A stretch of 64,000 bases of DNA. Origin: a virus (lineage: Duplodnaviria; Heunggongvirae; Uroviricota; Caudoviricetes). Below the pieces are notes generated by a model. The model saw nothing but the letters and a program-made list of their open reading frames with translations, was not told the origin of the DNA and made no database searches. Both the position numbers and the translations under genes were made by a program. Position 1 is the first letter of the stretch; each line of letters starts with the position of its first letter. The stretch lies in IMG/VR virus record IMGVR_UViG_2563366947_000002; one strand, written 5' to 3'. Shown here piece after piece: positions 1 through 64,000 of this stretch.

Positions 1-1454
1 CCGAGTTCTCTTAAACCAAGGTATTGGATAACAGCAAGGACGCTTGTTTTGGCCAGAATATCGCGACCGACTGACGTTAAGTCAGTCTGAGAAACAGTGT
101 CTGTACCGGTAAAGTACGGCAATTTATTTGCGCCTGTAGCAAGACCAGCAAGCGCGGTTAAAGTTGCATCCAGAGGCTGTTTGCCTGCCAGCGCATTTGT
201 CATTGTTGTCGCAAAGTTCGGGTCATTACCAAGTGCTGCGGCAAGCTCATTCAGGGTATCAAGAGCTTCTGGTGATGAACCAACCAATGCGGATATGGCA
301 GCTCTTACATAAGCGGTCGTAGCAATCTGCGTATTATTTGTGCCCTGTGCTGCGGTCGGCGCAGTAGGGACACCCGTTAATGCAGGGCTTGCCAAAGGCG
401 CTTTGAGAGCCAGGGCATTGTTGATAGTTGTGCTGAAATTCGGATCGTTATTGATCGCAGCCGCTATTTCTTTCAGCGTATCCAATGTGCCAGGCGCACC
501 GTTGATAAGTGCCGTTATAGCTGCCTTAACAAAGGCTGTATTTGCAATCTGCGTGCTACTTGTGCCTTGTGAGGCCGTAGGCGCTGTCGGCGTACCTGTA
601 AACGCCGGGCTTGCCAAAGGAGCTTTAAGAGCCAGTGCGTTATTGATAGTTTCGCTGAACTTTGGGTCGTTATTGATGGCTGCTGCAATTTCTTTCAGCG
701 TGTCCATCGTTCCCGGAGCACCATTGATAAGCGCATTTATAGCAGCATAGACAAAGGCCGCATTTGCGATCTGTGTGTTGTTTGTACCGGGTTCAGGTGT
801 TGGCGAAGTCGGCGTACCTGACAGATGCGGACTATCGAGCGGTGCTTTTGTATCAACCAAATCATGGAGAGTTTTGACAGCCAGAGGTGTAGCCGCTTTT
901 CTTTCTTCTGTACTGCTTATTTCATTAGAGAATTCGACACCAACAGCACGGTTAACCCGGTATTTAAGCACAATCATTTCTTTAGTCACAGCCGTTGCGC
1001 CGCTAGGCACGATAACTCGACATAATTCAATTTGATTCTGCCCAATAGTATTGTCCGTACGCGCGTAAATTCTTGCAGCGCTGACAGAAGATGCGCTATC
1101 TACCTGTGTCGTTTTTACACCATGTTCAAAATTGGCTTCCAGCACAATAATGTTGGTAGCCCCAGCCTTTACCAAGACAGTCACATCTTCTATTTGCTGA
1201 ACGGATATCTGAACATTATTTACATCTACTGAAGCAGCCCCTTTACCTTCTGAGTTTTCAGAAGTTATACGGACGCTCAACCCTGTGCCGGGAACTGGTT
1301 CAAATCCACAGTAAAAGCCAGGCAAAACAATATTTTTAAGTTTTCTGTTAAGAGCCGAACTACTATAGAGTTCGAAATATTGAACATCAGCAAGCAACGG
1401 CTGTGAGACACCAGAGGATAGTGTCATTATGTTGTTCGTTTTATCAGCCCCCAT
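1..1454 (-). CDS. tail fiber protein (P1 S-like); C-terminal part runs off the window start
   Basis: Minus-strand ORF from ATG at 1452-1454 (GAGGG 7 nt upstream), open to position 1; absent from ORF track because truncated. Translation has three ~50-aa repeats (NGAPGT.DTLKEIAAAINNDP) typical of side tail fibers. Confidence 0.7.
   Translation of the reverse strand, partial: MGADKTNNIMTLSSGVSQPLLADVQYFELYSSSALNRKLKNIVLPGFYCGFEPVPGTGLSVRITSENSEGKGAASVDVNNVQISVQQIEDVTVLVKAGATNIIVLEANFEHGVKTTQVDSASSVSAARIYARTDNTIGQNQIELCRVIVPSGATAVTKEMIVLKYRVNRAVGVEFSNEISSTEERKAATPLAVKTLHDLVDTKAPLDSPHLSGTPTSPTPEPGTNNTQIANAAFVYAAINALINGAPGTMDTLKEIAAAINNDPKFSETINNALALKAPLASPAFTGTPTAPTASQGTSSTQIANTAFVKAAITALINGAPGTLDTLKEIAAAINNDPNFSTTINNALALKAPLASPALTGVPTAPTAAQGTNNTQIATTAYVRAAISALVGSSPEALDTLNELAAALGNDPNFATTMTNALAGKQPLDATLTALAGLATGANKLPYFTGTDTVSQTDLTSVGRDILAKTSVLAVIQYLGLREL
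150..800 (-). repeat. three tandem ~150-bp repeats inside the tail-fiber gene
   Basis: Repeat seen both in the minus-strand translation and as repeated Ala-rich antisense ORFs at 97-312 and 340-750; boundaries approximate. Confidence 0.5.
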
Positions 1455-1456
1455 AA

Positions 1457-1903
1457 TCAACCCTCAACTTGCTCGATTGTCATGAGAATACTGTAACGTT
1501 TACCTTTATAGAGGGTATCTTGCTGGGTGCAAAGCACACCAAAAGCCTGTTCCTCAGCATCAACAAGCACAAGCGTGTTAAAGTCGTAAGGCGTGTTATC
1601 CGGCATTCTTTCTTGAGGGAAGGCTGCATTGATAGTGATAATCCCATCCACACTGGACAATATCAGATCGGACACTGCAAACTGTTGAGCATCACTCAAT
1701 TTAAAATCGAGTGGAATGTCAGCTATATTCCAGCCTCCTGCACCATTAGCAGTTACCAGACTAGATTTGCACCAATACGCCTTAGAGATAACAAAACGCG
1801 CACCTTTGCCGATCGCCGACTCAGCGCGGCGTGAATAATAGTAGGAAAGCAATTGCGCCTTATACAGGCGGTTACCATCTCTTGCCTTTAAATTTTCAGC
1901 CAT
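1457..1903 (-). CDS. tail-fiber-associated protein (positional analog of P1 R)
   Basis: 148-aa ORF ending 3 nt before the tail-fiber start; position only. Confidence 0.4.
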   Translation of the reverse strand: MAENLKARDGNRLYKAQLLSYYYSRRAESAIGKGARFVISKAYWCKSSLVTANGAGGWNIADIPLDFKLSDAQQFAVSDLILSSVDGIITINAAFPQERMPDNTPYDFNTLVLVDAEEQAFGVLCTQQDTLYKGKRYSILMTIEQVEG

Positions 1904-1997
1904 ACGAACATAGCCCCTTCATAAGCAATGAACCAAAGGAGAGTATGCTCAGTTTGTGATTTCCGTTGTTCTTCCCCCAAATGCGGGGGAAGAATTA

Positions 1998-2843
1998 TTA
2001 AACAGGTTGAAGGTGGTAATCCAAAGGCCACGCATCGAGTGGGGTTACATCAAGATGTAATTGCTTTTCTGCCGTTCGGTTCGGTATGGCGTTAAGAGAA
2101 ATATTGTCTACCTGGCAGGAGGTATCACTACGGGATAGCATATCAGCCATACTCTCAGTAACATAAACACCTTCAATTACCGAAACATCCGTAGACAAGC
2201 AATTTAGTATTTCTGCCACTTCAGGGAATACAGCACTAAGCCGAAACGAGACGCCATCAAAAACAATATGCAATGGCAACAAAGGGGCTATTACTGTTTC
2301 GAAGTCAGATAACAATTTCTGCACAGCGGCTTCTTTATCCTGCTCTCCATATGAGCGATATAGCTTGTTCTGATCAACAACGACCAGCCCCCTTGATGTC
2401 AGGAAGAGCTCACCGAATTGAGCCTGTGCCGTAGGTATTTCTATTTCGGTCGCAAAATATGAACCATAGGGGTGTTTTTCTATATTTACAGGTGCATATA
2501 GCGGTTCCCAACTAACAGGAATACAACCGAATTCACGCCAGAATGTCTGCTCAATAGGCAAGATAGTGCCTTTAAAGTGCACTTCATCTAAACGTTGCGC
2601 CAGCAGCATTGGCCTACGGGCCTTATCTTTTTCAGTGATAACGAAAAAACGCCCGTATTCAGCAATGCGGGCATCCATATCCTCACTGTCCATAGTGAAG
2701 AAGGATTTTCTGTTACTTATTCTTGTTAATATTGGTTCTACTGCCTCATTCCAGACATCTTGCAAAGCGTCTATAAAGGCACTCCAGAGATGGGAATCCT
2801 GTTTTACTTTAGTTAATCGTTCCTTAAGCCAATTATCTTTCAT
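1998..2843 (-). CDS. baseplate-associated protein (positional analog of P1 gp16)
   Basis: 281-aa ORF inside the baseplate/tail-fiber operon; no motif recognised. Confidence 0.4.
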   Translation of the reverse strand: MKDNWLKERLTKVKQDSHLWSAFIDALQDVWNEAVEPILTRISNRKSFFTMDSEDMDARIAEYGRFFVITEKDKARRPMLLAQRLDEVHFKGTILPIEQTFWREFGCIPVSWEPLYAPVNIEKHPYGSYFATEIEIPTAQAQFGELFLTSRGLVVVDQNKLYRSYGEQDKEAAVQKLLSDFETVIAPLLPLHIVFDGVSFRLSAVFPEVAEILNCLSTDVSVIEGVYVTESMADMLSRSDTSCQVDNISLNAIPNRTAEKQLHLDVTPLDAWPLDYHLQPV

Positions 2844-2853
2844 GCTAACCTCA

Positions 2854-4284
2854 TTACGGGTAAGAAATGTTGAACGTTGAAGATTTCACGTCAAGATAAA
2901 TGAAGTCATTAAAGTAAACAGCATCTTTCATATTTTGTATTGTTATGTCGTAAGACAGAAACATATCCAGAGACTCTATTACTCGCCAAATATCTTTAAC
3001 TTTTACCTGTGCATAACATTGCTGGGAATCATCATCACTCTGTAGTAATAAACTGAATGATGACGAATCACGACCAAAATTATCTTCCAACGCTGCTTTA
3101 ATAGCATTTTGAGCATCGTCTATCAGAACATTTTTACGTGCAATACCTATAAAATTTATAGTAAATGGCTGTTCATTTGTATCTACATACTCGAACCGCT
3201 TGTTTAACTCATTTGGAACATTCTCTAGAGCTTTCAGTATTTCTGATTTTAGCTGAGCCTGGCTTACACCCGGCTTATGTCCGCAAAAGAAAATTTTGTT
3301 GATGTTTCGAACGTCAAACCCAGTTATTTTCTCTTGTAACGCTTCGCCCCAAACGTTCAACCATGAAGTTCCATGAACAACATTCTGAATGAATTGGCGA
3401 TAATCACCGCCCCATACCACTTGTTCATCGTATGCAACATAATACTGAGCACGATTTCGAGTTTCTTCTGTAGTTTCCATACCACTACCACCGGTAATGA
3501 TCGAATCAGTTTTAAACTCTAGTGACTCCACATATTGAGCGATATTTCCAGCCGGTTCTAACTTTTGTCCTTCAGCCAAAGTATAGTCGCCAAGGCTAGC
3601 CATAACATCGATTCGAACCTGACAGCCTGCTGGAGGCATCATACCCATAGAACCATCACCAAACTTGACTCCAAGTTGTTCTGTAGGTTTATATGCCAAT
3701 GAATAGTGCTTACTCTTGTCTCTGGACATTCTAAATAATGGGTTATATGTCCATTTTTCTTCTACGCCATCTGTAATAACATAAACATCCAGGCTAGAGA
3801 CTTCTTTTGTTAACTCTCTGGAAAGCAACAATGTCAGAAATAAAGTTTCCTTCTCAATATCAAATGTAACGCTAACAGCTTCATGCTGTTTAGTTTCTAC
3901 GCCAGAAACAGTTCCTCCAGCAGGAATTACAACACTGTTAATAATTGCCAAAGGTGTTTGGTCATTGGCAAGCAATTCAGCCCCGGCTGGTAACGTAATA
4001 TCCCGATCAGTTTTATTGGTTATAGACGTTGTTCCGTATGAAGCACTAACAAATCGCCCTACGTAGCTACGGTCTTCAGCAACCGCTAAAATACTTGAGC
4101 GGCGCGTAGCCGTTGAAATAAGTCCCTCAGTGAGGCCGCGGCTTGCAAATGTACGGGCAATATAAATAAGCTGTGATCCGAATATAGCGTGCATCTGCAC
4201 AAACTGACTATTTACAAATCGTGACCACCATGTGTTTTCATTTAACTTGGCATTAAATTTGTCCAGTAATTCTGTAATCGTCAC
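2854..4284 (-). CDS. baseplate protein (BplA/gpJ-like)
   Basis: 476-aa ORF overlapping the upstream gene by 4 nt; position between gp25-like and tail-fiber genes. Confidence 0.45.
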   Translation of the reverse strand: MTITELLDKFNAKLNENTWWSRFVNSQFVQMHAIFGSQLIYIARTFASRGLTEGLISTATRRSSILAVAEDRSYVGRFVSASYGTTSITNKTDRDITLPAGAELLANDQTPLAIINSVVIPAGGTVSGVETKQHEAVSVTFDIEKETLFLTLLLSRELTKEVSSLDVYVITDGVEEKWTYNPLFRMSRDKSKHYSLAYKPTEQLGVKFGDGSMGMMPPAGCQVRIDVMASLGDYTLAEGQKLEPAGNIAQYVESLEFKTDSIITGGSGMETTEETRNRAQYYVAYDEQVVWGGDYRQFIQNVVHGTSWLNVWGEALQEKITGFDVRNINKIFFCGHKPGVSQAQLKSEILKALENVPNELNKRFEYVDTNEQPFTINFIGIARKNVLIDDAQNAIKAALEDNFGRDSSSFSLLLQSDDDSQQCYAQVKVKDIWRVIESLDMFLSYDITIQNMKDAVYFNDFIYLDVKSSTFNISYP

Positions 4285-4655
4285 GCGCCCACCCCACTTG
4301 ATTTCTGCATAACAATATCCATGCTCCCACCTTTCGCATAAAAACTAATTAATAAAGAATCTTCAGAAATTGATGTGCAACGAATCCCCTGCACATCCAA
4401 ACCTGGCAAGTCTTGTCGTAGTTTTTTCATCATTCTCCCTTCAATAGCCACTTCAACTATGTGCGAAGTTTCAGAGCCGAATGGTTCATGCTTAAATTCT
4501 TCCATTGGATTCCCCCAAGAGGGTAAACCATAAACACTCCCTTCAGGGGTTCGTAGCCACTCGTCAAGTCGGGCCATCCATGCTGCGGAACTTCCTTCTG
4601 CAATAATGACACCGCTCTCATTCGTTTGAAGTCTTGCGTCTATTTCATAAAGCAT
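4281..4655 (-). CDS. baseplate wedge protein, gp25/GpW-like
   Basis: 124-aa protein of the size and context of gp25-like baseplate lysozyme-fold proteins, directly downstream of the large tail protein. Confidence 0.45.
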   Translation of the reverse strand: MLYEIDARLQTNESGVIIAEGSSAAWMARLDEWLRTPEGSVYGLPSWGNPMEEFKHEPFGSETSHIVEVAIEGRMMKKLRQDLPGLDVQGIRCTSISEDSLLISFYAKGGSMDIVMQKSSGVGA

Positions 4656-4660
4656 CTTTA

Positions 4661-7600
4661 TTAATCCTCAAGCAGAGCATCCAGCGACGGGTCATTAATA
4701 GTTGTGCTAGCACGTGGTCGCGGTTGCGGCTGCGATGTTTTGACAACCTTATCCGGATCGCCTTTTGTATTGTTCTTGTTCACATTCAGAAGATCGTTCA
4801 GGATAGAGCAGATGTTATCCAGCGCCTTCAACATAGCAGGATCGTTATTTATAGTGTCAGTAGTTAATGGTTGTCTTATTCCGCTTCGTGCGAGATCTGT
4901 TACAGTAGGAAGCTGTGGTGGCATAGCAAGAAAAGGTTCTTGCACGGCTGACGCAGAGCCAAATATGGCATTATTGGCTTCGTTTGATATACCTCTAATG
5001 CTATCTGCGGTTTGTTGAATACCATTATTCAGCCAACTACCGGCGCTCCTGGTAAGCGGGCTAATAGCCCTAGCAATTGTTGAGTTCTGCCCAGTAGCCT
5101 GATAAACCAAATCATTAACAATGCCAGTGCCATCTACCCCACCAATAAGTCGTGAAACGTTATCGCCAATTGCAGGTAACACAGCAGAGCTAATACGTTT
5201 CAGACCTGTTAATGACGAGTCAAACAAAGAGCCAAGCACCCCCTTATCTTCACCATCAATTACCTTGTATCCATTGTCATAAACTGGAATCCCCCTTGAG
5301 TTTACAGGGATTTTTTCACTCTCACTTGCCGAAGAAACACCGGAAAGAAGATCCACTGAAGGCATATCGCGTTCAGCTTTTGGTCTTTTTTGTAAAGCGT
5401 CTCTTATATCAGTTACCTGGCTTGCTTTTTGAAATCCAAAAGATTTACCGGTTAAGCTGGATATCTTTTCAGTAAGAGCCTGATCCATTCCTTTCGCTTT
5501 TTCGGAAAGCGAAGATATAGAACCAAACGAAGTCGCCGACGCAAAATCCTTAATCAGGCCAAGGCTTGTACCAGCAAGGCTGGTAGCCGCACCTCCAAAT
5601 AAATTACCTACCCCGCTGTCATTTATAGCGATTAATCTCTCAAGCAGACTTGATGGAGAGCCAGTATTAACATCAACGTTCTCTGGATTAATCGGTTGCG
5701 ATTGATTGCCTGTTTTTTGTGGCTTTTTGACTGCCTGGGCATGTTGTGCAACCTCAATTGGCTGTTGTGTTGCTGTCGGAACGGCATTCAAAACTGGTTG
5801 AGCTGGAGATTTTCCATTAACATATTTTATCTTGCGACCAACACTATATTGCGAATCGCGGGCAATTAGCTGACCACCATTTTCTTTCTGAATTTTATTA
5901 ATCCGCGCCAATGTTTCGTCAGAGAATTGTCCCTCCCATCGACCAGTATTTGTGTTAAATGCCCCAAGAGCATTCTTTATGAACTCATTGTTAACCGCCG
6001 GGTTTCCACCTTCTTTCGTCGCTATTGCACGAACTAATTGCGTCATAACCTCTGGGTTGCTGACGTCTATTTTTTCATTAGGCGAGACGCCAAGATATTT
6101 GCTGACGTTATCAATATATTGATTAGTATTATTCTCCTTTGGGGGTGCCCATTTGGAAATAATACTGGATACCGTCTGTAGCTTCTGATACCCAGCAGCG
6201 GCGCTGGTGCCGTTGTAATAGCTTGACACCTGGTTTGCCAGCGCCCTGATCCCTTCTTCAGGCGTGTTAAATCGCGCAAAACGTTGTTCACCTTTTGCAT
6301 TTGGCGCTTCCAGCGTCGCCCCTTCCTGATTAGCGAAAACAAGGTTGCCGAGATTATTATTCCGGTAATTGCGGTTTTTAGCGTTGCTGCCGCCAATATT
6401 CAGATCCGCTGCAATGGTGTTGCTGGTAGGGGCATTAAATTCAGCCGGGGAAGTATACCCGTGCTCACCAACACCATCTTCACCATCACGCCCGCCTTGT
6501 AGTTGTCGGCCCAGGTCATTAATTGCGGCTACCGTTTGCTTGGTGCCATCCTCAACGGCTTTCTTAACCTGCGCAGTGCCTTCGCTGCTTGATGAGAACG
6601 ATTCTTTTAGGCTGCTGAATACGGTTTTTGTCGTGTCTATAGAACTATTTATGTCACGAGCAATATCTCCGGTGTCAAAATTCTGAAGTTTTTCACCTGC
6701 CCTTTCGAAGCCTAACGCAGAAATCCCTTTGCCTATCAGGTTGGTTGCACCCGACACTAAGCCGCCCATATCAAGCACATTAGCTGTTGCATAAGCGGTT
6801 TTTTGCTGTGTGGATACAGCATTATCATCACTTAAGCCAAAGGCTGCCTTTTGCGCCTCTGCATCAGTGTAACCGTCTATAGCATCGTATCCTGCCATAG
6901 CGATATTTCCGATAATTGGGATTCCTCTGACGCCAGCCCTTACGGCTGCACCACCGGCAGCTTTTAATGCAATTTTACCTGCCTCTTTTTTTGCGAGGTT
7001 CTCCCCTGTTGCGATAGCTACTTTCTCAGTAGTTGCTTCAGTTGCAGCTTTGGCTATACCGGTACTGGCCGTTTTTCTGGCCCCTTTATCTGCAACTTTC
7101 TCCGTCGTTTTTGAGGCGTCACTGATAGCCTCTTTTCCGGCGTTTCGGGGTTGGCGGTTTTCATTTTTAGCGGAATCATTTTTGCTATTTTGTTGTTTTT
7201 TCTCAACTTTATCTTTTGGTATTGATGTATCGCCTTTTTCCGTTGCAGTTGTTTTAATCTTGTTCTTTTTTGCTTCAGGGCTTTTATCAACTCTTCTATC
7301 CCTTTTAGACTTGTTTTTGTTTCGATTTGTTTTATTCCGATTACGATTTGAAGTAATGCGATCTCTGTTTCGACTAAAAAGATCGCTTAACTTAATCCCA
7401 TTACCTTTTGTTTTCATGGATTTGCGGAGTTTTACTATTTCATCTGAAACATTCTCCAGCTCATCTATGATTCGAGCATCATTGGATTGAAGAACTTTGG
7501 TTTGTTCTTCAACTACTCGTACTGACTTTGCTTCAATCGCGTTGTTAAATGCTGCTGAGGAAACTGAATTTTTTTCATTTCTTGGCGCAGGGTAAGTGAT

Positions 7601-8479
7601 CGCTGGCGATTTCGCTTCGTGATCTGGTGGATTATCTACCCACTCCTTAAGAGATTTTGTTTTCCCTGTAATCTCTTTTGTTATGTCATACATGCCGCGA
7701 GCTGCCATCCATAACGGGCCACCAGCACCGACACCAGCAGCATTTGTTATGGCTTCTTCACCTGCAGACTGATGGCCATCCATCCCCATAATGGAACCTA
7801 GTTTTCGGAGGAAGCCTGCTTGTAATTCTGCGTCGGCTTTACGTGCGTTCTGCAATTCTTTTTTTCTGGCTACATCCTCATTGCTTTTTTGGGATACAAA
7901 ACGTCCATTACTATCCCGCAGCGGGCCTTTTAGACTTTGGGGGGATTGTGGTTCAAGAGGGGCTGAATTAGCCGCTACCGGTATAAAACCGTCCGATTTT
8001 CGGATGGTCTGACGTGATTGCACGGAGCGAACACTTTCTGGTGTGTTCGTTGCAACGATAGCGCGGTCCACGGTTTGGTTTATCGGTGCCCTTTCCTTTT
8101 TAGCAGGGAGACGTTTTTTATATGGGTTAGTTTGGGCATCTCTAACGCTATCAGATGTACTTTGCTCGTAGTCTTTACGCCTGCGTGATAGTCTGTTGCT
8201 AACTCTGCCTTGCCTTTCGTCCTGTTGAGTTATGGTGCTTGCCCCAGAAAGAATGGCGTCTTTTACCTCAGCAAGAGCTTTAAGTTCGTTTGTGCTCGCT
8301 TCCTGAATAGCGTCAATTATTGCGATACGGTCTTTATTCTCTTTCAAAATAACCTCTCTTTTACCAGCGCGATCAACGTTTCCCAGCTTGAGCTTTGTAT
8401 TTTTCTTCCAGGGCTTTTGACATATGGAGTGCTCGCCATTGCGGTAATTGTTCAACGTCGCTAACGGGCTGATATCCAT
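4661..8479 (-). CDS. large tail injection / tape-measure-like protein (P1 Sit-like)
   Basis: 1272-aa ORF with a Lys/Asn/Arg-rich low-complexity segment and Gly-rich stretches; position upstream of baseplate genes as in P1 sit. Confidence 0.55.
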   Translation of the reverse strand: MDISPLATLNNYRNGEHSICQKPWKKNTKLKLGNVDRAGKREVILKENKDRIAIIDAIQEASTNELKALAEVKDAILSGASTITQQDERQGRVSNRLSRRRKDYEQSTSDSVRDAQTNPYKKRLPAKKERAPINQTVDRAIVATNTPESVRSVQSRQTIRKSDGFIPVAANSAPLEPQSPQSLKGPLRDSNGRFVSQKSNEDVARKKELQNARKADAELQAGFLRKLGSIMGMDGHQSAGEEAITNAAGVGAGGPLWMAARGMYDITKEITGKTKSLKEWVDNPPDHEAKSPAITYPAPRNEKNSVSSAAFNNAIEAKSVRVVEEQTKVLQSNDARIIDELENVSDEIVKLRKSMKTKGNGIKLSDLFSRNRDRITSNRNRNKTNRNKNKSKRDRRVDKSPEAKKNKIKTTATEKGDTSIPKDKVEKKQQNSKNDSAKNENRQPRNAGKEAISDASKTTEKVADKGARKTASTGIAKAATEATTEKVAIATGENLAKKEAGKIALKAAGGAAVRAGVRGIPIIGNIAMAGYDAIDGYTDAEAQKAAFGLSDDNAVSTQQKTAYATANVLDMGGLVSGATNLIGKGISALGFERAGEKLQNFDTGDIARDINSSIDTTKTVFSSLKESFSSSSEGTAQVKKAVEDGTKQTVAAINDLGRQLQGGRDGEDGVGEHGYTSPAEFNAPTSNTIAADLNIGGSNAKNRNYRNNNLGNLVFANQEGATLEAPNAKGEQRFARFNTPEEGIRALANQVSSYYNGTSAAAGYQKLQTVSSIISKWAPPKENNTNQYIDNVSKYLGVSPNEKIDVSNPEVMTQLVRAIATKEGGNPAVNNEFIKNALGAFNTNTGRWEGQFSDETLARINKIQKENGGQLIARDSQYSVGRKIKYVNGKSPAQPVLNAVPTATQQPIEVAQHAQAVKKPQKTGNQSQPINPENVDVNTGSPSSLLERLIAINDSGVGNLFGGAATSLAGTSLGLIKDFASATSFGSISSLSEKAKGMDQALTEKISSLTGKSFGFQKASQVTDIRDALQKRPKAERDMPSVDLLSGVSSASESEKIPVNSRGIPVYDNGYKVIDGEDKGVLGSLFDSSLTGLKRISSAVLPAIGDNVSRLIGGVDGTGIVNDLVYQATGQNSTIARAISPLTRSAGSWLNNGIQQTADSIRGISNEANNAIFGSASAVQEPFLAMPPQLPTVTDLARSGIRQPLTTDTINNDPAMLKALDNICSILNDLLNVNKNNTKGDPDKVVKTSQPQPRPRASTTINDPSLDALLED

Positions 8480-8493
8480 ATAGAGTCAGGTTG

Positions 8494-9315
8494 TTAATAA
8501 TGGTTAGCCATCCATTCAGATCTAATTGATGGGATAAACTCTCTATTGAGAAAGGGGACGTACAGTGTGGTTGTCACATCTGCACCCTCCTTAGCGTTTT
8601 TGCAATGTTGCGGAGGCAGGATCAGTCGGCTTGTGCCTCTCTCAATAGACATTTTCAGGCCGTGGCGTAGGTCTTTTTGCATAAGCTGTATGCGAGCCAC
8701 AAGCGGAGTAAATTCGGTTTCAAGCGCCATGCTTTCAATGATGTCAAAGCGTCGGTTAGCGGCCTGCGTGAAGTCCTCCGGATCGTCTTCAAGCGCCGTG
8801 CATAAAGCGAGTTCAGCAATTCGCATCCGTGCCACGCCAGCACTGTATTCGGGGCTTTTCATATCAGGAAGTGACGCTCGCATTCGTTCAAGGAGTTCCG
8901 CGCCTTTCCCGGTTAATGGTTTAAGTATCCAGTCAGTTGGTACTCCATTTACTGGTACGTTGGTTTTCACGTAAGGAGGTACAGTGAGTATTTCTACTGT
9001 TTGGGCCAGGTCGCTCAGGTTAATATCTGCATGATGCGTATTACCGCAGTGACTGCACTCATAGGAGTAGGTCATTACCGCATCGGGGCGCGAATTAACA
9101 AATATCCACCAAAGAGCAGTTCTGCGATCCTGAACTGTCCAGTTAGCACTGTCGTTAATTTCACCATCCTGCATAGAGTTAAGGTACTCTGTAGTAGTTG
9201 CCTCATCTTCTGCCGGGTTCAGGTCAGAATATTTCAGCGCATCCTTCACGGTAGGGGCGTGGAACTGAATTTCTGTCTCAGGACGGGAAGGCAATGGAAA
9301 TTTTGGAATGTTCAA
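8494..9315 (-). CDS. hypothetical tail-associated protein
   Basis: 273-aa ORF, first gene of the minus-strand tail operon; contains CSHCGNTHH. Confidence 0.4.
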   Translation of the reverse strand: MNIPKFPLPSRPETEIQFHAPTVKDALKYSDLNPAEDEATTTEYLNSMQDGEINDSANWTVQDRRTALWWIFVNSRPDAVMTYSYECSHCGNTHHADINLSDLAQTVEILTVPPYVKTNVPVNGVPTDWILKPLTGKGAELLERMRASLPDMKSPEYSAGVARMRIAELALCTALEDDPEDFTQAANRRFDIIESMALETEFTPLVARIQLMQKDLRHGLKMSIERGTSRLILPPQHCKNAKEGADVTTTLYVPFLNREFIPSIRSEWMANHY

Positions 9316-9421
9316 TTATTCCTCCGAAAAGCAGGTATCTGTTCATTTTCCAGAGGATAGGGAGTGTGTGATTTGCGATGGGGACTGAATGAAGATCTTT
9401 GCCGGTCGAGAAGCGATTATT

Positions 9422-9680
9422 GAGGGTGATTTTTACACCTTAAGTGACGCTACTCACATATCCACAGAGTATTTTTATAAACCTTTTTCCATTTTTAATC
9501 CTTTTTAGATCCTTTTTAGGCGTCGCTGGAGCCAGTAGTGGCGCGGGCTGTAGAGGAGGCTGGTGTAAGATTTGCCCTCAATTAAATACGATCGGTGTAA
9601 GATTTGCCCTCAAAAGGTGTAAGATTTGCCCTCAAAAGGTGTAGTAATTGCCCTCAAAGTGATGTAAAAATTGCCCTCAC
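9422..9680. repeat. replication-origin iterons (one inverted plus five direct ~21-bp copies of GGTGTAAGATTTGCCCTCAA)
   Basis: Direct repeats at about 9561, 9594, 9616, 9638 and 9660 and an inverted copy at 9422-9439, immediately upstream of repA; AT-rich tract with GATC sites at 9470-9520. Confidence 0.75.
9458..9466 (+). promoter_or_regulatory. DnaA-box-like 9-mer (ATATCCACA)
   Basis: 8/9 match to TTATCCACA next to the iteron array. Confidence 0.35.
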
Positions 9681-9703
9681 CATTTGAAGGATCACACAGG
9701 GTT

Positions 9704-10459
9704 ATGAACAGAGCGGAATTAACAGCAAAAGCCGTCAGCCTGATTGAGTCAGCGACACCTATTAGTCGTAGTTTGGCACAAGCCAATGAGATCACGGAGG
9801 CTGCTTATCACCTGACTCGCGACCAAAAGCGACTGTTGTTTATTGTGGTGGGAAGACTTCGCTATGCTTCTAAGGATGGCGTTCTTGGTTCAGGTGCCTG
9901 TGAGTTGACGGTCAACGAATATGCAGAGATGTATAATTTGCCCTCTGCTGAAGCCAGCAAGGATATTCGTAAGGCCATTTCAGGTCTTAGCGAGAAGAAA
10001 GTTACGATATATAACCCTGATGAATCGACCGAATCAGAAGACAGTTATGAGTCTTATCCTTGGATGATTAAGGATGCCTATTCACCACGGCGCGGGACTT
10101 ACATTATTCATCTTAATCCATATCTCATGCCGTTTTTTACTCTGCTTGATAAGAGATTCACAAGGCTGAATTTTACCGAAGTATCTCGCCTTACAAATCC
10201 TTATTCTATGCGGCTTTATGAGTCCTTATGCCAGTACAGGAAGGATGATGGAAGCGGCTTTGCCATACTTGGCGTCGAATGGATGCGGGAGCGTTATGGG
10301 TTACCAAAAAGCTATCAGCGGTATGCCGAATTTAAGAGAAGTTTTTTAACGAAGGCTGTAGCAGAGATTGAAAAAAATACAAAAATGAAAATAGTCTTCT
10401 CAGAGGTGACGGAAGGCGGCAAAGTTACCAGGATAAAATTTACCTATCAGCAGTCTTAA
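9704..10459 (+). CDS. repA: iteron-binding replication initiator, RepE/RepFIB (Rep_3) type
   Basis: Translation aligns with F-plasmid RepE (EAAYHLTRDQKRLLF, NPYLMPFF, NPYSMRLYESLCQYRK). ORF track starts at TTG 9671; the ATG at 9704 is preferred but its RBS is weak. Confidence 0.85.
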   Translation: MNRAELTAKAVSLIESATPISRSLAQANEITEAAYHLTRDQKRLLFIVVGRLRYASKDGVLGSGACELTVNEYAEMYNLPSAEASKDIRKAISGLSEKKVTIYNPDESTESEDSYESYPWMIKDAYSPRRGTYIIHLNPYLMPFFTLLDKRFTRLNFTEVSRLTNPYSMRLYESLCQYRKDDGSGFAILGVEWMRERYGLPKSYQRYAEFKRSFLTKAVAEIEKNTKMKIVFSEVTEGGKVTRIKFTYQQS

Positions 10460-10790
10460 GGGCAATTTTTACACCCTTCTCAAGGTGTAGAATTTGCCCT
10501 TAACGATCGGCAATTGAGGGCAATTTTTACATCTTAATTGCATGTATCTTGTTATTAGCAAGTTGTGTTTTTATATAACGTATTGATATATAAGGGTTAT
10601 GTAAAAATCACCCTCAACCAATATCGTGCGTATCGTGCATTCTTATTGCGCTTTTTTATTATCATTCACTGTGTTAACTGATTGATATTATTGAAATGTG
10701 TAAAGAATGCCTTCATTACAGATGAATTGATGATGTAAAAAATGCCCTCAAAATTGCGCTACCTTCCCTACCCGCTATCGTTGAGGGCGT
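10459..10790. repeat. downstream iteron cluster (incA-like copy-control locus)
   Basis: At least five further copies of the iteron core (GGGCAATTTTTACA / ATGTAAAAA.GCCCTCAA) in both orientations after the repA stop. Confidence 0.6.
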
Positions 10791-10840
10791 GGGTGCTGAC
10801 GGGAAATGAGCAACCCTCCAGCACACATAATTAAAGCGCT

Positions 10841-11548
10841 TCAGAATTTAATCACTCCACTCACAGCTCCCTTTAACGCACTTGTAGCCATGCCTGCGGC
10901 ACCGTTGACCAAAGCAGAAACACCTGAGCCTGCGGATGTGTATTTCTGGAAAGTGATTGGGTATGACAAGAACTCTGACACCTGATCACGTGAGCGAGTG
11001 ATTTCCCCAAGTTGTGTAGGAAATACGCGCATTTCTTCTTCCAGTTCTTTTCCGCCGTCCTGAGTTACCCGGTAGACACGGATTTTCATCAGATATTCCG
11101 GAGGAAGGTTTATTGTTCCATCAGGATTTGTTACACGAGAACGACGCTCTTTGAACCAGTCCATGATCTTGCCATCTTCGGTATCCCTCACGGTCATAGT
11201 GACCGGTCCGGCGCTAACATAGGTTGGCTTGCTGAATTCTACGCTGCCGATCACCTTGCTTTCTGTCTCGATGTTCCCACTGCTGTAGGTGATATCCTTC
11301 ACGAACATATCGAAGCCGTTCAGACCATCCACTTCAACGGTCCACTGCCACCCCTGGGCGTAACGGATACGCATAGCGGCAGCAACAATATTTTTCCCGT
11401 AGGCAATATCGCTACTGTAATTCCCGCTTACCCCGCCGCCTGATATGGCTTTATCAAGAATGTCGCTAATGAGGTTGCTGGTGAATGATTTCGTGTTAAA
11501 TGACAATGCGGTGGTCAACGTTCTACCAACGCTGCTGAAAATACTCAC
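10841..11548 (-). CDS. hypothetical virion protein
   Basis: 235-aa ORF in the minus-strand structural operon. Confidence 0.4.
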   Translation of the reverse strand: MSIFSSVGRTLTTALSFNTKSFTSNLISDILDKAISGGGVSGNYSSDIAYGKNIVAAAMRIRYAQGWQWTVEVDGLNGFDMFVKDITYSSGNIETESKVIGSVEFSKPTYVSAGPVTMTVRDTEDGKIMDWFKERRSRVTNPDGTINLPPEYLMKIRVYRVTQDGGKELEEEMRVFPTQLGEITRSRDQVSEFLSYPITFQKYTSAGSGVSALVNGAAGMATSALKGAVSGVIKF

Positions 11549-11563
11549 TCTGCGCCTCCAGCG

Positions 11564-12115
11564 TTAAAAAATGGTAGCCCCCGGAATAATGGCCCGGTTT
11601 GAGGACATTTTTTCCTCAATCTCCTGCACGCGGGCATATAGCGTGGCTTCATCGGGCAGATCGGAGTAGTCAAATTTCCCGTCGATGGATGCTCTACGCT
11701 GCCGGGCGACATTTCTTACGTTGATAAGCGCCTCCAGATATTCCTCCAGCATTCCAATGATTGCAGGAGGCACTTGCCATTCATCCAGCTTTCTGTCGCG
11801 TAGATTAACCAGATACAGCATTCGAAAAGGCCAGCGTTCTGAACCTGTTAGCTCTAATTCAATAAAGCCGGATAATTCATCCGAATAGACCAACAGGCCG
11901 TTGTTGTCGGTAACATGAACCAGAGAGAGATAATCTTCTGGCAACGGGATTGCAGTACCACCAGCTCTTTCAAGTTTTAACGTTTTCACTACCCCTGCCC
12001 TGTCCTGATACGTGGTCAGAGCTTTGATCAGGAATGCTTTCAACGTTTCTTCTTCACGCACAAGCAGCGGATTAAATCGCTCTTTAACGCTTTCTAATAA
12101 TTCAATTGGTGTCAT
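11564..12115 (-). CDS. hypothetical virion protein
   Basis: 183-aa ORF in the structural operon. Confidence 0.4.
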   Translation of the reverse strand: MTPIELLESVKERFNPLLVREEETLKAFLIKALTTYQDRAGVVKTLKLERAGGTAIPLPEDYLSLVHVTDNNGLLVYSDELSGFIELELTGSERWPFRMLYLVNLRDRKLDEWQVPPAIIGMLEEYLEALINVRNVARQRRASIDGKFDYSDLPDEATLYARVQEIEEKMSSNRAIIPGATIF

Positions 12116-12169
12116 TGTTGCCTACAACTCAATAACAAGGATGTTCCCGCCACAAGGGCGGGATAGGGA

Positions 12170-12661
12170 TTATTCCGCCCAGTTGTAAACAATGCGCAGG
12201 GAAGGTTTAACGACCGCCGTTACGTCTTCGGATGAGAAGTCCACGGCGTCGGAATACACTTTGCAATGAGAATATGTGCGGATCAGACCTTTATGGTTAC
12301 CGCTATTCGATTCAGCCGCCGCCTGTAAGGTAATTTCCAGATATTCTTTTCCGTATACCATCTGTTTTACAGCGGCGAGAACTGCGCCTTCGATAGTTTC
12401 CGCGCATGTGACCTGAAATTCACCAGAGTTGCGTAATGGTCCGTGCTGGTTGAATTTCATGCCACCAGGGGCGTAATCCTCCACATCTTCACGTGTCATT
12501 TCTGGTAACTGAGCTGTACGAACTAGTACAGACAGATGTTCGTAACCCTTAATGGTCATCCAATATTCAGAACCAATAAGTTTTTCGCCTGCAGCCAGGT
12601 TTTTATTAAACCGGGATTTTAGAAAGGCCATATCGGCTTTTGTATTTGCAAAACCGGACAT
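12170..12661 (-). CDS. hypothetical virion protein
   Basis: 163-aa ORF in the structural operon. Confidence 0.4.
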   Translation of the reverse strand: MSGFANTKADMAFLKSRFNKNLAAGEKLIGSEYWMTIKGYEHLSVLVRTAQLPEMTREDVEDYAPGGMKFNQHGPLRNSGEFQVTCAETIEGAVLAAVKQMVYGKEYLEITLQAAAESNSGNHKGLIRTYSHCKVYSDAVDFSSEDVTAVVKPSLRIVYNWAE

Positions 12662-12669
12662 AAATACTC

Positions 12670-13260
12670 CTACACAAAAACAGATGAGATATTGCTACGG
12701 TTGATCGATGTGTTACCGCTGCATTGCAGGGTTACCGTGTTATGAGTGAAATAGCCTTCCGGTGTGCGCGGGGCGTCCAGTTGGTAACTCACGCTTTTGA
12801 TAACAACGTCGGTAAGGGCTATGTTCCTACCTATGTTTAACGTTACTGTCTCCGGGCGACGACCGAATGGCGCTACATTGTTCAGTTCCGGCGATTCCAT
12901 CTTCAGCAATGCTGTAATGGCTGCGTTCACTTCAAGTTGCGCATTCACTGTCGCCATGAAATCAATTACCAGATTAAATTCAGGCGGTTGCTGACCTTCC
13001 CAAACAAGCATTGAGTTGAAGAGGGTTTTTGTTGTTACGCCGGTTGCGGTCTGAAGCGTATCTGCAAGAGAGCCAGCCGCAGCGCTAATACCGCCAAGCA
13101 AACCTCCTACTGACTGGTTTTCAAATGGTGATTGCCACATTGATGACAGTTCTGCGGTAGATCCTTCACCGATATAACCGACGACCATATCCTCTGAAGA
13201 GAGGATATAAACCTTCATTAACGGACTTATTCCGTCAGGCATTATCGCGCCGCAAATCAA
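12670..13260 (-). CDS. hypothetical virion protein (possible tail tube, by size and position)
   Basis: 196-aa ORF downstream of the putative sheath gene. Confidence 0.35.
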   Translation of the reverse strand: MICGAIMPDGISPLMKVYILSSEDMVVGYIGEGSTAELSSMWQSPFENQSVGGLLGGISAAAGSLADTLQTATGVTTKTLFNSMLVWEGQQPPEFNLVIDFMATVNAQLEVNAAITALLKMESPELNNVAPFGRRPETVTLNIGRNIALTDVVIKSVSYQLDAPRTPEGYFTHNTVTLQCSGNTSINRSNISSVFV

Positions 13261-13309
13261 ACGCTATTTCTCCCAGGTAGAGGCCACCTTTGCAGGCGGC
13301 CTGTGTCAC

Positions 13310-14050
13310 TTACAAACCGCGTTTTTTGCGAATGCGCATTGATTTTTTGCGGTTGATATTCGCTACGGATGTATGTGCTTTGCGGCGTGCTTTTTTCAGC
13401 GCCTGTTTTTGCAATGACGTCATGCGGCGAGGACGCGGGCGTTTACGGATGATGGTAACCTTGCCATCACGAACCACTTTTTTACGTACCGCTTCCAGCA
13501 TTGCGCTATCACCACCAGCAACGGTGTAAATGGCAATAGCTGTTTCCATCATGTCGGTGTCGCTTTCGGAAAGAGCGTCATAAACACGTTCGGCAGCTGA
13601 GTCATCTTCATCGTCGATCATTTCGGTTACATCGTCCTGATCAGCGCCAAGCGCAACAGCTGCATCAGCAAGAGCTGCGAGAGCATCGTTATAAGCATCG
13701 ATTTGCTCATCGGTGAAATCGGTGTCTTCATCGATATCAGCCAGGCCAGCCATAGTGATTGCTAATGCATCAAATGAGTCAGCCTCCGGATCACCATCTT
13801 CAACCCAACCAGCAAGCATGGAAGCTGCCAGGCTGCGCATATCACCTTGTGCACGGGATTCAACCGCTTCCATCATCGCGGTTTCAATGTCGTCTTTGGG
13901 CTTTGGTTGAGTGTCCTTTCCTTTCTGTCCTGCGCTTTCCAGCATGGCGTTATCATTATTGTCCTGCGTGGATTTATCACCGCTTTCAAAGCAGCCAGAA
14001 CCGAAAATCGCACGCATAAAAGGATCAGCAGTATAATTTTTCATATTCAA
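13310..14050 (-). CDS. acidic protein with strongly basic C-terminal tail
   Basis: 246-aa ORF, Asp/Glu-rich body, C-terminus KKARRKAHTSVANINRKKSMRIRKKRGL. Confidence 0.4.
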   Translation of the reverse strand: MNMKNYTADPFMRAIFGSGCFESGDKSTQDNNDNAMLESAGQKGKDTQPKPKDDIETAMMEAVESRAQGDMRSLAASMLAGWVEDGDPEADSFDALAITMAGLADIDEDTDFTDEQIDAYNDALAALADAAVALGADQDDVTEMIDDEDDSAAERVYDALSESDTDMMETAIAIYTVAGGDSAMLEAVRKKVVRDGKVTIIRKRPRPRRMTSLQKQALKKARRKAHTSVANINRKKSMRIRKKRGL

Positions 14051-14087
14051 ACCTCTCTCCCCCGCATCATTTAGCGGGGGTTATAAA

Positions 14088-15746
14088 TCAGCGCATCAGA
14101 ATTGGCTTACCGACGATTCGGCGAGCTGTACCGGTCGGACAAACAGACCAGGACACTTCCCACAGATCGATGTCCTTTTGGACAACCTGAACAACATATG
14201 GATCTTCACCCTGGGACTTGTCACGTGGAGTAACCAGCGCACCGGCTGCAACGTAACGGTCAAGCAATTCAGTCATTGCTTTCATTAGCGTTTCTTTGGT
14301 AATGCCATCCGGTTCGTGCTTAATCGCCTGAGCTACTTCATAGAAATCTCTGGCGATGGCGTTCATCAAGGAAGACACATGCTGGAATCGCAGATAGTTG
14401 TTTTTGCTGTAAGTTGTTAAAGAGTCGTCAATGTAAACGGACCCGTCAGCAGCAACTGAAACTGGATTAATGCGCGCAAGAACGAACGCTTCACGATCAA
14501 CTGCACCGATATTTGGAATTCGGGCAATGTTCTGTCGATCAATAATCGCGCGTGATATACCTGCCGGTGCGTAATGCCAACCACCAACATCCGGTACCAG
14601 CGCCACTCCTTTTGCTTTCGCTACGAATGCGTCGCAGCTAATGCCATAGACGACATTCATTCCAGTGAAAGTATCTCGGCAGGAGAGCGGGAAGTAGTAA
14701 CGGCTTGGTTGATGTGAGCCGCCAAAACTATGGCTTTTCGCTTCTGAAATAGCGTTTTCAGGTGTCTGGTTGCCCTTCAGGTCATAGAACATGTCTACGC
14801 GAACATCTTCAGCCAGCTTTTTGATTGCGGCTAAGGCGGATGCGTCATAACAACCCAGTGACAGCAATGCGGTGTAATTAACCTCTGAAGCTTCGAGAAC
14901 CTTTAATGCTTCCAGATAGTCTTCAGTGTCAATTTCGGACAGATCTCCATCAGTACCACCTTCAAAAGCTACATCCTCAAAAATGAGTTGAGCAGCGGAT
15001 GCTTCTGCATTATCTGCCAGTACGGCACCAATGCGAGTGGACTGGCTTTCAAGCAGTGTCGGAATCCATGCTGGTTGGCCCATGTCGTTAGTGCCTTCTG
15101 GATTGAAAGACACTTGGTGGCTTTCCAGCACCTCAATGGACCCATCGGTTTGTTTTTCTTTCAGCGTCAGCGTAAAGAGTTCGCTTTCTTCATCATCGCG
15201 AGTTAGTGATAACGTGCGATTTTGAGATGCATCACCATCTTTGATGAAGAATAATGCCTTCTCTTCACCTTTAATCTGGGGCGTCTCTTTGGGTGTGAAG
15301 GACACTGATTGAGTCGTTGCAGTTGAAGCAACACCAACGCTTAATGTGTCACCTGGATTTACTGTGGTTTCAGTAGGTTCAACGGAAAGTTCTTTGCTCG
15401 CCTTTGCCGCTTTTGCTTTGCCCACAACGGAAACAGAAATACCCGGCACCTTCATGTCTTTAGCGCAAACTCGAACGACATATCCAGATCCGCCTTTTAC
15501 TGCACGCTCCACGTGGCGATATGGTTCAAATGCCGCGCCCTGGCGAGGGTGAATCGGTGAACCTAATACGCTTTGATAAGTCGTATCGTCAACTTTCAGT
15601 ACCTTACCCGGTGCGCCACGACGCGATATTACAAGCCCAGCAAAGACGGATGCGCCACCGCTGGTATTGGTGAGGGTAGCGTCAGCATTTACTGACATTA
15701 CAGCAACGCCAGCTGCCTGCCCTACCGAAAAACTAATCTTATTCAT
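14088..15746 (-). CDS. putative contractile tail sheath protein
   Basis: 552-aa ORF; size matches P1 gp22; weak C-terminal resemblance to P2 FI-type sheath proteins by eye. Confidence 0.5.
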   Translation of the reverse strand: MNKISFSVGQAAGVAVMSVNADATLTNTSGGASVFAGLVISRRGAPGKVLKVDDTTYQSVLGSPIHPRQGAAFEPYRHVERAVKGGSGYVVRVCAKDMKVPGISVSVVGKAKAAKASKELSVEPTETTVNPGDTLSVGVASTATTQSVSFTPKETPQIKGEEKALFFIKDGDASQNRTLSLTRDDEESELFTLTLKEKQTDGSIEVLESHQVSFNPEGTNDMGQPAWIPTLLESQSTRIGAVLADNAEASAAQLIFEDVAFEGGTDGDLSEIDTEDYLEALKVLEASEVNYTALLSLGCYDASALAAIKKLAEDVRVDMFYDLKGNQTPENAISEAKSHSFGGSHQPSRYYFPLSCRDTFTGMNVVYGISCDAFVAKAKGVALVPDVGGWHYAPAGISRAIIDRQNIARIPNIGAVDREAFVLARINPVSVAADGSVYIDDSLTTYSKNNYLRFQHVSSLMNAIARDFYEVAQAIKHEPDGITKETLMKAMTELLDRYVAAGALVTPRDKSQGEDPYVVQVVQKDIDLWEVSWSVCPTGTARRIVGKPILMR

Positions 15747-15813
15747 GCTGGTTCTTATCCTCTAAAGCGAGAGAACGAGGCAAGGCTACCCACGGTTAAT
15801 GGGCAGCCTCTGA

Positions 15814-16092
15814 TCAGGATTCGCTTACCGTGAAGTTGTCGCCTACGGTTACTTCTTTCGTAGTTGGTTCAACACTGACGGCGCTTACGCTTTTAGGTGC
15901 CTCCCTAACAGTGACTGTGCACTGTGCGGTTTTATTGCCGTCATTTGTTTTGATTGTCAGCACTGCCTGCCCGGCCTTAAGAGCGGTACATGTAGTGCCA
16001 TCAACCTGGACAATTTCAGGGTGATCTGACTCAACAGTGAAAGATTTGTCTGTTGCGTCAGATGGCGTGATAGTTACTTGAATGTTTGCCAT
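15814..16092 (-). CDS. Ig-like (Big_2-type) domain protein, possible head decoration
   Basis: 92-aa all-beta, Thr/Val-rich ORF directly downstream of the putative capsid gene. Confidence 0.4.
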   Translation of the reverse strand: MANIQVTITPSDATDKSFTVESDHPEIVQVDGTTCTALKAGQAVLTIKTNDGNKTAQCTVTVREAPKSVSAVSVEPTTKEVTVGDNFTVSES

Positions 16093-16239
16093 TCTTTTCT
16101 CCTGAACGCCCCTTATTCAGGGGCGTGTTTTTGCCTTACTTCTGCTTTGTTTTTTTCTGTGCCTTTGAAGTGTTCGCGGCGATAGTTTCACCTTCATCTA
16201 CGTCAAGTGACGTTGGTGATACCGACACGTTCGCCACCA

Positions 16240-17937
16240 TCACTTTTTTTCGTTAACCTTGCCTGTCAGCATGTCGATAGCACCTTCTTTGGCACGAGTC
16301 AGACGCAGGCGGGTGAAGTAGTTTTCACCGTTGCGAGGATGTACTTCGTTGATGGCACTGCCCCAGAGAGTGGTACGGTTAACGAGAGACGGATTGGTTT
16401 CGTGCACGTAAGGGATTGCTGGGACTGCATCACCAGCAATCAGACCGGCTTTACCGATGCCTTCGCCACGCCCATAGAAGAAGATGTCATCCAGCCCGAA
16501 GTCATATCCCTGTGCCTGGAATTGCTCACAGACAGGTTGCGGCACTTCGTAAATACGAATCGTGCCAAACAGGGTGCCGATGTACTGTACATACGGCGAC
16601 TGAACGTAACCTGGTGCGATCTGGAAGTGCTGTGGAGGCAGAGAGCGCAGGAAGTTCGCGGCGTCACCACCAGCAAAGCCGCCACGAATACCCGTTGTCA
16701 GGGTACGATTTGCCATTTCTTGAGACAGAGCGTTTACTACGTGACGCAGGAGGCCGACCCAGGACTCATAGTTTTGAGCTTCCGGCAGAGCCACATCAAA
16801 TTCACGACCATAAACGGTATGGAATACCAGGGTGCGCAGACGCATGATGTCGGTTTCATGGGAGATCCAGTTACGCATCGCGGAGAACTGAAGTGCCGCT
16901 AATTCAAGGCCGTGCTCACGGCTTAAATCGGATGCGGACATTACCGTGTGTTCGGAAGCAATTACGTACTGGGACGGACGAACTTCGTACTTACGCATAG
17001 CCTGGTTGATCACCGGAATCAGGCTTGGATTGCGCTCGATGTTAATTTCGACCTGAACAGCAATTTCAGTACCTTCTGGCGGAGCCTGGGTAAATGTAAT
17101 GTCAATGACACCAGTGTCATAGGCAACTTTGGCAGTCGCTGAGAAAGCATTACCTTTGCTGTCTTTAGCATTGAAATAAAGGTTGCCATCGCCGTCGTCA
17201 ACTTTGGACGGTTTGCGGTTGATCAGCAGTTTGTTATAACCAGCGCGAAGCGGGCAGGATTGTCCCTCAAAATTTTGGATGTCGAACTGGAAGGTTTTGG
17301 TGCTGCCATCCCCTTTAGTGGAAAGGGTATACAGGCGCTTCATTTGAGAATAAACACCAGCTGACTGCATATTCAGTTCGTCACCTTGTTTGAAGGTGCC
17401 GAATTTTGTGCCTGCTACGTTGACCAGTTCATAAATATTTGACTCGTCACGATCACAAGGAACAAAAGTACAGGCATCACTGGTAGCAGCGCCCAGAGAG
17501 GCAGGCAGAATTAGAGCAGCATATTGAGCAACTTTCATTACGCCGTCAGAGCTACGCATTGATTGCGCGACAGACTCAAACATTGCCTTACCCGTGCCTT
17601 CATGGGTATCACTGGCACATTCAGTCATCAAGCGTTCAAGAGCCATGTGTGCGTTCGCCAGGATGTCACTTGCCGGGTAATGACCATGTTGACGTTTATA
17701 CTCATGCAGAGACATAGCCCACCCACCAGTGATCTGACGAGCGACCTCTGGATTTACGCCTTCAAACATAGGCACTTTCTGGATTGCTTTATCCAGGTTT
17801 TCCATCATTACTGCCTGGTCAGCAATCATGTTTCCTGCTGCATCGGTGGTCGGATCGACGGTCATAGCCATGACGCTTGCCGCCCGATTCATAATCTCGC
17901 GCTCGCGATCACGAGCTGGCTGAATGTTTTTATTCAC
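16240..17937 (-). CDS. putative major head protein precursor
   Basis: 565-aa ORF (about 62 kDa, the size of the P1 gp23 precursor), first gene of the operon, followed by an Ig-like gene. Confidence 0.5.
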   Translation of the reverse strand: MNKNIQPARDREREIMNRAASVMAMTVDPTTDAAGNMIADQAVMMENLDKAIQKVPMFEGVNPEVARQITGGWAMSLHEYKRQHGHYPASDILANAHMALERLMTECASDTHEGTGKAMFESVAQSMRSSDGVMKVAQYAALILPASLGAATSDACTFVPCDRDESNIYELVNVAGTKFGTFKQGDELNMQSAGVYSQMKRLYTLSTKGDGSTKTFQFDIQNFEGQSCPLRAGYNKLLINRKPSKVDDGDGNLYFNAKDSKGNAFSATAKVAYDTGVIDITFTQAPPEGTEIAVQVEINIERNPSLIPVINQAMRKYEVRPSQYVIASEHTVMSASDLSREHGLELAALQFSAMRNWISHETDIMRLRTLVFHTVYGREFDVALPEAQNYESWVGLLRHVVNALSQEMANRTLTTGIRGGFAGGDAANFLRSLPPQHFQIAPGYVQSPYVQYIGTLFGTIRIYEVPQPVCEQFQAQGYDFGLDDIFFYGRGEGIGKAGLIAGDAVPAIPYVHETNPSLVNRTTLWGSAINEVHPRNGENYFTRLRLTRAKEGAIDMLTGKVNEKK

Positions 17938-18070
17938 GGTTAAGCCCTAAATTCGGGCGCGGCGTGAAGGTTCTTTTGACGGGCTAACAATACCTACTTT
18001 GTGATTTAGTCAATAGATTTAGTAAAATAAAATCTATTAACACTCATGTTGTTATGTGATTTAATTTTGG

Positions 18071-18085
18071 TTTTCTAACACAAAT
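18071..18085. promoter_or_regulatory. C1-type operator-like motif (TTTTCTAACACAAAT)
   Basis: Member of a nine-site motif family; lies in the divergent promoter region between the capsid gene and 18096. Confidence 0.4.
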
Positions 18086-18095
18086 CATTAGAGTT

Positions 18096-18488
18096 ATGGC
18101 GTATCGAATCTTTGTTTCGTATAAAAATGGCGCTAAGAGCCACTCTCTGAACACAACAAGTCGCTTTCTTGTTGAGGCGCAGTTGGCATCAATTCTTGCC
18201 GAAAGTGAGATACTCTCGCTCGCTGAACGGATCGTTATCCAGTTTTCTGGTAGAGATATACTCAATGCCCCCGCCCTCACTCCGGCCTCCGAAGTTATGG
18301 AATCAATTAAATGGCCTGTATGCGGATGTCCTGCCAGGGTTGAAGAGCCGGTAACAGCAACGCTCTACATGCCGAAAGCAGTAAGAGATTGGCTTGCTAT
18401 GGTTGGTAATGGGAAAGTCAGTGCTGGACTTCGCAAGTTAATTGAAATGGCAGATATTCCTGAGTTAAAAAATGCATGGCGACAATGA
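18096..18488 (+). CDS. hypothetical protein
   Basis: 130-aa ORF downstream of an operator-like motif. Confidence 0.4.
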   Translation: MAYRIFVSYKNGAKSHSLNTTSRFLVEAQLASILAESEILSLAERIVIQFSGRDILNAPALTPASEVMESIKWPVCGCPARVEEPVTATLYMPKAVRDWLAMVGNGKVSAGLRKLIEMADIPELKNAWRQ

Positions 18489-18504
18489 GTAAACAAGGGA
18501 CAAA

Positions 18505-18963
18505 ATGAGTCACGTTAACCCATCAAAAACACAATATCGCTTAATGCTGGCGATCGCGTCAGCTATACCAACCAGCCTGAATCCCCCGGCAGGCTATCCC
18601 GCTGTTGTTGATGATTGTTTTCAGTATTACGGAGAAGACATCCTGAGCCAGTCAAAAGCGCTCAAGCAGTTATGTAAGGCAGGTATTCTTCACTGTATCG
18701 GAGATCCGGACGATTTTGTTGTTATGCTGGCGGATCGTGACTCTTTTCTACTGTCCTGGAAAGCTGGTGCGCGCGAAGCACGTTTGGGGAATGGTATTGG
18801 TTACATAGACTATAGCGATTGTCCGCTGGCATTTGCTGGTGGATATATGCATTGGCATGAGCGAAATAGGGGCCGTCAGCGTCAGTATCGTTTGAGTGAC
18901 TTTAACGTCTGTCACGGTTTCGAAGAAGCTGACAGCCAGGACATCTGGCTTCAGGAGCCTTGA
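18505..18963 (+). CDS. hypothetical protein
   Basis: 152-aa ORF, 17 nt after the previous gene. Confidence 0.4.
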   Translation: MSHVNPSKTQYRLMLAIASAIPTSLNPPAGYPAVVDDCFQYYGEDILSQSKALKQLCKAGILHCIGDPDDFVVMLADRDSFLLSWKAGAREARLGNGIGYIDYSDCPLAFAGGYMHWHERNRGRQRQYRLSDFNVCHGFEEADSQDIWLQEP

Positions 18964-19283
18964 TCCCCCTTCCCTTCCCAAATCTCCCTGTTTCTTTGGT
19001 TATTCAGTGCGTTTCGTTGGTTGCATTCGTCGATCGTGCTGAATAACTGTTCAGCGTATGTCGGATACTTGTTTAACAGCACTGGCGTGTCTTCTGGCAC
19101 TAAACAAGGGGAGTAATCAATCAGATTTGCCTGCGGCTTGCTGGTGGCTTCTACGGTAATTTTCACTGGCACGCTGGTTGATGGCTTTTGCCCGTTCCCG
19201 CTGCATCCTGATAACGTCATCAGGCACACGCACATCGTTAATCCCAGCACGGCGTAACGCATTTTCAAGGCGAGTGATTTCAT
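18951..19283 (-). CDS. outer-membrane spanin lipoprotein (Rz1-like)
   Basis: Signal peptide plus lipobox (CLMTLSGCSG); ORF overlaps the 3' end of the i-spanin gene in another frame. Confidence 0.55.
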   Translation of the reverse strand: MKSLALKMRYAVLGLTMCVCLMTLSGCSGNGQKPSTSVPVKITVEATSKPQANLIDYSPCLVPEDTPVLLNKYPTYAEQLFSTIDECNQRNALNNQRNREIWEGKGDQGS

Positions 19284-19590
19284 TCTGGCTTTCCTCTCGT
19301 TGTTTGATTAGGTTGGCATTCAGTTCTGCTGTTTTGCGCTGGTACTCCTTTTCCAGTGCTTTAATTCTTTCGTTTTCGGTCAGCATGGCTGAGCGAGCGT
19401 TCTCACTTAACTGTAATGCGGTAGAAAGCGTGTTGTTCGTGCTTTCCAGTTGTGATTTTGAGCCTTCAAGCGCTCGGACATACCTGATGTGTTCGATAAC
19501 TGCCGTCGTTGTTCGGTAAATTCCAGAAATGGCTAAAAGCGCAATTACAATCAAAATTATCTTTTTCAAAACCATCCTCTTCAGGTTCAT
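19117..19590 (-). CDS. inner-membrane spanin (Rz-like)
   Basis: N-terminal TM helix then a long coiled-coil periplasmic domain; contains the embedded lipoprotein ORF. Confidence 0.55.
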   Translation of the reverse strand: MNLKRMVLKKIILIVIALLAISGIYRTTTAVIEHIRYVRALEGSKSQLESTNNTLSTALQLSENARSAMLTENERIKALEKEYQRKTAELNANLIKQREESQNEITRLENALRRAGINDVRVPDDVIRMQRERAKAINQRASENYRRSHQQAAGKSD

Positions 19591-19645
19591 TTTCGGTGTT
19601 AAACATGTACCAAATTACATCCTTTTGTGTGCCTAAGTGGTGTTG

Positions 19646-20452
19646 CTATGGTTCCTTTTTGGTGTTCTTTTGGAGCGCATCGATAACGCCTTGTGGCATG
19701 ATTAAACTGATTGCCGGACTCATTACTGCATCATCCAGTAGAGAACCAGTTAACGTGATGGCGACAGCGTTCTCTAAACCTTTGGTTGCCTGAGTGGTTG
19801 ACGTTTTAATGCGACCTGTAAGGGCTACGACACTCTCACTTGCTGAGTTAATTTCGGAGAGTAAAGCTTCGGCGGCTGTCACTGCTTCCCGTAAAGCATC
19901 AATTTCATCCTGAGTAATGACTGGAGCCTGAGCGCCCCCAGCACCACCCTGTCCACCATTGCTATCACCACCACCAGCACTTCCGGCAGCTTCAATTTTT
20001 GCGTTAATGGCGTTCATGGCGGTTTTCAGAGCATCAAGTTTTAGCGCCGTCAATGCGTCCGTTAGAGATTGCGGAATGGAAACATTACCCATTCCCTCAA
20101 CAAGGGCGAAAGCAGGTATGGGGGTCAGCTCGTTACCTTTTGCGTAGCATTCCCAGCCAATCTTCATCTGTAACAGCTCTGATGGCTTGGTGTATGGGGA
20201 AAGAGAATCAGCCAGTAATGAAGACGCTTTGCTGGCCTCATTGAGCTGTTCAGAAAAGCCAAGCAATTGAGTAGTCCAGGCCGAAACAGAATCAGGATAG
20301 GTTTTATCGGCGTGAACTATTCCCTGTATGGCGCTGGCGAGCGATGAGGCTTTTACAGAAGCTGCCCGGCTTATGGTTATAGATTCTGGTGTAGAGATAC
20401 CGGCATCTGACAGAATTTTGAAGGCTTTAACTTCACCTATTGAATCAAGCAT
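19646..20452 (-). CDS. hypothetical Gly-rich protein, translationally coupled to the PAAR-like gene
   Basis: ORF track starts at 20551; the internal ATG (MLDSIGEV) overlaps the PAAR-like stop (TAATG), so that start is preferred. Confidence 0.45.
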   Translation of the reverse strand: MLDSIGEVKAFKILSDAGISTPESITISRAASVKASSLASAIQGIVHADKTYPDSVSAWTTQLLGFSEQLNEASKASSLLADSLSPYTKPSELLQMKIGWECYAKGNELTPIPAFALVEGMGNVSIPQSLTDALTALKLDALKTAMNAINAKIEAAGSAGGGDSNGGQGGAGGAQAPVITQDEIDALREAVTAAEALLSEINSASESVVALTGRIKTSTTQATKGLENAVAITLTGSLLDDAVMSPAISLIMPQGVIDALQKNTKKEP

Positions 20453-20736
20453 TATGCAACCTGAAAAATATCCTCGCCGTTGGCGATAACAGAACCACAA
20501 GAAAGCGGATCGCCTACACAGACAACTCCCTTTCCACCTATCGAAAACCATACTCGCGTCGATACAGCTGCCCCTGGATGTGCACTGTTACCGTCAGTGT
20601 GACTGGGAAACATGGCACCATCTACAACAATTGGCTTACCGTTAACGGTGAACCAGGGAACAGTTTCAGCTACCAGTCGCGGCGGAAATCCTCCGTGACC
20701 AGAACAAAGGGTGTCGCTGGTGGCTATTGCGCTCAT
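20452..20736 (-). CDS. PAAR-like spike-tip protein
   Basis: 94-aa Gly/Pro-rich protein with PAAR-repeat-like segments (CSGHGGFPPR, SAHPGAAV, GVVCVGDPLSCG). Confidence 0.45.
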   Translation of the reverse strand: MSAIATSDTLCSGHGGFPPRLVAETVPWFTVNGKPIVVDGAMFPSHTDGNSAHPGAAVSTRVWFSIGGKGVVCVGDPLSCGSVIANGEDIFQVA

Positions 20737-20789
20737 TCTTCACCTCCTGGTTATCCTCCTATTGTCATCACTTTGTTATTTCGTCATTC

Positions 20790-20980
20790 AAACTGAGAGT
20801 TAAATTTCGGAATATTTTTGTATTCTCAATTCATTCTCAAATAAATCTCACTGTCAGATCATCATTCATTGGGTGATTAAGATATTCTCAAAGTGAACTC
20901 AATAAGCGCTCTTTTTATCTCGTTTGGTGTGGATTTTTGGGTGCTTCTCTTTTAAAATTACATTTTGATTCTCAAATGTG
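20790..20980. repeat. parC-like centromere repeats (ATTCTCAA iterons) upstream of parM
   Basis: At least four copies of (T/C)ATTCTCAA at 20822, 20833, 20883 and 20967. Confidence 0.4.
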
Positions 20981-21001
20981 TCTCAGAAGTGGAGCAAGAA
21001 G

Positions 21002-21958
21002 ATGCGCATTTTTATCGATGATGGTTCAACCAATATCAAAATGCTGTGGGAGCACGACGGGGAAACCCGCACTCACATCAGCCCTAACAGCTTTAAGCGC
21101 GGATGGTCAGCAACATTTGGTGCTGGCAAGCCGTTTAACTATGTCATTGACGACGAAAAGTATTCGTATGATTTGATCTCGCCAGATGTTCTGCCGACGA
21201 ATAACGTGGAATGGCAATACAGCCCGCTTAACGTCCTGGCTGTTCACCATGCCCTGCTGACAAGCGGTATTGAGCCGCAGGAAGTAGAAATTGTGGTCAC
21301 GCTGCCTCTGGCAGAGTTTTACGACGACGACGCGCAATACAATCTCGATAACATCGAGCGCAAGAAAGCCAGTCTTATGCGCCCCGTCACGCTGAATAAA
21401 GGCAATGTGTTCACGATTAAGAAAGTTACGGTACGACCGGAGTCTATTCCGGCAGGAATTGGCCTGTGCGACAATCTGAACCCTGCCCATTCTGTTCTTA
21501 TCGTCGATTTGGGTGGAACTACCCTTGATGTTTCAATGGTCGCCGGGCAAATGACGGCAGTTTCCCGTGTTTTTGGCGATTCGAATCTTGGTGTATCACT
21601 GGTCACCAGGGAAGTAAGGCAAGCACTTGCCAGAGCCAATACCGAAACGTCAAATTACAATGTCGATCAGCTCATTATTAACCGCCACGATGAAGATTAT
21701 CTGAACGACAATATCAATGACCCATCAGCGGTTGGTGATGTGAAAAAGGCCATTGCCGCAAGCATTGACCGTCTGCGTACCCGCGTTCTTGATGTGATTG
21801 GCGACTTTAAAGGATATACGCATGTCATGGTGATCGGTGGTGGCGCACCGCTGGTGGCAGATGCAATTCGCGAGCAAGTTAATATTCGTGATGACCGTTT
21901 CTTCGTGGCGGATGACCCGCAACTTGCTCTTGTTCATGGCCTGAAAGCAATCGGTTAA
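21002..21958 (+). CDS. parM: actin-like plasmid segregation ATPase ParM/StbA
   Basis: MRIFIDDGSTNIK and ISPNSFKR match the ParM N-terminus; GGAG RBS before the ATG at 21002 (ORF track starts at 20978). Confidence 0.8.
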   Translation: MRIFIDDGSTNIKMLWEHDGETRTHISPNSFKRGWSATFGAGKPFNYVIDDEKYSYDLISPDVLPTNNVEWQYSPLNVLAVHHALLTSGIEPQEVEIVVTLPLAEFYDDDAQYNLDNIERKKASLMRPVTLNKGNVFTIKKVTVRPESIPAGIGLCDNLNPAHSVLIVDLGGTTLDVSMVAGQMTAVSRVFGDSNLGVSLVTREVRQALARANTETSNYNVDQLIINRHDEDYLNDNINDPSAVGDVKKAIAASIDRLRTRVLDVIGDFKGYTHVMVIGGGAPLVADAIREQVNIRDDRFFVADDPQLALVHGLKAIG

Positions 21959-21965
21959 CGAGGTA

Positions 21966-22310
21966 ATGTCCATGTCTCAGGAACGTAAGAAAGTGATGAT
22001 TTATCTTCGCCCAGAGGCTTATGCCAATGAAAAGGCGGCGAGCGAGAAGATAAAAAAACATAGCGATATGGCAAGAACCGCATTGTTGGCAGGGCTTGCG
22101 CTGGGAGAAGTCGATAGCAGGCTACCAGGATTACTGGCTTCCCTGCTGACCGAAGACAATAACCCGGAGCTGATCCGAAAAATGCTGGCATCCTTCCTGG
22201 AACTACCAGCTGTGATTGAGGAGCGCCCTGCCTCCATTGAGCCAGTGAAGGAGCAAGTTGTTGCCAAAAGCGCGTCGGCGCGCAATCTGGCTGACTCTCT
22301 ACCTGATTGA
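21966..22310 (+). CDS. parR: ParR-like centromere-binding adaptor
   Basis: 114-aa ORF right after parM; ALLAGLALG resembles the R1 ParR motif. Confidence 0.55.
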   Translation: MSMSQERKKVMIYLRPEAYANEKAASEKIKKHSDMARTALLAGLALGEVDSRLPGLLASLLTEDNNPELIRKMLASFLELPAVIEERPASIEPVKEQVVAKSASARNLADSLPD

Positions 22311-22330
22311 CAGAAAATGTGCTGGTTTAA

Positions 22331-22353
22331 GGCTGCAAATTGCAGCCTTTTTT
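22331..22353 (+). terminator. rho-independent terminator after parR
   Basis: GGCTGCAAATTGCAGCC hairpin followed by TTTTTT. Confidence 0.6.
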
Positions 22354-22382
22354 ATGCCTTAATGGTATCTAATCGGTGTTAA

Positions 22383-22558
22383 TCTGGAGCCAGTTAGGTG
22401 CTGTTATGATGCAATTTTGTATCTGGTTCCAATTTGGGGCTGATTTCGTGTTAAATAGGATGCAATATAAGGTGTATTTGGTTTGATTGATGTTATACTT
22501 TGCCAAACATTCATGACTCCATTATAGAGCCTGTCCCGCATCAAAAAGGCTCTTATCT
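22383..22558. repeat. three ATCTGG..CC repeats upstream of the small parA (possible operator/centromere)
   Basis: ATCTGGAGCC at 22383, ATCTGGTTCC at 22421, ATCTGGAACC at 22547. Confidence 0.3.
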
Positions 22559-22597
22559 GGAACCGTTTTGATACCAAAATCACACCGAGGAACGGAT

Positions 22598-23239
22598 ATG
22601 ATTATATTGGTAGTCAGCCAAAAAGGTGGCTGTGGAAAATCAACCACAAGCGTAAACATCTGTGCGGAGCTTGCCCGCGCAAATAAGGATGTAGTGTTAC
22701 TAGATGCAGATAAGCAAGGAACAGCTGCCCGCTGGGCAGCTGACCGTAACACGGCAGAGGTTTCTCCTGTTATTCATTGTGTCCAGAAGTTTGGTAATAT
22801 TCGAGAAACACTTCTCGATCTGGATAAGCGTTATGAATTTGTTGTTGTTGATACAGCCGGGCGCGATAGCAAAGAGATGCGTACAGGCATAACCGCTGCA
22901 GATATTGTGTTGGTCCCATTCAGACCATCTCAACCAGATTTAGACACGCTGGCACACTTTGTTGAAGTGTTTGAAGAGGCTTTGGACCTGATGCCTAATC
23001 CTAGCATTAAGGCGTTCGCAGTCTTAACAATGGCCCCATCCAATCCGGTTGTGAATGAAACCAATGAGGCCAAAGAGTACCTGGCTGAATATCCGCAACT
23101 GAAGTTGCTGAAAACCATCATTCGTGATCGTAAGGTTTACCGCGATTGCATGGCTGAAGGGAAGGGCGTTGTTGAGATGGACAACGGGAAAGCTAAAGGT
23201 GAAATCCAGATGTTGGTTAAGGAGTTATTAAGTGATTAA
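22598..23239 (+). CDS. parA: small Walker-type ParA partition ATPase (type Ib, ParF-like)
   Basis: Deviant Walker A (VVSQKGGCGKST), about 213 aa; GAGGAA RBS before the ATG at 22598. Confidence 0.8.
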   Translation: MIILVVSQKGGCGKSTTSVNICAELARANKDVVLLDADKQGTAARWAADRNTAEVSPVIHCVQKFGNIRETLLDLDKRYEFVVVDTAGRDSKEMRTGITAADIVLVPFRPSQPDLDTLAHFVEVFEEALDLMPNPSIKAFAVLTMAPSNPVVNETNEAKEYLAEYPQLKLLKTIIRDRKVYRDCMAEGKGVVEMDNGKAKGEIQMLVKELLSD

Positions 23240-23519
23240 GCCTCGTAAATCGGTAAAAGCCCCCGAAGTAAAAGACCCCGATCTTGAACGCCGAATTGAG
23301 GATTTTGCAAGTAAGGCTGATTTGGTGCCGGGTGAGCAACCAGAAGACAACAAAGTGCTCGATAAGGACGCTCCACGTGATTTTAAATCTATTCGTGTTG
23401 GTTTCAATGAATACGAGTACCAGTTACTTGATGCGTTAAGTAAAAAGCATAATCGCAGCAAATTGAATATGATCCGCCATGCTATCCTCATGTTAGCGGA
23501 GTCTGAGGAAGCAAAATAA
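23232..23519 (+). CDS. ParG-like partition protein (ribbon-helix-helix candidate)
   Basis: 95-aa ORF overlapping the parA stop by 8 nt; charged N-terminal tail, C-terminal region compatible with RHH. Confidence 0.5.
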   Translation: MIKPRKSVKAPEVKDPDLERRIEDFASKADLVPGEQPEDNKVLDKDAPRDFKSIRVGFNEYEYQLLDALSKKHNRSKLNMIRHAILMLAESEEAK

Positions 23520-23787
23520 AGCCTTTCAGGTTGGTTTTAGAACTTAAAAAGTCTTGAACCAAAGGTGCACCAATACACCACTAATTTGGTGCACCTTTAC
23601 ATCCTTTTTGGTTCCAATTGTGTACCATTTGTCATTAATTTACTTATGCGCAAAAGTGGGCTTCATGAAAAAGCTCATTATTGAAATAACGATAGAAAGC
23701 AATTTCTAATCAACTAGTGGTTGTCAGCCTATTCGGCTTATAAGATCATACGCTGTTATACGTTGTTTACGCTTTGAGGAATCCACA

Positions 23788-25449
23788 ATGAGTGAGGCAG
23801 AAGCCCGCCCGACTAACTTTATTCGTCAGATCATCGATGAAGATCTGGCCAGTGGTAAGCACACCACAGTACATACCCGTTTCCCGCCGGAACCGAATGG
23901 CTATCTGCATATTGGTCATGCGAAATCTATCTGCCTGAACTTCGGGATCGCCCAGGACTATAAAGGCCAGTGCAACCTGCGTTTCGACGACACTAACCCG
24001 GTAAAAGAAGATATCGAGTACGTCGAGTCGATTAAAAACGACGTTGAATGGTTAGGTTTTCACTGGTCTGGCAACATCCGTTACTCCTCCGATTATTTTG
24101 ACAAACTCCATGCCTATGCTGTTGAACTGATCAACAAAGGCCTGGCGTATGTTGACGAACTGACACCGGAACAGATCCGCGAATACCGCGGCACCCTGAC
24201 GCAGCCGGGTAAAAACAGCCCGTACCGCGACCGCAGCATTGAAGAGAACCTGGCGCTGTTCGAAAAAATGCGTGCCGGTGGTTTTGAAGAAGGTAAAGCC
24301 TGCCTGCGTGCGAAAATCGACATGGCTTCGCCGTTTATCGTGATGCGCGACCCGGTGCTGTACCGTATTAAGTTTGCTGAACACCACCAGACTGGCAACA
24401 AGTGGTGCATCTACCCGATGTACGACTTCACCCACTGCATCAGCGATGCGCTGGAAGGTATTACGCACTCTCTGTGTACGCTTGAGTTCCAGGACAACCG
24501 TCGTCTGTATGACTGGGTACTGGACAACATCACCATTCCTGTTCACCCGCGCCAGTACGAATTCTCGCGCCTGAATCTGGAATACACCGTGATGTCCAAG
24601 CGTAAGCTGAACCTGCTGGTGACCGACAAGCACGTTGAAGGCTGGGATGACCCGCGTATGCCGACCATTTCCGGTCTGCGTCGTCGTGGTTACACTGCGG
24701 CTTCTATTCGTGAGTTCTGCAAACGCATCGGCGTGACCAAGCAGGACAACACCATTGAGATGGCGTCGCTGGAATCCTGCATTCGTGAAGATCTCAACGA
24801 AAACGCCCCGCGCGCAATGGCGGTTATCGATCCGGTGAAACTGGTTATCGAAAACTATCAGGGCGAAGGCGAAATGGTCACCATGCCGAACCATCCGAAC
24901 AAACCGGAAATGGGGAGCCGTCAGGTGCCGTTTAGCGGTGAGATTTGGATTGATCGCGCCGATTTCCGCGAAGAAGCTAACAAGCAGTACAAACGTCTGG
25001 TGCTGGGTAAAGAAGTGCGTCTGCGTAATGCTTATGTGATTAAGGCAGAACGCGTCGAGAAAGATGCCGAAGGTAATATCACCACCATCTTCTGTACTTA
25101 TGACGCCGATACCTTAAGCAAAGATCCGGCAGATGGTCGTAAAGTGAAAGGCGTTATTCACTGGGTGAGCGCGGCACATGCGCTGCCGGTTGAAATCCGC
25201 CTGTACGATCGTCTGTTCAGCGTGCCGAACCCAGGTGCTGCGGATGATTTCCTGTCGGTGATTAACCCGGAATCGCTGGTGATCAAACAGGGTTTTGCTG
25301 AACCGTCTCTGAAAGAAGCGGTAGCGGGTAAAGCATTCCAGTTTGAGCGTGAAGGTTATTTCTGCCTCGACAGCCGCCATTCTACGGCGGAAAAACCGGT
25401 ATTTAACCGCACCGTTGGGCTGCGTGATACCTGGGCGAAGTTAGGTTAA
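23788..25449 (+). CDS. glnS: glutaminyl-tRNA synthetase
   Basis: 553-aa translation is near-identical by recall to E. coli GlnS over its full length (HIGH motif [17 protein letters not shown] motif); own upstream region and terminator. Confidence 0.95.
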
Positions 25450-25475
25450 TAGGTATTTCGCCACATAAAAAAGTA

Positions 25476-25499
25476 AACGCCGCTACTGCGGCGTTTTTT
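25476..25499 (+). terminator. rho-independent terminator after glnS
   Basis: AACGCCGCTACTGCGGCGTT hairpin plus T-run; abuts the dam-like stop codon. Confidence 0.7.
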
Positions 25500-26403
25500 A
25501 CTTCATTATTGCAATTATATCGTTAGCAACTACACGTGTTGACGCCTTGCAGGACACCGACCGTCTGGCTGCCATATGATGTACTTTAAACCCGTTTCCT
25601 TCATATAGTTCACGGATGTTTGGCGCACCACTATTTGTTATCACTACCTTAGCGCCGCGCTGGTGGGCTTCCACCAATAGAGATACCAGCCGTTTCTGTT
25701 CGTCGAAACGGAAGCTATTTCCTGAATAACTGGTAAACCCTTCTGTATCCGGCAGCGGTTCATACGGCGGATCGCAAAAAATCACATCGCCTTCACCAGC
25801 CGCCTCGATGACGCCAGCAAAGTCACCTGATACAAAGGACGTGTTTTTGAGTACGTCATCAGCCAAAAATGCCTCCATCTCTGCATGTGGGAAGTAGGGC
25901 GCTTTGTATTTGCCATACCCCACGTTGAACTCGCCATTTTGGTTGTACCGCGTTACGCCATTAAAACAGTGCCGATTAAGGTACAAAAAGGCGGCAGCAT
26001 GATGTAGCTGGTCATACTTTCCTCTGTTAAATGCCTCACGCACTTCGAGGTAAGCGTCAGCGTTGTTGTAATTTTGGAAAAAACTATATGACAGCGTGAC
26101 AAGCGAATGTCCTTCTCGCTGCAATGTCTGATAGAAGTTAATCAGGTCACCGTTAATATCATTAAGCAGGTTGTGGCGAAATCCTGCATTCGTAAATACG
26201 GAACCGCCACCAACGAATGGTTCTATTAACCGCTTACCGTGTGGTAGATGCTCAAGCACTGTAGGCAATTCTGAGAATTTACCACCTACCCATTTGAATA
26301 TCGGACGCTCATATTCATCCGGAGTCCGAATGGTGCGCATATAGCTAATTTCAGCCATCGTATCCTGTTTTTCTATGGCTATGCTTGCTATAGATTTACT
26401 CAT
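25498..26403 (-). CDS. N6-adenine DNA methyltransferase, Dam family (Dmt Dam-like part)
   Basis: FKWVGGK and DPPY motifs; preferred start is the ATG at 26401-26403 with AAGGGGG RBS (ORF track extends to 26499). Confidence 0.75.
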   Translation of the reverse strand: MSKSIASIAIEKQDTMAEISYMRTIRTPDEYERPIFKWVGGKFSELPTVLEHLPHGKRLIEPFVGGGSVFTNAGFRHNLLNDINGDLINFYQTLQREGHSLVTLSYSFFQNYNNADAYLEVREAFNRGKYDQLHHAAAFLYLNRHCFNGVTRYNQNGEFNVGYGKYKAPYFPHAEMEAFLADDVLKNTSFVSGDFAGVIEAAGEGDVIFCDPPYEPLPDTEGFTSYSGNSFRFDEQKRLVSLLVEAHQRGAKVVITNSGAPNIRELYEGNGFKVHHMAARRSVSCKASTRVVANDIIAIMK

Positions 26404-27148
26404 AGAGCACCCCCTTATTCGCTTCGAAAACTGCCTTTGCGAATCCATGTGGAGTAGCACTTCGAAAATTAGCCCTGTCAGGCCCTGGTGGCGCGGCATG
26501 GATTCTGTTATCTGGCTTGCCTAATGATTCGTCCATTAGGGCATCAGGCATGACAAAGCCCTGGCCGCTCCAGAGGCATGTTTTTTTGGTGTAGTTATCT
26601 TCCTGACAATATGCAGTGAAGAAGTAAGGGTGAAAGATGTGATCTGGCTTACGCCAGAATGTCGATATTTTGCTGACCGGATTTTCAATCATGTACGGAC
26701 AACCGATCATCTTTGCAATGTCATAACACTGCCAGACAACCTGCATTGCTTTGAACTGGAAAACCGGATCTTTATTAGCCTTGTCCGAAAACCAGCGCGC
26801 GCCGGAAACAGCCAGGTCAGTACACGGTGGGAACCCGGCCAGAAACACGATGCGCTGCAAATTCTTACGGAGAAAAGCGTATACTTCATCGCTATCGATG
26901 ATCGCACTAATACGCGTCAGAACGGCACCTGATTGCATCCGCTCGTCACTGGTCGATAAGTGCTGTGGATCGACGATAGCGGCATCGACACCGTATTCCA
27001 GCCAGGGGGCAACCATTGCCCCCGTAAAATCACAAAGACTCACAACAAGCGGTCGGTTATTATCGTTCTGCTTCACCGCCAATGGCCTCCACCAGCGCGT
27101 TAAACAGTGCAGATAATTCGCCCGTAAAGAGCACGAAATCAGCATCAA
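26396..27148 (-). CDS. putative C5-cytosine methyltransferase-like protein (Dmt second part)
   Basis: Motif-I-like [10 protein letters not shown] motif [12 protein letters not shown] and ENV-like IENPV; only about 250 aa; 5' end overlaps the rdgC 3' end, so the true start is uncertain. Confidence 0.5.
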
Positions 27149-27965
27149 ATCGTTGTGCTACATCCTCCCGGTCGATATCGTCGTTCTGGTCATAGAGATC
27201 ATCACAGAATGTCAGGGCTTTGATACTCATATCATCGTTGACTCTGAACGACGCGCGGTCCATCCAGTTAATTGCAACGGTCGTAGCTACTTTCCCCGCC
27301 TCAATGTGAGACATAATCTCGTCGGACTGTAGATCAATTTTGTTGCAGCGAACGGCACCACCATTATCGAGCAGACCCTTTAATGTGGCGTCTTCACCTG
27401 CTGTAAATCCGGCAGGGAAGCCGTTTTTAAACCACTCGGTCATTGTAATTTCCAGCGGTTCGCGTGGTGTGAATGGAATGACAGGCAGGCTGCCGAGCGA
27501 TTTTCGCAATAAAGCCAGCTGGTCCTCTGCCTTTTTGGCGCTGCTTGCCTCAACGAATACCAGATGGTTGCTGCGGTCGATCAGGATTTTGGCGAGTGAT
27601 TTTCTCGTGAAAGCACGAGGAAGAAGAGAGTGAAGCACTTCATCCTTCAGCGAATCTTTTTCGGTCTTCTTCAGCTTTCTGTCTTGCTCTTCTTCAAGTG
27701 TCAGGATTTTTTTCTGTAACTCTTCTTTGAGCACTTGAGAAGGTAGGATTTTTTCCTCTCGTTTATGCTGTATCAGAAGAAAACCCTGGTATTCATGGGT
27801 GAGGTTGTCACCAAGAACGGAGGTCCAACCAGCTTTAGCCATATCCTGAGAACCGCATGGGGTAAACACAAACTTGCTAAGGGCTGCATTTACTTCTGCA
27901 GTATCCCAGCTAACTTCGCGTGAAAGACGATAGATGAAGATATTTTTGAAAGCGACTGATCTCAT
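27060..27965 (-). CDS. rdgC: recombination-associated protein RdgC (P1 HrdC analog)
   Basis: 301-aa translation aligns with E. coli RdgC along its length ([49 protein letters not shown]). Confidence 0.85.
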
Positions 27966-27973
27966 GTCTCACC

Positions 27974-28013
27974 ATTTGTGTTAGAAAATACATATTAATT
28001 ATCTAACACAAAT
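27974..28013. promoter_or_regulatory. pair of inverted C1-type operator-like motifs in the rdgC promoter region
   Basis: ATTTGTGTTAGAAAA (27974-27988) and TTATCTAACACAAAT (27999-28013). Confidence 0.4.
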
Positions 28014-28024
28014 GGGTGCATTTT

Positions 28025-28678
28025 CTATCCTTTCTTGAAATCGAAGTTGCCAGCAGTGGCCTGAAAGGTTCCTCCTGCCTTGAAAGCTATGTCTCCGTTA
28101 GCGGTGACAGCTATATTTTCCCCATTAACATTGATGTTGTTGGCTGATTTGACGTTAACACTCCCTCCTGCATTCACGATTACATCAGCCGGACCAATGA
28201 TATATATCTGCCCGGACTCATTCATGCCAATCCTTGCGCCTGCTGCCGTATTGGCAATTTCATAGCCGCCACCAGCAGTTCGTACTTCAAGAATATTGTT
28301 GCGGTGAATAACGAAGTCTTTCGTTGCTGAGATTTGGGGGCGGGGAGGTGCTCCATCTACTTCCGGCGGCGTCCAGCCGTTGCCTTTGCCAGATGCTTCT
28401 GGTGCAACGTTTGGAATTCCTCCCGGTGCATCCTGAGCGGCACCAACTATCATTGGGCGTCTGGTGTCTATTCGACCGTTAACATCTAAATAAGGAAACT
28501 CTACCCAGACCAGGTCACCTTTGACTGTGGGTACAAAAGCGTTTCCGATGGGTAACAGGTATTCCGCCCAGGGTAGATCGTCATCAGGAACGCCATTCCA
28601 GTCAGGTAAAACACGGACTTGAGCACGCATAAGCCCTGCCGGGTGCACAGTTCCAACAATTTGCGCTCTACGCTTCAT
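28025..28678 (-). CDS. baseplate central spike protein, gpV/gp5-like
   Basis: 217 aa; N-terminal OB-like region then Gly/Asn/Val-rich repeats (NVNGENIAVTANGDIAFKAGG) compatible with a beta-helix spike. Confidence 0.5.
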   Translation of the reverse strand: MKRRAQIVGTVHPAGLMRAQVRVLPDWNGVPDDDLPWAEYLLPIGNAFVPTVKGDLVWVEFPYLDVNGRIDTRRPMIVGAAQDAPGGIPNVAPEASGKGNGWTPPEVDGAPPRPQISATKDFVIHRNNILEVRTAGGGYEIANTAAGARIGMNESGQIYIIGPADVIVNAGGSVNVKSANNINVNGENIAVTANGDIAFKAGGTFQATAGNFDFKKG

Positions 28679-29655
28679 TTGTTCGGCACTCCCAATATCA
28701 TTCGTGTTGTGTAGCCTACGCGGTCTTCAAAGTGCGCAACATTTTTTACTATCAGCTTACGGGGCATTGATTCATCAATGCGGTTTTCCTGGTCATAGCG
28801 GTATACGATAATCTCTATCACCATCCCCGGTTTTATATCAGGATTGCCTGCGACTTCTATATCCATTTTGGGGACGAGAGACAGCTGCATATTGCGAAGA
28901 GTTTCCATATCAGAGTCGGATATATAACGCACTGGGAGTGAGCTATCGCCATATTCGACGTAGCCATCGGTCATGGAATACCCAACAAAACGATATTGAT
29001 TCTTTGCTGTTGTCGCATGTTCCTGTTGGAGTAGGCGCATTTTGGACAAAGTGTATTCTGCTTTAGGGTTATTCCCCTCGTAGGTAAATGATGGCGTTTG
29101 CTTCATCAGATCAGCCAGGGTGTAAAAGTTAAATTCCCCCCGGCATACCCAACATAATGCACCTTTGTCTCGCGCTATCTCCGAAAGCATTTTTGACGGT
29201 TTGTCACCGGCATTCAGATGATATGTAACTGCGCGTTTTAGCACGCTGCTGGTAATTTTAAGCTTGCCGGAATATGCCTTGAATATAGCGTCTGGTGTTT
29301 TGTTGGTATGTAAATTTGTGCGCGGGGAGGGGATCTTAAACCTGCGCACGTCTTCACTGACAGCAATAACGGTAACAACATCACCAGCCAGCATTGCAGA
29401 CGTAACAAAGAAATCTGTTTTAAAAGTGCCTGCATTACCGTTTGGATCGCCCATTTCAGCCACCAGCGATGCACCGTATTTGGCTTTCCAGTCATCAATT
29501 ACGGTGCCGGTAGCGTCATGAATTTCCAGTTTTAGCAAAGGGGCTTTGAGGCTGGTTTTTTCTACATATACTGCGGTAAAAATCCAGTCTCGTGGCACTT
29601 TGTTATCGTTAATGAGCACTGACTGTAGAAAATATTGTTGTAACTCCTGGGCCAC
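28675..29655 (-). CDS. hypothetical tail/baseplate protein
   Basis: 326-aa ORF coupled to the spike gene. Confidence 0.4.
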   Translation of the reverse strand: MAQELQQYFLQSVLINDNKVPRDWIFTAVYVEKTSLKAPLLKLEIHDATGTVIDDWKAKYGASLVAEMGDPNGNAGTFKTDFFVTSAMLAGDVVTVIAVSEDVRRFKIPSPRTNLHTNKTPDAIFKAYSGKLKITSSVLKRAVTYHLNAGDKPSKMLSEIARDKGALCWVCRGEFNFYTLADLMKQTPSFTYEGNNPKAEYTLSKMRLLQQEHATTAKNQYRFVGYSMTDGYVEYGDSSLPVRYISDSDMETLRNMQLSLVPKMDIEVAGNPDIKPGMVIEIIVYRYDQENRIDESMPRKLIVKNVAHFEDRVGYTTRMILGVPNK

Positions 29656-29658
29656 TTA

Positions 29659-30426
29659 TCACCCCATAGATATCGAGGTTTCGGTAATAATACGTTTTGC
29701 GTCCAACTCCCATGCTGTGATCACGTCTGCAATCACACTTATCGGCGCTTGTGTGGCATAAATACGCTCTTCTCCAATTGGTGCTGAAACATCCGTAAAG
29801 CCGACTTCTTTGGCATCCTGTATCGAGCAAATCAGCGGGACCGGGACACGAACAAGGTGAGTGGTTGCTTCAAATTGTGTACCTGTCATCAGGCGAAGCC
29901 GTGCGCCCAGCGAATTACACATCAGACTCATGGTCGCTTTATCAGTTGCCATTAACGTAACGTCATACGTCAGAATGGCCTGGGTGTATTCCAGTTCTGC
30001 TAAAGGCATTCCGGTATCCGGTTCGCAAAAACTGGCTACTTTTTTGCGGTCAATCTGCTGATCATCGTTGATATAATTGATATCCATAGTGCGTGAGATA
30101 TTGACCAGGGGGAGAGCATCCCGGTTAATGTTCTGGTTTTCAGGTTTTCTCCCTTGCCCGGCATTTGCGCGACGAACTGCTTTAAGAAACTCGATCGCAT
30201 TGTCGAAACGGGCCACATAGACACGCTCTGCTGGTGGACGATTCAGGAATGACGCAAAGCGTTTTTCTTCCGGCGCGGGGGCCACAAGTAAGATATCAGA
30301 AAAAATGTTGCTGATTAGCGTCGCAAACGCGTTATCCACGTTTTCAAAGCCCGTGGTCTGGAATTTTCCTGTGCGTGAGGTTTGCCATTCACCTGTTCGC
30401 GCCAGGAGGGTTTTATTTGAAGTCAT
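29659..30426 (-). CDS. hypothetical tail/baseplate protein
   Basis: 255-aa ORF in the same operon. Confidence 0.4.
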   Translation of the reverse strand: MTSNKTLLARTGEWQTSRTGKFQTTGFENVDNAFATLISNIFSDILLVAPAPEEKRFASFLNRPPAERVYVARFDNAIEFLKAVRRANAGQGRKPENQNINRDALPLVNISRTMDINYINDDQQIDRKKVASFCEPDTGMPLAELEYTQAILTYDVTLMATDKATMSLMCNSLGARLRLMTGTQFEATTHLVRVPVPLICSIQDAKEVGFTDVSAPIGEERIYATQAPISVIADVITAWELDAKRIITETSISMG

Positions 30427-31226
30427 TCGATCACTCCGTTTTGAGTCGTATCAAAATTCCTGGCAGGTATGCAGTAGTAAAGCGAACCAACATGCTGTGT
30501 GCCGTAGCTAAAAATACGGTGCACGTACCACCAGCGGCGCGCTACGCCGTTTACCATCTCTTCATTCCATTCAAGAATTGAGCCGACGGGGACGTTATTT
30601 GCTGCAATACGCAGAATCAGAACATCATCGGTTAAGCCATCCTGCTCACCGTCTGCGTCAATCGCATGGAAAGAGTCACGCCCGTCAGGGTTATCCAGCA
30701 CATAAACGATTTCAGGTTCCTGGTAAGTCAGTTCGCGTTGGTTGTTATCCAGTTCAGTGAATGACTCTTCTCCTGTTTCGTCGCTGACTACCCCATATGT
30801 GCCAACATCTGGTCGATATAAGAGAGCCTGAAACGCGTCTGGGCTGGATTCAATAATCAGCATCCAGTCTGCGCGGATTTGGTCGTTAAAGGCTTTATGC
30901 CCGTTATAGCGTGCTTTTAGCTGTGGAGTTGATTCTCTGCCAGCCAGGGAAGGTGGAAGTATGGCTATATCTGATTCGCCAGCATCCGGAGTAAGGCCAC
31001 CGTTGCTATCAGCAAAATTATCATGGCTATCAGCTTTGGCGGCGGGTTGCTCTTCCAGAATGCTGAATGAATCCGAACCGGTATTGCCATGTTCCGGCGC
31101 GCCTCCTGCATTCACTTCAATCGGCGCTGGCGTTTCTCTCTGCGTGCTGTCATGTTCTGACTCCTTACTTGCCAGGTTTGCATCGTCAGCAAACCATTCG
31201 TCAAAACGGCCCATAAGCATCCTCAA
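30423..31226 (-). CDS. hypothetical acidic protein
   Basis: 267-aa Asp/Glu-rich ORF, first gene of the operon. Confidence 0.4.
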   Translation of the reverse strand: MRMLMGRFDEWFADDANLASKESEHDSTQRETPAPIEVNAGGAPEHGNTGSDSFSILEEQPAAKADSHDNFADSNGGLTPDAGESDIAILPPSLAGRESTPQLKARYNGHKAFNDQIRADWMLIIESSPDAFQALLYRPDVGTYGVVSDETGEESFTELDNNQRELTYQEPEIVYVLDNPDGRDSFHAIDADGEQDGLTDDVLILRIAANNVPVGSILEWNEEMVNGVARRWWYVHRIFSYGTQHVGSLYYCIPARNFDTTQNGVIE

Positions 31227-31376
31227 AGGTCGATCTGTCAGGTATCGAAAGGAAGATTTTCGGGAGATTGTGATTTTGGATGAAGGAGGGGAAATTCATA
31301 AAATGCACTTGCGCACAGTGCGACGGTGCGCTATAGTTATGGCATTCGGTAATCATCACGGAGGATCAAATGACTA

Positions 31377-31679
31377 ATGACCAAAAAAATTAACATAAAG
31401 GATTTCAGGGATGCGTGGCTTGATGATTTTTTTGAATTTTCAACACCACATAGAAAGATACCTCCTGATATTCATATGACATTGTCACGGAAGTTGGACA
31501 TTATCAATGCCGCAACTACCTGTAAGGATTTAAGATCACCACCAGGCAATCGGTATGAGGAACTGTCAGGGAAGCTAAATGGCTATTCATCAGTAAGGGT
31601 GAATAAGCAATATAGGTTAATTTTTAAGTGGGTTAACGGAAAGGCCGAGGACTTGTATCTCGACCCTCACAAATACTAA
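31377..31679 (+). CDS. higB: RelE/HigB-family toxin
   Basis: 100 aa; C-terminal YRLIFKWVNGKAEDLYLDPHKY resembles the HigB family; GGAGG RBS; followed by an HTH gene. Confidence 0.65.
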   Translation: MTKKINIKDFRDAWLDDFFEFSTPHRKIPPDIHMTLSRKLDIINAATTCKDLRSPPGNRYEELSGKLNGYSSVRVNKQYRLIFKWVNGKAEDLYLDPHKY

Positions 31680-31749
31680 AACAGATACCCGGTTACGGAC
31701 CGGGTTCTGACCAGAGTCCACTTAATACGCACGCTAGTAAGGGCAAAAA

Positions 31750-32088
31750 ATGAAACAGGCAACCAGAAAACCGACGACCGTAGGTGATATCCTGCTGTAC
31801 GAATACCTGGAGCCATTAGAGCTGAAGATCAACGAGTTAGCAGAAATACTTCATGTTCATCGTAACACCGTAAGTGCTCTTGTTAATAATAATCGTAAGC
31901 TAACGATGGATATGGCATATCGCCTGGCAAAAGCATTCGATACTTCTGTAGATTTTTGGATTAATCTTCAGACCGCAGTAGATCTGTGGGAAGTCGAAAA
32001 TGATATGCGCGTTCAGGAAGAGTTAAGTCGTATCAATACTGCTGAAAAATTTATTTCTCAGCGTAACCTGAATAAAAAAGCAGCCTGA
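31750..32088 (+). CDS. higA: HigA-type HTH antitoxin
   Basis: 112 aa; XRE-type HTH (INELAEILHVHRNTVSALVNN) and FWINLQ motif typical of HigA. Confidence 0.65.
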   Translation: MKQATRKPTTVGDILLYEYLEPLELKINELAEILHVHRNTVSALVNNNRKLTMDMAYRLAKAFDTSVDFWINLQTAVDLWEVENDMRVQEELSRINTAEKFISQRNLNKKAA

Positions 32089-32144
32089 TATAGTAAAACA
32101 CATACAAAAAGCCCACTTAGCAAGTGGGCTTTCCTTTGTAATTA

Positions 32145-32504
32145 ATGAACATTAAACCTATCCGTACAGAACAAGATTATGAGGCCGCACTGCGTGCGGT
32201 CGAACCGATGTTCGATAACGAACCGGAAATGAATACTCCGGAAGGTGATTTCTTTGAGGTTATGAGTCTTCTCATTGAGGAGTACGAGAAGAAACATTAC
32301 CCAATTGAGCCACCATCACCTATTGAGGCCATTAAATTCCGTATGGAACAGCAAGGGCTGACCGTGAAGGATCTGGAACCGGCAATTGGTAAGTCAAACC
32401 GTGTTTACGAAGTGCTTAATGGGACACGAAATTTGACGTTACCTATGATTCGTCGTTTACATGCCCAGTTTGGTATTCCACTGGAAAGTCTGGTTGGTGT
32501 TTAA
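32145..32504 (+). CDS. second HigA-family HTH protein (C-terminal HTH type)
   Basis: 119 aa; C-terminal IGKSNRVYEVLNGTRNLTLPMIRRLHAQFGIPLESL matches the E. coli HigA architecture. Confidence 0.55.
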   Translation: MNIKPIRTEQDYEAALRAVEPMFDNEPEMNTPEGDFFEVMSLLIEEYEKKHYPIEPPSPIEAIKFRMEQQGLTVKDLEPAIGKSNRVYEVLNGTRNLTLPMIRRLHAQFGIPLESLVGV

Positions 32505-32554
32505 GTTTGGCGGTCTGGAGGACCGCTTTTTATCTAAAATAAAAATTAGAAGGT

Positions 32555-33304
32555 TTGATAGCTTGTATGGGCAAAAATTCATCAACAGAAAACACATCTA
32601 CAATTGACTCAATCAAGGGCACAATGGATGAAGCCATAAAAGATAAATTATTTAATAAATTATTTGCATATGTGGTGGTTTCATTTTTTGTCGTTAATTG
32701 GCAAGAAATACTAATTTTGTTTAAATCTAAATATGATATATACACAACACTGTCTATAGTATGGGTAGGGGATAAATATCAAATCCCTTATTTTGGAACC
32801 TTCATTGTATCTCCGTTTTTAGCTCACTTTGTTATGCCGTTTATATATGGCACTATTGCGTCCATAGTAATGCCTTATATTACTATGCGTATATCAAAAC
32901 TAACTGGTAGAAATTATGCGCAAATAAGATACATTGACCATGAATTTGACTCAGAAGAGAAAGCAAGAGTAAAGGCGTTACTGAGAAACCTAAAGAAAAA
33001 AGAGGAAGAGCTTTTAAAATTAGAGGAACAAATAGAAGGTCAACAAAAAATACTGAATACAATCGAAGAAAAGAAGAGAGAGATTGAGAGTGCCAGAGTG
33101 GCTCTGTATCACGGTATAAAAGTAATTGTTGATATATATAAAGCAAAAGATAAAAGGATTTCCACCAAAGAAGATTTTGCCGATTTATTAAAAGCAATTG
33201 AAGGAAGTGATTTTTATAAAGACACTGGGTTGTGGGGTATTAATAATTTAATAGATGACGTGGAGACAATATATGAGTCTCAATCGACATCAAAGGACAA
33301 GTAA
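32555..33304 (+). CDS. membrane protein with two TM helices and a C-terminal coiled coil
   Basis: 249-aa ORF in a visibly AT-rich tract; start ambiguous (TTG 32555 or ATG 32567). Confidence 0.5.
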   Translation: MIACMGKNSSTENTSTIDSIKGTMDEAIKDKLFNKLFAYVVVSFFVVNWQEILILFKSKYDIYTTLSIVWVGDKYQIPYFGTFIVSPFLAHFVMPFIYGTIASIVMPYITMRISKLTGRNYAQIRYIDHEFDSEEKARVKALLRNLKKKEEELLKLEEQIEGQQKILNTIEEKKREIESARVALYHGIKVIVDIYKAKDKRISTKEDFADLLKAIEGSDFYKDTGLWGINNLIDDVETIYESQSTSKDK

Positions 33305-33337
33305 TATAAAAGGCGGGATAACCGCCTTTGTTGTAAA

Positions 33338-34534
33338 TTAAGAACCTTTCTTCACATACTCCATAAACATTTTTTCAGCTTGCTCAGGTGACGTTCCTGC
33401 CATGACAAGCGCATCAATGAACGCCTGCTTCTTCAGTGCGAACTGATCGGCAAGGCGTTGCTGAAGCTCCTTGTTTTTCTGTTTCTCACGTTGCAAGGCC
33501 GCTTCTTTTGCTGCCGCCCGTTTTTTCTGTGCGTCTGACAACTTTCTGGCTTTGGTCAATTGGTCACGTAGCTTGTCAATTTTGCCGTTGTCCTTTGCCA
33601 GTTTTGTGCTTAAAGCGGCCTGGCGCTTCTGATAGAGCCTCCATTCGCGCTTGGCAGCGTCAACGTTTGTTTTACTGTTGCGATTGCGATTAAACTCCCT
33701 CTCGTCTTCTTTTGAGAAGTGTTTGGTTGTACGGCGGCGATCGTCACCAAATGCAATTTGCGTTGCGGCCTTTTGTAACGCACGAGCAATACTCATTTGC
33801 CAACTAGCGGACTGTAACCGCGTCATTGAGTGGATCACGTGTTTACAGGCGACGCCTTGTAGCTTAGGGTTACGAACTTTTGGATAGGCGTATTCTTTTG
33901 GCGGGGCCAGGGCAAAGTTACCCGCAGTAGCGATGTAACGATACCAGTATTGATGACGACCACAGTCACAATCGAAAGACACCCGCCCGGCGCACAGTGA
34001 TTTAGTGATTTTCAGAGCTGATTTATCGTCTTCTGCGATGTCATCGACCATCTGATCCCATTCTTCAAAGCGTATCCGGACGATATGGTGCTGGTGGACG
34101 GATATATCCGATGCTTCTACGCGGATATTAATCACGTTGTGGCGAAGAGATACGGGTGTAGCTCTTTTGATACCAGATCCGTCATCCACGGCGTTATTTG
34201 CACGCTTAATATCGATTGCTTGGCTGGATGCCACCAGCTGGGCGTATGTGATGCCAGCCGTCTTGCTGTCATATTTTTCGCGTGTTTTACTCCGTAGCTT
34301 TTCGAAACCTTTCAGGTCGTCTCGCGTGAAGAACGTGCCGCCTTTTTTCTTCCCTAACTTGAGAATATCTTCGGCGGATTTGTTCCTCAGTCTACCTGGC
34401 GTCAGCGTCCGGTGAGCTTGTCGGCGCTTACGGGTTTGTTCTTTCCTGATAAGGTCGAATAAACGCGTGAAGTCCTTAGAGGACAGGCCGTCAGTGATAT
34501 AGCGCCCGTCCTGGTTTTTCAGGAAATCAGGCAT
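33338..34534 (-). CDS. SWIM-zinc-finger-like protein with basic coiled-coil C-terminus
   Basis: 398 aa; CxC..CxH pattern (FDCDCGRHQYW ... GVACKHVIH). Confidence 0.4.
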   Translation of the reverse strand: MPDFLKNQDGRYITDGLSSKDFTRLFDLIRKEQTRKRRQAHRTLTPGRLRNKSAEDILKLGKKKGGTFFTRDDLKGFEKLRSKTREKYDSKTAGITYAQLVASSQAIDIKRANNAVDDGSGIKRATPVSLRHNVINIRVEASDISVHQHHIVRIRFEEWDQMVDDIAEDDKSALKITKSLCAGRVSFDCDCGRHQYWYRYIATAGNFALAPPKEYAYPKVRNPKLQGVACKHVIHSMTRLQSASWQMSIARALQKAATQIAFGDDRRRTTKHFSKEDEREFNRNRNSKTNVDAAKREWRLYQKRQAALSTKLAKDNGKIDKLRDQLTKARKLSDAQKKRAAAKEAALQREKQKNKELQQRLADQFALKKQAFIDALVMAGTSPEQAEKMFMEYVKKGS

Positions 34535-34856
34535 TTTCTATCTCCGGTTCCGCGCTCGCGTAATCACGGATCTTGTTCCTCAGCCATGCCACATCAGGAA
34601 GAGTTAACGTGGTCCCGGCGGGCATTTCTTCCATTTCTGACTCATGGCCCACCAGCACCCGGAATACCCAGCGCAAATCTGCATTGCCATACGCCCTGTA
34701 GGCTGCAAGGTCTGAACGATATACTTCATCAATCTTTATCGTGTACTGGAAATTATCAGAGTGATACTCCGATACCCGCTTAATCATTTCCTGGTGAAAC
34801 AGCGCACGAAAAATATCGTCTTCAATGTACCTATCGTCGAGTCTGCTATAGCCCAT
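34527..34856 (-). CDS. hypothetical protein
   Basis: 109-aa ORF overlapping the downstream gene by 8 nt. Confidence 0.4.
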   Translation of the reverse strand: MGYSRLDDRYIEDDIFRALFHQEMIKRVSEYHSDNFQYTIKIDEVYRSDLAAYRAYGNADLRWVFRVLVGHESEMEEMPAGTTLTLPDVAWLRNKIRDYASAEPEIENA

Positions 34857-35184
34857 AACAAAGCCTCTCAGTCATAACCTGGGGGAAACTGTATGCAGGG
34901 TGTGAAATGCGAGAAACAGACAGGCCACCAGTTCAGGGGGATGTGGTTCATAAATTCCCTCACTGGTGACAAGTGACTTTCATTAATCTTTATGCGGGGG
35001 CCAGCTTCATTTGCTGGCATTAGATTAAAAATTAAACGGAGTGAATGACATGGATGTTATCTTCGAATTATTAATGCTAATTGATCTGTTTATGAACGCT
35101 TCATTGACCACTCAAATACTCGCGTCAATATTTTTGTTACTCTTCTACCTGGTATTGAGGGAGTTAACAAAGCTACTAATGTGA

Positions 35185-35838
35185 TCAAAGTATCACGGTA
35201 TCTTCATCAACTTCTTTCCCAGTCAGTGACTTTGGCTGGGAGGTGCCTGCTTTAACTTTTTCATGCCCAATAATGGACAGGAACGAAGCGAGTATGCCTG
35301 TTTTTTGCTCTTTCTCGACTGTACCGGTCATCTGCTCTACGTAATCCGCACTGGCAACATTGTGGTATACGGTCGCGTAGCAACACAGGATCATCAAAAT
35401 ATGCTCCGGCCTGATATCCTGCCAGTTCACCCGGTAGACTTCTTCTCCGTTACCGTTGTATTCGGTGTCAACGATGGAGTCAGGGATTTCGAAAGCACCT
35501 TTGTTATTTTGCGGCAGGGATAATAGCTTCTGGAGTTTTAACTCTCTGTATCTTTCCATCCCGACGATGATTGCTGCTCTGCCATCGGCATGACGGGTCT
35601 TGAGAGTCACCTGGCTTGCTCCGGTGCCAGCGGAGATCGTTGGCGTAATTTCGTCTACCAGTACCTTAAATTTGCTTTTCCGCAGGGCTGCTATAGCTGG
35701 AGGAATTTTTTGCTTTTGCTCCAATGCTGACGCGGGAAGGGGTTTTACTTCGTTAATAATGAGAGCACCGTCTTTCAGTATTGCAGTGAGCATTTGAGGC
35801 TTGCTGGTGGTCAGGCTGAATATTGCGATCTTTTCCAT
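35185..35838 (-). CDS. hypothetical protein
   Basis: ORF track starts at GTG 35880; the ATG at 35838 with GGAGGAAGG RBS is preferred (217 aa). Confidence 0.4.
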   Translation of the reverse strand: MEKIAIFSLTTSKPQMLTAILKDGALIINEVKPLPASALEQKQKIPPAIAALRKSKFKVLVDEITPTISAGTGASQVTLKTRHADGRAAIIVGMERYRELKLQKLLSLPQNNKGAFEIPDSIVDTEYNGNGEEVYRVNWQDIRPEHILMILCCYATVYHNVASADYVEQMTGTVEKEQKTGILASFLSIIGHEKVKAGTSQPKSLTGKEVDEDTVIL

Positions 35839-35865
35839 TGTCCTTCCTCCACGGATGACGGATAC

Positions 35866-35889
35866 AAAAAAAGGCCGCACATGGCGGCC
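35866..35889 (-). terminator. rho-independent terminator (minus strand)
   Basis: GGCCGCCATGTGCGGCC hairpin followed by a T7 run on the minus strand. Confidence 0.5.
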
Positions 35890-36106
35890 TGCTTTGGCGT
35901 TATGACTCCCTACCGCGCTTCGGCTGAAAGTTAATCGTCAAAAGAACCTTCAACGGGAGCCGTTAGCGCGATGGATTATGTGTAGTTTGTGATTTCCAAA
36001 ATAGTGTCAACCACTTTTTGTGGATTTTATTTTTTGACCGAAATTTGGCCTAAATCATGTTGATGTAGTTAATTATTTTTATAACATAAAACTTCATTTT
36101 GTTTAC

Positions 36107-36730
36107 ATGAAGGATGGTGTAGTGAAGTTAAGGGTTTTAGGGGCCGCGCTCGCGGCTATGTTGGGATGCGTATCTGTTAATACTGCCAATGCAACTGCGT
36201 TACCTGCACAATTCAGGGCAGGGCAGCAGGTTATGAATAACGCTGGTGGGGATCATTCACAAGCGGCAATTATGGACTTTTGCAAGAGGGAGGGCATTCC
36301 ATTACGGCCTGTTGGAACTCAGTTTATTGGTAAAACTGACTTTTGCGTTTTTGCATATACAGCATATCTGACGGACAAAGCTATAACAAAAACAGGTTAT
36401 TCAACCAAAGATACTCTTTCCAGATTAAGTCAGGGATGGCAGCAATTCGAAGTGTATCGCCAGCAAGGATTAGGTGAGTTATTGCAACCACTTTTTATGC
36501 TTGCGTTGGTGCCAGAGGGGCAGCAATTTTTGGTTAAAAAGGGAATGCTTCGCCAAAGTGATATTGCCGGGTTCGATAGCATGATGGCTTATGAGCGCAA
36601 ACTAACCGAGCAGCGAAATAAAAAACCATCTGCTTCATGTGTGCAAAGTAAAACAGCAGAATACAGTGCAGTAGCCGGGCCTTTAGCCAAACAAATGGCA
36701 GAGCAATGGTGTAAAAAATACGGGCAATAA
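36107..36730 (+). CDS. secreted protein (signal peptide)
   Basis: N-terminal LGAALAAMLGCVSVNTANA then a soluble domain. Confidence 0.45.
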   Translation: MKDGVVKLRVLGAALAAMLGCVSVNTANATALPAQFRAGQQVMNNAGGDHSQAAIMDFCKREGIPLRPVGTQFIGKTDFCVFAYTAYLTDKAITKTGYSTKDTLSRLSQGWQQFEVYRQQGLGELLQPLFMLALVPEGQQFLVKKGMLRQSDIAGFDSMMAYERKLTEQRNKKPSASCVQSKTAEYSAVAGPLAKQMAEQWCKKYGQ

Positions 36731-36750
36731 GTTACGCCGCGGAGGCAGAA

Positions 36751-37143
36751 TTGAAAAGATTGGCTATTGCTTTACTGGCGTCTTTCCCTTTGATCGCGAG
36801 CGCCGGAAATTTACAAGTTAAGTGCGGTCGGTTTGATATAAAAATCTATCCAGATGCCATATTTCTGAATGGGAATAAGGTTGATAACGCACACCGAAAA
36901 ACTGAATCTGACGTAATGAGCTATGTGTTCCAGGAGTATGCGGAGATGGGGGGAACTTACACGCTGTACTCGCTGGATGTTCCTTCTCGCGGTGATATGA
37001 CATTATCCCATCAATGGCAGAACGCCGATGGCGAAGCTCTGCGCGAGGTTAAAACAGAAAAATGTGGCACTTTCCATTCTTTTAAAGGGAAAGCGCCAAA
37101 TGTTAAATCTGTGCTTGAAAAACAGCGCGCAGGTGATTTTTAA
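36751..37143 (+). CDS. secreted protein (signal peptide)
   Basis: N-terminal MKRLAIALLASFPLIASA signal peptide; 130 aa. Confidence 0.45.
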   Translation: MKRLAIALLASFPLIASAGNLQVKCGRFDIKIYPDAIFLNGNKVDNAHRKTESDVMSYVFQEYAEMGGTYTLYSLDVPSRGDMTLSHQWQNADGEALREVKTEKCGTFHSFKGKAPNVKSVLEKQRAGDF

Positions 37144-37231
37144 ACTGCGTTAGAACTTTGAACATGGCGACAACACATCTTGGTGGCTGCGTTGTCGCTG
37201 TATGCTTTTATAATATAAAGCATTAAAGTTT

Positions 37232-37849
37232 TCATTTTTGTCGGATCTTTTCCAGCATATTTAATTCATTATCACTTTCTGCTGCTGAGACGGTTGGCCT
37301 CACATTTCCGAAATATTTCCTGTGAGACTCATGACTTATGTATTCACCGACAGTTTCATTCTTGAATATACGAATTTGACATATGCGAGATCCAACAATA
37401 AGTTCTACAGGGCTATTCCCATGATTAAATAACTCTAAAGATATACAGCCTCTGTACCCTGGTTGTATCATGGTATTTAATGAAAGACCAAGCCTTGTAT
37501 AGCTGCTTCTGGACAATACATCAGCGTAGCAATCTGGTGGCAAACAAACATATTCTAATGTTGTTGCCAGTACCACTTGATTCGGGTAAACAATGAATCT
37601 ATCCCCAAGATCTCTCCTTGTTTCCTGGAAAAATGTTCTGATTGGTTGATGAGTATCATTGTTTTTAGAGGGAATTAACTCTATTGACGGCTTCCTTGTC
37701 ATAATAGACACTAAAAAATCGTAACCAAGTCTAAGGTCTATGGTGAAGTTCCCAATTTGGTTTTTATTTAGAAGAGGTTCAATGAACAACGACTCAGGTT
37801 CTTCTGATTCATAATATTGCAGCAATTCAGCTTTGCTTAGGAGATTCAT
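37232..37849 (-). CDS. dCTP deaminase (Dcd) family protein, dUTPase fold
   Basis: Aligns with E. coli Dcd (SRSSYTRLGLSL vs GRSSLARLGLMV; PGYRGCISLELFNHG vs PGWSGCIVLEFYNSG). ATG at 37849 overlaps the upstream stop (ATGA), GGAG RBS. Confidence 0.7.
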   Translation of the reverse strand: MNLLSKAELLQYYESEEPESLFIEPLLNKNQIGNFTIDLRLGYDFLVSIMTRKPSIELIPSKNNDTHQPIRTFFQETRRDLGDRFIVYPNQVVLATTLEYVCLPPDCYADVLSRSSYTRLGLSLNTMIQPGYRGCISLELFNHGNSPVELIVGSRICQIRIFKNETVGEYISHESHRKYFGNVRPTVSAAESDNELNMLEKIRQK

Positions 37850-38919
37850 TGTGCACTCCATTTTTCAAGAATCATTACGTTTCGAATCGATTTTTCAACC
37901 AAATCATTTATAGTTTTTTCTATGGCTTCTTTTGACAACCCAGACCATATACCCGTAGGTTTTTCCCATTCAGAGCATAAGTACTGCCAGCTGCTGTTAA
38001 TAAAAGCATGCATTTCATTGTGGTCGCGAATAACAAAAGGACGCACATTATCAAAAGCTGATTTCACATCAAGCAAAGGTGTCGGCAATGTCAAACAAGG
38101 AGAAATAATCTGCCCACCCTTATGTAAGGCTGATATCACAGCATTGAACATGCCAACAACTGGATTTTCCACTTTGTTCAAAAAGTCGCTTACAATTTTA
38201 ACTCTATCTTCTGTGGATGGGTGAGTATAGCTTGCAGGATGAGAGCCAGCTAATTTGTATAAGAAATCTACCCCACTTTTTCCAATAAATTGGGCACTAA
38301 ATAGATCTGCAAAATATTCTCTGCAATGATTTATCCAAATAACATCAGGTAGATTACTCCATTCTGGTCCAGGAAGTGTGCCTTTGTCCTTGGAACGATA
38401 GTTAAGACAGGCAAGCTCAGAAATACCTTTGCTAATATCAACGAAATGTCCCAATTCGTGATATAAAGGTATAGAGCATAATGGTCGTCTTCTGTACATT
38501 TCAGGTAATGAAATCTGGATTAATTCGACCTCGAATTTGACATTTAAAACTTCATCAAATAAAGAATACAAATTCTTGTTTACAGACTTAAAATAAAACC
38601 CATGCATATCTGGAGATAGGGCAGTGGTTATAAGTGTTTTTTCACTTATCCATTTTTTACAGGCATCATTTAAGCAATAAACAATCTCGTAGGGAATTTT
38701 CTTTGTAGTACTGCCAGTGAAAAAATTAACTGCATCGGTGATAAAAAAAGTACAATCCGCAATTATTTTATCAGCAACATTCACATGGTTTTCATAGAGC
38801 TTATCTACCGCTTCTTGTAGAACAGCAAGATATTCATGCATGTCTTTAGAAAAATAGGGAGATTCTGATATCTCCCTTAGCTTATTTCGAACTAATGTAA
38901 GTTGTGTAAATGCAAGCAT
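37846..38919 (-). CDS. HExxH zinc-metallopeptidase-like protein (ImmA/IrrE-like?)
   Basis: 357 aa; HELGH motif then EYFADLF; start overlaps the upstream stop (TAATG). Confidence 0.55.
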   Translation of the reverse strand: MLAFTQLTLVRNKLREISESPYFSKDMHEYLAVLQEAVDKLYENHVNVADKIIADCTFFITDAVNFFTGSTTKKIPYEIVYCLNDACKKWISEKTLITTALSPDMHGFYFKSVNKNLYSLFDEVLNVKFEVELIQISLPEMYRRRPLCSIPLYHELGHFVDISKGISELACLNYRSKDKGTLPGPEWSNLPDVIWINHCREYFADLFSAQFIGKSGVDFLYKLAGSHPASYTHPSTEDRVKIVSDFLNKVENPVVGMFNAVISALHKGGQIISPCLTLPTPLLDVKSAFDNVRPFVIRDHNEMHAFINSSWQYLCSEWEKPTGIWSGLSKEAIEKTINDLVEKSIRNVMILEKWSAQ

Positions 38920-39224
38920 TAAATGTACTCTAATACATTCCGGGCCATTACGGGTTCTAACATATCTTCGCTAGTTACTTTGGTTAGCACCTGGGCGAGC
39001 GCCTTAGTGTGGCGTATCTCTACCGCGAGCGAGATGGACTCTCTGTGAGAAGGAATCTGTAATTGATCACCTTTATCTACACTTAAGTTTGAGGCTTCTC
39101 TGATCACCTCATAAACCCGTAACTTTAACTGCTGTGACACTTCTTGTTGAGATGCTATAAGCTGAAGTACAGTCTTGATTAACTTCAAAGAATCAGAAGC
39201 TTGCTGAGGAACCGCATAGAGCAT
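38919..39224 (-). CDS. small helical protein, first gene of the three-gene operon
   Basis: 101 aa; strong AAGGAGG RBS 6 nt upstream. Confidence 0.5.
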   Translation of the reverse strand: MLYAVPQQASDSLKLIKTVLQLIASQQEVSQQLKLRVYEVIREASNLSVDKGDQLQIPSHRESISLAVEIRHTKALAQVLTKVTSEDMLEPVMARNVLEYI

Positions 39225-39360
39225 AACCCCTCCTTTTCCCTTATCTATAACCGCTTTCTTTTTTCTGTGGATGTTAAAAGTAGAAGCGGTTTTTACCTTT
39301 TATAATATATATAGTGTCTAAAACTAATTTTGGCACTATATATGGCATGATATCTATGTT

Positions 39361-39406
39361 TTAAAGACACAAAAGCTCTGTTAAAACAGAGCTTTTGTGT
39401 CTTTAA
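39361..39406. repeat. perfect 20-bp inverted repeat (TTAAAGACACAAAAGCTCTG / CAGAGCTTTTGTGTCTTTAA) around a 6-nt centre
   Basis: Read directly; lies between the 95-aa gene stop and the operon promoter. Confidence 0.7.
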
Positions 39407-39550
39407 CTTGATCATTTTCTCGCTGAAGTGTATGTCAGGCTTAGCTCATAATCAAGTTGCTTCCAAGCTAAAAATGAGCTATTTCACTGAAACACCAAGA
39501 GCGGGATGTTTCATTTATTTGCGTTGGGCCTGACGGGGTGCAGATGAGTT

Positions 39551-39838
39551 TTAGCTCATCACACTATAACGACGGGGAACGGAATTCTCCATCAGGTCAC
39601 GAATTACTCCCGCTTCATGTAGTTCCTCTGTCTCCCAGTATCTGTTTGTCACCAGATCGAGGCTGGCTATGACCTTGTGCCGGTCATTCGGCATAGCCAA
39701 TTTTTCTGCTATAACCATCAGTGAAAACTCTTCATCCAGTAGAATTTGATACCAGACTTTTGACAGTTCCAACTCTCTAATGAGGGTGAAGCGCCGCTCA
39801 AGTGTGGCGGCAGAATAAGTGAAATCTATTTTTTTCAT
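39551..39838 (-). CDS. hypothetical protein
   Basis: 95-aa ORF downstream of the Rha-like gene. Confidence 0.4.
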   Translation of the reverse strand: MKKIDFTYSAATLERRFTLIRELELSKVWYQILLDEEFSLMVIAEKLAMPNDRHKVIASLDLVTNRYWETEELHEAGVIRDLMENSVPRRYSVMS

Positions 39839-39897
39839 CGTGCGGATAATCCGATTATTTGGCAGTTAAATCCCCGGAGTCGCCGGGGATGCAGCAT

Positions 39898-40839
39898 TTA
39901 ACTAACAATCCAGTCCATAGCAATAACATCCTCTGGAGCTAAATCAATAGCATGGATTTTCCCGTCCCGGATGGTGCGCCAGTGCTTTCGTGATCCACCT
40001 TCGGGCCATACCCATACACCTTCAGGCCAGGAAGAACGACGACACACTGTTGCGTATCCAGTCCTGATCTTCTCTCTGGCGGTATGTAGTGACAGATTAT
40101 CCTTTGGGCTTTCAGGCACAGGATGGTGGATTGCCTGAAACATCCCCATCTTTGGATGATACCAGCGTTTATTGCGTGGTTCTGCCTCCGACATCACCTG
40201 CTTAAAGGCTTTCCGGAAGGGGGCTAGGGCCACAATGGAGCGTCGCGCAAGCAAACCATCTGGAGTTAAAAACTCATGCGTATCGGTGGGAATCCGGTAA
40301 GCGTTGACCAGGTTTCGGCATTTGGCTTCAGTCAGGCCGCATTTCGCCGCCAGCTGGCGGTAGCCAATGTAGCCTTCCGGCATATTGCCTTTCTTTATTT
40401 GCTCGACGGTTTCAGCGACTTTGGACACTTGTGCCGATACTTCGGCTACCTGGGCATTAACAGCGTTGATCCGGCGTTCATGCTCAAGATGCATTTGCGC
40501 CATTTCAGCCAGGATTTCGGCTTTTGATTTTAACGGTCCCCTGGCATTCTCCAGTTCGCGCCAGCGGTCCACCAGCCGGGCGGTGAATTCCGGAGAGAGC
40601 TGTGCGACGACAATGATACTATCGCGCTTGCCTTGTTCGCCTTCGAAGACATAGGCTTTTGTGTATTTATTAGGGCTAAGTGATTGATTATTCTCAACTG
40701 TAGCCAATGGCGTATGTTGGATAACACCTTTAGCAACAAGTCTTTCGATGCTGCGTTTAACATCAGAGTGACGACTTCCCACCAGTTTCGCGATCTCAAT
40801 ACTGGTCATTGTCGCTTTGCGAGAGATGGGCAGATTCAT
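39898..40839 (-). CDS. Rha-family phage regulatory protein / antirepressor-like (positional analog of P1 ant)
   Basis: N-terminal MTSIEIAKLVGSRHSDVKRSIERL resembles Rha/ORF6N domains; start overlaps the upstream small ORF. Confidence 0.5.
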   Translation of the reverse strand: MNLPISRKATMTSIEIAKLVGSRHSDVKRSIERLVAKGVIQHTPLATVENNQSLSPNKYTKAYVFEGEQGKRDSIIVVAQLSPEFTARLVDRWRELENARGPLKSKAEILAEMAQMHLEHERRINAVNAQVAEVSAQVSKVAETVEQIKKGNMPEGYIGYRQLAAKCGLTEAKCRNLVNAYRIPTDTHEFLTPDGLLARRSIVALAPFRKAFKQVMSEAEPRNKRWYHPKMGMFQAIHHPVPESPKDNLSLHTAREKIRTGYATVCRRSSWPEGVWVWPEGGSRKHWRTIRDGKIHAIDLAPEDVIAMDWIVS

Positions 40840-41054
40840 CAGTGCACCTCCACGCAGTTCATCGGCAGATTCCAGTAATTGAGGATCTCCATCGCATCAA
40901 GAGTGAAGCGTGCGGCAAAAATGCAGGGTTCTTCAGGAAGGTATGAACGAGCTTCTGCTTCGGTAGCAGCCATTACGCAGATATACAGGTGTTTTTGGCA
41001 GGAATAGAAACGCCAGATAAATTCAGAATGAGTTGGGGTAGGGATAGTAGCCAT
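40839..41054 (-). CDS. small protein (positional analog of P1 icd)
   Basis: 71 aa, AGGAGG RBS, stop overlaps the Rha-like start. Confidence 0.35.
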   Translation of the reverse strand: MATIPTPTHSEFIWRFYSCQKHLYICVMAATEAEARSYLPEEPCIFAARFTLDAMEILNYWNLPMNCVEVH

Positions 41055-41237
41055 ATTGGCAGCCTCCTTTTGCTAATTTAAGGAGCTACCGCGTGAGGTT
41101 CCAATCTCAATGGCGGTAGCACTGACTGGGTTGGAACTACCGGCGCAAAAGGGAACCGGCCTGCCTTTCGGCAGCCCAGCCAGCACTACCATTGATCTCT
41201 GAGCTAAACGCTACGTATGGCTGTGCGATGGCATGAC

Positions 41238-41261
41238 ACAAAAAAAGACGCTTTCGGCGTC
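41238..41261 (-). terminator. rho-independent terminator (minus strand)
   Basis: AGACGCCGAAAGCGTCT hairpin followed by TTTTTTT on the minus strand. Confidence 0.55.
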
Positions 41262-41366
41262 TGTGTCGCCTTTTGCATTATCCGGGGTTCCAATCCCGGC
41301 ACCCGTTTTTCTAAGGTGCCGTAGAAATATACCCCACGATAATGCCAGGGCGCAACAGTCAGTATT

Positions 41367-41534
41367 TTATGCTTTGGCGGATTTTTTCCGGGCTTGCTTG
41401 CAGGCGTAGGCCATTGCTTTAGCTTTCACTTCATCCAGCTTCCCGGTGATCACTTCTTTTCCGAGAGTGACAAACCAGTCATAGCAACCGCCAGTAATGT
41501 TCTTGATTTGAAAGTTGAGGTAGCGAACAGTCAT
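41367..41534 (-). CDS. small basic protein, 55 aa (not in ORF track)
   Basis: ATG at 41532-41534 with GGGGG RBS; translation MTVRYLNFQIKNITGGCYDWFVTLGKEVITGKLDEVKAKAMAYACKQARKKSAKA. Confidence 0.3.
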   Translation of the reverse strand: MTVRYLNFQIKNITGGCYDWFVTLGKEVITGKLDEVKAKAMAYACKQARKKSAKA

Positions 41535-41854
41535 TTTGACACCCCCAGCGCGAGTAAAGAATGCAGATTATCGCGTGAGTGGTGGACGACGAGTGATGGG
41601 AAAAGACTGTAGTTGTTCATAGTGTAGTGACTCCTTGCTTTCGGAGCCGCCATCGACTGTTCCACGGTCTGGTGGCGGCGCAATAAAGGCTGGAACACCG
41701 TGAGTCAACGGGGGCTTTTCAGCCACCTATATTGCACCGCCATAGGTATGGCGGCGGCAATAATACGAAAAACTAAACAGTTTGTCTCAAAAAGTTGACC
41801 GGTGTGCCAATCGGTAGTGAATGTACATCGGGGAAATTCACAATTCAACTTAAA

Positions 41855-41868
41855 ATGTTAGAAAACTA
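41855..41868. promoter_or_regulatory. C1-type operator-like motif (ATGTTAGAAAACTA)
   Basis: Motif family member at the head of the minus-strand leader toward the icd-like/Rha-like genes. Confidence 0.4.
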
Positions 41869-42444
41869 ATTTATCATTTCAATCTCCATCTGATACAACG
41901 CCATTTCATCGGCATTGTGCCGTATGAAATCTGCTTTTCCGCCTATTTTTCCATCAGCATGAACAGGGACCAGCCAGGGATATTGTTCTCGGACCTCGGC
42001 TGGCGCTGCGTACTGGTGGTGCCATTTACACAAAGGGAGGACATATTTATGCGCGTTCTCTGCCGTTCTCCCGAAGATATGGTGCAGGGATACTACTGGG
42101 CTATGTTGCCCGTGAATATGGCAGGCAATGCAGGGGAGAGTACCGATAGCGGTCTGTATCCGGCGTTCATCGGCTGTGAGTGATCTGCCCTTCAGGCCGC
42201 GTGACGTGCGTGTTTTTTTGGACGGAGCGGATACAGCTTTCTCTTTTCTCCGCTGGTCATATTGCTTTGCTTTTTCAATTTTTTTTTGCCGATATTCAGG
42301 CGATGCGGCTTTTTCTCTCGCTCGCTGCTGCTGGCGTTGAGCTTGTTGAAGGCGCTTTGCCCTTTGTTCCTCTCGCCAGGCTGGGTCAGCCAATTTTTGC
42401 ATGGCTTTTTGTCTCTGTTTCTCCCAATAACTCTGTTTCTGCAT
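41866..42444 (-). CDS. ref: Ref-like HNH-family nuclease
   Basis: 192 aa; Lys/Arg/Gln-rich N-terminus and a Cys/His-rich C-terminal region (CIACH..HH, CKWHH) as in P1 Ref. Confidence 0.55.
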   Translation of the reverse strand: MQKQSYWEKQRQKAMQKLADPAWREEQRAKRLQQAQRQQQRAREKAASPEYRQKKIEKAKQYDQRRKEKAVSAPSKKTRTSRGLKGRSLTADERRIQTAIGTLPCIACHIHGQHSPVVSLHHIFGRTAENAHKYVLPLCKWHHQYAAPAEVREQYPWLVPVHADGKIGGKADFIRHNADEMALYQMEIEMIN

Positions 42445-42490
42445 GATGGCTGCCTCTTACTTATCAGCGATTTTTTTATGATTGATCAAT

Positions 42491-42528
42491 ATCGTTAGAT
42501 AATCAAAATTGATTTTCTAACACAAAAC
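42491..42528. promoter_or_regulatory. pair of C1-type operator-like motifs in the ref divergent promoter
   Basis: ATCGTTAGATAATC and TTTTCTAACACAAAA. Confidence 0.4.
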
Positions 42529-42716
42529 ATTAATATCTTCGCTGATAACTGTTTGGAGGACATGATGCTTATAGCTTTAAGTGCGATCCACCAGCCATCT
42601 GTGAACGAGATCGGTCTGTTCTATGTGCTGTTTTTCGGGGCGTTGGCGCTACTTGAACTTGGTATTGAGCTTTTTGCCGTGCTGATGTTTTGCGTCACGA
42701 TGCTGGGGAAATTTTG

Positions 42717-43340
42717 ATGGTGAAACGTGTTTTGAAAATTTACATCGCGGGGCCGATGACTGGTTATCCAGATTACAACCGTGCGGCGTTTGATGCGAAA
42801 GCGAGCGAGCTGATGGCTGAAGGGCATATCGTTCTGAATCCAGCTGTGTTACCTGGTGGCCTTTGTCAGAGTGAATACATGGATATTTGCCTGGCAATGA
42901 TGCGTTCTGCTGATGCGATCTATCTGCTTAAGGGATGGGATGTGTCCGCAGGAGCACGTGCAGAACACGCTCTGGCTGAAAAACTGGGGTTGACGGTAAT
43001 TTATGAAGCACCATCTGACACAGATTGCAGAATGGCAGCGCATCTTTACCGTGAACTGGTCGATGCGTTACGTGATGTTGCTATTGAATGTCACGGCACG
43101 GATCAGCTTCGCGCCCGCTTAAGCAATACCCTTTCCAGTTACCTGTCTTTAGCTGAAGGATACAACCTCCGGCAGCGGAGAATGGTCAAATTAATCACGC
43201 GTTTATCTCAATCCCTGGCAAATGCCGAACCAACTAATCCGCTACCTAATGACGCAATGAATTATCTGAAGTCATGCGGCGTTGTTTCTGAAGATGCAGT
43301 TCGTTTTGTGGAGTTTATGTCTCAGAGGATGTCGGCGTGA
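42717..43340 (+). CDS. DUF4406-like (nucleoside 2-deoxyribosyltransferase-like) domain protein
   Basis: IYIAGPMTGYPDYNRAAF N-terminus; GGGGAA RBS before the ATG at 42717. Confidence 0.45.
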   Translation: MVKRVLKIYIAGPMTGYPDYNRAAFDAKASELMAEGHIVLNPAVLPGGLCQSEYMDICLAMMRSADAIYLLKGWDVSAGARAEHALAEKLGLTVIYEAPSDTDCRMAAHLYRELVDALRDVAIECHGTDQLRARLSNTLSSYLSLAEGYNLRQRRMVKLITRLSQSLANAEPTNPLPNDAMNYLKSCGVVSEDAVRFVEFMSQRMSA

Positions 43341-43654
43341 GCTGGCGGGGGTGGGGAAGGGCAGGAATCATGATACTCCGCCAGTGCGCCGGAACTATGA
43401 CGGTCGAGAGTATTGGGAAGCTGATCGGTCGTACCGGTGATGCCGTCAGGACTAAAGCGCGAGAGCTTGGGATCAGCATGATTCTGAAAGGTGACTTTCA
43501 CCAGTCAGCCAAATACCGGCAGAGCGATATAGAGCTGGCGCGGCAGCTTCATCAGTGTGGCGTTCCCCGCCGTGAGATCGCAGAAAAACTCGAAATGCCC
43601 CTGGGCATGATTAATCAGTACGTTTATTTCGAAAGGAGAGTGTATGAAGTCTGA
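43337..43654 (+). CDS. hypothetical protein
   Basis: 105-aa ORF coupled to the previous gene. Confidence 0.4.
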
Positions 43655-44003
43655 AGGTTTAACGCCCGCACAACTGGCAGAGCGTAACGCTGAATTACCC
43701 AGGATTACCCAGGAAAAAGCCTTCCACATACTCGAACGATTAGAAACGCTCGCTACGGAGGAGGATATATCCCCGGAGAAACTGGTTGAGTTCAGCCGTG
43801 TGATATTGCGTCGCAAGAACGATATGGAGCGGCTGACATCTGGCGCTCCATCCTTATCAGTCAGTCCAGCGCTTTATTGCAGCTTCTGCAACAAATCCCA
43901 GCACACCGTTAAAAAGTTAATTGCTGGGGACGCCGTTTTCATCTGCGACGAGTGTGTGGATGCGTGCAACAACGTTATCCGGGAAGAGGACTTAAGAAAA
44001 TGA
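43644..44003 (+). CDS. small protein with a ClpX-type N-terminal zinc-binding domain at its C-terminus
   Basis: Residues about 75-119 ([39 protein letters not shown]) nearly copy the E. coli ClpX ZBD. Confidence 0.55.
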
Positions 44004-44079
44004 ATGACGAATTTGACCGCTTTGAATTTTAACGGGGCGCACCGTCGCCCCGCATGGGAGGGGGATACGATGAAAAAAG

Positions 44080-44370
44080 ATGAGGCAGAATCCAATGAAT
44101 ATCGACACGACAATAACGATCGATACGCTCCTAAATTCCGGTCTGGCACTTCTCGGTTGGTTTTACATCATGTTCAGTGCGGGGAAGTGGGCGGCCTCTG
44201 TTTTTCTAAAGCAGTGGGGAAAGCGCCGCAAACAGGAAAAACGCCAGAAAGCGTTGGAGGCGTTCTATGACGCATTTGAACTTAGCCGCATTGAACCAGG
44301 CACAACAGCCAGGATAGCGACAAAAGGCGACCTGATGATAGTGATGTTCAGACAGGAGAAAACCAAATGA
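44080..44370 (+). CDS. hypothetical membrane-associated protein
   Basis: 96-aa ORF with a hydrophobic segment. Confidence 0.35.
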   Translation: MRQNPMNIDTTITIDTLLNSGLALLGWFYIMFSAGKWAASVFLKQWGKRRKQEKRQKALEAFYDAFELSRIEPGTTARIATKGDLMIVMFRQEKTK

Positions 44371-44591
44371 CAGAACAGACGATGACAAATCGCGAACTTG
44401 TTGATGCCGCGATTGAACTTGCTGGCGATTTTTATTCCATGATGGGGTACACGCATCGCCCAGGCTTCAAATATTGGGAGTCTCCGCACCCGCAAGAGCA
44501 ACGGGTATTTCAAATGGCCTGTCGCGCTTTTGAAGTTATTCGCGGTTCTGATGTGATGGACGCGGTTGCTGATTTGGAGGATGAAGAGTGA
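44367..44591 (+). CDS. hypothetical protein
   Basis: 74-aa ORF with overlapping stop/start. Confidence 0.4.
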   Translation: MTEQTMTNRELVDAAIELAGDFYSMMGYTHRPGFKYWESPHPQEQRVFQMACRAFEVIRGSDVMDAVADLEDEE

Positions 44592-44899
44592 ACACAATTA
44601 AAGAAATGCCGGTAGAACGTGATGAATATGGCTGCTGGACACATCCGGAGTATGAAAAGTTTTGCGCAGGTCGTGAATATATATCCACTGAGGAATTTGA
44701 CGCCTGGATGAAGGAAAATAATCTTCAGTGGACTATTCGCAGTATGGATGAAGATGATTTTGATCTGGACGCAGCTGGTCCCGATATTGCCGTCTGGGAA
44801 CCGGAGCGACCAGAGGGTGAAGGCTGGTTTGTTGGCTCTATTCATGACACTGAAGATGGTCCAGTTTGTATCTGGCTGCGGGAGAAGGTTGCCGCATGA
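44588..44899 (+). CDS. hypothetical protein
   Basis: 103-aa ORF with overlapping stop/start. Confidence 0.4.
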
Positions 44900-45588
44900 T
44901 CCAGGCTCTGCATGAAGTGAATTTATATAGCCGTATTGATGGTTCAGGCTACAGAAACATATGGGTTGTTGGTGATTTGCACGGTTGCTACACCCTACTT
45001 ATGAATGAACTCCATCGTGTGGATTTTGACCCGGCGCAGGATTTACTGATATCGGTCGGCGACCTTATCGATCGCGGTACTGAAAATGTCGAATGTCTGG
45101 AACTATTGCAGATGCCCTGGTTCAGGGCAGTGATGGGGAACCATGAGCGGCTGATGATTGATGCGTTAAGTCCAGATGGCAACGTGAATAACTGGCTAAT
45201 GAATGGCGGACAATGGTTCTTCATGCTGGACACTGATCAGGAAATATTAGCCTGGGCGCTGGTGGAGCTGGTAAAGCGTCTGCCCTATATCATTGAGTTG
45301 AACACCGGGCATGAAACTATCGTTATAGCCCATGCCGACTATCCAGGTGGAGAGTACCAGTTCGGTAAGGATGTGTCGCTTTTTGATGTTGTCTGGTCGC
45401 GCAGTCGCGTCGGTGATTCGATAGATGGCATTGGTGGAGAAATCACAGGCGCAGATCGCTTTATCTTTGGGCACACACCGGTACGAAGACCAAAAGCATA
45501 CTGGAATCAGCACTACATAGACACGGGCGCGGTTTTTTGCGGAAATCTGACGCTAATGCAGGTGAAGGGAGGGCAGCTTAAAGTCTGA
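44896..45588 (+). CDS. Ser/Thr protein phosphatase (lambda-PPase / PrpA-like metallophosphoesterase)
   Basis: GDLHG, GDLIDRG and GNHE motifs; GGAGAAGG RBS before the ATG at 44896. Confidence 0.75.
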
Positions 45589-45610
45589 TCAAATCATTTA
45601 CGCACTCAAA

Positions 45611-45648
45611 ATATGTTAGAACATTGATTTTAGTTTTCTAACATATTA
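45611..45648. promoter_or_regulatory. pair of C1-type operator-like motifs
   Basis: ATATGTTAGAACATTG and TTTTCTAACATATTA upstream of the 45686 gene. Confidence 0.4.
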
Positions 45649-45685
45649 TTTTACCGCTCGGAACAAAACAGAGTCGGTATACATT

Positions 45686-46681
45686 ATGAGTGCAATAATC
45701 ACACCTCATTTCGTAAACGGAGCTGGTGTGGCTGTCTTTCCGGTAGACAAGCCCACCAGTAACTACATTGGCGCAGGTCGCCGTTTCATTATCTCCCCAC
45801 TTCCGCGCGAACAGGCTGAAAACACGCCAGATGGCGTAGTGGATCTGAATTATTCGCTGGTTGCCAACCAGTCTCTGAAACCGTTTTTTCAAAGCGAGCG
45901 CGTATTTAACGCGTTGGGCGGTGAAGATTCGCTTGTTCATTGGGTAAGTTCCAATATCCACGATTGCCAGGCGCACGATAAGCGCGATTGCAGCCACCAG
46001 CTAACCACTCATTTCTATAACGGCTCTGCCGTTCGCCTGTGCTGGAAGCATGATGCGGAATACATGATGAAGGGGTACAGCAAGCTGGACGACCAGTTAT
46101 CCCTGAATCGTGCCAACTGGGTTATGAACTGGGCTGCGAGCGAGTTAAAACTACCGCCAGAACGCGATCTGAGCATGGTTGAACTCACTTTTTGGGCCAT
46201 TCGCCGGAATCTGAAAGATGAGCTGCCAGATGAAGCCGGTCGCATTGCATTTTGTCAGCCAAAAAATGAAATCCCTACCGGTACGCTGAAAGAATCAGAT
46301 ATCACCTGGGAGCACAGTACCCGCGAGCTGGTGGACATAACCGCAGAGCAGATCGTCAACCTGTCTGTAGATGAGGATTCCGGCCTGCTTTATATGCGCC
46401 GACCAAAAGCGGTCCTCGGTAAAAGCCCGGCTTATCTCCGGTTTGTGGTTTCTCGTCCGTGTATCGGATGCGGTGGCAAAGTTAACCACCCGTTCATGTA
46501 CCGCGCCCGCTCGTTAAACGAACACGACCGCTGGGCTGTTCCTCTTTGCGATGACTGCGCCAGAAGCGCAGAAAACGATGTCCGGGCATGGGAAAAAGCA
46601 CATGGCATACGCCTTTACGTAGCCGCTAACCAGCTTTTTGACTTCGCCATCGAGCGCGGAGTGATCACTTTCAATAACTGA
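45686..46681 (+). CDS. hypothetical protein
   Basis: 331-aa ORF; C-terminal Cys cluster (CIGCGG ... CDDCARS). Confidence 0.45.
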   Translation: MSAIITPHFVNGAGVAVFPVDKPTSNYIGAGRRFIISPLPREQAENTPDGVVDLNYSLVANQSLKPFFQSERVFNALGGEDSLVHWVSSNIHDCQAHDKRDCSHQLTTHFYNGSAVRLCWKHDAEYMMKGYSKLDDQLSLNRANWVMNWAASELKLPPERDLSMVELTFWAIRRNLKDELPDEAGRIAFCQPKNEIPTGTLKESDITWEHSTRELVDITAEQIVNLSVDEDSGLLYMRRPKAVLGKSPAYLRFVVSRPCIGCGGKVNHPFMYRARSLNEHDRWAVPLCDDCARSAENDVRAWEKAHGIRLYVAANQLFDFAIERGVITFNN

Positions 46682-46685
46682 TGAG

Positions 46686-47387
46686 GTGGATCAAAAAATG
46701 AAAGAACGCGGGATGATTTTTAACGATGAGATGGTCAGGGCCATCCTCGAAGGAAGGAAGACGCAGACTCGCCGACCTGTAAAAAATGTCAGGGCCGATA
46801 ACTGCCTGGTTATCCGTAAACCGACAAAGAAACGCAATGGTGTCTATACCCACGTTATGGATGCACCTGAACATGGTTTATGCCCGTTCGGTAACGTTGG
46901 TGATCGCATATGGGTCCGTGAGGCGTGGGCGATATTAGGCAATGAGGATGGTTGCAGTGTGGACTGGAACGACAACCTTTGTCGTGGCGATGAGAAGAAC
47001 GCAGCAAGGATTTATCGGGCCAGTTGTGAGCAAAAGCCGGGTGATTACGGCTTGTGGTCGATACCCGATGATGCCGACTGGAAACCTCACACTGTGAATG
47101 AAAAATTTGATGGCGGGTGGTGTCCATCAATTCACATGCCGCGCTGGGCATCGCGCATTCTTCTGGAAATTACCAACGTGCGCGTTGAGCGGTTGAACGA
47201 TATCAGCGAATGCGATGCAAGGGCTGAGGGCGCACCAACAGAATCGACCCTCATTGGCGATAAGCATTACCCATGTTTCCGTAGCCTATGGAAATCAATT
47301 TATGGCGAAGATAGTTGGAACGCTAATCCTTGGGTGTGGGTAATCGAGTTTAAGCGTATTCAGGGGGCAACCAGTGAGCAAGATTGA
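46686..47387 (+). CDS. ASCH-domain-like protein
   Basis: N-terminal MVRAILEGRKTQTRR is a typical ASCH signature. Confidence 0.45.
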   Translation: MDQKMKERGMIFNDEMVRAILEGRKTQTRRPVKNVRADNCLVIRKPTKKRNGVYTHVMDAPEHGLCPFGNVGDRIWVREAWAILGNEDGCSVDWNDNLCRGDEKNAARIYRASCEQKPGDYGLWSIPDDADWKPHTVNEKFDGGWCPSIHMPRWASRILLEITNVRVERLNDISECDARAEGAPTESTLIGDKHYPCFRSLWKSIYGEDSWNANPWVWVIEFKRIQGATSEQD

Positions 47388-48021
47388 TTATCAAAAGCTT
47401 CGTGAAATCGCTGAAAAAACAAAAATTGCTGGTGAAGCACCTGTAATGCCTTTCGATCAGCGAATTAATGCGCTTAACGATTTTATGAAGCACTTTTCGC
47501 CAGATATCGCGCTGGCATTGTTGGATGAACGGGAAAGAAACCTGCAATACATCAAAAGCCGCGATCAGGAGAACGAGGATATTGCGCTAACGGTAGGGAA
47601 GCTGCGTGTTGAGCTGGAAGCAGCAGAGAACAACCTTATTGATAGTGAATGCCATGTTGCTGAACTGGAAGAAGCTCTACGCGATAAGCAGGCGTTACTT
47701 GAAGCATCAGAAAAGCGCATAGCAGAACTGGAAGCACGGGAAATAAAACCAGCCAAAGGTGAAGTTCTTGTCGTTGTTTCTGGTTTTACTGGTTGCGGAA
47801 AAAGCGCCATCGCCGGGGAAATAGAAATCGCGATGAAGGCTATTGGTGTACCGGTTAAGTGGACTAATGGCGATGCAGAAAAGCGCATGACTGGCGCTGA
47901 CTGGCTGACAGCGATTGAGATGTACAAACCAACAGTGCGCATCGTGGAAGTTAATGTGCCACGCGTCGCTGGCATTTGCATCAAAGGAGACGCAGGAGAG
48001 CAAAACGATGAAAAACCGTAA
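47374..48021 (+). CDS. Ead/Ea22-like protein with P-loop-like motif
   Basis: N-terminal MSKIDYQKLREIAEK and a coiled coil; GFTGCGKS; GTG start. Confidence 0.4.
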   Translation: MSKIDYQKLREIAEKTKIAGEAPVMPFDQRINALNDFMKHFSPDIALALLDERERNLQYIKSRDQENEDIALTVGKLRVELEAAENNLIDSECHVAELEEALRDKQALLEASEKRIAELEAREIKPAKGEVLVVVSGFTGCGKSAIAGEIEIAMKAIGVPVKWTNGDAEKRMTGADWLTAIEMYKPTVRIVEVNVPRVAGICIKGDAGEQNDEKP

Positions 48022-48200
48022 AGCTAAGATGCTTATCTCCCGTGTATACAGACTTTGCTATCCCAGCCAGTGGTTGAGAGTTAGCAATCGTCGTGTGGTG
48101 TTGTTTTCATTTTCTGGAATTGCCAGAGAGGGAGTCCGAGATAAGGGCAGCGCGGCGCAAAACCGCTGGAAAAACCACCTGCGCACTAAAGGAGACTGAT

Positions 48201-48416
48201 ATGGCTATTGCCGCAAGTTACACCATGCATCTCTACTGTGATTGTCGCCAGTGTACAAATGGTAAATATCAAACGCCAGACTTCGGTGAGTATATCGGTA
48301 CGTCATGGGCTGGCTGTGCAAAAGAGGCGCGCAAGGATGGCTGGCGAATAAGCGCCGACAAAACGCGTGCTTTTGCGCCAGGTCATAAAATTTTGAGGAT
48401 CAACAAAGGAGAGTGA
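48201..48416 (+). CDS. small Cys-rich protein
   Basis: AGGAG RBS before the ATG at 48201; CDCRQC motif. Confidence 0.4.
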   Translation: MAIAASYTMHLYCDCRQCTNGKYQTPDFGEYIGTSWAGCAKEARKDGWRISADKTRAFAPGHKILRINKGE

Positions 48417-48417
48417 T

Positions 48418-48873
48418 GTGCCGACATTATTCAGAAAAGAATATCCGCGAAGAAGCAGGGCTATAGAACTCTTGTTTCTCATTCTGTTTATCGTGCTGCT
48501 GATACCGATATCCTCAATATTAGTGACTGTTCTAGTGGGGAAAGCATTTGAACCGTTAGTTGACCTGTATATCGATATAGTGTGTAAACCATTCGGGGCA
48601 CTACACAATAAAATTAACCCATACAAGGAAACTGATATGGCAACTTTGACAAAAGAAGAGAGTTTTACCAAAAAACAAATCGCCGAGGCAAAAATCCTCG
48701 ACAATAACGGAACCTACTTTATCAACGGCTCCATCCTTCCTGTTTATATCAATGAAAATGGCGACACTTACCTTATTGAAGAGTACGAAAAAGGCAAGCC
48801 GAGCGAACACCTCATTAAAGACTTATTCGCCGACGGCGTTCTTGTTGCTGTTAATCCGATTGGCTACAACTGA
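48418..48873 (+). CDS. hypothetical membrane protein
   Basis: GTG start after an AGGAG RBS; N-terminal TM helix. Confidence 0.4.
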   Translation: MPTLFRKEYPRRSRAIELLFLILFIVLLIPISSILVTVLVGKAFEPLVDLYIDIVCKPFGALHNKINPYKETDMATLTKEESFTKKQIAEAKILDNNGTYFINGSILPVYINENGDTYLIEEYEKGKPSEHLIKDLFADGVLVAVNPIGYN

Positions 48874-48883
48874 GGCATAAATT

Positions 48884-49528
48884 ATGACCGTTTTAACCGA
48901 CAAAGAACTGATTAAAGAAATCAAAGAGCGCATAGGCAGTCTGGACGTTCGAGACAATATTGAGCGCCGTGCTTATGAAATTGCGCTGGCATCGCTGGAA
49001 GCAGAGCCTGTTGGTGAGTTTTATGAATACAAACCGGATGACTGGTATCAGCGTTCGGTCGGGGATAAAGCACCAAAGTGGGTGCCGTTATATGCTACTC
49101 CGCCAGTTCGGGAATTGCAGGCTGATGTCGCGCAAGCAATTGAAAATCTCAAGCAGAAGTTAGTGGAATGCAATCGCTATAACTACTGCGCAGATGCCGT
49201 TAAAGGTGTTGAGGATGCCAGCCGCGTCTTGGCACTCCAAAATCAAAATATGTCAGCGCCGATAACGCCGGAGGCCATTGAAAACGCAATTGAATACATC
49301 CGCAGTATCGCTTTTCACATCGATGAAGACGATTACCACGGCAAACATATTGCGTATTTCATGCGACAAGCATTGGCCTGGCTGGAAGGGCATTCATGCA
49401 GCAACGACAGACTGGGTAAAGCCGATAATCAACCAGTACGCGGCAACCAGGCTGCCGAATCCAATCGCGGTAATGAGTGGACCGGCAATCCTGATATTGA
49501 TACGCCATCATCATGCTCGATCGCATAG
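48884..49528 (+). CDS. hypothetical protein
   Basis: 214-aa ORF. Confidence 0.4.
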   Translation: MTVLTDKELIKEIKERIGSLDVRDNIERRAYEIALASLEAEPVGEFYEYKPDDWYQRSVGDKAPKWVPLYATPPVRELQADVAQAIENLKQKLVECNRYNYCADAVKGVEDASRVLALQNQNMSAPITPEAIENAIEYIRSIAFHIDEDDYHGKHIAYFMRQALAWLEGHSCSNDRLGKADNQPVRGNQAAESNRGNEWTGNPDIDTPSSCSIA

Positions 49529-49965
49529 ATACGCTGGAAAATTGCGATGATGACCGTATTGAGGCTGTTAAGGCCGTTTTGCGTAGACTGGCTGGCAACT
49601 ATCCGGATATTCCGGATAGTTCGGTGCCAGCGCCAGGAAAGGGCGTCACCGGTGAACGTATCCGCATTAAGCCGCATGTTTATCGCGAACTGGTTAACCG
49701 TCTCCACGATACAGCGATCAAGTGTGCTGGCACCCAGCAATTACGAGAAAGAATTAGCCGTGTTTTGGGCGACGTTATTACGCCATATCATCATAAACAA
49801 GCCGAGAAAAGCGGTCTGGAAAGGTGTCATCTTGAGGCAGCATTAAACATTAAGCCGGGGCATACGCTTGGCATTATTGATGCACTATTGGTTCATAAGA
49901 TGGCCAGGGCTTTATTGCCGCTGGTGGCTGAAAAGCATGAGGCGGACCATGCCAACGAAAGCTGA
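49513..49965 (+). CDS. hypothetical protein sharing a domain with the C-terminus of the 42717 protein
   Basis: HVYRELVNRLHDTAIKCAGTQQLRERI vs HLYRELVDALRDVAIECHGTDQLRARL. Confidence 0.4.
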   Translation: MLDRIDTLENCDDDRIEAVKAVLRRLAGNYPDIPDSSVPAPGKGVTGERIRIKPHVYRELVNRLHDTAIKCAGTQQLRERISRVLGDVITPYHHKQAEKSGLERCHLEAALNIKPGHTLGIIDALLVHKMARALLPLVAEKHEADHANES

Positions 49966-50233
49966 ATTACAGGTGCGCGTAGATGAGCTTGAAAAAGAGA
50001 ACGCGAGCCTCAAAAAAATGCTGTCGCGGGCGGAAAGGGAATTATCAGGCAAATTATTGCCAGAAGAACTGCCACCAGCAGATATACCTGATCGAGTGTC
50101 CTGGTGGATGAAGTATTTCCGTGCACCGTGGGAGGCGTTTTGGTGCTACGACCATCGCAGATGGTGTGATGAACTTGATAGCAGTTTTCCCTACTTTGCG
50201 GAAGGGAACACCTGCCCTCAATGCAGGGGATAG
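49937..50233 (+). CDS. hypothetical coiled-coil protein with C-terminal CPQC
   Basis: Start uncertain (ORF track 49868; internal ATGs at 49937 and 49949). Confidence 0.3.
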   Translation: MRRTMPTKAELQVRVDELEKENASLKKMLSRAERELSGKLLPEELPPADIPDRVSWWMKYFRAPWEAFWCYDHRRWCDELDSSFPYFAEGNTCPQCRG

Positions 50234-50568
50234 CATTTGACGAAATCGATCACCCTATCCTGAACTTCAGAAAGAAGGTCTTTTTCACGCGCCAGGACGT
50301 CAGGATATTGACGTTCTGGCCTTACTAGATGCCGGAGCTTCCCATTAAGCAGAATGGCCTCAGAAAACACTTTTACGCTGTGCTTTATCCCCTCTGTTTC
50401 ACTTTTCAGCGTCAAAATAAAGCGCAATTGCTTATTAGCCTGATTCAGATTCAATACACGAATTTGCAGTTCGTCTATGCTGTTTCGCAATGGGATTGAT
50501 GCCACCACACTGGTGCAGTCTCTGATTGTCTGAATTGAACGGCTAACATTGAGAACGTTATTGTGCAT
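50218..50568 (-). CDS. hypothetical protein
   Basis: 116-aa ORF convergent with the upstream operon. Confidence 0.4.
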   Translation of the reverse strand: MHNNVLNVSRSIQTIRDCTSVVASIPLRNSIDELQIRVLNLNQANKQLRFILTLKSETEGIKHSVKVFSEAILLNGKLRHLVRPERQYPDVLAREKDLLSEVQDRVIDFVKCYPLH

Positions 50569-50720
50569 GTGCCTGATCCACTAACTCCTGGAGGTTTCTT
50601 GTGTCAGATCGAAATATAGCAGCTAAAAGCCAGGAAGAGCGAGACAAGGTGAACGTAGACCTTGCCGCCAGCGGCGTTGCTTACAAACCCCGCTTTCACA
50701 AACTATGCCTTTTCAATGTA

Positions 50721-50740
50721 TACTGTATGAATAAACAGTA
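50721..50740 (+). promoter_or_regulatory. LexA (SOS) box TACTGTATGAATAAACAGTA
   Basis: CTGT-N8-ACAG palindrome, about 20 bp upstream of humD. Confidence 0.65.
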
Positions 50741-50758
50741 TCATTGAGGTAAAACGCT

Positions 50759-51148
50759 ATGGGCTTCCCTTCTCCTGCGGCGGATTATGTTGAAAGCCGA
50801 ATTTCTCTTGATCAGCAACTAATTAGACATCCATCAGCAACCTACTTCATGCGGGCAGCTGATAGCCATCACCGTGAGGGAATATTGCAGGGTGCTTTGC
50901 TGGTGGTTGATTCCTCACTTACTCCGGTTGATGGCTCACTGCTTATATGCGCTATGGAGGGGGAATATCGCGTAAAAAGATACCGGAAGTATCCGCGCCA
51001 GCACCTGGAGGATTTAAGCACCGGGAAGAAAGAGGCGTTACCAGTAGATGACGATGGTTACACGGGTAGTAATGCTGTTTTTGGTGTGATCACTCATGTC
51101 ATCAATGATGCCCGGAGTGGGGAGTTTGATGATTGTCCGGTCATTTAA
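50759..51148 (+). CDS. humD: UmuD-like SOS mutagenesis protein homolog (P1 HumD)
   Basis: 129-aa UmuD-prime-like sequence without the cleavable N-terminus, as I recall for P1 HumD. Confidence 0.75.
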   Translation: MGFPSPAADYVESRISLDQQLIRHPSATYFMRAADSHHREGILQGALLVVDSSLTPVDGSLLICAMEGEYRVKRYRKYPRQHLEDLSTGKKEALPVDDDGYTGSNAVFGVITHVINDARSGEFDDCPVI

Positions 51149-51220
51149 GCTGCAAAGTGCTGGTGCTTTATGCCTGTGAAGTTTATAATTGTGTACACAT
51201 AACGAGTACACGAGGTGTTT

Positions 51221-51442
51221 ATGCAATCCATTAACTTCCGTACCGCGCGCGGCAACCTTTCTGAAGTGCTCAACAATGTTGAAGCCGGGGAAGAGGTTGA
51301 AATCACCCGCAGAGGCCGTGAGCCAGCAGTAATTGTTAGCAAGGCTACTTTTGAAGCCTACAAAAAAGCGGCGCTGGATGCCGAATTTGCATCCCTGTTT
51401 GACACCCTGGACTCCACCAACAAGGAACTGGTTAACCGATAA
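51221..51442 (+). CDS. phd: Phd antitoxin
   Basis: Translation from the ATG at 51221 matches P1 Phd as I recall it. Confidence 0.9.
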
Positions 51443-51822
51443 TGAGGCATATATCACCGGAAGAACTTATTGCGCTTCATGATGCGAATATAAGCCGCTA
51501 CGGTGGCCTGCCGGGAATGTCAGATCCGGGTAGGGCAGAGGCCATTATCGGGAGAGTTCAGGCCAGAGTTGCCTACGAAGAGATCAGCGACCTTTTCGAA
51601 GTCTCCGCCACCTACTTGGTGGCTACAGCGAGAGGGCATATATTCAATGATGCCAATAAGCGTACCGCGCTAAACAGTGCGCTGCTATTTCTACGCCGTA
51701 ACGGGGTTCAGGTATTTGATTCACCTGAACTGGCAGACCTTACTGTAGGCGCTGCGACTGGCGAGATATCTGTATCTTCTGTCGCCGACACGTTACGTAG
51801 ATTGTATGGTTCTGCGGAGTAG
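51442..51822 (+). CDS. doc: Doc toxin (Fic-fold kinase)
   Basis: 126-aa translation matches P1 Doc as I recall it; ATGA-type overlap with phd. Confidence 0.9.
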
Positions 51823-51826
51823 ATTA

Positions 51827-52024
51827 ATGGCACGTAAATACAACAAGTTGTCCCGTGAAGCGTTAAAGATGCTTCTTGATGGCGTGAGTCGCCGCGAGGT
51901 AAAGCAATACCTGGTTGGTAAGCAAATTGGTGCCAGGACCGCTATTGCTGTGTTATGCCGTCAGGAAATGGTTGTGCTTAAACAGAGAATGCTTGGTAGC
52001 AGACAAAGTGCTTCCAGTATTTGA
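51827..52024 (+). CDS. small hypothetical protein (post-doc position)
   Basis: GGAG RBS before the ATG at 51827. Confidence 0.35.
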   Translation: MARKYNKLSREALKMLLDGVSRREVKQYLVGKQIGARTAIAVLCRQEMVVLKQRMLGSRQSASSI

Positions 52025-52056
52025 AAAGAAGCCCGCCATACCAAGCGGGCTTTTTG

Positions 52057-52833
52057 TTATTCCACCTCTTCTGCCGCTGTATCATTGGACTGTTCTTCTT
52101 TGGCCCGTTCTGCAATCGCCGCACGGCATTTCGCCCTGGCTGTAGCGATTGCTTCTGCTCGCACATCGTCTGGAATCGTTGACGTGATATACATATCCAG
52201 TTCTTCGGCACGGAATACTGTTTGGTCCAGATATTCGCGTAGCATCCAGGTAAATTCGAAATCACACGCGATAATCTCTGCGCCACATTCTGCACCATTT
52301 GGGAAATGAATAAATGCCTGTTTAGCCAAACCGATAACACGACATGCGGTTGCCAAAACAGCGACAACCAGGTTTACATTTTCACACGCTACGGGCTGAT
52401 TAACGCCGGAGATTACTCCATTTAACTGTCGGTTATATGGAAGGTAGTTTGAGATGCGTTCTACGCGCCATGTGCCAGTCAGGCTGCCATTCTTAAAGAT
52501 AATTGGTGTAACGGATAGCCCAAGCTCGCGTATAAGTCGTTGCGCTATAGCAGGATCATTAAACATGTCTAATGCTACACATTCGAAAGACTGTGCAAGG
52601 GTAAACAGTTCTTCCAGAGAGTAGTCTTTGCCCCTGGCGGTGATGTAACGATGAACGCCGCTTTCTGCATCGCTCCATATAGCTACGCCATGCTCTTCAT
52701 TCAGTTCTTCATTAAAGCCGAGATATGTCATGATAGTGCGTTCAATCGTGTCAAACGGCAGTGACATGTCGGCGTTAACAGCCACCAGCAGGCCATTACG
52801 CAAGCGGTATTGAATTGCTTTAGTATTTTCCAC
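52057..52833 (-). CDS. hypothetical protein
   Basis: 258-aa ORF. Confidence 0.4.
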   Translation of the reverse strand: MENTKAIQYRLRNGLLVAVNADMSLPFDTIERTIMTYLGFNEELNEEHGVAIWSDAESGVHRYITARGKDYSLEELFTLAQSFECVALDMFNDPAIAQRLIRELGLSVTPIIFKNGSLTGTWRVERISNYLPYNRQLNGVISGVNQPVACENVNLVVAVLATACRVIGLAKQAFIHFPNGAECGAEIIACDFEFTWMLREYLDQTVFRAEELDMYITSTIPDDVRAEAIATARAKCRAAIAERAKEEQSNDTAAEEVE

Positions 52834-52839
52834 GTTAAA

Positions 52840-53280
52840 TCACTCCACCACAAACCAGTCACATGCCAGTAAGTCGCCTACAGAAGGAACCCACGGAACA
52901 ACTACACCTTGTGCATTTTTTAAGGCGAAATAAGCACCATACGGAACGAGGTCGCCGGGGAAATATCCCTTAATGGCTTCCATTCGTGCCGGGTACTGTC
53001 CTTCAGGAACCAGCCAGCAGAATTGGTTTTCGCCGTTCCACCCGCGTCGAGCAACTTTCTTGCCATCCTTCAGCCACATCAGCGCGTCAGAAAAGTCGGC
53101 TGCTTCAAGGTCGATTTCTTCTTGCTGGGTGGTGATGCCACCAGCAGAAATAGTTACGCTCCCGGTAAGATTAATCATCACGCCGTTGTCATCCGTAATG
53201 ATGACCGTGGTTCCATTTTTTTTGTGAGCTTTGTATTTTGGAAGGAACTTAAAAAGCTCTTTCGTTGCCATGTTATTCAT
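52840..53280 (-). CDS. hypothetical protein (DUF2829-like C-terminus)
   Basis: C-terminal PWVPSVGDLLACDWFVV motif. Confidence 0.4.
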   Translation of the reverse strand: MNNMATKELFKFLPKYKAHKKNGTTVIITDDNGVMINLTGSVTISAGGITTQQEEIDLEAADFSDALMWLKDGKKVARRGWNGENQFCWLVPEGQYPARMEAIKGYFPGDLVPYGAYFALKNAQGVVVPWVPSVGDLLACDWFVVE

Positions 53281-53294
53281 AGTCTTTTCTCTGC

Positions 53295-53789
53295 TTATAA
53301 CTTTTCGTACTGAAGCGGTGAACGCTTAATTTCAAAGTGGCCTTCCGATGTGCTACCAAAGCCACCATCACCACGTTCCGTTTCGTTGAGTTCCTCAACC
53401 TCGACTAGTGAGACTTGTTCAACACGCTCAAAAATTCCTTGCATGACAGCCATTCCAGGCTTGAGACAAACGCCTTCCCCGCCGGGATCAGTAATCAGTT
53501 TTGCCATGATTTCGCCGCGATAATCGGAGTCGATAATTCCTACGCAGTTAGCCAGGCGAGTATGTTTTTTGCAGCCCAATCCGGATCGCGGATAGAGTTT
53601 CAGACACCAGCCGGGCGGGATCTCCATAGCCAATCCGGTGTACACCCACCAGCTTGAGGAAATTGCACCATTGCTATCGACACATGGTTTTATTTCAACA
53701 GCCTCAAAATCCATCGCCGCCGATCCGGAGGTGGCATAAGCTGGAAGTTTTGCTGCCGGATGTAGGCGTTTCACTTTTACGTAAATCAT
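53295..53789 (-). CDS. dut: dUTPase
   Basis: Classic dUTPase motifs GIIDSDYRGEI and RGDGGFGSTS. Confidence 0.8.
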   Translation of the reverse strand: MIYVKVKRLHPAAKLPAYATSGSAAMDFEAVEIKPCVDSNGAISSSWWVYTGLAMEIPPGWCLKLYPRSGLGCKKHTRLANCVGIIDSDYRGEIMAKLITDPGGEGVCLKPGMAVMQGIFERVEQVSLVEVEELNETERGDGGFGSTSEGHFEIKRSPLQYEKL

Positions 53790-54262
53790 TGTTTTTTAGC
53801 TCTCTGCGTGAAGGTGTAAACCCGACGTTTGATATGTGGAACGGTTGGAACAGGAAGACAGGAACTTTCAATAACTCCTTGCTCCTCCAGCGATCGCACC
53901 GCCCGCAAGAACTGCGACGTGTCGCCGCCAAACTGGCGGGCATAGGTGCTGCCGTTATGAAGTATTTGAGCTATTACCCGAGCTTTTGTCTGGCTGTCAC
54001 GATATGCGAATAGCCGCACGGCCTCTTCTGGCGCAATCGATAACTGATAGCCTTTACCGGCACGGTGTCGAATGAATCCATGCGCCAGTAGGTTTTTGAG
54101 TTCGTTACGAGTGCGAACAGATCCGTAATCCAGGAAGTGTGGATTGATAACGACTGGCTTAAACCATTCCGTAGGTGCTTTAGCTAATAGAGCTAACAGC
54201 TTCCCGGACAATCCTGGATAGGAAGACGGGTAACAATTCAGAGATGGGTAATAAGTTTTCAC
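53786..54262 (-). CDS. hypothetical protein
   Basis: 158-aa ORF coupled to dut. Confidence 0.4.
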   Translation of the reverse strand: MKTYYPSLNCYPSSYPGLSGKLLALLAKAPTEWFKPVVINPHFLDYGSVRTRNELKNLLAHGFIRHRAGKGYQLSIAPEEAVRLFAYRDSQTKARVIAQILHNGSTYARQFGGDTSQFLRAVRSLEEQGVIESSCLPVPTVPHIKRRVYTFTQRAKKQ

Positions 54263-54615
54263 CGACGCCCCCTTGCCGGATATCGACCTGCATTAGTATC
54301 CGGTGCAATAAAGCCGGTAGTGGGGCGAGTGAAAGCGAGATTAATCTTCTCGACCATAGTGCGATAATTTTCCTGATAGTGGGCCAGGAGTTTTTCGGCG
54401 GCAATGATGGTTACTTTCCGGACGTAGCTTTCTGCTTCCTCCAGATTTCGCCAGTTTTTTTCGAGGGTAAACACAGGGACGGCCTCAAGCCCGGTCATGA
54501 TGCCGAATACAACGACAGCATGACTGTTCTTAACACCAGCGGCGAAGGTTACGGTGTAACCATCCACCGTGAAGCGTCTTGATTCCGTGATTTGACTCTG
54601 CAAAGCACCCTCCAA
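54259..54615 (-). CDS. hypothetical protein
   Basis: 118-aa ORF. Confidence 0.4.
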   Translation of the reverse strand: MEGALQSQITESRRFTVDGYTVTFAAGVKNSHAVVVFGIMTGLEAVPVFTLEKNWRNLEEAESYVRKVTIIAAEKLLAHYQENYRTMVEKINLAFTRPTTGFIAPDTNAGRYPARGRR

Positions 54616-54656
54616 AATAGGCGAGGGTACTTTACAGCAAAGATATCAATCTAAAA

Positions 54657-54674
54657 AGATGTGTTAGAAATTTA
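54657..54674. promoter_or_regulatory. C1-type operator-like motif (GATGTGTTAGAAATTT)
   Basis: Motif family member upstream of the 54615 operon. Confidence 0.35.
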
Positions 54675-54676
54675 AT

Positions 54677-55705
54677 TTATGAATCCATCAAGCGGCTATT
54701 AGCCCCCACAGACACACCGCCACGGCGCAGATACCGCATAAGTGTTTCCGGTTTCTTCCAGGTTCCTTCCTGCATAATCTCCACCATAGACACCTGCTTT
54801 TCAGCCATATCGATAGCGGCCCCGACACGAGCACTATGCCCGGTCCACGTCCGGTATCTCCCTTTGTTTGGCGTGGCATCCCTTTTATTCAGCAACACCC
54901 AGGCGTCGCTGAATATTTTCTCCATTGCAGGTGCAGTAAGGGGCGTTGTCGTAATCCTGGCCTTATTGCTACGGTGTATCGGCGGGAACAGCACCGCGTC
55001 AGGATGTTCACGAAGCCCGGAAACATCCAGCCAGTCATTCAGCACAGCAGTAGTGCGACGGGAAAGCACCTTATCAAGCCCGGCGGCGGTCGTTATTGTC
55101 TTCGTGTGTGAAATATGTAGCGTGACAGTGTCACCTGTTTGGTCCAGATCTCCTACACGAATACGCGAGATTTCCGACATACGCATCAGCGTATTGTATG
55201 CAACAAAGAGAAAAGCCCGGTTGCGCAGGTCCACCAGCCGTTCTGACCTGGACAACAGGACGTCGAGCAGTTTCAGGTCGTCCCATCGCAGCGGTATAGC
55301 CTGGCCTGTTCGTTCGCCTTTTTCCGTTGCCGCTTCGCGCCGGATACGCCGCATAGCCAGAGAAACACTTTTATCATCCGAAAGTGGCGGAAGGCCACAA
55401 TGAGAAAGCAGCATGTTAAGCATGGCGTAGTGCTTATCAATGGTGGTCGAAGCCAGATCGGCATCATGCAACTGAAGAAAATACTCGCGGGCCATTTCTG
55501 GTGAGATCGGAAACCAGGCAAGCTGGCGAGCGTGACACCAGCGCGCCCAGGAATGAAACACCAACCGGAGGTCGCGCAGAGTATTCGGCGCATAAGCACC
55601 CTGATCATTCATGAACCGCATAAAGTTTTCTGCGGCTTCCTGGTACTCTTTGCCAATGTTGCGCAGAAAACCACCGGAACTGCCAGAGATAATTAATTCA
55701 CTCAT
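54677..55705 (-). CDS. dre: Cre-family tyrosine site-specific recombinase (Dre-like)
   Basis: 342 aa, alignable with P1 Cre along its length (LVMRRIRKE vs LAMRRIRRE, SGHSARVGAA conserved); begins MSELIISGSSGGFLRN as I recall for phage D6 Dre. Confidence 0.9.
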   Translation of the reverse strand: MSELIISGSSGGFLRNIGKEYQEAAENFMRFMNDQGAYAPNTLRDLRLVFHSWARWCHARQLAWFPISPEMAREYFLQLHDADLASTTIDKHYAMLNMLLSHCGLPPLSDDKSVSLAMRRIRREAATEKGERTGQAIPLRWDDLKLLDVLLSRSERLVDLRNRAFLFVAYNTLMRMSEISRIRVGDLDQTGDTVTLHISHTKTITTAAGLDKVLSRRTTAVLNDWLDVSGLREHPDAVLFPPIHRSNKARITTTPLTAPAMEKIFSDAWVLLNKRDATPNKGRYRTWTGHSARVGAAIDMAEKQVSMVEIMQEGTWKKPETLMRYLRRGGVSVGANSRLMDS

Positions 55706-55857
55706 GAAACCATTTCACCTCTATATACAGATGACGCTACGCGAAAAATATAAAAATGACAGGGTAGCTATAAGTTAATTTTCAAAATACAAGCCTTTGA
55801 TTGGAGGCACGTATTTTCAGTGATGTCAATACTGTTCATCTACACATGATTATAGCC

Positions 55858-55889
55858 TAACTTTAAATAATGCCAATTATTTAAAGTTA
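55858..55889. other. rox-type recombination site: 14-bp inverted repeats TAACTTTAAATAAT / ATTATTTAAAGTTA around GCCA
   Basis: Perfect 32-bp palindrome with asymmetric 4-bp spacer, about 150 bp upstream of the recombinase start. Confidence 0.85.
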
Positions 55890-55988
55890 TAAAATGCCGA
55901 TTTTTTTTAATCCATCATAGATTGATGATGACCAGTAACACGTTGCCTTCATGGTCTTTAATTAGCGAAGTGTGGTTTCTACGGTTGG

Positions 55989-56087
55989 TTTTCTAAAATT
56001 GATGACAAAAAATCACAGTTCGATCCTTTACTCACTCTGTTATTCGACATAAATTTGTCATAGTAATTTTATGTTAGAAAACTAAAT
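55989..56087. promoter_or_regulatory. two C1-type operator-like motifs upstream of the 56100 gene
   Basis: TTTTCTAAAATTG (55989-56001) and ATGTTAGAAAACTA (56070-56083). Confidence 0.4.
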
Positions 56088-56099
56088 CGAGTAGGAATA

Positions 56100-57137
56100 A
56101 TGAGTAAGAAGTCGATCGAGAAAGAGTACAAACGGTTCCTGCAAACCGCTGAACGGTGGAAAGAGCTGGTGGTCGCAAACTCTGTTTTCCATGATACCAG
56201 TTATGCTGGCGAGGAATTCCGCCATGTTGCATTAACGCATGACCAAAACATATTAGAAGAAGCTGAAAAATGTCTTGCTGAATGGAAAGCCTTCGTTGAC
56301 ATGTGCCGCGATGCCGACGGCAAAGCGTCGAACATTGTTGAGTCTGTATATTCTCCGATCCCATTCATCATTGAGGACACCAATCAAAGCACGCATGTCG
56401 TTGTGCAAAGCGCTACAACAACACGTACATTTACACGTGAACAATTGCTAAAAAAATACGACAAAATCATAAAGAAAAGCCTGAAAAATAGGGTTTTTTC
56501 TCAAATCGTAGGTGCTCTTGAAGAAGAACAGCGCTTCTTTGAAGCTGAGCCTGAAGGCGAGATCTACCGGGCGCGTAAAGAGGCATATACAGATGTTGTG
56601 CTGACAACAAACATCGAAGGCAGCAATGCCCTTTCTCGCTTTAGAGTTGGCGCACATGGCGCATTGGTTTTCGCAAGACAACCGAAGACAACGATCCCCG
56701 TTGTCAATAATGTTGGTGAACGCCGGAGCATTACAATTTATTCTGGCGTCGAATCGGTACCTTGCAGCCTTCTCGGCGATTTTAACTTATATCGTGTTCG
56801 TGACCTGGAAAAACACCAGCCAAGCTACGTTGCGAAGTCGTACATCTTAAGGAACATCGATATTCGCAATGAAAGCCTTAAGCAGAAATCCGCTAAGATG
56901 CTGGAGGATGCCGATCCGGCTATTCGCCATATCATTGAGCGTAAGATACGTACATCACGTGAAGCAATGGCAAGGCTGGATAAAATGGATCTGGAATTGT
57001 TAGACGTAATGATGGCCTCTGGAGACGACCTGACCGGCATTAAACTGAATGAAGCTCGTAAAAAATACGGCAAAGCAATCGAAGAACGTTACGGATACAC
57101 ATTCCCCCAAACGCAGTACGCCGCGAAGCTCTGGTAA
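56100..57137 (+). CDS. hypothetical protein; possible immunity repressor by position (P1 c1/coi slot)
   Basis: 345-aa ORF divergent from the recombinase across rox, convergent with pacB, preceded by two operator-like motifs; no HTH recognised. Confidence 0.4.
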   Translation: MSKKSIEKEYKRFLQTAERWKELVVANSVFHDTSYAGEEFRHVALTHDQNILEEAEKCLAEWKAFVDMCRDADGKASNIVESVYSPIPFIIEDTNQSTHVVVQSATTTRTFTREQLLKKYDKIIKKSLKNRVFSQIVGALEEEQRFFEAEPEGEIYRARKEAYTDVVLTTNIEGSNALSRFRVGAHGALVFARQPKTTIPVVNNVGERRSITIYSGVESVPCSLLGDFNLYRVRDLEKHQPSYVAKSYILRNIDIRNESLKQKSAKMLEDADPAIRHIIERKIRTSREAMARLDKMDLELLDVMMASGDDLTGIKLNEARKKYGKAIEERYGYTFPQTQYAAKLW

Positions 57138-57164
57138 TCACAACCGGCCCCGCATCGCGGGGCT

Positions 57165-58673
57165 TTATATATCCAGATCCGGCATTTCGATATCCGCCAG
57201 AACCTGATCTCGGAAAGTTGCCATTTCGGCACCAATATCTTCATTAGCAGGCACATAGTCCACCAGCATAGTGAAGCAGTAGGTATCCCATCGGTCAGGC
57301 GATTTGATGTTTAGCTTTTGCCGCATGTGCTCTTTGCGCATCATCGCCATTTTCCCTTCTTCATTCAGTAAAAAGGGGATTTTTGACGCTTGCTCTGCCG
57401 TTTTAGGGTCACTGTCTATCCGCATACGCCCTGACTTTATGGCATCACGCGCCATAATATTTGCGTAGGCACGCTGATTAACAAATCGCTCCCTGTCTTT
57501 GTTCGCAAACATGGGTTTTCCCCACCGAATACGTACCGGGTTCGCACCACGACGCACCAACTGCGCACACGTATCAGAACCAAAACCATCAGCATCAACC
57601 GCGATTGTTATATTCGGGTATTTTTCCGGCGTACATTCGTTATATATGAAGTCAGCAAAGGCCAATGGGTCCATAGTGCCAGGCATCTCCATTACCTTAA
57701 AGTTAACAACGCGCCGCTTATCCCTGTGACCTGATACCTTGCAGATGTTGAGGACCGACTTATCTCGCCCATTACCAACGTCAGCCGTTGCCACCCATCC
57801 CCAGTTTTTCTCCAACAACACCTTGCGGCGAGCAGCGCGATCGCATTCATCACGACCAAGCAAATAGCCGTTAATTTCTCGTGGGAACTGACCAAGCACC
57901 TTGACCATGTACTCAATAGAATCGCGCCCGCCATATTCCAGAAGCTTCTGCTTGATGAATTGTGGTGTGACGAACGGTGATTCTTCCGAGTTAAGAACAA
58001 TTGCTGTCCAGATCCCTTTCGGGTTGTCTGGGGTTTTTGCTTGAGAATGGTGCGAATCGTAGAAATAACCACTTGGCCTTGTTGGCTGGGATAGCATCAA
58101 CATCCGGTTATCTTCTTCAGTAAGAGCACCGGTCATTACGCCGATCGCCTTATCAGATATACCAGATGCTTCATCCAGAATTAGAAGCAAATGTGCCGCG
58201 TGTTCCCCCGCCAGCGCTTCTTCGTTGCCGAGTCGATAACCTTTGCAGAGAACTTCCCAAATCCCCTTACGGGAGCGCTCATAAAACATGGTGTCAGAGA
58301 GGACAAAATAGGTCTGCAACCACCCATGACGCTTAACTGCATTCGCCCAATACTGTTTAACGTATTTGAATACGCCTGTTTTTACCTGGCCTATCTTGTT
58401 AGCAACAATGATGACACGGGCATCGGGGAACAGGATCATGAAAATCAACAGCAACATCGCGGTAAGGGACGACTTCCCCGTTCCGTGTCCGGACGTGACG
58501 GTCGTCCTACTCCCCGTTTCCTGCACGGACTGAATGATCTGCTGCTGCTGGTGGGAGGGGAACATCCCAAAAATATCGACAACAGCTTGGGTAAAGTTGT
58601 AGCGGTATTTGATTACCATATCGCGCCAGCGTGGATCGCTGGTGACGCATTTAATCTTGCGCCCTCCAGCCAT
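57165..58673 (-). CDS. pacB: terminase large subunit (PacB-like)
   Basis: Walker A TSGHGTGKSS and Walker B LLLILDEAS; 502 aa. Confidence 0.8.
   Translation of the reverse strand: MAGGRKIKCVTSDPRWRDMVIKYRYNFTQAVVDIFGMFPSHQQQQIIQSVQETGSRTTVTSGHGTGKSSLTAMLLLIFMILFPDARVIIVANKIGQVKTGVFKYVKQYWANAVKRHGWLQTYFVLSDTMFYERSRKGIWEVLCKGYRLGNEEALAGEHAAHLLLILDEASGISDKAIGVMTGALTEEDNRMLMLSQPTRPSGYFYDSHHSQAKTPDNPKGIWTAIVLNSEESPFVTPQFIKQKLLEYGGRDSIEYMVKVLGQFPREINGYLLGRDECDRAARRKVLLEKNWGWVATADVGNGRDKSVLNICKVSGHRDKRRVVNFKVMEMPGTMDPLAFADFIYNECTPEKYPNITIAVDADGFGSDTCAQLVRRGANPVRIRWGKPMFANKDRERFVNQRAYANIMARDAIKSGRMRIDSDPKTAEQASKIPFLLNEEGKMAMMRKEHMRQKLNIKSPDRWDTYCFTMLVDYVPANEDIGAEMATFRDQVLADIEMPDLDI

Positions 58674-64000: not shown

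Follow-up and report, generated by a model that had tools for sequence, protein, structure and literature searches.

The window, a stretch of 64,000 nucleotides of viral DNA, carries a complete glnS gene for a class I glutaminyl-tRNA synthetase (GlnRS), placed in what is otherwise a short spacer between a parA-orf61 partition operon and a convergent dam gene (Table 1). The earlier note on this DNA had set glnS between a ParA-family gene and a methylase gene, and both neighbours were confirmed, together with the small orf61 equivalent. The parA product matched the NF041546 ParA_partition profile with E=1e-47 and 162 bits, under the 180-bit cutoff, and the orf61 equivalent gave no match in the NCBIfam profile search. 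Gene order at the locus (parM, stbB-like, parA, orf61, glnS, dam, dcm-like, rdgC, baseplate, tail) is that of orf58-orf69 of phage D6, and the segment 22568-26499 is 99.1% identical to pSL26_91 and pYU39_89. By synteny and high identity at this locus, the element is a D6-type, P1-like phage-plasmid.

Table 1. Features of the glnS locus, in window positions (., no single strand).
Feature	Position	Strand	Basis
ParA-family partition ATPase, D6 orf60 equivalent, left neighbour	22568..23239	+	NF041546 ParA_partition, D6 synteny
Small ORF, D6 orf61 equivalent, presumed ParA partner	23232..23519	+	ORF call, D6 orf61 synteny
Perfect 13-bp inverted repeat AAAGGTGCACCAA/TTGGTGCACCTTT, in backbone spacer, outside the glnS insert	23561..23598	.	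Repeat search
Left copy of 9-bp direct repeat TCATTATTG flanking the insert	23675..23683	+	Repeat count
Captured glnS leader	23690..23787	+	Homology to E. coli upstream region, weak from ~23690, clear from 23720
Sigma-70 promoter-like site TTGTCA-17-GATCAT, Dam site GATC in -10 hexamer	23721..23749	+	Consensus match
glnS CDS, intact class I glutaminyl-tRNA synthetase, 553 aa	23788..25449	+	ORF, profile search, structure alignment, residue check
Lineage-specific 5′ tract, CDS 250-720, old allele	24037..24507	+	Identity search, NJ tree
Bidirectional intrinsic terminator, hairpin 25475-25496 and T-run, serving glnS (+) and dam (-)	25475..25499	.	E. coli glnS terminator homologue
Dam-family adenine methylase, D6 orf63 equivalent, right neighbour	25498..26499	-	ORF, D6 synteny
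Right copy of 9-bp direct repeat TCATTATTG, within last dam codons	25503..25511	+	Repeat count

The GlnRS of the window scored 1067.4 bits against the TIGR00440 glnS profile, all of which was covered (positions 1-524 of 524); this is above the curated equivalog cutoff of 425.8 bits and places the protein among the glutamine--tRNA ligases. It aligned end to end (residues 1-553) with the E. coli GlnRS structures 1o0b and 1gtr. Compared with the K-12 enzyme, it carries the replacements V97I, Q106K, I112V, V151I, D510E and V552L; the protein also ends one residue earlier, in KLG* where the product of the chromosomal gene (b0680) ends in KVGE*. The class I motifs are unbroken (HIGH 41-44, VMSKR 268-272). 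Also unaltered are the positions equivalent to D235, I129, R130, E131, L136, C229, Y211, Q255, K270, R341 and R402, which we take to be functional residues of GlnRS. DNA identity to E. coli chromosomal glnS copies is 95.8-97.1%, for a protein identity of about 99%, and composition is host-like (GC 52.3%, GC3 60%, for a backbone at 46.5% GC). The description first given of this gene, complete, host-type and near-identical to that of E. coli, was therefore accurate, as was the statement that the element has tRNA genes of its own. These are four in number (Met, Ser, Thr, Asn), and no tRNA-Gln gene was found among them. Given this lack, and the fact that all checked catalytic and tRNA-recognition residues are unaltered, we infer that the enzyme would be fully active and would charge the tRNA-Gln of the host.

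A housekeeping synthetase had been said not to be part of the P1 gene set. This is true for P1, but glnS is known to belong to the gene set of D6: in the phage D6 record (MF356679.1 / NC_050154.1), orf62, annotated as 'glutaminyl-tRNA synthetase', has the same location, flanked by orf61 and orf63 dam. The two copies are 98.7% identical at the DNA level over 23520-25500 and have common junctions and the KLG* C-terminus. They differ only as alleles (24 nt within the first 1650 nt); the 3′ part of the gene is K-12-like in D6, whereas that of the window is nearer another E. coli allele, chr_RIVM. Plasmid prophages of the D6-like type, pYU39_89 among them, also carry glnS, and a 2019 paper found it in all D6-like genomes studied and described it as a cargo gene (PMC6799933). 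The presence of glnS in D6-type phage-plasmids is thus already annotated and published for D6 and its relatives, and the window gene is very probably cargo of this D6 lineage of P1-like phage-plasmids.

The search for the same insertion in other P1/D6-like genomes, proposed in the earlier note, retrieved it from D6 and from over 100 complete and independent plasmids. E. coli, Salmonella and Shigella supplied about 105 plasmid records matching at 95-99% identity; apart from a few records of chromosome size in the same collection, nearly all were of about 90 kb and D6-type. About 1.5% of complete E. coli genomes contain the element, which also occurs in Salmonella and Shigella. An assembly chimera or a pseudogene can be dismissed with near certainty. 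The first is rejected because the arrangement is identical in the D6 genome record and in the independent plasmids, and the second because the ORF is intact in the window and in all 12 readable sampled copies, Salmonella-borne ones included. Frameshifted glnS genes occur in a few records (NZ_CP031917.1, pSa1423-160k), and these records are indel-ridden; for NZ_CP031917.1 the annotation gives the adjacent dam as frameshifted as well, a pattern typical of assembly error.

Relatives lacking glnS gave access to the boundaries of the insert. In NZ_CP104667.1 and in E. marmotae NZ_CP056699.1, parA-orf61 is followed by about 135 bp with its own hairpin, then by the dam stop codon, and alignment shows the glnS leader to be absent at such empty sites. 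The insert measures about 1.8 kb: a promoter-bearing leader accounts for about 100 bp of it, and CDS and terminator make up the rest. The REP elements that lie between stop codon and terminator at E. coli b0680 are missing from it. Since all glnS-bearing relatives agree in their junctions and have a C-terminus altered in the same way, we read the locus as a single ancestral insertion of a whole Escherichia-type glnS transcription unit into the orf61-dam spacer. At the right end, the dam product terminates in ...AIMK* in the window and in ...ATLN* in the empty-site relatives. Presence or absence among close relatives at a fixed site, and a GC content differing from that of the backbone, are as found for cargo genes.

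The 9-bp sequence TCATTATTG is present in 4 copies in the 64 kb, for 0.89 expected, and 2 of these bracket glnS. The earlier note had suggested a transduction-type capture. Headful packaging fits poorly, because the insert is only 1.8 kb long, corresponds to one transcription unit and is bounded by the 9-bp repeat; recombination of the illegitimate or microhomology type is a better fit. The perfect inverted repeat of the backbone spacer (RNA fold z = -3.8) is partly common to the glnS-less relatives, and an E. fergusonii relative retains a spacer hairpin with a different arm sequence. It may be a parA-orf61 terminator or a partition site. A 51-aa ORF (23554-23709) overlaps the backbone spacer and this repeat region (23561-23598) and was treated as incidental.

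From the alignments, glnS is a mosaic, with a 5′ third that is an older, lineage-specific Escherichia-type allele and a remainder that is patchily chromosomal. For the lineage-specific 5′ tract, 31 records were at least 99% identical, the one itemised being a plasmid, and identity to chromosomes reached at most 95.5% among the matches listed, evenly spaced, from 5,426 E. coli genomes. The tract formed a separate clade in the NJ tree; together, these results reject a recent capture from E. coli for the 5′ third, which is in this respect a distinct allele from that of b0680. The 5′ and middle segments of the gene gave differing trees. Site incompatibility within 100 bp was 0.142, compared to 0.360 +/- 0.038 when site order was permuted, and 0 of 1000 permutations gave a value as low. 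Clear chromosome-like tracts are visible in the alignment of plasmid copies, and beyond the 5′ third, alleles of E. coli chromosomes have repeatedly replaced patches of the gene, which we attribute to probable homologous gene conversion in earlier hosts.

The current host was rejected as the source of conversion, as the chromosome-like tracts did not match the allele of the resident chromosome in the two pairs compared (strains 88.0502 and FWSEC0003). The conversions would therefore be historical, and the donor of each tract is one that we infer. In a scan of species-representative genomes, E. ruysiae was the only Escherichia among the matches listed, and it was rejected as a donor, being 5.7% divergent in the 5′ tract. 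When metagenome contigs were scanned for exact patterns of the phage-type allele, only two D6-type contigs were returned. With 1.7 kb of near-identity to an essential chromosomal gene, the phage-plasmid would be a partner with which host glnS recombines recurrently. Exchange so far looks directed from chromosome to plasmid, since no carrier of the phage-type 5′ allele was found among the chromosomes listed, evenly spaced, from the 5,426 genomes. Integration into the chromosome through glnS homology was not seen: in the 94 genomes containing the parA-orf61 module, the module was on a plasmid every time.

These conversions bear on whether the gene is under selection at all. If glnS were a neutral capture scar, hitch-hiking on a successful element, its conserved look could stem from continual repair by the chromosomal copy; gene conversion from chromosomal alleles is clear, and a glnS-less sister lineage exists. 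Among 12 plasmid copies dN/dS was 0.027, a value partly confounded, as chromosome-derived tracts arrive pre-purified. Alleles found only on plasmids amounted to 49 synonymous and 9 nonsynonymous changes, and singletons private to plasmid copies to 20 synonymous and 4 nonsynonymous, a count that lessens the confounding and does not abolish it. The singletons speak against a neutral scar. So does the unconverted 5′ third, which is 4-5% diverged from E. coli and yet holds just 3-4 conservative replacements. In addition, the 12 intact copies out of 12 include those from Salmonella, where a divergence of about 13% should block repair by conversion, and promoter and terminator are conserved too. We consider neutral hitch-hiking improbable, and conclude from the substitution pattern that plasmid glnS is apparently under strong purifying selection. 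Between the two origins offered in the earlier note, capture scar or selected cargo, the evidence favours the latter, because the insertion is old and single with conserved junctions, the ORFs are intact and under purifying selection, and a glnS-less sister lineage retains the empty site. On these comparisons, glnS is a real and selected cargo gene, and not a scar, a chimera or a pseudogene.

Its regulatory signals came along with the gene. The earlier note had stated that glnS keeps its own upstream region and terminator, and that the latter abuts the stop codon of the dam-like gene; both points hold. The terminator hairpin folds on either strand in RNA folding, and the stop codon of the minus-strand dam is formed by the last two T of the terminator run and A25500. 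Having a promoter-like site by consensus and a terminator by fold prediction, glnS is an autonomous transcription unit of the kind found in morons and cargo genes, and we predict its transcription from the native sigma-70 promoter. A -10 hexamer containing GATC and the terminator hairpin are common to the window copy and b0680. This GATC was retained in every aligned chromosomal copy of Escherichia, Salmonella and Citrobacter and in every D6-type copy, while the leader outside it had scattered substitutions in the same alignment.

In E. coli, glnS is repressed by Dam (PMC11741368, which cites Plumbridge and Soll 1987 and adds RNA-seq confirmation): deletion of dam changed expression by +1.08 log2 fold, and what Plumbridge and Soll found on mutating the promoter site agrees (PMC11741368). 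The plasmid copy would then be expressed less on fully Dam-methylated DNA and more on un- or hemimethylated DNA, for instance just after entry or replication, and methylation of the promoter could be governed by the adjoining phage Dam gene. A role as helper during infection or the lytic phase was thus considered, in which un- or hemimethylated phage DNA de-represses the promoter and a pulse of GlnRS aids translation alongside the phage tRNAs. The retained GATC, the known repression by Dam, the adjoining Dam gene and the four tRNAs of the element are all compatible with it. However, the GATC comes from the host promoter and chromosomes conserve it as well, so that it need not mean phage-specific selection, and the effect in E. 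coli is just about two-fold. Moreover, Gln makes up only 3.9% of the phage proteins in the window; these are not Gln-rich, so that there is no obvious added demand for Gln-tRNA, and a Gln-rich phage proteome was not supported as the reason for an extra GlnRS. A helper of this kind seems rather unlikely to us.

A known parallel is cysS of pBT1 in Salmonella Typhimurium D23580, also a housekeeping synthetase paralogue on a low-copy extrachromosomal element of Enterobacteriaceae (PMC6333337). It shares 79% DNA identity with the chromosomal gene, and was shown by experiment to be required, the chromosomal copy being repressed (PMC6333337). The window glnS, likewise a synthetase paralogue on a plasmid, is closer to its chromosomal counterpart, at about 97% identity, and recombines with it. 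A retention device of the pBT1 type, by which the element supplies an essential synthetase while chromosomal glnS is silenced or dispensable, so that plasmid-free cells are penalised, is a possibility, though a minor one. In D23580, pBT1 cysS is needed for normal growth and the plasmid down-regulates chromosomal cysS (PMC6333337); the same role was put forward for glnS by the authors of the D6-like population study (PMC6799933), and glnS directly adjoins two partition systems. Furthermore, the unrelated, IncI-type plasmid p.S175-1.4 of Citrobacter cronae (NZ_CP060445.1; conjugative, MOBP/MPF_I) carries an intact glnS side by side with cysS. That glnS is a separate capture, on a conjugative plasmid and not a phage-plasmid; it groups with the chromosomal copy of Citrobacter, shares about 87% identity with the window gene, and has lost the GATC from its promoter. 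Against retention by dependence, a glnS match was present in 5,425 of the 5,426 E. coli genomes, at 5,428 chromosomal places, so that carriers evidently do not rely on the plasmid copy alone. The element moreover already has toxin-antitoxin and partition systems, and plasmid and chromosomal glnS have the same promoter, which leaves the former no obvious means to out-compete the latter.

Phage-borne synthetases are known from another setting. Huge phages (>200 kb) encode aminoacyl-tRNA synthetases that accompany their tRNAs, on very large lytic genomes and usually as divergent genes. Both cases are phage-borne translation genes, but the window element is a 90-kb temperate phage-plasmid and its gene is nearly host-identical. 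By general analogy, a spare GlnRS might also protect translation against a host or competitor toxin hitting GlnRS, tRNA-Gln or the charging step. In other systems, a second copy of a synthetase gives resistance to inhibitors of that enzyme; we know of no toxin that targets GlnRS itself. For phage tRNAs, carriage has been ascribed to tRNA-targeting defences (PMC10264068). The window enzyme, at about 99% identity to that of the host and with conservative changes off the checked functional residues, would be equally sensitive to inhibition, and we hold a counter-defence role to be highly improbable.

The benefit selected is most probably that the element and its lysogen have additional or assured GlnRS capacity, and this would aid fitness or retention. 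The glnS-less sister lineage does well, which counts against this reading. A more active use of the gene is doubtful: as a module whose expression would be coupled to phage DNA methylation, through the Dam-sensitive -10 GATC adjoining the phage's own Dam gene, glnS could tie the host to the plasmid in the manner of pBT1 cysS, or aid translation just after entry or replication.

The long-term keeping of a housekeeping aminoacyl-tRNA synthetase on a temperate phage-plasmid is unusual, and its patchwise exchange provides a clear natural case of plasmid-chromosome gene conversion at an essential locus. Should glnS indeed tie the host to the element or aid infection, it would join pBT1 cysS as a second case in which mobile elements make use of essential translation genes, and would bear on the persistence of P1/D6-type elements, which are often carriers of resistance genes.

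ORF calling on the window predicted a gene of 553 aa on the plus strand (see Table for coordinates), whose product scored 1067 bits in a profile search against the NCBIfam equivalog TIGR00440 glnS (cutoff 425.8) and aligned along its whole length with crystal structures of E. coli glutaminyl-tRNA synthetase (GlnRS), namely 1o0b, 1gtr and 1qtq. The HIGH and VMSKR motifs were both intact, as were the residues checked that matter for catalysis and tRNA-Gln recognition. Compared to K-12 GlnRS, six conservative replacements were found (V97I, Q106K, I112V, V151I, D510E and V552L), together with a C-terminal ending KLG* instead of KVGE*. An intact E. coli-type glnS, as claimed in the earlier note, was therefore confirmed.

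The glnS region was 98.7% identical to that of Escherichia phage D6 (MF356679.1 / NC_050154.1), in which orf62, at exactly the same position, is annotated 'glutaminyl-tRNA synthetase, similar to E. coli GlnS', in the order orf60 (parA-like), orf61, orf62 glnS, orf63 (dam). All features of the GlnRS family and of D6 orf62 that were tested were found in the window gene, which, judged by its sequence, can be identified as D6 orf62 and assigned to the GlnRS family. The same gene is widespread: about 105 plasmid records, originating in E. coli, Salmonella and Shigella, matched it at 95-99% identity, nearly all of them D6-type, non-mobilizable and of about 90 kb (a few chromosome-sized records of the plasmid collection also fell within this band), the D6-type copies among the matches listed being 96.8% to 98.9% identical to the window. 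A count over 5,426 complete E. coli genomes gave 81 plasmid-borne copies. A 2019 study found glnS in every D6-like genome that it covered; it termed the gene a moron, citing the D6 genome paper, and proposed a fitness or plasmid-maintenance role by analogy with cysS of plasmid pBT1 (PMC6799933). Since the D6 annotation and this paper already cover the gene, ours is a correct re-discovery of a documented feature: it is real and was correctly read, and earlier publications describe its presence and position as well as its status as cargo. Its behaviour is that of a classical moron.

Table. Coordinates of glnS, its surroundings and related loci (window positions unless an accession is given)
Feature	Position	Details
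glnS ORF	23788-25449	plus strand
Promoter-like site	23721-23749	TTGTCA-17-GATCAT
glnS terminator hairpin and T-run	25475-25499	AAACGCCGC-TACT-GCGGCGTTT
9-bp direct repeat	23675-23683 and 25503-25511	TCATTATTG
ParA-family ATPase	22568-23239	left of glnS; profile search
Small ORF (orf61)	23232-23519	left of glnS
Dam-family methylase	stop codon 25498-25500	right of glnS, convergent
ParM/StbA-type partition system	20978-21958 and 21966-22310	
ParA-type partition system	22568-23239 and 23232-23519	
Perfect 13-bp inverted repeat	23561-23598	AAAGGTGCACCAA / TTGGTGCACCTTT
Enclosing repeat pair	23556-23614	GAACCAAA / TTTGGTTC
Four tRNA genes	61957-63723	minus strand; Met (CAT), Ser (TGA), Thr (TGT), Asn (GTT)
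Empty orf61-dam spacer	NZ_CP104667.1 3953-4090; E. marmotae NZ_CP056699.1 2453-2590	
cysS/glnS pair	NZ_CP060445.1 3331-4722 and 5488-7155	a HigB-type toxin gene lies nearby

Alignment with the K-12 glnS locus, proposed in the earlier note, placed the capture boundaries at about 23690/23720 on the left and 25499 on the right. Near-identity started at GTTGTCAGCC (23720), at the -35 hexamer of the promoter-like site, and by our own reading a weaker homology of about 60% extended leftward to about 23690. The right boundary is a hairpin followed by a T-run, homologous to the E. coli glnS terminator, so that the gene has indeed kept its own upstream region and terminator. The T-run overlaps the dam stop codon. 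Folding of the hairpin was predicted for either strand (z = -4.6 and -4.1), and it therefore can terminate both glnS and dam. In E. coli and E. ruysiae, REP elements lie between the glnS stop codon and the terminator; none lies there in the window, nor in Salmonella and Citrobacter chromosomes. The flanking genes, a ParA-family ATPase and a small ORF on the left and a Dam-family methylase on the right, were also as described.

A sister lineage of D6-type plasmids lacks glnS (for example NZ_CP104667.1 and E. marmotae NZ_CP056699.1, and, judging from the match pattern, NZ_LR890273.1 and NZ_CP069647.1). Its members have the same backbone, with parM, parA, orf61, dam and rdgC, and are about 84-87% identical there. 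In the two that were read, some 135 bp separate orf61 from the dam stop codon and contain a different bidirectional hairpin, AAAGCCCCATATGGGGCTTT; this spacer is the empty site. When window 22568-23719 was searched, 12 of the 60 E. coli genomes listed (94 matched) stopped matching at the end of orf61, and so may be of this glnS-less type. Dam ends in AIMK* at filled sites and in ATLN* at empty ones. The left junction was common to all glnS-bearing relatives, including E. fergusonii pEF-4 and lineages sharing just 78% identity with the window over parA-orf61, and the KLG* ending to all of them except pEF-4. From the shared junction, the KLG* ending and the filled/empty difference in Dam, we conclude that the whole transcription unit was inserted once, in an ancestor. 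The insert is bracketed by a 9-bp direct repeat, present in four copies in the window (0.89 expected); on a rough estimate, two 60-bp junction windows would share a 9-mer by chance with a probability of about 0.01-0.03. Insertion probably occurred by illegitimate or microhomology recombination. P1-type headful transduction was considered as a capture route and rejected, the insert being just 1.8 kb, a size not given by a headful event.

Several further features were noted at this locus and in related elements. Two different partition systems adjoin glnS on the left (20978-23519). Just 3' of orf61 lies a perfect 13-bp inverted repeat nested inside a second pair, a region in which the motif GGTGCACC occurs twice; this repeat may act as terminator for the parA-orf61 operon, or as its partition site. 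pEF-4 has a hairpin at the same place with other arms (AAAGAGGCGTCAA / TTGATGCCTCTTT), which suggests a conserved structure. This D6-type plasmid (NZ_CP137859.1, 6001-7665) carries at the same site a glnS of 554 aa ending in KVEG*. It departs by about 5% from the window gene and likewise from that of E. coli, perhaps as a result of conversion by the chromosomal gene of E. fergusonii. The methylase region (25498-27148) differs among relatives: in the window and in D6, dam (about 0.9 kb) stands apart from a cytosine-methylase-like gene (about 0.7 kb), and pE2863-2, p13ZX36-90 and the E. marmotae plasmid have a single 2,289-bp Dam-family gene, like P1 dmt. In the D6-type metagenome contig OFLS01000123.1, megablast similarity ends about 10 bp before the glnS end (window 25439), and the adjoining 4.9 kb (1-4895) have no match to the window, so that its downstream module differs. 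Finally, the 98-kb conjugative Citrobacter cronae plasmid NZ_CP060445.1 (MOBP, MPF_I) carries cysS and glnS side by side; this glnS clusters with the Citrobacter chromosomal copy, its promoter lacks GATC, and the pair is an independent case of plasmid-borne synthetases.

All 12 readable copies among the D6-type glnS sampled were intact at 553 aa. Indels throughout the region in pSa1423-160k (NZ_MK356558.1, 6001-7648), and five single-base gaps in NZ_CP031917.1 (333-1989), where the adjacent dam carries a frameshift annotation too, resemble errors of long-read assembly, and should be checked before being counted as pseudogenes. Among the 12 copies dS was 0.091 and dN/dS 0.027, compared to a dN/dS of 0.007 among 6 E. 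coli chromosomal sequences. Neutrality predicts roughly three nonsynonymous changes per synonymous one; plasmid-only alleles showed 49 synonymous and 9 nonsynonymous changes (20 and 4 among singletons). The promoter, GATC included, and the terminator were conserved across aligned copies. Salmonella-borne copies lie 2-3 nt away from the closest copies in E. coli or D6. They stay E. coli-type, although the Salmonella chromosomal gene is 14-17% different over the three segments compared. The gene is kept under purifying selection on the phage-plasmid. Between the scar and the selected cargo gene envisaged in the earlier note, the dN/dS, the 49:9 ratio and the 12 intact copies argue against neutrality, and a neutral hitchhiker ranks only third among the roles we considered.

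Informative sites in glnS fall into clear blocks. The window differs from E. coli chromosomal alleles by just 3-4 positions per segment over CDS 721-1650, and by 21 (4.5%) from the nearest one over CDS 251-720. D6 and pSL26_91 are K-12/E22-like over CDS 1101-1650 (1-2 differences per segment), and CDS 251-720 of pEc1079_2 has 7 differences from the chromosomal allele of strain RIVM_C037791 against 22 from the window. Recombination was supported by a four-gamete test: incompatibility for sites within 100 bp was 0.142, against 0.360 +/- 0.038 with permuted site order, and 0 of 1000 permutations gave so low a value. With the 5′ tract (24037-24507), 31 records at least 99% identical were found in the 5,426 E. 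coli genomes, the one itemised being a plasmid; among the chromosomes listed, evenly spaced, from these genomes the best identity was 95.5%, with no sign of plasmid to chromosome transfer. By neighbour-joining, the phage-type 5′ segment formed a separate clade, about as distant from E. coli as E. ruysiae, and the middle segment mixed plasmid alleles with chromosomal ones. The simplest reading is an old capture from an Escherichia-type donor outside the E. coli genomes searched, after which gene conversion would have overwritten internal tracts with chromosomal glnS sequence from one E. coli host after another; the ends, by which the gene is anchored in the plasmid, retain the lineage signature. 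In two same-strain plasmid-chromosome pairs, the chromosome-like tracts of the plasmid had no match to the resident chromosome, so these exchanges occurred in earlier hosts. No chromosomally integrated element was found, the parA-orf61 module being on a plasmid in all 94 genomes. Continued exchange or codon selection would suit the host-like composition of glnS (GC 52.3%, GC3 60%; backbone 46.5%).

A Dam site lies within the -10 hexamer, GATCAT. E. coli glnS is de-repressed by dam deletion or Dam-site mutation, according to the account of Plumbridge and Soll (1987) in PMC11741368, and RNA-seq of a dam deletion gave a glnS log2 fold-change of +1.08 (PMC11741368). Because of this site and effect, methylation-dependent expression of the plasmid gene is expected: modest from fully methylated prophage DNA, it would be stronger where the DNA is unmethylated or hemimethylated. 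The neighbouring phage dam seems well placed to influence it, though the adjacency may be coincidental.

The element does carry its own tRNA genes, and pYU39_89 is reported with the same four anticodon specificities; tRNA-Gln is absent from the window's four. As far as sequence can tell, the phage-plasmid thus combines an intact GlnRS gene, native expression signals and no tRNA-Gln, and active enzyme made from it would charge host tRNA-Gln. We rank first a benefit of additional or assured GlnRS to general fitness or to retention, which could include host dependence of the pBT1 cysS type (PMC6333337). That cysS, another plasmid-borne synthetase, would be the nearest functional analogue; its defining properties are a required plasmid copy and a repressed chromosomal one. 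Essentially all E. coli genomes keep a chromosomal glnS, which argues against host dependence, and the phage proteins in the window are not Gln-rich, which argues against simple supply. Help to translation just after entry or during replication comes second, and counter-defence last. Our details bring no new kind of system and refine a known feature. They concern the unoccupied site in sister plasmids, the repeat that flanks the insert, the 5′ allele specific to the lineage, the gene-conversion mosaic, the figures on selection, and a Dam-sensitive promoter retained beside the phage dam.

Follow-up and report, generated by a model that had tools for sequence, protein, structure and literature searches.

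A complete higBA module next to a probable orphan antitoxin of a displaced toxin-antitoxin module in a D6-like plasmid-prophage

The locus considered here raises the question of why a single toxin gene should be followed by two consecutive antitoxin-type genes. It lies in a window of 64 kb (the whole stretch of DNA that was analysed) out of a replicon of roughly 90 kb, a phage D6-like, P1-related plasmid-prophage. Three open reading frames, ORF1 to ORF3, are present on the + strand (Table 1), opposite in strand to the flanking tail genes, whose P1 homologues are genes 7 and 25; in P1 itself, these two genes are separated by just 3 nt. The GenBank record of phage D6 describes a single toxin and then two 'HigA' antitoxins, and in the ST213 paper the locus figures just as the higA-higB system of D6. 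An earlier note, made from the letters of this DNA, left three readings of the third gene side by side: part of a tripartite arrangement, orphan antitoxin, or regulator of the downstream membrane protein. The evidence set out below makes it probable that the locus consists of a complete higBA module and a beheaded, decaying orphan antitoxin from an unrelated toxin-first type II toxin-antitoxin (TA) module.

Table 1. Features of the higBA-ORF3 locus, with positions counted along the window
Feature	Position	Strand	Evidence
Swapped-in higBA cassette (promoter/operator, higB, higA, terminator), 861 bp	31277..32137	+	Homology breaks against NZ_CP028198 (L001)
Putative higBA promoter with operator	31304..31337	+	Inverted repeat and conservation with the chromosomal locus
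higB, ORF1, PF05015 HigB-like (GraT-like) toxin, 100 aa	31377..31679	+	Profile and structure-sequence matches
Stem-loop within the higB-higA spacer	31687..31705	.	31677-31752 fold, dG -20.8, z -2.5
higA, ORF2, N-terminal-HTH HigA antitoxin, YbaQ paralogue, 112 aa	31750..32088	+	TIGR02607, HTH_3 and PDB matches
Terminator-like hairpin closing the cassette (11 bp, 5 G-C pairs)	32108..32132	.	Terminator scan, both strands
Orphan antitoxin, ORF3, K-12-type HigA, 119 aa	32145..32504	+	K-12 HigA alignment, HTH_3, antitoxin of relatives
Terminator-like hairpin and T-tract 3' of ORF3	32509..32534	+	Terminator scan and folding
Optional cargo gene, phrog_8191, N-terminal hydrophobic segments and coiled coil	32567..33304	+	phrog_8191, E 4.6e-112
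Tail-side hairpin, terminator-like, dividing the island from the convergent P1 gene 25 homologue	33309..33329	-	Terminator scan

ORF1 and ORF2 form a complete higBA pair, in agreement with the earlier note, which had described a RelE/HigB-family toxin, an XRE-type HigA and a toxin-first gene order. ORF1 matches the PF05015 HigB-like_toxin profile over its whole length (positions 1-91 of 91, E 4.4e-35, 120.5 bits with the cutoff at 27) as well as phrog_3066 (E 3.7e-37), and it recovers GraT (PDB 6F8S_B, E 2.8e-14) and the Proteus HigB (E about 2e-3). ORF2, located directly 3' of higB on the same strand, is recognized by the TIGR02607 HigA model (E 7.9e-30, 102.5 bits, cutoff 47.7), carries HTH_3 at residues 16-70 (E 7e-11) and matches both YbaQ (PDB 2EBY, E 1e-53; 85/112 residues, or 76%, identical to the E. 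coli protein) and GraA (6F8S_A, E 5e-9). A single solved complex, GraTA 6F8S, is matched by the two proteins together, ORF1 through chain B and ORF2 through chain A. By its family, ORF1 is presumed to be a ribosome-dependent mRNA endonuclease. The residues His54 and Tyr91, which we take to be catalytic in Rts1 HigB, align with Glu and Pro in ORF1, and GraT likewise has Glu at the His54 position. No defence-system match is assigned to the pair, because the PADLOC profiles gave none for ORF1 and only weak generic HTH matches for ORF2 (E of at least 1e-4). Judged from its sequence, the pair looks functional, and both the pair and the orphan are of already known kinds. By homology, an addiction or anti-phage role, as the earlier note had suggested, is plausible; most likely, higBA would serve the D6-like plasmid-prophage in post-segregational killing or as an abortive module.

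On E. coli chromosomes, ybaQ is paired with a toxin gene, and these two genes stand as a unit flanked by ybaP and copA. ORF1 is 80% identical to this toxin, and the plasmid higBA is a paralogue of the chromosomal locus. The two share the toxin-first order, the promoter palindrome and the promoter core, whereas the higB-higA spacer measures 70 nt, with a stem-loop, in the window and 35 nt on the chromosome. Compared with its PF05015 relatives, namely Rts1 (Proteus) HigBA, V. cholerae HigBA-1, P. putida GraTA and the chromosomal RelE/ParE-toxin-ybaQ locus, the window module is distinguished by being borne on a plasmid-prophage and inserted inside a tail-gene operon. Chromosomal YbaQ, being near-universal, might even blunt the addiction module of the plasmid.

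The expression signals of the pair are contained in the cassette. The putative higBA promoter, with hexamers chosen by eye, comprises a -35 element TTGCGC (31309-31314), a 17-nt spacer and a -10 element TATAGT (31332-31337). It was not flagged by the sigma-70 scan because its -35 element matches 3/6 positions, below threshold; it is proposed because the chromosomal toxin-ybaQ locus retains both an 18-nt core, TGCACTTGCGCACAGTGC, and the same -35/17 nt/-10 geometry. A 9-nt inverted repeat, GCGCACAGT/ACGGTGCGC (31311-31319 / 31323-31331), is situated inside the -35/-10 spacer, and this palindrome is a candidate operator through which the module may regulate itself. At the other end, the hairpin closing the cassette is an 11-nt perfect inverted repeat located 12 nt 5' of the ORF3 ATG, with dG -17.9 and z -4.0, and none of 200 shuffles folds as well. 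Its + strand T-tract is imperfect (CCTTTGTAAT), and read-through from the higBA promoter is therefore possible. In the proposed mechanism, an autoregulated promoter within 31277-32137 would drive the toxin and its HigA, and the transcript would stop at this intrinsic-terminator-like hairpin.

The second HTH protein was correctly assigned by the earlier note to the other HigA architecture, because ORF3 aligns full-length with the K-12 HigA chain 5IFG_B. Its N-terminal domain is helical and its C-terminal domain an HTH; HTH_3 matches only the C-terminal half (residues 63-115, E 3.8e-5), scoring 24.1 bits where the cutoff is 23. The phmmer alignment with E. coli K-12 HigA (5IFG_B/5YCL_A) covers residues 6-112 at about 30% identity (E 1.2e-7). 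For all three ORFs, the scores behind the family assignments exceed chance by a wide margin. Full-length fold matches are to K-12/Shigella HigA only (Foldseek E about 1e-3), with a high rmsd because the domain orientation is uncertain; the underlying single-sequence AlphaFold model is moderate (pLDDT 75.6, pTM 0.47) and is used as supporting evidence only. The same two-domain antitoxin layout is found in the K-12/Shigella HigBA (YgjN/YgjM; PDB 5IFG, 5YCL, 6KML), although the K-12 HigA is 138 aa long and the sequence relation is distant. K-12 HigB, in turn, is matched by the PF09907 toxin that partners ORF3 in relatives, whereas the toxin, promoter and operator of such a module are missing here. 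A search for a PF09907 toxin or a remnant of one gave none within the 64-kb window, and its absence from the remainder of the replicon is based on complete relatives. As PF09907 HigB is absent upstream of ORF3, the window therefore holds half of a K-12-type module.

The other half is present in closely related plasmids. In NZ_CP028198 (L001), a PF09907 HigB (E 3.3e-34) lies 3 nt 5' of a protein identical to ORF3 at 118/119 residues; the same toxin stands directly 5' of the ORF3 counterpart, again 118/119 identical, in 21 sibling D6-like plasmids. The L001 toxin and ORF3 match both chains of E. coli HigBA 5IFG/5YCL. Beyond L001, the PF09907 toxin is also seen in L007, L092-L094 and L096, and in L007 it forms a pair with an ORF3-type antitoxin in another context. 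Across Proteobacteria, a PF09907 toxin occurs directly 5' of the ORF3 homologue in 72/79 genomic loci, and a PF05015 toxin beside it in 0/80. The orphan reading of the earlier note is thereby borne out: the partner is there in siblings and in most genomic loci, and here it has been replaced.

The replacement is visible at nucleotide level. Homology between the window and L001 is intact over 30401-31276, then breaks, and resumes at 32138, so that the cassette ends 7 nt 5' of the ORF3 ATG and stands in place of 383 bp (promoter and PF09907 higB) of the sibling plasmids. ORF3 is stranded because its own promoter/operator and toxin have been replaced by the cassette. In L001, a palindromic operator overlaps the promoter of the PF09907 higBA; a search of the window for this palindrome, TCCCAGCATGGGAC/GTCCCATGTTGGGA, gave 6 matches against 4.6 expected, each with at least two mismatches, which is chance level. 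The Shine-Dalgarno (SD) sequence of the ORF3 counterpart sat in the 3' end of the PF09907 toxin gene in the two-gene plasmids, and the SD:anti-SD energy of ORF3 is -2.4 kcal/mol compared with -5.9 in the two-gene context, the background mean being -2.1. SD-less translation of ORF3 is possible. The hairpin 3' of ORF3 (32509-32534) marks where the PF09907 higBA operon originally ended. In all likelihood, ORF3 is expressed at a low level and not required. The earlier occupant of the site would have been a K-12-type HigBA (PF09907 toxin and C-terminal-HTH HigA), whose promoter, operator and toxin would have been ousted by the incoming cassette, with the antitoxin left behind. This would be an ordinary, well-documented kind of addiction-module turnover and no new kind of system.

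The plasmid census comprises 91 cassette carriers and 21 plasmids of the PF09907 type. Cassette identity is at least 99% in 79 carriers, 95-99% in 8 and 90-95% in 4, with most values between 99.0 and 99.5%; since the cassette differs by less than 1% in most carriers (79/91), the swap looks recent. ORF3 is full-length in 18 of the 91 carriers and truncated in 73 (80%), with the HTH half gone. The truncations fall mostly after nt 182, leaving a 66-codon stump, and there are at least three end points (nt 182, 106 and 90). The 21 plasmids with the PF09907 toxin and the 18 cassette plasmids with full-length ORF3 do not overlap by accession. Public plasmids display all turnover stages at one hotspot: the two-gene module, the precise swap with an intact orphan, and then the deletion of the DNA-binding HTH half.

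The ORF3 protein is highly conserved, with a dN/dS of about 0.05. Purifying selection on the orphan was considered from this value and rejected: the differences are concentrated in the 3' half, and those alleles are identical to alleles of the two-gene plasmids, so the dN/dS signal predates or bypasses the swap. Given the recent swap and the shared alleles, the intactness and low dN/dS of ORF3 do not discriminate between the readings. An intact, conserved ORF3 in 18/18 plasmids of the full-length state could mean continued use.

Such continued use is the substance of the alternative that survives best, although it is unlikely: ORF3 would be a functional orphan that neutralizes the PF09907 HigB of incompatible D6-like/P1-like siblings, conferring cross-immunity or anti-addiction. 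The cognate toxin is indeed carried by siblings of the same replicon cluster, rep_cluster_1704, and its close homologues were found on D6-like plasmids only, never on a chromosome, in 5426 E. coli genomes. A carrier of the new higBA might in that case supplant plasmids of the old type and leave the host alive, while imposing a toxin that the siblings cannot counter, a scenario to which we likewise give little credence. If true, it would explain why the new type has apparently taken over, with 91 plasmids to 21, and the later decay of ORF3 in 73/91 carriers, which would fit a relaxation once the competitor had become rare; the intact ORF3 in all 18 plasmids of the full-length state would also be in line with it. 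Against this, ORF3 has neither a promoter nor an SD and is preceded by a terminator, its HTH half is lost in 80% of the cassette carriers, and its conservation is accounted for by recency and recombination. Chromosomal ccd, acting against F-plasmid ccd, is an example of anti-addiction. Like the orphan antitoxins and anti-addiction modules covered by a review (PMC7354431), ORF3 is an antitoxin that persists although its toxin is gone, and competing replicons still spread that cognate toxin; unlike them, it resides on the mobile element itself, 3' of a different TA and without evident expression signals. The plasmid series offers a natural system for the study of retained antitoxins in the competition of incompatible phage-plasmids.

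A role of ORF3 as the transcriptional regulator of the membrane/coiled-coil gene 32567-33304, another reading raised by the earlier note, is very unlikely. ORF3 and this gene are neighbours on one strand, 62 nt apart, ORF3 carries an HTH domain, and both occur together in the window, D6, L001, L003, L005 and L006. However, a terminator-like hairpin separates them, L093, L094 and L095 have ORF3 but no membrane gene, and L004 together with some 70 further plasmids keeps the membrane gene although the ORF3 HTH has been deleted. The membrane gene is also absent from all 80 genomic ORF3 loci, whose downstream neighbours are mutually unrelated and include no conserved third gene. The gene, for which neither Pfam nor PADLOC gave a match and whose alleles differ among D6, L004 and L005, is unlinked to ORF3 and outside the TA system.

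The least credible reading adds ORF3 to the ORF1/ORF2 system as its third member, whether as second antitoxin, regulator or accessory factor. The adjacency of three genes on one strand might suggest this, as might a match of ORF3 to the N-terminal part of PD-Lambda-2_B, which belongs to a defence system of three genes; the reading fails on the recombination junction and terminator that split ORF3 from higBA, on the lack of any PF05015 neighbour in the 80 loci, on the self-contained chromosomal pair, on the occurrence of higBA with only the 66-codon stump in 73 plasmids, and on the absence of both the PD-lambda-2B peptidase domain and a C component. The preferred reading, a complete higBA beside an orphan of other origin, thus corrects a tempting misreading of the D6 annotation.

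The resemblance to PD-lambda-2 is nevertheless sizeable at the profile level, the L001 toxin matching PD-Lambda-2_A (E 1e-41) and ORF3 matching positions 1-119 of the 402-position PD-Lambda-2_B profile (E 3.8e-43). PD-lambda-2B is a HigA-HTH::ImmA/IrrE-peptidase fusion of about 400 aa that is itself toxic (Vassallo et al. 2022, PMC9519451), and anti-phage defence by PD-lambda-2 needs a third component related to a P4 phage antitoxin (PMC9519451). The homologues of ORF3, in contrast, measure 114-147 aa. Membership in PD-lambda-2 was rejected, ORF3 having no peptidase Pfam match and component C being absent. TAC/HigBAC, with its SecB-like chaperone, and paaR-paaA-parE likewise consist of three small adjacent same-strand genes with a HigB-type toxin, but the third gene here, ORF3, encodes no chaperone or dedicated regulator and derives from another TA. 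Among further plasmids, those of Shigella dysenteriae show a partial toxin match, in a stretch that reaches the end of the record.

The three open reading frames described in the earlier note lie exactly where it had placed them, all on the forward strand, and its family calls proved right: a HigB-like toxin (ORF1), HigA (ORF2) and a second HigA of the other architecture (ORF3). The Pfam profile PF05015 HigB-like_toxin covers ORF1 end to end (E 4.4e-35), and phrog_3066, 'toxin of TA system', matches it as well (E 3.7e-37); ORF2 matches NCBIfam TIGR02607 HigA (E 7.9e-30) and carries a Pfam HTH_3 domain at residues 16-70. Both align with the GraTA complex of P. putida (6F8S_B for ORF1, E 2.8e-14; 6F8S_A for ORF2, E 5e-9), the match of ORF1 to Proteus/Rts1 HigB being weaker, and ORF2 is closely paralogous to YbaQ of E. 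coli (2EBY, E 1e-53, 85/112 identical). ORF3 finds no match in NCBIfam and a marginal HTH_3 in its C-terminal half only (residues 63-115, scoring 24.1 bits where the cutoff is 23). It aligns over its full length with HigA of E. coli K-12 and Shigella (5IFG_B, 5YCL_A; E 1e-7), a family whose HTH is C-terminal, unlike that of Proteus HigA (PMC7984235). For an AlphaFold single-sequence model of ORF3 (pLDDT 75.6, pTM 0.47), the best four structure matches are K-12/Shigella HigA, the only full-length ones, the remainder covering the HTH portion only. ORF1/ORF2 and ORF3 belong to two different TA lineages.

Features of the locus and of other parts of the window
Feature	Position	Strand	Description
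ORF1 (higB)	31377-31679	+	100 aa
ORF2 (higA)	31750-32088	+	112 aa
Cassette-end hairpin	32108-32132		11 bp, G+C-rich, dG -17.9 kcal/mol, z -4.0
ORF3	32145-32504	+	119 aa
phrog_8191 protein gene	32567-33304		245 aa
Intergenic gap	34857-35184		328 bp
dCTP deaminase-like protein	37232-37861	-	209 aa; PF22769, E 1.3e-30; no PADLOC match

At the equivalent site, the sibling plasmid pGMI14-002_2 (NZ_CP028198; L001) carries just two genes: a 100-aa PF09907 HigB_toxin (E 3.3e-34; K-12 HigB 5IFG_A, E 1e-7) and, starting three nucleotides after it, a 119-aa protein identical to ORF3 at 118 of 119 residues. Among 80 ORF3-homologous loci surveyed in different bacterial species, with antitoxins of 114-147 aa, a PF09907-type toxin ends a few nucleotides upstream of the ORF3 homologue in 72 of the 79 assessable, and a PF05015 toxin adjoins none; in another P1-like plasmid (L007) such a pair sits next to the c1 repressor. 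Given that this pairing is general, a PF09907 toxin must have come in together with ORF3, which makes two genes the ancestral state of the site and three genes the derived one. Homology between the window and L001 extends to 31276 (97.8%) and resumes at 32138 (99.4%), 7 nt upstream of the ORF3 ATG. Between these junctions the window holds 861 bp (promoter, higB, higA, terminator) and L001 383 bp (promoter and PF09907 higB).

The cassette that came in is autonomous. Chromosomes of E. coli have, between ybaP and copA, a two-gene unit made up of ybaQ and a RelE/ParE toxin with 80% identity to ORF1; K-12 and most other strains keep ybaQ without the toxin. The plasmid and chromosomal promoters share a conserved 18-nt core (TGCACTTGCGCACAGTGC) and the same geometry (-35 TTGCGC, 17 nt, -10), and an inverted repeat within the promoter spacer of the window cassette, GCGCACAGT/ACGGTGCGC, is a plausible HigA operator. 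A hairpin closes the cassette.

Of the 5426 complete genomes of E. coli, 4854 have the chromosomal ybaQ (76% identical to ORF2), mostly as an orphan antitoxin, with the adjacent toxin in roughly 400 of them (examples: L089 1567-2246, APEC IMT5155; L090 1508-1849, a K-12 derivative). Host YbaQ might cross-neutralise the plasmid HigB, weakening addiction. A strong Shine-Dalgarno, GGAGG (31360-31364), has optimal spacing to an ATG at 31370 that is out of frame with higB; its distance to the ATG of higB itself is 12 nt. From 31370 runs a mini-ORF of 7 codons (MTNDQKN*) that overlaps the start of higB at 31377 (region 31360-31393), an arrangement that may dampen the translation of the toxin or couple it. 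A diverged relative (L006 2232-2944, NZ_CP085065) retains the two ATGs. Its left flank is strongly diverged and 11 of its 100 HigB residues (24 nt) differ from those in the window, while its HigA protein is identical (6 synonymous nt), as would fit a recombination breakpoint that lies between the two genes.

The swap left ORF3 stranded, its promoter, operator and Shine-Dalgarno all replaced. The old promoter with its 14-nt palindromic operator (L001 2586-2629) is gone, the palindrome having no above-chance match across the window, and the GGAG once located in the 3' end of the old toxin has given way to the terminator tail. SD:anti-SD pairing at ORF3 falls from -5.9 kcal/mol in the two-gene context to -2.4 in the window, where the background averages -2.1. 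Nowhere in the 64 kb of the window is there a PF09907 toxin or a remnant of one, and the 24 plasmids with a PF09907 toxin do not overlap with the 18 in the window's state. Of the readings proposed earlier for ORF3, that of an orphan antitoxin is supported, the PF09907 partner having been replaced and the expression signals lost; a tripartite system and a regulator of the downstream membrane protein are not.

Among PLSDB plasmids, 112 have any ORF3 match, near-full-length in 39. The PF05015 higBA cassette is carried by 91 and the PF09907 toxin, at >=80% coverage, by 21. Full-length ORF3 accompanies the cassette in 18, leaving 73 (by subtraction) with a truncated copy, cut nearly always after nt 182 to a 66-codon stump without the HTH (e.g. 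L004). Within 5426 complete E. coli genomes, ORF3 and its PF09907 toxin are never chromosomal and occur on plasmids only. Most probably ORF3 is a relic with little expression, heading for deletion. The commonest truncation point (window 32324-32326, ORF3 codon ~60; L004 3001-3200) lies near an apparent recombination between 5'- and 3'-half alleles, allele differences among plasmids beginning around 32300, and the 66-aa stump has a PHROG family to itself, phrog_10398 (66-position profile).

ORF3 is intact in all plasmids of the window's state, with pairwise dN/dS of ~0.05. As evidence of selection, both observations are uninformative, because the allele differences cluster in the 3' half, the alleles there are the same or almost the same as in two-gene plasmids (window = L001; L095 = L093/L094; L003 1 nt from L096), and the cassette, with which the 5' half mostly co-travels, looks recent. 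Cassette divergence is below 1% in most carriers (79/91 at >=99%), leaving too little time for point mutation to disrupt a neutral 360-bp ORF. A residual cross-immunity role for ORF3 against sibling plasmids still carrying the PF09907 toxin is a much less likely alternative to the relic.

A dedicated regulatory role of ORF3 over the phrog_8191 gene is rejected, since a terminator-like hairpin separates the two, the gene is absent from ORF3-keeping plasmids (L093, L094, L095) and present in L004 despite deletion of the HTH, and it adjoins ORF3 homologues at 0/80 genomic loci. The product of this cargo gene, unmatched in Pfam and PADLOC, has a hydrophobic N-terminal region and a coiled coil; presence varies among D6-like plasmids independently of the resident toxin, and several diverged alleles occur (L002 4368-5096, L004 3223-3951, L005 3424-4203). 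In PADLOC, the old PF09907 toxin matches PD-Lambda-2_A (E 1e-41), and the match of ORF3 is to positions 1-119 of the 402 in PD-Lambda-2_B (E 3.8e-43). PD-lambda-2B is, however, an HTH-peptidase fusion, itself toxic, and the system requires a third component related to a P4 phage antitoxin (PMC9519451). Both features are absent here, and the old module is thus a plain K-12-type HigBA, related to PD-lambda-2 and not a member of it.

The cassette higBA would be transcribed from its own autoregulated promoter, with HigA holding HigB in check. HigB-family toxins are ribosome-dependent mRNases (PMC11980606, Table 1), and plasmid loss or HigA-depleting stress would free the toxin; the outcome would be addiction to the plasmid and perhaps abortive infection as well. 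The ST213 study names this higA-higB locus of pYU39_89 a post-segregational killing system, apparently by annotation alone (PMC6799933). Both modules come from well-known families, and orphan antitoxins are common; what is of value is that the exchange of one TA module for another, and what followed, can be reconstructed clearly, rather than any novelty of the system.

The replicon is a phage D6-like, P1-related plasmid-prophage; D6 orf70-72 match the locus at ~95% identity, and matches also come from ~120 non-mobilizable plasmids, roughly 90 kb in size, whose hosts are E. coli, Salmonella and Shigella. Tail genes 7 and 25 of P1 have homologues on either side of the locus, which lies on the opposite strand. 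In P1 these genes are only 3 nt apart in the 26-25-7-24-6-5 operon, so the ~2.1-kb island is an insertion into a structural operon that is specific to this lineage. A second TA hotspot is suggested in the interval from the P1 gene-26 homologue to mat, where some D6-like plasmids carry a RelE/ParE-toxin and HigA pair (L004 5593-6164, L005 5847-6358) and the window has only an intergenic gap. The dCTP deaminase-like protein further along may be nucleotide-pool or defence-related cargo. Finally, Pasteurellaceae bacterium Macca (LVZB010000xx; L043, L045-L051) holds at least nine PF09907-HigB/ORF3-type pairs on several contigs, all 66% identical to the query and eight sharing one 91-aa downstream ORF; the module there appears to be part of a repeated element.

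Follow-up and report, generated by a model that had tools for sequence, protein, structure and literature searches.

The 64,000-nucleotide stretch analysed here (the window) comes from an element that is a D6-like (P1-related) phage-plasmid. At 32145-33304 it carries two adjacent genes, one for a 119-aa helix-turn-helix protein of the HigA type (HTH119) and one for a predicted inner-membrane protein (MEM), which a sequence-only reading had taken as a possible two-gene exclusion or abortive-infection module. We found instead that the locus is probably explained, with a probability of about 0.7, as a cargo island in which HTH119 would be an orphan HigA2 antitoxin whose toxin was displaced by another toxin-antitoxin (TA) cassette and MEM would be an autonomous accessory gene. 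Within this explanation, the analysis establishes what the genes are, that a cassette was swapped, and that HTH119 and MEM are independent of each other.

The assignment of the element is based on its DNA matches, which comprised 112 plasmid records and 95 E. coli genomes, every one of them plasmid-borne; phage D6 shares 94.5% DNA identity with the window across 31300-32739. We consider that the region 31377-33304 would form a cargo ('moron') island between the late tail genes 7 and 25 and on the opposite strand to them. The left edge of the island is the tail gene 7 homologue (30423-31226, minus strand), whose protein is 100% identical to D6 orf69, annotated as 'similar to P1 gene 7', and the right flank is the tail gene 25 homologue (33338-34534, minus strand), which is 98% identical to D6 orf74, annotated as 'similar to P1 gene 25'. 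The island appears to consist of three separate units with a hairpin at the end of each. The first unit, higB1-higA1 (31377-32088), would be a complete TA pair with a role in plasmid addiction, and the pair is treated in the literature as a post-segregational killing system of D6-like plasmids. It encodes HigB1 (31377-31679, plus strand), a RelE-fold toxin that matches PF05015 HigB-like_toxin (E 4e-35) and corresponds to D6 orf70, and HigA1 (31750-32088, plus strand), its cognate antitoxin of 112 aa with an N-terminal HTH (HTH_3, residues 16-70), which matches the antidote_HigA equivalog TIGR02607 (E 8e-30). A both-strand terminator scan placed a bidirectional hairpin terminator at 32106-32134 (−17.9 kcal/mol, z −4.75) that closes higB1-higA1. 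The second unit, HTH119 (32145-32504, plus strand), is followed by a hairpin with a T-run at 32509-32535 (plus strand; −12 kcal/mol, z −3.0), a terminator or attenuator, and the third, MEM (32567-33304, plus strand; phrog_8191, E 5e-112), ends at a hairpin terminator at 33309-33329 (−15.4 kcal/mol, z −4.5) that it has in common with the convergent tail gene 25. An Rfam search of 31000-33500 returned no match.

HTH119 had been described from the sequence as a 119-aa gene of HigA architecture, and the profile searches bear this out. Its C-terminal half is an Xre-type HTH (PF01381/HTH_3, residues 63-115), residues 6-112 align to E. coli HigA/YgjM of the solved HigB-HigA complex (5IFG_B/5YCL_A, E 1e-7), and it matches positions 1-119 of the PADLOC profile PD-Lambda-2_B (E 4e-43) as well as phrog_1373. 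The pN/pS among alleles is 0.01-0.08, indicating that HTH119 is a genuine gene and not a chance open reading frame. The protein has its toxin-binding region at the N-terminus and the Xre HTH at the C-terminus, and so shares the N-terminal helical region and C-terminal HTH of the E. coli K-12 HigB-HigA system (YgjN-YgjM; 5IFG; PF09907). The K-12 system also has the toxin-first gene order that HigB2 and HTH119 have in sibling plasmids. K-12 HigA is longer (138 aa versus 119 aa), and the E-value of 1e-7 implies that the identity between the two proteins is low. The observation that HTH119 has no toxin partner is true within the window: HigB1 belongs with HigA1, and tblastn with three HigB2 variants detected no PF09907 HigB in the 64 kb. 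A HigB2 gene could be located in the remaining ~30 kb of the plasmid or in the host chromosome. Because the toxin gene, the higB2 promoter and the operators are missing, the window holds half of a HigB-HigA system.

The other half is present in sibling plasmids. In six sibling loci (L002, L008-L010, L012 and L013), HigB2 (PF09907) sits 3 nt upstream of the HTH119 gene, and a cognate HigB also lies upstream of HigA2 in L038. The L002 copy of HigB2 matches PF09907, PD-Lambda-2_A (E 1e-41) and the toxin chain of the same solved structure to which HTH119 aligns. The window and L002 are identical through gene 7 and for a further ~60-100 nt; an unrelated stretch follows, and identity resumes 7-10 nt ahead of the HTH119 ATG. 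The 32106-32134 terminator, 10 nt upstream of the HTH119 start codon, is within the stretch that replaces HigB2. In addition, the query shares 99.5% identity with HigB1-type plasmids over its left 1027 nt and 99% identity with HigB2-type plasmids from position 839 rightwards, and the two parts overlap within HTH119. This comparison demonstrates the displacement of HigB2 and its promoter in the window by a complete PF05015 HigB/HigA cassette together with its terminator. Recombination would have put higB1-higA1 in place of the HigB2 gene, promoter and operators, with the HTH119 gene serving as the right-hand homology arm. HTH119 would then be the antitoxin half (HigA2, of the E. coli YgjM type) left from an older HigB2-HigA2 pair, orphaned because the first unit replaced its toxin gene, promoter and operators, and higB1-higA1 would be the incoming cassette that displaced its toxin rather than its partner. 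The swap would be recent, since the 3' half of HTH119 and MEM are 99% identical to HigB2-type plasmids, and this would explain why HTH119 is still intact.

The HigB2 promoter of L002 carries two TCCCAnnnTGGGA palindromes, which may be the operators of HTH119. These palindromes are absent near the locus in the window, where the lone match with one mismatch, at 29708, is within chance expectation. A parallel swap is seen in a second backbone, where TacA-TacT and a terminator occupy the place of HigB2, and an N-terminal relic of HigA2 remains before MEM. Two unrelated backbones have the gene order HigB2-HigA2-MEM, and all three genes have diverged between them.

We also compared the locus with the three-gene anti-phage system PD-lambda-2 (Vassallo et al. 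2022, PMC9519451), in which a HigB-like and a HigA-like gene are accompanied by a third. The PD-lambda-2 A and B profiles are the best defence-database matches for the sibling HigB2 (E 1e-41) and HTH119 (E 4e-43), respectively. However, the B profile has 402 positions, of which HTH119 covers 1-119, and HTH119 lacks the C-terminal ImmA/IrrE-type peptidase, the toxic part. The third PD-lambda-2 component is related to the P4 antitoxin, and MEM matches no PD-lambda-2 model in PADLOC. We therefore rejected the locus as a PD-lambda-2 system, as the peptidase is missing along with components A and C.

The related loci suggest what becomes of HTH119 once its toxin is gone. It is damaged in 12 of the 20 related HigB1-type loci versus none of the six HigB2-type loci. 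The damage is a truncation at residue 65 in ten loci, which keep only residues 1-65 and are without the HTH domain, an in-frame stop in L024 and an indel in L011. The pN/pS of HTH119 is 0.078 for orphan copies versus 0.014 for copies with HigB2. In the window, HTH119 lies directly behind a terminator and is without a ribosome-binding site: the GGAG Shine-Dalgarno sequence is absent before it, and no promoter-like site was found ahead of it. Judged from these sequence features, HTH119 in the window is most likely a weakly expressed relic. Some selection may still act on the orphan gene, for example for anti-addiction, because the copy in the window is intact and the orphan pN/pS is low.

Taken further, HTH119 could be a working anti-addiction gene, in that HigA2 without HigB2 would let the plasmid displace a HigB2-HigA2 sibling while the host survives the leftover toxin. 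D6-like plasmids are of a single replicon type, which puts them in competition for a host cell, and all those concerned here fall in the same replicon cluster. Orphan HTH119 is intact in about eight other HigB1-type loci as well as in the window, at the pN/pS given above, the old antitoxin is also retained in the second backbone, and anti-addiction by antitoxins without a toxin is an established concept, covered in two reviews (PMC12548467, PMC7354431). We nevertheless consider this role unlikely, as the strong terminator 10 nt upstream stands together with the missing Shine-Dalgarno and promoter-like sites, truncation or breakage affects over half of the orphan copies, the second backbone retains the truncated HigA2 relic only, and the copy in the window is accounted for by the recent crossover within the gene.

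The proximity of HTH119 and MEM had suggested a regulator-effector module for exclusion or abortive infection, in which HTH119 would repress or neutralise MEM. The two genes do lie next to each other in the same orientation, 62 bp apart, and this pairing recurs in 14 of 28 related loci besides the window. However, the partner of HTH119 in the sibling plasmids is HigB2, a toxin of a proven type, and a hairpin terminator separates HTH119 from MEM. The two genes also occur independently of each other. MEM is intact in 11 of the 12 loci with a damaged HTH119; in ten loci an intact MEM stands beside an HTH119 reduced to residues 1-65, with its DNA-binding domain gone, and L004 has HTH119 and no MEM. 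Furthermore, relatives of MEM occur without an HTH neighbour, and the palindromes of the HigB2 promoter are missing from the window. Thus, the two-gene model appears largely refuted by the comparative sequence data, and we regard a regulatory or neutralising action of HTH119 on MEM as very improbable. The hairpin at 32509 is conserved in D6-like loci, and hairpins of unrelated sequence are found at the same junction in L038 and L035. The interval from the 32509 hairpin to the start codon of MEM yielded no convincing σ70 promoter, suggesting that MEM may rely on upstream read-through; a promoter-like site is present 30 nt upstream of MEM in L030.

For MEM itself, the open reading frame had been called correctly, while the start had not. 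All relatives and RefSeq use the ATG at 32567, which gives a protein of 245 aa and the 62-bp gap after HTH119 instead of the 249 aa and 50 bp given before; the alternative TTG start at 32555 (249 aa) is 1 nt after the only purine-rich stretch. The GC content of MEM is 0.32 compared with 0.467 for the window. The claim that the gene lies in the most AT-rich tract holds for gene-sized tracts, as it is the lowest-GC 738-bp tract of the 64 kb, and fails at 1-kb resolution, where 38001-39000 is marginally more AT-rich. In each of nine contexts checked, MEM had a higher AT content than the sequence around it.

On hydropathy, charge distribution and the AlphaFold model, MEM has two transmembrane helices and a long helical stalk, corresponding to the two helices and C-terminal coiled coil that had been read from the sequence. 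The hydrophobic segments are at residues ~31-52 (TM1) and ~83-106 (TM2), and the model (mean pLDDT 88) has a continuous helix from 83 to 193 followed by a helical hairpin at 201-244. The confidence of the model depended on the alignment, with a pLDDT of 64 for 11 sequences and 88 for 50 sequences. MEM is thus predicted to span the inner membrane as a helical hairpin whose termini are both cytoplasmic, and to carry a stalk helix of ~90 residues and a small helical domain at the C-terminus. The predicted cytoplasmic domain amounts to 140 residues. Conserved motifs are S39, N44-W45, K53-S54, P91, G95 and P103. The match to phrog_8191 is full-length (MEM residues 1-245 against profile positions 1-241 of 242, E 4.6e-112), and the D6 orf73 and L003 alleles match the same family. 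As this family has no annotation, membership names MEM without explaining its function. MEM has no Pfam or NCBIfam match and no match at E ≤0.1 among 5027 PADLOC 2.0 models. Searches of PADLOC, Pfam and NCBIfam with 50 family members gave scattered coiled-coil matches (LmuB, JetC etc.), none in more than six members. A PDB sequence-profile search with MEM was empty or uninformative, and a literature search found nothing on D6 orf72 or orf73.

An exhaustive profile search gave a MEM family of ~80 clusters at 50% identity, in contexts that include lambdoid, SSU5-like and Bacteroidota prophages. In every phage-plasmid locus examined, MEM is immediately 3' of a TA cassette, which is HigB2-HigA2 (two subtypes), HigB1-HigA1 or TacAT. 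In unrelated prophages, its relatives follow TacAT, umuDC, a methylase or nothing recognisable, and umuDC precedes MEM in two unrelated contexts. MEM is always co-directional with, and the last gene of, its block, and its relatives appear to travel as the final gene of cargo blocks in unrelated temperate phages. Defence-type genes are near some relatives, namely a Cap4 nuclease and a TIR protein in L005 and an AAA_21 ATPase and a methylase in L046. A scan of GTDB genomes for MEM relatives gave pattern matches, none of which was confirmed, and a further word-indexed search for homologues, using the broad alignment, contributed little.

MEM is deleted in the D6-like plasmid L004 and broken in L012 and L027, and tblastn against P1 and the other deposited phages found it in D6 alone. 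MEM is consequently neither a conserved virion nor a lysis component, the case that would have refuted the sequence-only reading. In D6, the lysis genes lydA and lydB are at another location, and we rejected MEM as a lysis or virion protein for its wrong location and its dispensability. A holin, antiholin or spanin is likewise a poor comparison, since MEM is outside the lysis cassette, is not conserved among related phages and has 245 aa. The tblastn result also led us to reject MEM as a P1 gene.

The dN/dS of MEM is 0.2-0.4, TM1 is the most constrained part, and the reading frame is kept at saturated synonymous divergence. MEM is accordingly a genuine gene under purifying selection, and it is dispensable for the phage. 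The alleles are 35-78% identical inside a backbone that is otherwise 96-100% identical. Saturated synonymous sites and the low dN/dS led us to reject in-situ diversifying selection as the source of this diversity, and imply that the alleles are old and exchanged by recombination. The third unit would be an autonomous accessory gene whose ancient alleles have been swapped between plasmids.

Membrane proteins for superinfection exclusion or abortive infection include T4 Imm, P22 SieA and SieB, HK97 gp15, λ RexB and CBASS-type effectors with two transmembrane helices. MEM is like the prophage 'moron' proteins of this kind in being small, AT-rich, terminator-bounded, antisense to late genes, dispensable, polymorphic and predicted to reside in the inner membrane. 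Compared with T4 Imm, SieA/SieB, HK97 gp15, RexB and the CBASS effectors, it showed no sequence, profile or fold similarity, and, to our knowledge, a long cytoplasmic stalk helix with a C-terminal helical hairpin is not a feature of these proteins. An exclusion or abortive-infection role is plausible from the context, dispensability and allele diversity of MEM. We infer, somewhat short of even odds, that lysogens produce MEM and that it works at the inner membrane to counter phage or DNA entering the cell, through either superinfection exclusion or abortive infection. The conserved membrane hairpin would then be the effector, and the variable cytoplasmic stalk and C-terminal domain would provide specificity. 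No PADLOC, Pfam or structural match was found in support of a defence or exclusion role, and dN/dS, which stays below 1 throughout, does not point directly to an arms race.

MEM could also be unrelated to defence and have another role in lysogenic conversion or as part of a selfish element (envelope or stress physiology, entry exclusion of conjugative DNA, or membrane anchoring), or be near-neutral cargo. We see this as a rather doubtful though reasonable possibility. MEM resembles none of the 5027 PADLOC models beyond generic coiled-coil matches, positive selection leaves no signal at a dN/dS of 0.2-0.4, some plasmids have lost or broken the gene, and several of its neighbours, such as umuDC and TA addiction modules, are not defence genes. 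By contrast, purifying selection has held over the long term, at saturated dS, in many lineages, the many old alleles shuffled by recombination in one plasmid population are more typical of conflict genes than of housekeeping genes, and the Cap4/TIR and AAA_21/methylase neighbours are of a defence type.

The adjacency to TA cassettes in all phage-plasmids and the recurring HigB2-HigA2-MEM order hint that MEM may be linked, functionally or transcriptionally, to TA operons in general. In the strongest form of such a link, MEM would be the distal, attenuated gene of an upstream stress-derepressed operon (TA or umuDC), the upstream genes acting as sensor or regulator and MEM as the membrane effector of a loose three-part system. 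In addition to its place directly behind a TA cassette in every phage-plasmid locus seen and behind umuDC twice, its co-directional and terminal position, a stable hairpin of unrelated sequence at the junction before MEM in three cassettes and the lack of an obvious own promoter in the window fit this arrangement, and PD-lambda-2 indicates that HigB/HigA-like pairs can require a third gene for defence (PMC9519451). However, we consider it improbable: MEM is retained whatever the upstream module and also occurs without one, in a lambdoid prophage, a Bacteroidota prophage and chromosomal sites; L030 has a promoter-like site 30 nt ahead of it; MEM matches no PD-lambda-2 component model in PADLOC; and the co-location with TA genes may merely reflect a common insertion-tolerant site for lysogen-expressed cargo. 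Similarly improbable is the full combination, in which MEM would be the founder of a new, widespread family of autonomous inner-membrane effectors of prophages for exclusion or abortive infection, read-through attenuation would couple its expression to upstream HigBA, TacAT or umuDC, cassette replacement would re-key the trigger, and the leftover antitoxin would guard against the toxin of displaced siblings.

With the two-gene defence module dissolved, the remaining value of the locus is modest. The locus is useful to annotators, since an HTH gene without a toxin, when it lies next to a membrane gene, is readily mistaken for the regulator of a regulator-effector pair. It provides a clean, dated example of TA cassette exchange on phage-plasmids, in which the new pair and its terminator would replace the old toxin only and the orphaned old antitoxin then decays, with the same outcome in two unrelated plasmid-phage backbones; the case bears on plasmid competition and anti-addiction. 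Phrog_8191 and its distant relatives (~80 clusters) are here defined as a well-behaved membrane protein family with a confident structural model. As mobile, polymorphic and dispensable prophage cargo, the family is a reasonable candidate for a phage-exclusion screen, and, should it prove protective, the catalogue of defence systems would gain a new family.

The gene for a 119-residue HigA-type protein (HTH119) and the membrane-protein gene behind it (MEM) lie in a D6-like phage-plasmid. Within the 2.1 kb around this gene pair, positions 31300-32739 are 94.5% identical to Escherichia phage D6, itself a P1-related phage-plasmid, and the 2.1-kb region has matches in 112 plasmid records and in 95 complete E. 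coli genomes, all on non-mobilizable ~90-kb plasmids. The D6 annotation names both flanks as P1 tail-gene homologues, gene 7 (30423-31226) and gene 25 (33338-34534), both on the minus strand; the plus-strand insert amid two minus-strand late genes therefore holds the position of a cargo ('moron') island.

The first unit of the island is a complete HigBA addiction pair, consisting of a PF05015 toxin, HigB1 (31377-31679, plus strand), and its canonical antitoxin HigA1 (31750-32088, plus strand; TIGR02607 equivalog, E 8e-30), and published work regards this pair as responsible for post-segregational killing in D6-like plasmids (PMC6799933). The second unit, HTH119 (32145-32504, plus strand), encodes a 119-aa protein of HigA architecture, as the sequence-only reading held, with an Xre-type HTH at residues 63-115. 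It is homologous to the E. coli HigA (YgjM) whose complex with HigB has a solved structure (E 1e-7). In PADLOC it aligns with the PD-lambda-2 component B profile (E 4e-43), over the first 119 of 402 positions. In component B, a HigA-like domain is joined to a peptidase (PMC9519451). HTH119 lacks the peptidase, and the locus, with neither an A component nor a P4-antitoxin-like C component, does not form a PD-lambda-2 system. HigB1 belongs to a different family from the partner of HTH119, and because this upstream toxin already has its own antitoxin, HTH119 is a second, unpartnered one. In a sibling plasmid (L002) and five other loci, a 100-aa PF09907 HigB (HigB2) ends 3 nt upstream of the HTH119 gene (98-99% identical); the sibling-plasmid HigB2 corresponds to the toxin chain in that solved E. 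coli complex and also matches PD-lambda-2 component A. A HigB2 of this type was not found anywhere within the 64-kb window, which bears out the earlier remark that no toxin is visible for this HTH. As a YgjM-type HigA, HTH119 is an ordinary member of its family; what makes it instructive is its evolutionary state as an orphan.

The cassette swap that orphaned HTH119 is seen in the comparison with L002. The two sequences are identical across gene 7 and a short stretch past it; the segment that follows is unrelated between them, and identity resumes 7-10 nt ahead of the HTH119 start codon. The window-specific stretch is a complete unit of promoter region, higB1, higA1 and a strong bidirectional terminator (32106-32134, both strands; -17.9 kcal/mol); lost relative to L002 are the HigB2 promoter and the HigB2 gene, and with the end of the latter the GGAG ribosome-binding site that it contains. 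The L002 HigB2 promoter (L002:2627-2671) contains two TCCCAnnnTGGGA palindromes, with the inverted repeats TCCCAGCATGGGA and GTCCCATGTTGGGAC, which are probable HigA2 operators; neither these palindromes nor equivalents were found in the window. HigB1-type plasmids match the left half of the query at 99.5% identity and HigB2-type plasmids the right half at 99%, and the two sets of matches overlap inside HTH119, indicating that the window is a recent recombinant with its crossover within the antitoxin gene. Against D6 (L001:6268-6440), the first ~58 MEM codons (32567-32739) show ~94% DNA identity, followed by ~36% protein identity, and similarity to other plasmids breaks at 32326 or 32584. These differing positions indicate that allele exchange uses several breakpoints around or in the MEM 5' end and within HTH119.

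We counted the arrangements between genes 7 and 25 in 28 related loci besides the window. HTH119 and MEM follow HigB2 in six loci, and HigB1-HigA1 precedes full-length HTH119 and MEM in eight loci and the window. HTH119 behind HigB1-HigA1 is cut to residues 1-65 with an intact MEM in ten loci, MEM is deleted from this arrangement in one (L004), and three Klebsiella loci have umuDC-MEM; one more locus, L028, has MEM at the contig end and is not among the 28. The full-length orphans include one with an in-frame stop (L024) and one with an indel (L011). The pN/pS of HTH119 is 0.014 with HigB2 and 0.078 in the orphan copies; this increase and the broken copies thus indicate relaxed selection, with decay that is frequent though not universal. 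A live rival explanation is that HTH119 serves as an 'anti-addiction' gene against HigB2-type sibling plasmids, which have the same replicon type.

HTH119 and MEM had been read as a regulator-effector pair forming a possible exclusion or Abi module. This pairing does not stand, since a hairpin with a T-run separates the genes, each occurs without the other, and the partner of the known kind for HTH119 is missing: the two are neighbours by history, not partners, and the module is not real. No promoter-like site was found between the hairpin at 32509 and the MEM start; if an HTH protein controls MEM in the window at all, it is more likely HigA1, via read-through from the higB1 promoter. MEM is always last in a co-directional cargo block, usually behind a TA cassette, and junction hairpins of unrelated sequence precede it in three different cassettes. 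This placement, the one pattern that we could not set aside, could provide attenuated read-through expression from stress-derepressed operons, or it could reflect only a shared insertion-tolerant site.

MEM, the third unit, is an independent, constrained, dispensable and polymorphic membrane protein gene. It spans 32567-33304 on the plus strand and encodes 245 aa from the ATG used by every relative and every database annotation; the ORF end at 33304 agrees with the initial description, while the 249 aa given there depend on a TTG at 32555. The two TM helices claimed for it correspond to hydropathy segments at residues ~31-52 and ~83-106. Positive charge lies mostly past the second segment (R108, K111, R115, R121), and by the positive-inside rule both termini should be cytoplasmic. 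AlphaFold, run on 50 family members, gave a confident model (mean pLDDT 88). From the N-terminus, it has an amphipathic helix, a kinked TM1, a short loop bearing a beta-hairpin, a continuous helix (83-193) comprising TM2 and a stalk, and a C-terminal helical hairpin (201-244). At a GC content of 0.32, MEM is indeed the most AT-rich 738-bp tract of the window, and it is AT-richer than its surroundings in 9 of 9 contexts checked.

MEM matches phrog_8191, a PHROG family without functional annotation, over its full length (E 5e-112) and has no match in Pfam, NCBIfam or PADLOC. Its close homologues are restricted to phage-plasmids of Escherichia and Salmonella plus one Klebsiella chromosome. Exhaustive profile searching gave 80 clusters of similar length. 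Invariant or nearly invariant residues are S39, N44-W45, K53-S54, P91, G95 and P103 in the membrane part and Y191 in the C-terminal domain; only generic coiled coils came back when solved and viral structures were searched by fold and by sequence. Among D6-like plasmids, the alleles share 35-78% identity with the window protein, compared with 92-100% for the adjacent genes 25 and 26. Their synonymous sites are saturated and dN/dS is 0.2-0.4, with the strongest constraint in TM1, which led us to reject local hypermutation as the source of this diversity; the alleles are old and functional and have been moved by recombination. Besides its deletion in L004, MEM is broken in L012 and L027, and outside D6 it is absent from P1 and all other deposited phages. 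It is therefore dispensable and, when checked as a conserved virion or lysis component, proved not to be one.

Distant relatives of MEM occur amid the replication and nin genes of a lambdoid prophage (L030, opposite strand), inside the structural genes of a Bacteroidota prophage (L031, opposite strand), at a chromosomal site (L036), in a genomic island that also encodes a methylase, an H-NS homologue and an HNH protein (L039), and behind the genes of an AAA_21 ATPase and a C5 methylase (L046). In the lambdoid prophage, a gene just upstream on the same strand as the MEM homologue (L030:5250-5780) encodes a protein of 176 aa that has a single membrane helix, at the N-terminus, and matches nothing in Pfam; it could be a partner there. 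umuD/umuC-like genes directly precede MEM homologues in two unrelated contexts, L045:2395-4591 and L005:6232-8804, the latter on the Klebsiella grimontii chromosome, where MEM adjoins gene 25/26 homologues, gene 25 is interrupted, and the island holds HicAB, a Cap4 nuclease and a TIR protein. On another P1/D6-like plasmid (L038), MEM follows a different HigB2 (103 aa)-HigA2 (139 aa) pair. An unrelated ~95-kb backbone, marked by a Gp23-like capsid gene, ParA and an SLT-domain protein, has MEM after HigB2-HigA2, intact, in L035 (5221-6708); in L032-34, L042 and L044, TacA-TacT with its terminator stands in place of HigB2, and the spacer ahead of MEM still codes the N-terminal half of HigA2 (L032:5621-6000, L033:5710-5916, L044:3666-3872). 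This truncated relic indicates that, independently in the second backbone, the toxin was swapped with the antitoxin left behind and MEM kept.

Some D6-like plasmids have a further RelE/ParE-HigA pair one intergenic site on from the island, between gene 26 and mat (L004:5851-6422); similar weak HigA1-like matches lie at L011:9190-9402 and L014:8421-8651, and in the window the gene 26/mat site has only small ORFs (34868-35184). TA cassettes have landed repeatedly in this part of the genome. Two plus-strand genes at 36107-37143 encode products of 207 and 130 aa with signal-peptide-like N-termini, and the counterpart position in D6 is orf79, annotated as 'similar to P1 simB' (a superimmunity accessory function); a sim-type exclusion locus may already be present 3 kb from HTH119 and MEM. 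The second most AT-rich stretch, 37201-38987 (GC 0.34-0.36 in 738-bp tracts), may be additional acquired cargo.

We assign a probability of roughly two in five to the reading that lysogens produce MEM and that it acts against superinfecting phage or DNA at the inner membrane. Such action would resemble that of known prophage exclusion and Abi membrane proteins. MEM belongs to none of these families, since tests by sequence, profile and fold all failed to place it there. Uncharacterised prophage cargo proteins form a broad class, of which MEM is a new member; as a candidate for a defence screen it is reasonable but unproven.

Follow-up and report, generated by a model that had tools for sequence, protein, structure and literature searches.

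A three-gene cassette of a Dcd-family deaminase-like protein, a zinc peptidase and a small helical protein as a probable anti-phage system on an E. coli phage-plasmid

What role could a dCTP deaminase-like gene play when it is locked into an operon with a peptidase gene on a phage-plasmid? The window analysed here is a stretch of 64,000 nucleotides from a P1-like, low-copy phage-plasmid of E. coli, and its minus strand carries a cassette of three overlapping genes with products of 101, 357 and 205 aa. An initial annotation had named this cassette a candidate defence or abortive-infection module, and the idea was supported by the synteny of the genes, by their defence and mobile contexts, and by the absence of its peptidase from the phage records searched. 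We concluded that the cassette probably constitutes a hitherto undescribed system of anti-phage defence, directed at the pool of DNA building blocks. We also consider it rather likely that the three genes form a self-contained mobile conflict system built on a toxin-antitoxin-like logic, whose function is most likely defence against phage or abortive infection.

Gene A (38919..39224, minus strand, 101 aa) opens the operon and is followed by gene B (37846..38919, minus strand, 357 aa) and gene C (37232..37849, minus strand, 205 aa). The ORF of gene C is slightly longer (37232-37861, minus strand, 209 aa); its true start was placed at the ATG at 37849 (MNLLSK...) because RefSeq and every homologue begin there. 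Translational coupling of the three ORFs had been proposed from their overlaps, and both overlaps were found, TAATG at 38917-38921 and ATGA at 37846-37849. The Shine-Dalgarno sequence proposed for the first gene, AAGGAGG, was read from the sequence at 39229..39235 on the minus strand, 4 nt ahead of the ATG. At the level of sequence, all claims of the initial annotation held.

The entire cassette, together with its own regulatory region, lies in an accessory insert of 2,427 bp (37146..39572). When L001 was compared with L002 by blastn, homology stopped at window position 37145 and restarted at 39573; the insert takes the place of 40 bp present in cassette-free sister plasmids, and only 8 of 74 related E. 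coli plasmid records contained it. Its GC content was 37.3%, compared with 46.7% for the window, and the tract was the lowest-GC 2.4-kb stretch in the window (616 sliding windows, mean 46.6%, sd 2.7%), confirming the AT-richness against the flanks that had been seen by eye. Low GC content, presence in few related plasmids and a conserved regulatory region of its own showed that the cassette is horizontally mobile.

Gene C encodes a member of the Dcd family. The protein matched the Pfam family PF22769 (DCD) with an E value of 1.3e-30 (107 bits, cut-off 27) and TIGR02274 with 113.3 bits (cut-off 92.8); DCD and dUTPase were its only Pfam matches, and the Dcd fold spans its 205 aa end to end, so that the family membership suggested earlier is secure. 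Residues were aligned with solved Dcd structures, among them those of E. coli and M. tuberculosis. The alignment showed that the Ser, Arg and Glu positions previously named as catalytic are intact, with the equivalents of E. coli R110, S111, R115 and E138 conserved. Residues S115, R119 and E139 of gene C align to the catalytic Ser111, Arg115 and Glu138 of E. coli, and were invariant among 26 and among 54 cassette Dcds, within an invariant stretch of R114-S115-S116..R119 plus E139. The clade also has its own TRR motif (residues 77-79), and gene C carries a C-terminal extension of ~17 aa. Searches with Pfam and PADLOC found no zinc-dependent cytidine-deaminase-fold domain in gene C, and the protein has no N-terminal kinase or P-loop domain. 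The host E. coli has a dcd gene of its own, at udk-dcd-asmA, whose product is 34.5% identical to gene C. An E. coli plasmid match (H81) was set aside, as it proved to be this chromosomal udk-dcd-asmA region.

One conserved position differs from that of every solved Dcd. The motif-III Asp (D128 of E. coli, in ‘IDPGW’) is Q129 in gene C (‘IQPGY’), and this Gln is invariant across the cassette clade, whereas Asp occupies the position in all solved Dcds, including those of B. halodurans, M. tuberculosis and E. coli, and is conserved throughout the dUTPase superfamily. Because of this replacement, gene C probably stops short of dUTP hydrolysis. The consequence could also be larger than a block of dUTP hydrolysis, with a shift in substrate specificity or a loss of activity.

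Gene B encodes a soluble zincin of the HExxH…ExxAD…HP type, with no transmembrane segments. The HELGH and EYFADLF sequences noticed earlier in the 357-aa protein are at residues 154-158 and 201-207, 43 residues apart. Its invariant motifs were PYE (76-78), HELGHxxD (154-161), ExFAD (201-205), HP..R (233-239) and NDLxEKSIRN (338-347), and residues H154, E155, H158, E201, D205, H233, P234 and R239 did not vary among 45 sequences. The initial annotation had likened this protein to the ImmA/IrrE-type (M78) peptidases, a resemblance that we rejected: Pfam PF06114 (M78) was silent, the window contains no HTH or M78 gene and hence no HTH repressor partner, and true M78 genes are separate neighbours of the cassette in other genomes. 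Judged by its motifs, gene B appears instead to be a distantly M48-like zincin, since HExxH, the downstream ExxAD Glu ligand and HP..R together make up the M48 motif set. Its score against Pfam PF01435 (M48) was 16.1 bits, below the gathering score of 20.3, and just 8 of the 45 family members matched that model, weakly (best E 1.1e-4). Weak signals for M48 and ATLF were seen, along with structural neighbours from M48, and Foldseek returned nothing significant from the PDB; phmmer and profile searches against PDB sequences gave no match, and neither the 357-aa nor the 101-aa protein scored above threshold in NCBIfam or Pfam. The family is rare, with 312 clusters at E<=1e-10 among 1.84 billion.

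Gene A was the fastest-evolving component of the cassette. We found no informative fold or Pfam match for it, and no recognisable HTH. Its AF2 model (pLDDT 83.7) was all-helical, with five or six helices, and residues 1-9 (pLDDT 47) formed an N-terminus that is disordered yet conserved, reading MLYAVPQ here and MLAA or MLYSH in relatives. We propose that gene A acts as a sensor, an inhibitor or a substrate.

The 5' region of the cassette holds a 21-bp perfect hairpin (39361..39406, minus strand; RNA fold -31.1 kcal/mol, z -9.5) that the cassettes of Dickeya, Proteus and Aeromonas keep through compensatory changes; it may be a terminator with an insulating role or a structured leader element. 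Closer to gene A lies a 10-bp inverted repeat, ATATATAGTG-N17-CACTATATAT (39307..39343, minus strand), which overlaps a -10-like TATAGT (39335-39340); a promoter scan returned TTAAAA-18-TATAGT at this repeat. Both arms have been kept, and in two of four genera an AU pair has become GC through matching changes; the repeat may serve as an operator or form a second hairpin in the leader. The scan also returned a TTGACA-like box (CTGACA in the window) at 39411..39438 on the minus strand, upstream of the perfect hairpin, and its GCTTGACATACACT is conserved in Dickeya and Proteus; this box is a candidate -35 element of an alternative promoter. At the other end, the 3' untranslated end of the cassette (37150..37231, minus strand) folds into two terminator-like stem-loops (-24.2 kcal/mol, z -4.65). 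An Rfam search of the region gave nothing near gathering scores.

The operon resembles a toxin-antitoxin locus: its first gene is small, its genes are translationally coupled, and a palindrome overlapping a -10-like box could allow autoregulation. The cassette could therefore be a three-part addiction module that mainly stabilises its mobile element instead of warding off phage, with the Dcd as toxin, the small protein as labile antitoxin and the peptidase as dedicated protease. Its carrier here is a low-copy phage-plasmid that already encodes HigBA, and other copies reside on rhizobial megaplasmids and integrative islands. However, most copies are found in chromosomes, next to defence genes and not on plasmids, only 8 of the 74 sister plasmids need the cassette, and the small protein lacks a consistent DNA-binding domain. 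We regard this explanation as unlikely, and it overlaps with the one that we prefer, because many toxin-antitoxin systems are themselves defence systems.

Whether the three genes belong together was judged from a scan of GTDB species. In 48 of 50 loci the DCD gene came directly after the peptidase gene, downstream and in the same orientation; the two exceptions were a contig end and the most distant match. Wherever a locus extended upstream of the peptidase, including those of Bacteroidota, the next ORF on that side was a homologous one of ~100 aa. The A-B-C order spans Proteobacteria and Bacteroidota, and was also seen in Dickeya, Proteus, Aeromonas, Methylophilus, Rhizobium and Geobacter. 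One natural fusion joins peptidase and Dcd in a single 631-aa protein, with the 101-aa ORF still upstream. Co-occurrence in other genomes had been suggested as a check on the module, and the results showed strict co-inheritance in two phyla.

In every locus the Dcd was the most conserved protein (41-82% identity), followed by the peptidase (26-67%) and the small protein (<=33% or undetectable), a pattern expected of an effector, a transducer and a sensor, respectively. The roles could be arranged differently. HExxH proteases can serve as abortive-infection effectors, Lit being the precedent, and the invariant Asp-to-Gln change and TRR motif imply a nucleotide pocket that differs from that of housekeeping Dcd; the peptidase could then be a Lit-like toxic effector, and the Dcd-fold protein a sensor of nucleotides such as phage-made modified dCTPs. 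We consider this very unlikely, because the catalytic Ser, Arg and Glu are invariant in two phyla, which is not expected of a pure sensor, and because greatest conservation, here that of the Dcd, is typical of effectors.

Dcd genes of the ordinary kind are found in 239 phage genomes, and the phage-plasmid does encode a dUTPase; the gene reported at 53295-53789 is genuine and lies on the minus strand. The initial annotation had offered an alternative in which the cassette is a nucleotide-metabolism moron, its Dcd feeding dUTP to this dUTPase to yield dUMP and dTTP for replication. Several observations argue against a supply role. The dut gene is a backbone gene present in 102 related plasmids and the cassette in 8, with no covariation, and E. 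coli already has dcd. The peptidase had no match in 50,697 phage genome records. Phage Dcds were at most about 35% identical to the cassette Dcd in full-length matches (one partial match reached 40%), and this ceiling places them in a different clade, so that phages lack the cassette-type clade. Nor would metabolism explain why the gene should be tied obligately to a peptidase and a small protein. Homologues were thus not in the nucleotide-metabolism clusters of lytic phages, where they might have been expected had the cassette been of that kind, and we give a supply role almost no credence.

The cassette’s neighbours point to defence. One locus adjoins QatABCD and an integrase, and another adjoins a type I RM system and an integrase. 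Models for RmrA/RosmerTA, CapP, MADS and RM matched neighbouring genes, among which were also AbiE, DUF4238 and a caspase-nSTAND protein. CapP- and RmrA-like genes were frequent neighbours, with CapH/CapP pairs near the cassette in 12 of 55 loci. A conserved operon beside known defence genes in mobile islands is a general trait of defence systems; we judged this enrichment qualitatively from the loci, not by a genome-wide defence score. Some loci, such as that of Aeromonas, lie among ordinary chromosomal genes, and the association with P4-type integrases was low (within 10 kb in just 4 of 55 loci). A PADLOC scan of the three cassette proteins gave no meaningful match, and because no model matches them, the assignment to defence was made by genomic context.

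Bub ubiquitin-like operons were within about 5 kb of the cassette in 23 of 55 loci (42%), in Alpha-, Beta- and Deltaproteobacteria and in Bacteroidota. They comprised JAB-ThiF or E2-E1, DUF6527/BubE and Multi_ubiq genes in varying arrangements; in Rhizobiales the order bubCD-bubE-A-B-C was co-directional with gaps of ~70 nt, and CapH/CapP pairs were located between the Bub module and the cassette. Neither a target nor a phenotype is known for Bub pathways, and these loci raise the prospect that the cassette is a non-autonomous accessory or effector arm of them, regulated jointly with them by CapH/CapP upon DNA damage. We think this quite improbable. No Bub or CapP gene was near the window’s cassette or any gammaproteobacterial copy examined, and the gammaproteobacterial copies have a conserved promoter region of their own, implying that the cassette can stand alone; moreover, independent systems commonly co-locate in defence islands.

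Under the anti-phage reading that we prefer, the effector would be gene C, a divergent dCTP deaminase of the trimeric-dUTPase fold. Once released, it would convert dCTP to dUTP and starve DNA replication of dCTP, with the dUTP product left free to poison DNA. The control layer would consist of the gene B peptidase and of gene A with its conserved flexible N-terminus. Gene A most likely keeps the deaminase (or the peptidase) inactive, and an infection cue would lead gene B to cut gene A or the C-terminal extension of the Dcd, thereby switching the deaminase on; the inhibitor role of the small protein and the activator role of the peptidase are guesses. We infer this activity, its trigger and the resulting protection from the genes and their contexts. 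In its most specific form, the cassette would be a novel type of immune effector module, a peptidase-gated deaminase turned by the Asp-to-Gln change into a pure dUTP generator, which would defend through uracil poisoning of phage replication as well as dCTP starvation and in many bacteria may serve as an output or partner of Bub; we regard this form as possible but rather unlikely.

Depletion of nucleotide pools is an established antiviral strategy in both bacteria and humans (SAMHD1, dCTP deaminase, dGTPase). In the present cassette, a housekeeping-type trimeric Dcd, of a fold unrelated to the known enzymes, appears to have been recruited independently to such a defence and placed under proteolytic control. 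To our knowledge, no nucleotide-depleting system has so far been described as activated by proteolysis. Small in size (2.4 kb) and naturally resident on an E. coli phage-plasmid, the cassette should be easy to clone; the HExxH motif, the catalytic Glu, the Gln/Asp position and the conserved N-terminal tail offer mutational handles. Its recurrent location beside Bub operons is a concrete lead on a pathway without known targets or role, and its presence here illustrates how P1-like phage-plasmids shuttle immune cassettes among Enterobacteriaceae.

In the searchable literature on dCTP deaminase, dUTPase, M48 metallopeptidase and defence we found no description of the cassette, which, with the lack of a PADLOC model, agrees with the earlier view that the system is an unrecognised one. 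Its parts have known relatives. The housekeeping Dcd of E. coli (PDB 1XS1) and the Dcd-Dut enzymes of M. jannaschii and M. tuberculosis belong to the same family as gene C, and the RSS..RLG, catalytic Glu and C-terminal lid motifs of housekeeping Dcd align with it over the full length. Gene C differs from these enzymes in its ~30-35% identity, its Gln for Asp, its TRR motif and its C-terminal extension; it is accessory, mobile and always co-encoded with the peptidase and the small protein, whereas housekeeping Dcd is a core gene. Compared with M48 peptidases (HtpX, Ste24, BepA and soluble ‘minigluzincin’ types), gene B falls below the Pfam gathering score, has no transmembrane segments, and possesses large helical N- and C-terminal domains and the unique invariant NDLxEKSIRN.

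CapH/CapP, ImmR/ImmA and RosmerTA (RmrA) likewise place a zinc peptidase and a small partner beside a toxic effector, but their peptidases are M78 (PF06114) enzymes that act on an HTH repressor, whereas gene B gives no M78 signal and gene A has no recognisable HTH. The system of MazG-C kinase, dUTPase and aGPT-pyrophosphorylase predicted by DefensePredictor (Science 2026) shares with the cassette a dUTPase-superfamily domain and a predicted defence role; it lacks a peptidase, a small protein and a Dcd-type deaminase. In outcome, the nearest comparison is with the defensive dCTP deaminase of Tal et al. (‘dCTPdeaminase’ in PADLOC and DefenseFinder) and AvcD of the AvcID system, in which infection-triggered deamination of deoxycytidine nucleotides starves phage DNA synthesis, as proposed here. 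Deamination of dCTP is thus a proven defence mechanism, achieved by the enzyme of Tal et al. with a fold unrelated to Dcd. Those proteins are inactive until infection and reside in mobile islands, and we propose the same for the cassette. In contrast, they are 576-aa fusions of a zinc-dependent cytidine-deaminase fold to a kinase or P-loop domain, controlled by an RNA antitoxin or an intramolecular kinase domain, whereas gene C is a 205-aa Dcd of the trimeric-dUTPase fold for which we propose control by a peptidase and a small protein.

Three minus-strand ORFs were found as the initial annotation had claimed: gene A (38919–39224), a 101-aa ORF for a small helical protein; gene B (37846–38919), a 357-aa ORF for a predicted zinc peptidase; and gene C (37232–37849), encoding a 205-aa protein of the dCTP deaminase (Dcd) family. 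The mechanical ORF of gene C extends to 37861, and its start was set by RefSeq and by all homologues (MNLLSK/MHLLNK). The proposed coupling signals could be read in the sequence: a TAATG junction, an ATGA junction and an AAGGAGG Shine-Dalgarno. The insert brought its own 5′ region, which contained a TTGACA-like box, a perfect 21-bp hairpin (39361–39406; −31.1 kcal/mol, z −9.5) and a 10-bp inverted repeat overlapping a −10-like TATAGT. This region was conserved in the cassettes of Dickeya, Proteus and Aeromonas, with compensatory changes at twelve pairs that, in four sequences, are compatible with RNA structure or a DNA operator alike.

The window is a P1-like phage-plasmid, with backbone annotations such as tail tape measure, baseplate and maturation control proteins, Ref, Icd-like, Rha, RdgC and HigBA. 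Plasmid pIDPH8234-1 (E. coli O111:H8) was 100% identical to the window over the cassette, five sister plasmids of ~90–96 kb showed about 99.5–100% identity to the window, and two more cassette carriers matched it at 95.6–98.8%. Among 74 related E. coli records, the insert was present in only 8. Between the carrier L001 and the cassette-free sister plasmid L002, homology stopped at window position 37145 and restarted at 39573; thus, 2,427 bp stand in place of 40 bp. The tract described as AT-rich had 37.3% GC versus 46.7% for the window, and was the lowest-GC 2.4-kb stretch in it.

Insertion altered the last ~7 codons of a 95-aa ORF upstream of the cassette (39551–39838, minus strand); in cassette-free plasmids its homologue is 103 aa long, is annotated as a ‘transcriptional regulator’ and overlaps the 130-aa gene. 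Two plus-strand ORFs next to the insert (36107–36730, 207 aa; 36751–37143, 130 aa) had signal-peptide-like N-termini and no Pfam match, and were kept in sister plasmids with or without the cassette. A second low-GC patch (31377–33304; 32–38% GC) encoded HigB and HigA as well as a further HTH protein and an ORF of 249 aa without a Pfam match; the phage-plasmid may have one more accessory or moron region here.

The three genes were inherited together. All six phylogenetically spread homologues had the order small protein, peptidase, Dcd, and in a GTDB scan of one genome per species a same-strand Dcd gene abutted the peptidase in 48 of the 50 loci recovered; of the other two, one was the most distant match and one lay at a contig end. 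A homologue of the small ORF lay 5′ of the peptidase in every proteobacterial locus with upstream sequence, and in Bacteroidota the peptidase was preceded by a ~100-aa ORF sharing that N-terminal signature. Two metagenomic contigs carried a natural peptidase-Dcd fusion of 631 aa (protein P0213, L063:2050–3945), with a 101-aa ORF directly upstream. Among plasmids, Dcd matches of at least 41% identity were essentially the peptidase-holding records. Family members are rare, forming 312 clusters (E ≤ 1e-10) out of 1.84 billion representatives. Homologues in lytic phages had been a concern; a search of 50,697 phage genomes gave no match to the peptidase, and full-length phage Dcd matches to gene C were at most about 35% identical (one partial match, 40%), indicating that phage Dcds are ordinary family members. 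Identity to the window proteins always ranked Dcd above peptidase above small protein, an order that would fit effector, transducer and sensor, respectively.

The assignment of gene C was upheld by Pfam DCD (E 1.3e-30) and by TIGR02274, above its equivalog cut-off. Full-length alignments to solved Dcd structures placed R114-S115-S116, R119 and E139 on E. coli R110-S111-S112, R115 and E138, so that the catalytic positions are kept; these residues were invariant or nearly so in 54 cassette Dcds. The superfamily-wide motif-III Asp (E. coli D128, ‘IDPGW’), which every solved Dcd, Dcd-Dut and dUTPase enzyme has, was an invariant Gln in cassette Dcds (‘IQPGY’; Q129 of gene C, codon 37463–37465). In trimeric dUTPases and in bifunctional Dcd-Dut enzymes, the Asp is used to hydrolyse the triphosphate; we therefore infer that gene C may be a deaminase that leaves its dUTP product unhydrolysed, or whose sugar recognition is altered. 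The clade also had a TRR motif (77–79) and a ~17-residue amphipathic C-terminal extension. Three PDB entries deposited as ‘dCTP deaminase’ (9ln0/9ln3/8y1w; 155–156 aa) matched gene C in its C-terminal half only.

A partnership of gene C with the phage dUTPase had been offered as the alternative to defence. The gene at 53295–53789 (minus strand) does encode a trimeric dUTPase, but this backbone dut was present in 102 E. coli plasmids versus 8 for the cassette, and we rejected the partnership for that reason. If the cassette makes dUTP, the backbone dUTPase could in principle protect the element’s own replication. The cassette is possibly an addiction module, a reading that overlaps with defence and does not exclude it.

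Forty-five gene B homologues shared invariant PYE, HELGHxxD, ExFAD, HP..R and NDLxEKSIRN motifs; HExxH, ExxAD and HP..R match the M48 pattern, which was used as a lead only. The window protein scored 16.1 bits against Pfam M48 (cut-off 20.3), and family members gave weak matches to M48 (8/45) and ATLF (6/45). The suggested ImmA/IrrE (M78) relationship failed, as neither the window protein nor family members matched Pfam M78. The AF2 model of gene B (pLDDT 92.8) had no significant Foldseek match in the PDB, and searching the PDB by sequence and by profile yielded none either. On these grounds we regard gene B as a putative zincin peptidase, a soluble, distantly M48-like gluzincin with novel helical N- and C-terminal domains. 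The peptidase could instead be the effector and the Dcd the sensor; this is less likely, because the residues for deaminase catalysis are invariant and no component is as conserved as Dcd.

AF2 modeled gene A as a bundle of five or six helices (pLDDT 83.7), and fold and domain searches gave no informative match. Residues 1–9 were the sole low-confidence part, and the N-terminus (MLAA, MLYA or MLYSH) was the family’s most conserved segment. A tail both conserved and flexible suggests a docking or cleavage element.

Next to the cassette lay QatABCD within an integrase/AlpA island in Proteus; in Dickeya, an integrase island that included a RosmerTA-like pair; type I RM and integrase in Rhizobium phaseoli; a Bub (bacterial ubiquitination-like) operon, M78 pair and Rhs toxins in Methylophilus; and AbiE, DUF4238 and a caspase-nSTAND-WD40 protein in Alphaproteobacteria. 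PADLOC models among 145 neighbors were RmrA, CapP, RM and MADS. In 12 of 55 loci, XRE-HTH-M78 pairs, which Pfam and PADLOC mark as CapH/CapP- or RmrA-like, lay directly beside the cassette, often between it and a Bub operon (L043:11597–12830, L052:11673–12983, L010:5645–6546, L013:8625–9544 and L003:9779–10906, and in L053, L055, L061, L050 and L038).

In 23/55 loci a ThiF-type E1 stood no more than about 5 kb from the cassette, across four classes and two phyla and in variable orientation (L010, L012, L013, L016, L026–L027, L030–L035, L037, L038, L043, L046, L048, L050–L053, L055 and L061; for example, L026:7760–9606 and L052:13419–15550). It was often fused to JAB or DUF6791/E2 and accompanied by DUF6527 (BubE), sometimes Multi_ubiq; in Rhizobiales, bubCD-bubE-A-B-C was contiguous on a single strand. 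Published work describes Bub operons as rare, CapH/CapP-associated in 31%, and without known target, role or phenotype. The window held no Bub or M78 gene; therefore, the cassette can stand alone. On plasmid pRetR611c of Rhizobium phaseoli, and on ten plasmids like it, a different Dcd-like gene (32% identical) formed a row, all in one direction, with genes for two hypothetical proteins, an S8 serine peptidase and a trypsin-like peptidase (L065:3243–10480), adjoined by a Fic gene; this row may be a second Dcd-plus-protease arrangement.

No PADLOC model matched the cassette proteins, and no description of the cassette was found in the open-access literature. The dCTP deaminase with a proven defensive role is 576 aa long and has a kinase and a zinc cytidine-deaminase-fold domain, neither of which occurs in gene C. 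We class the cassette’s putative function as nucleotide-pool immunity from a different fold, with proteolytic control.
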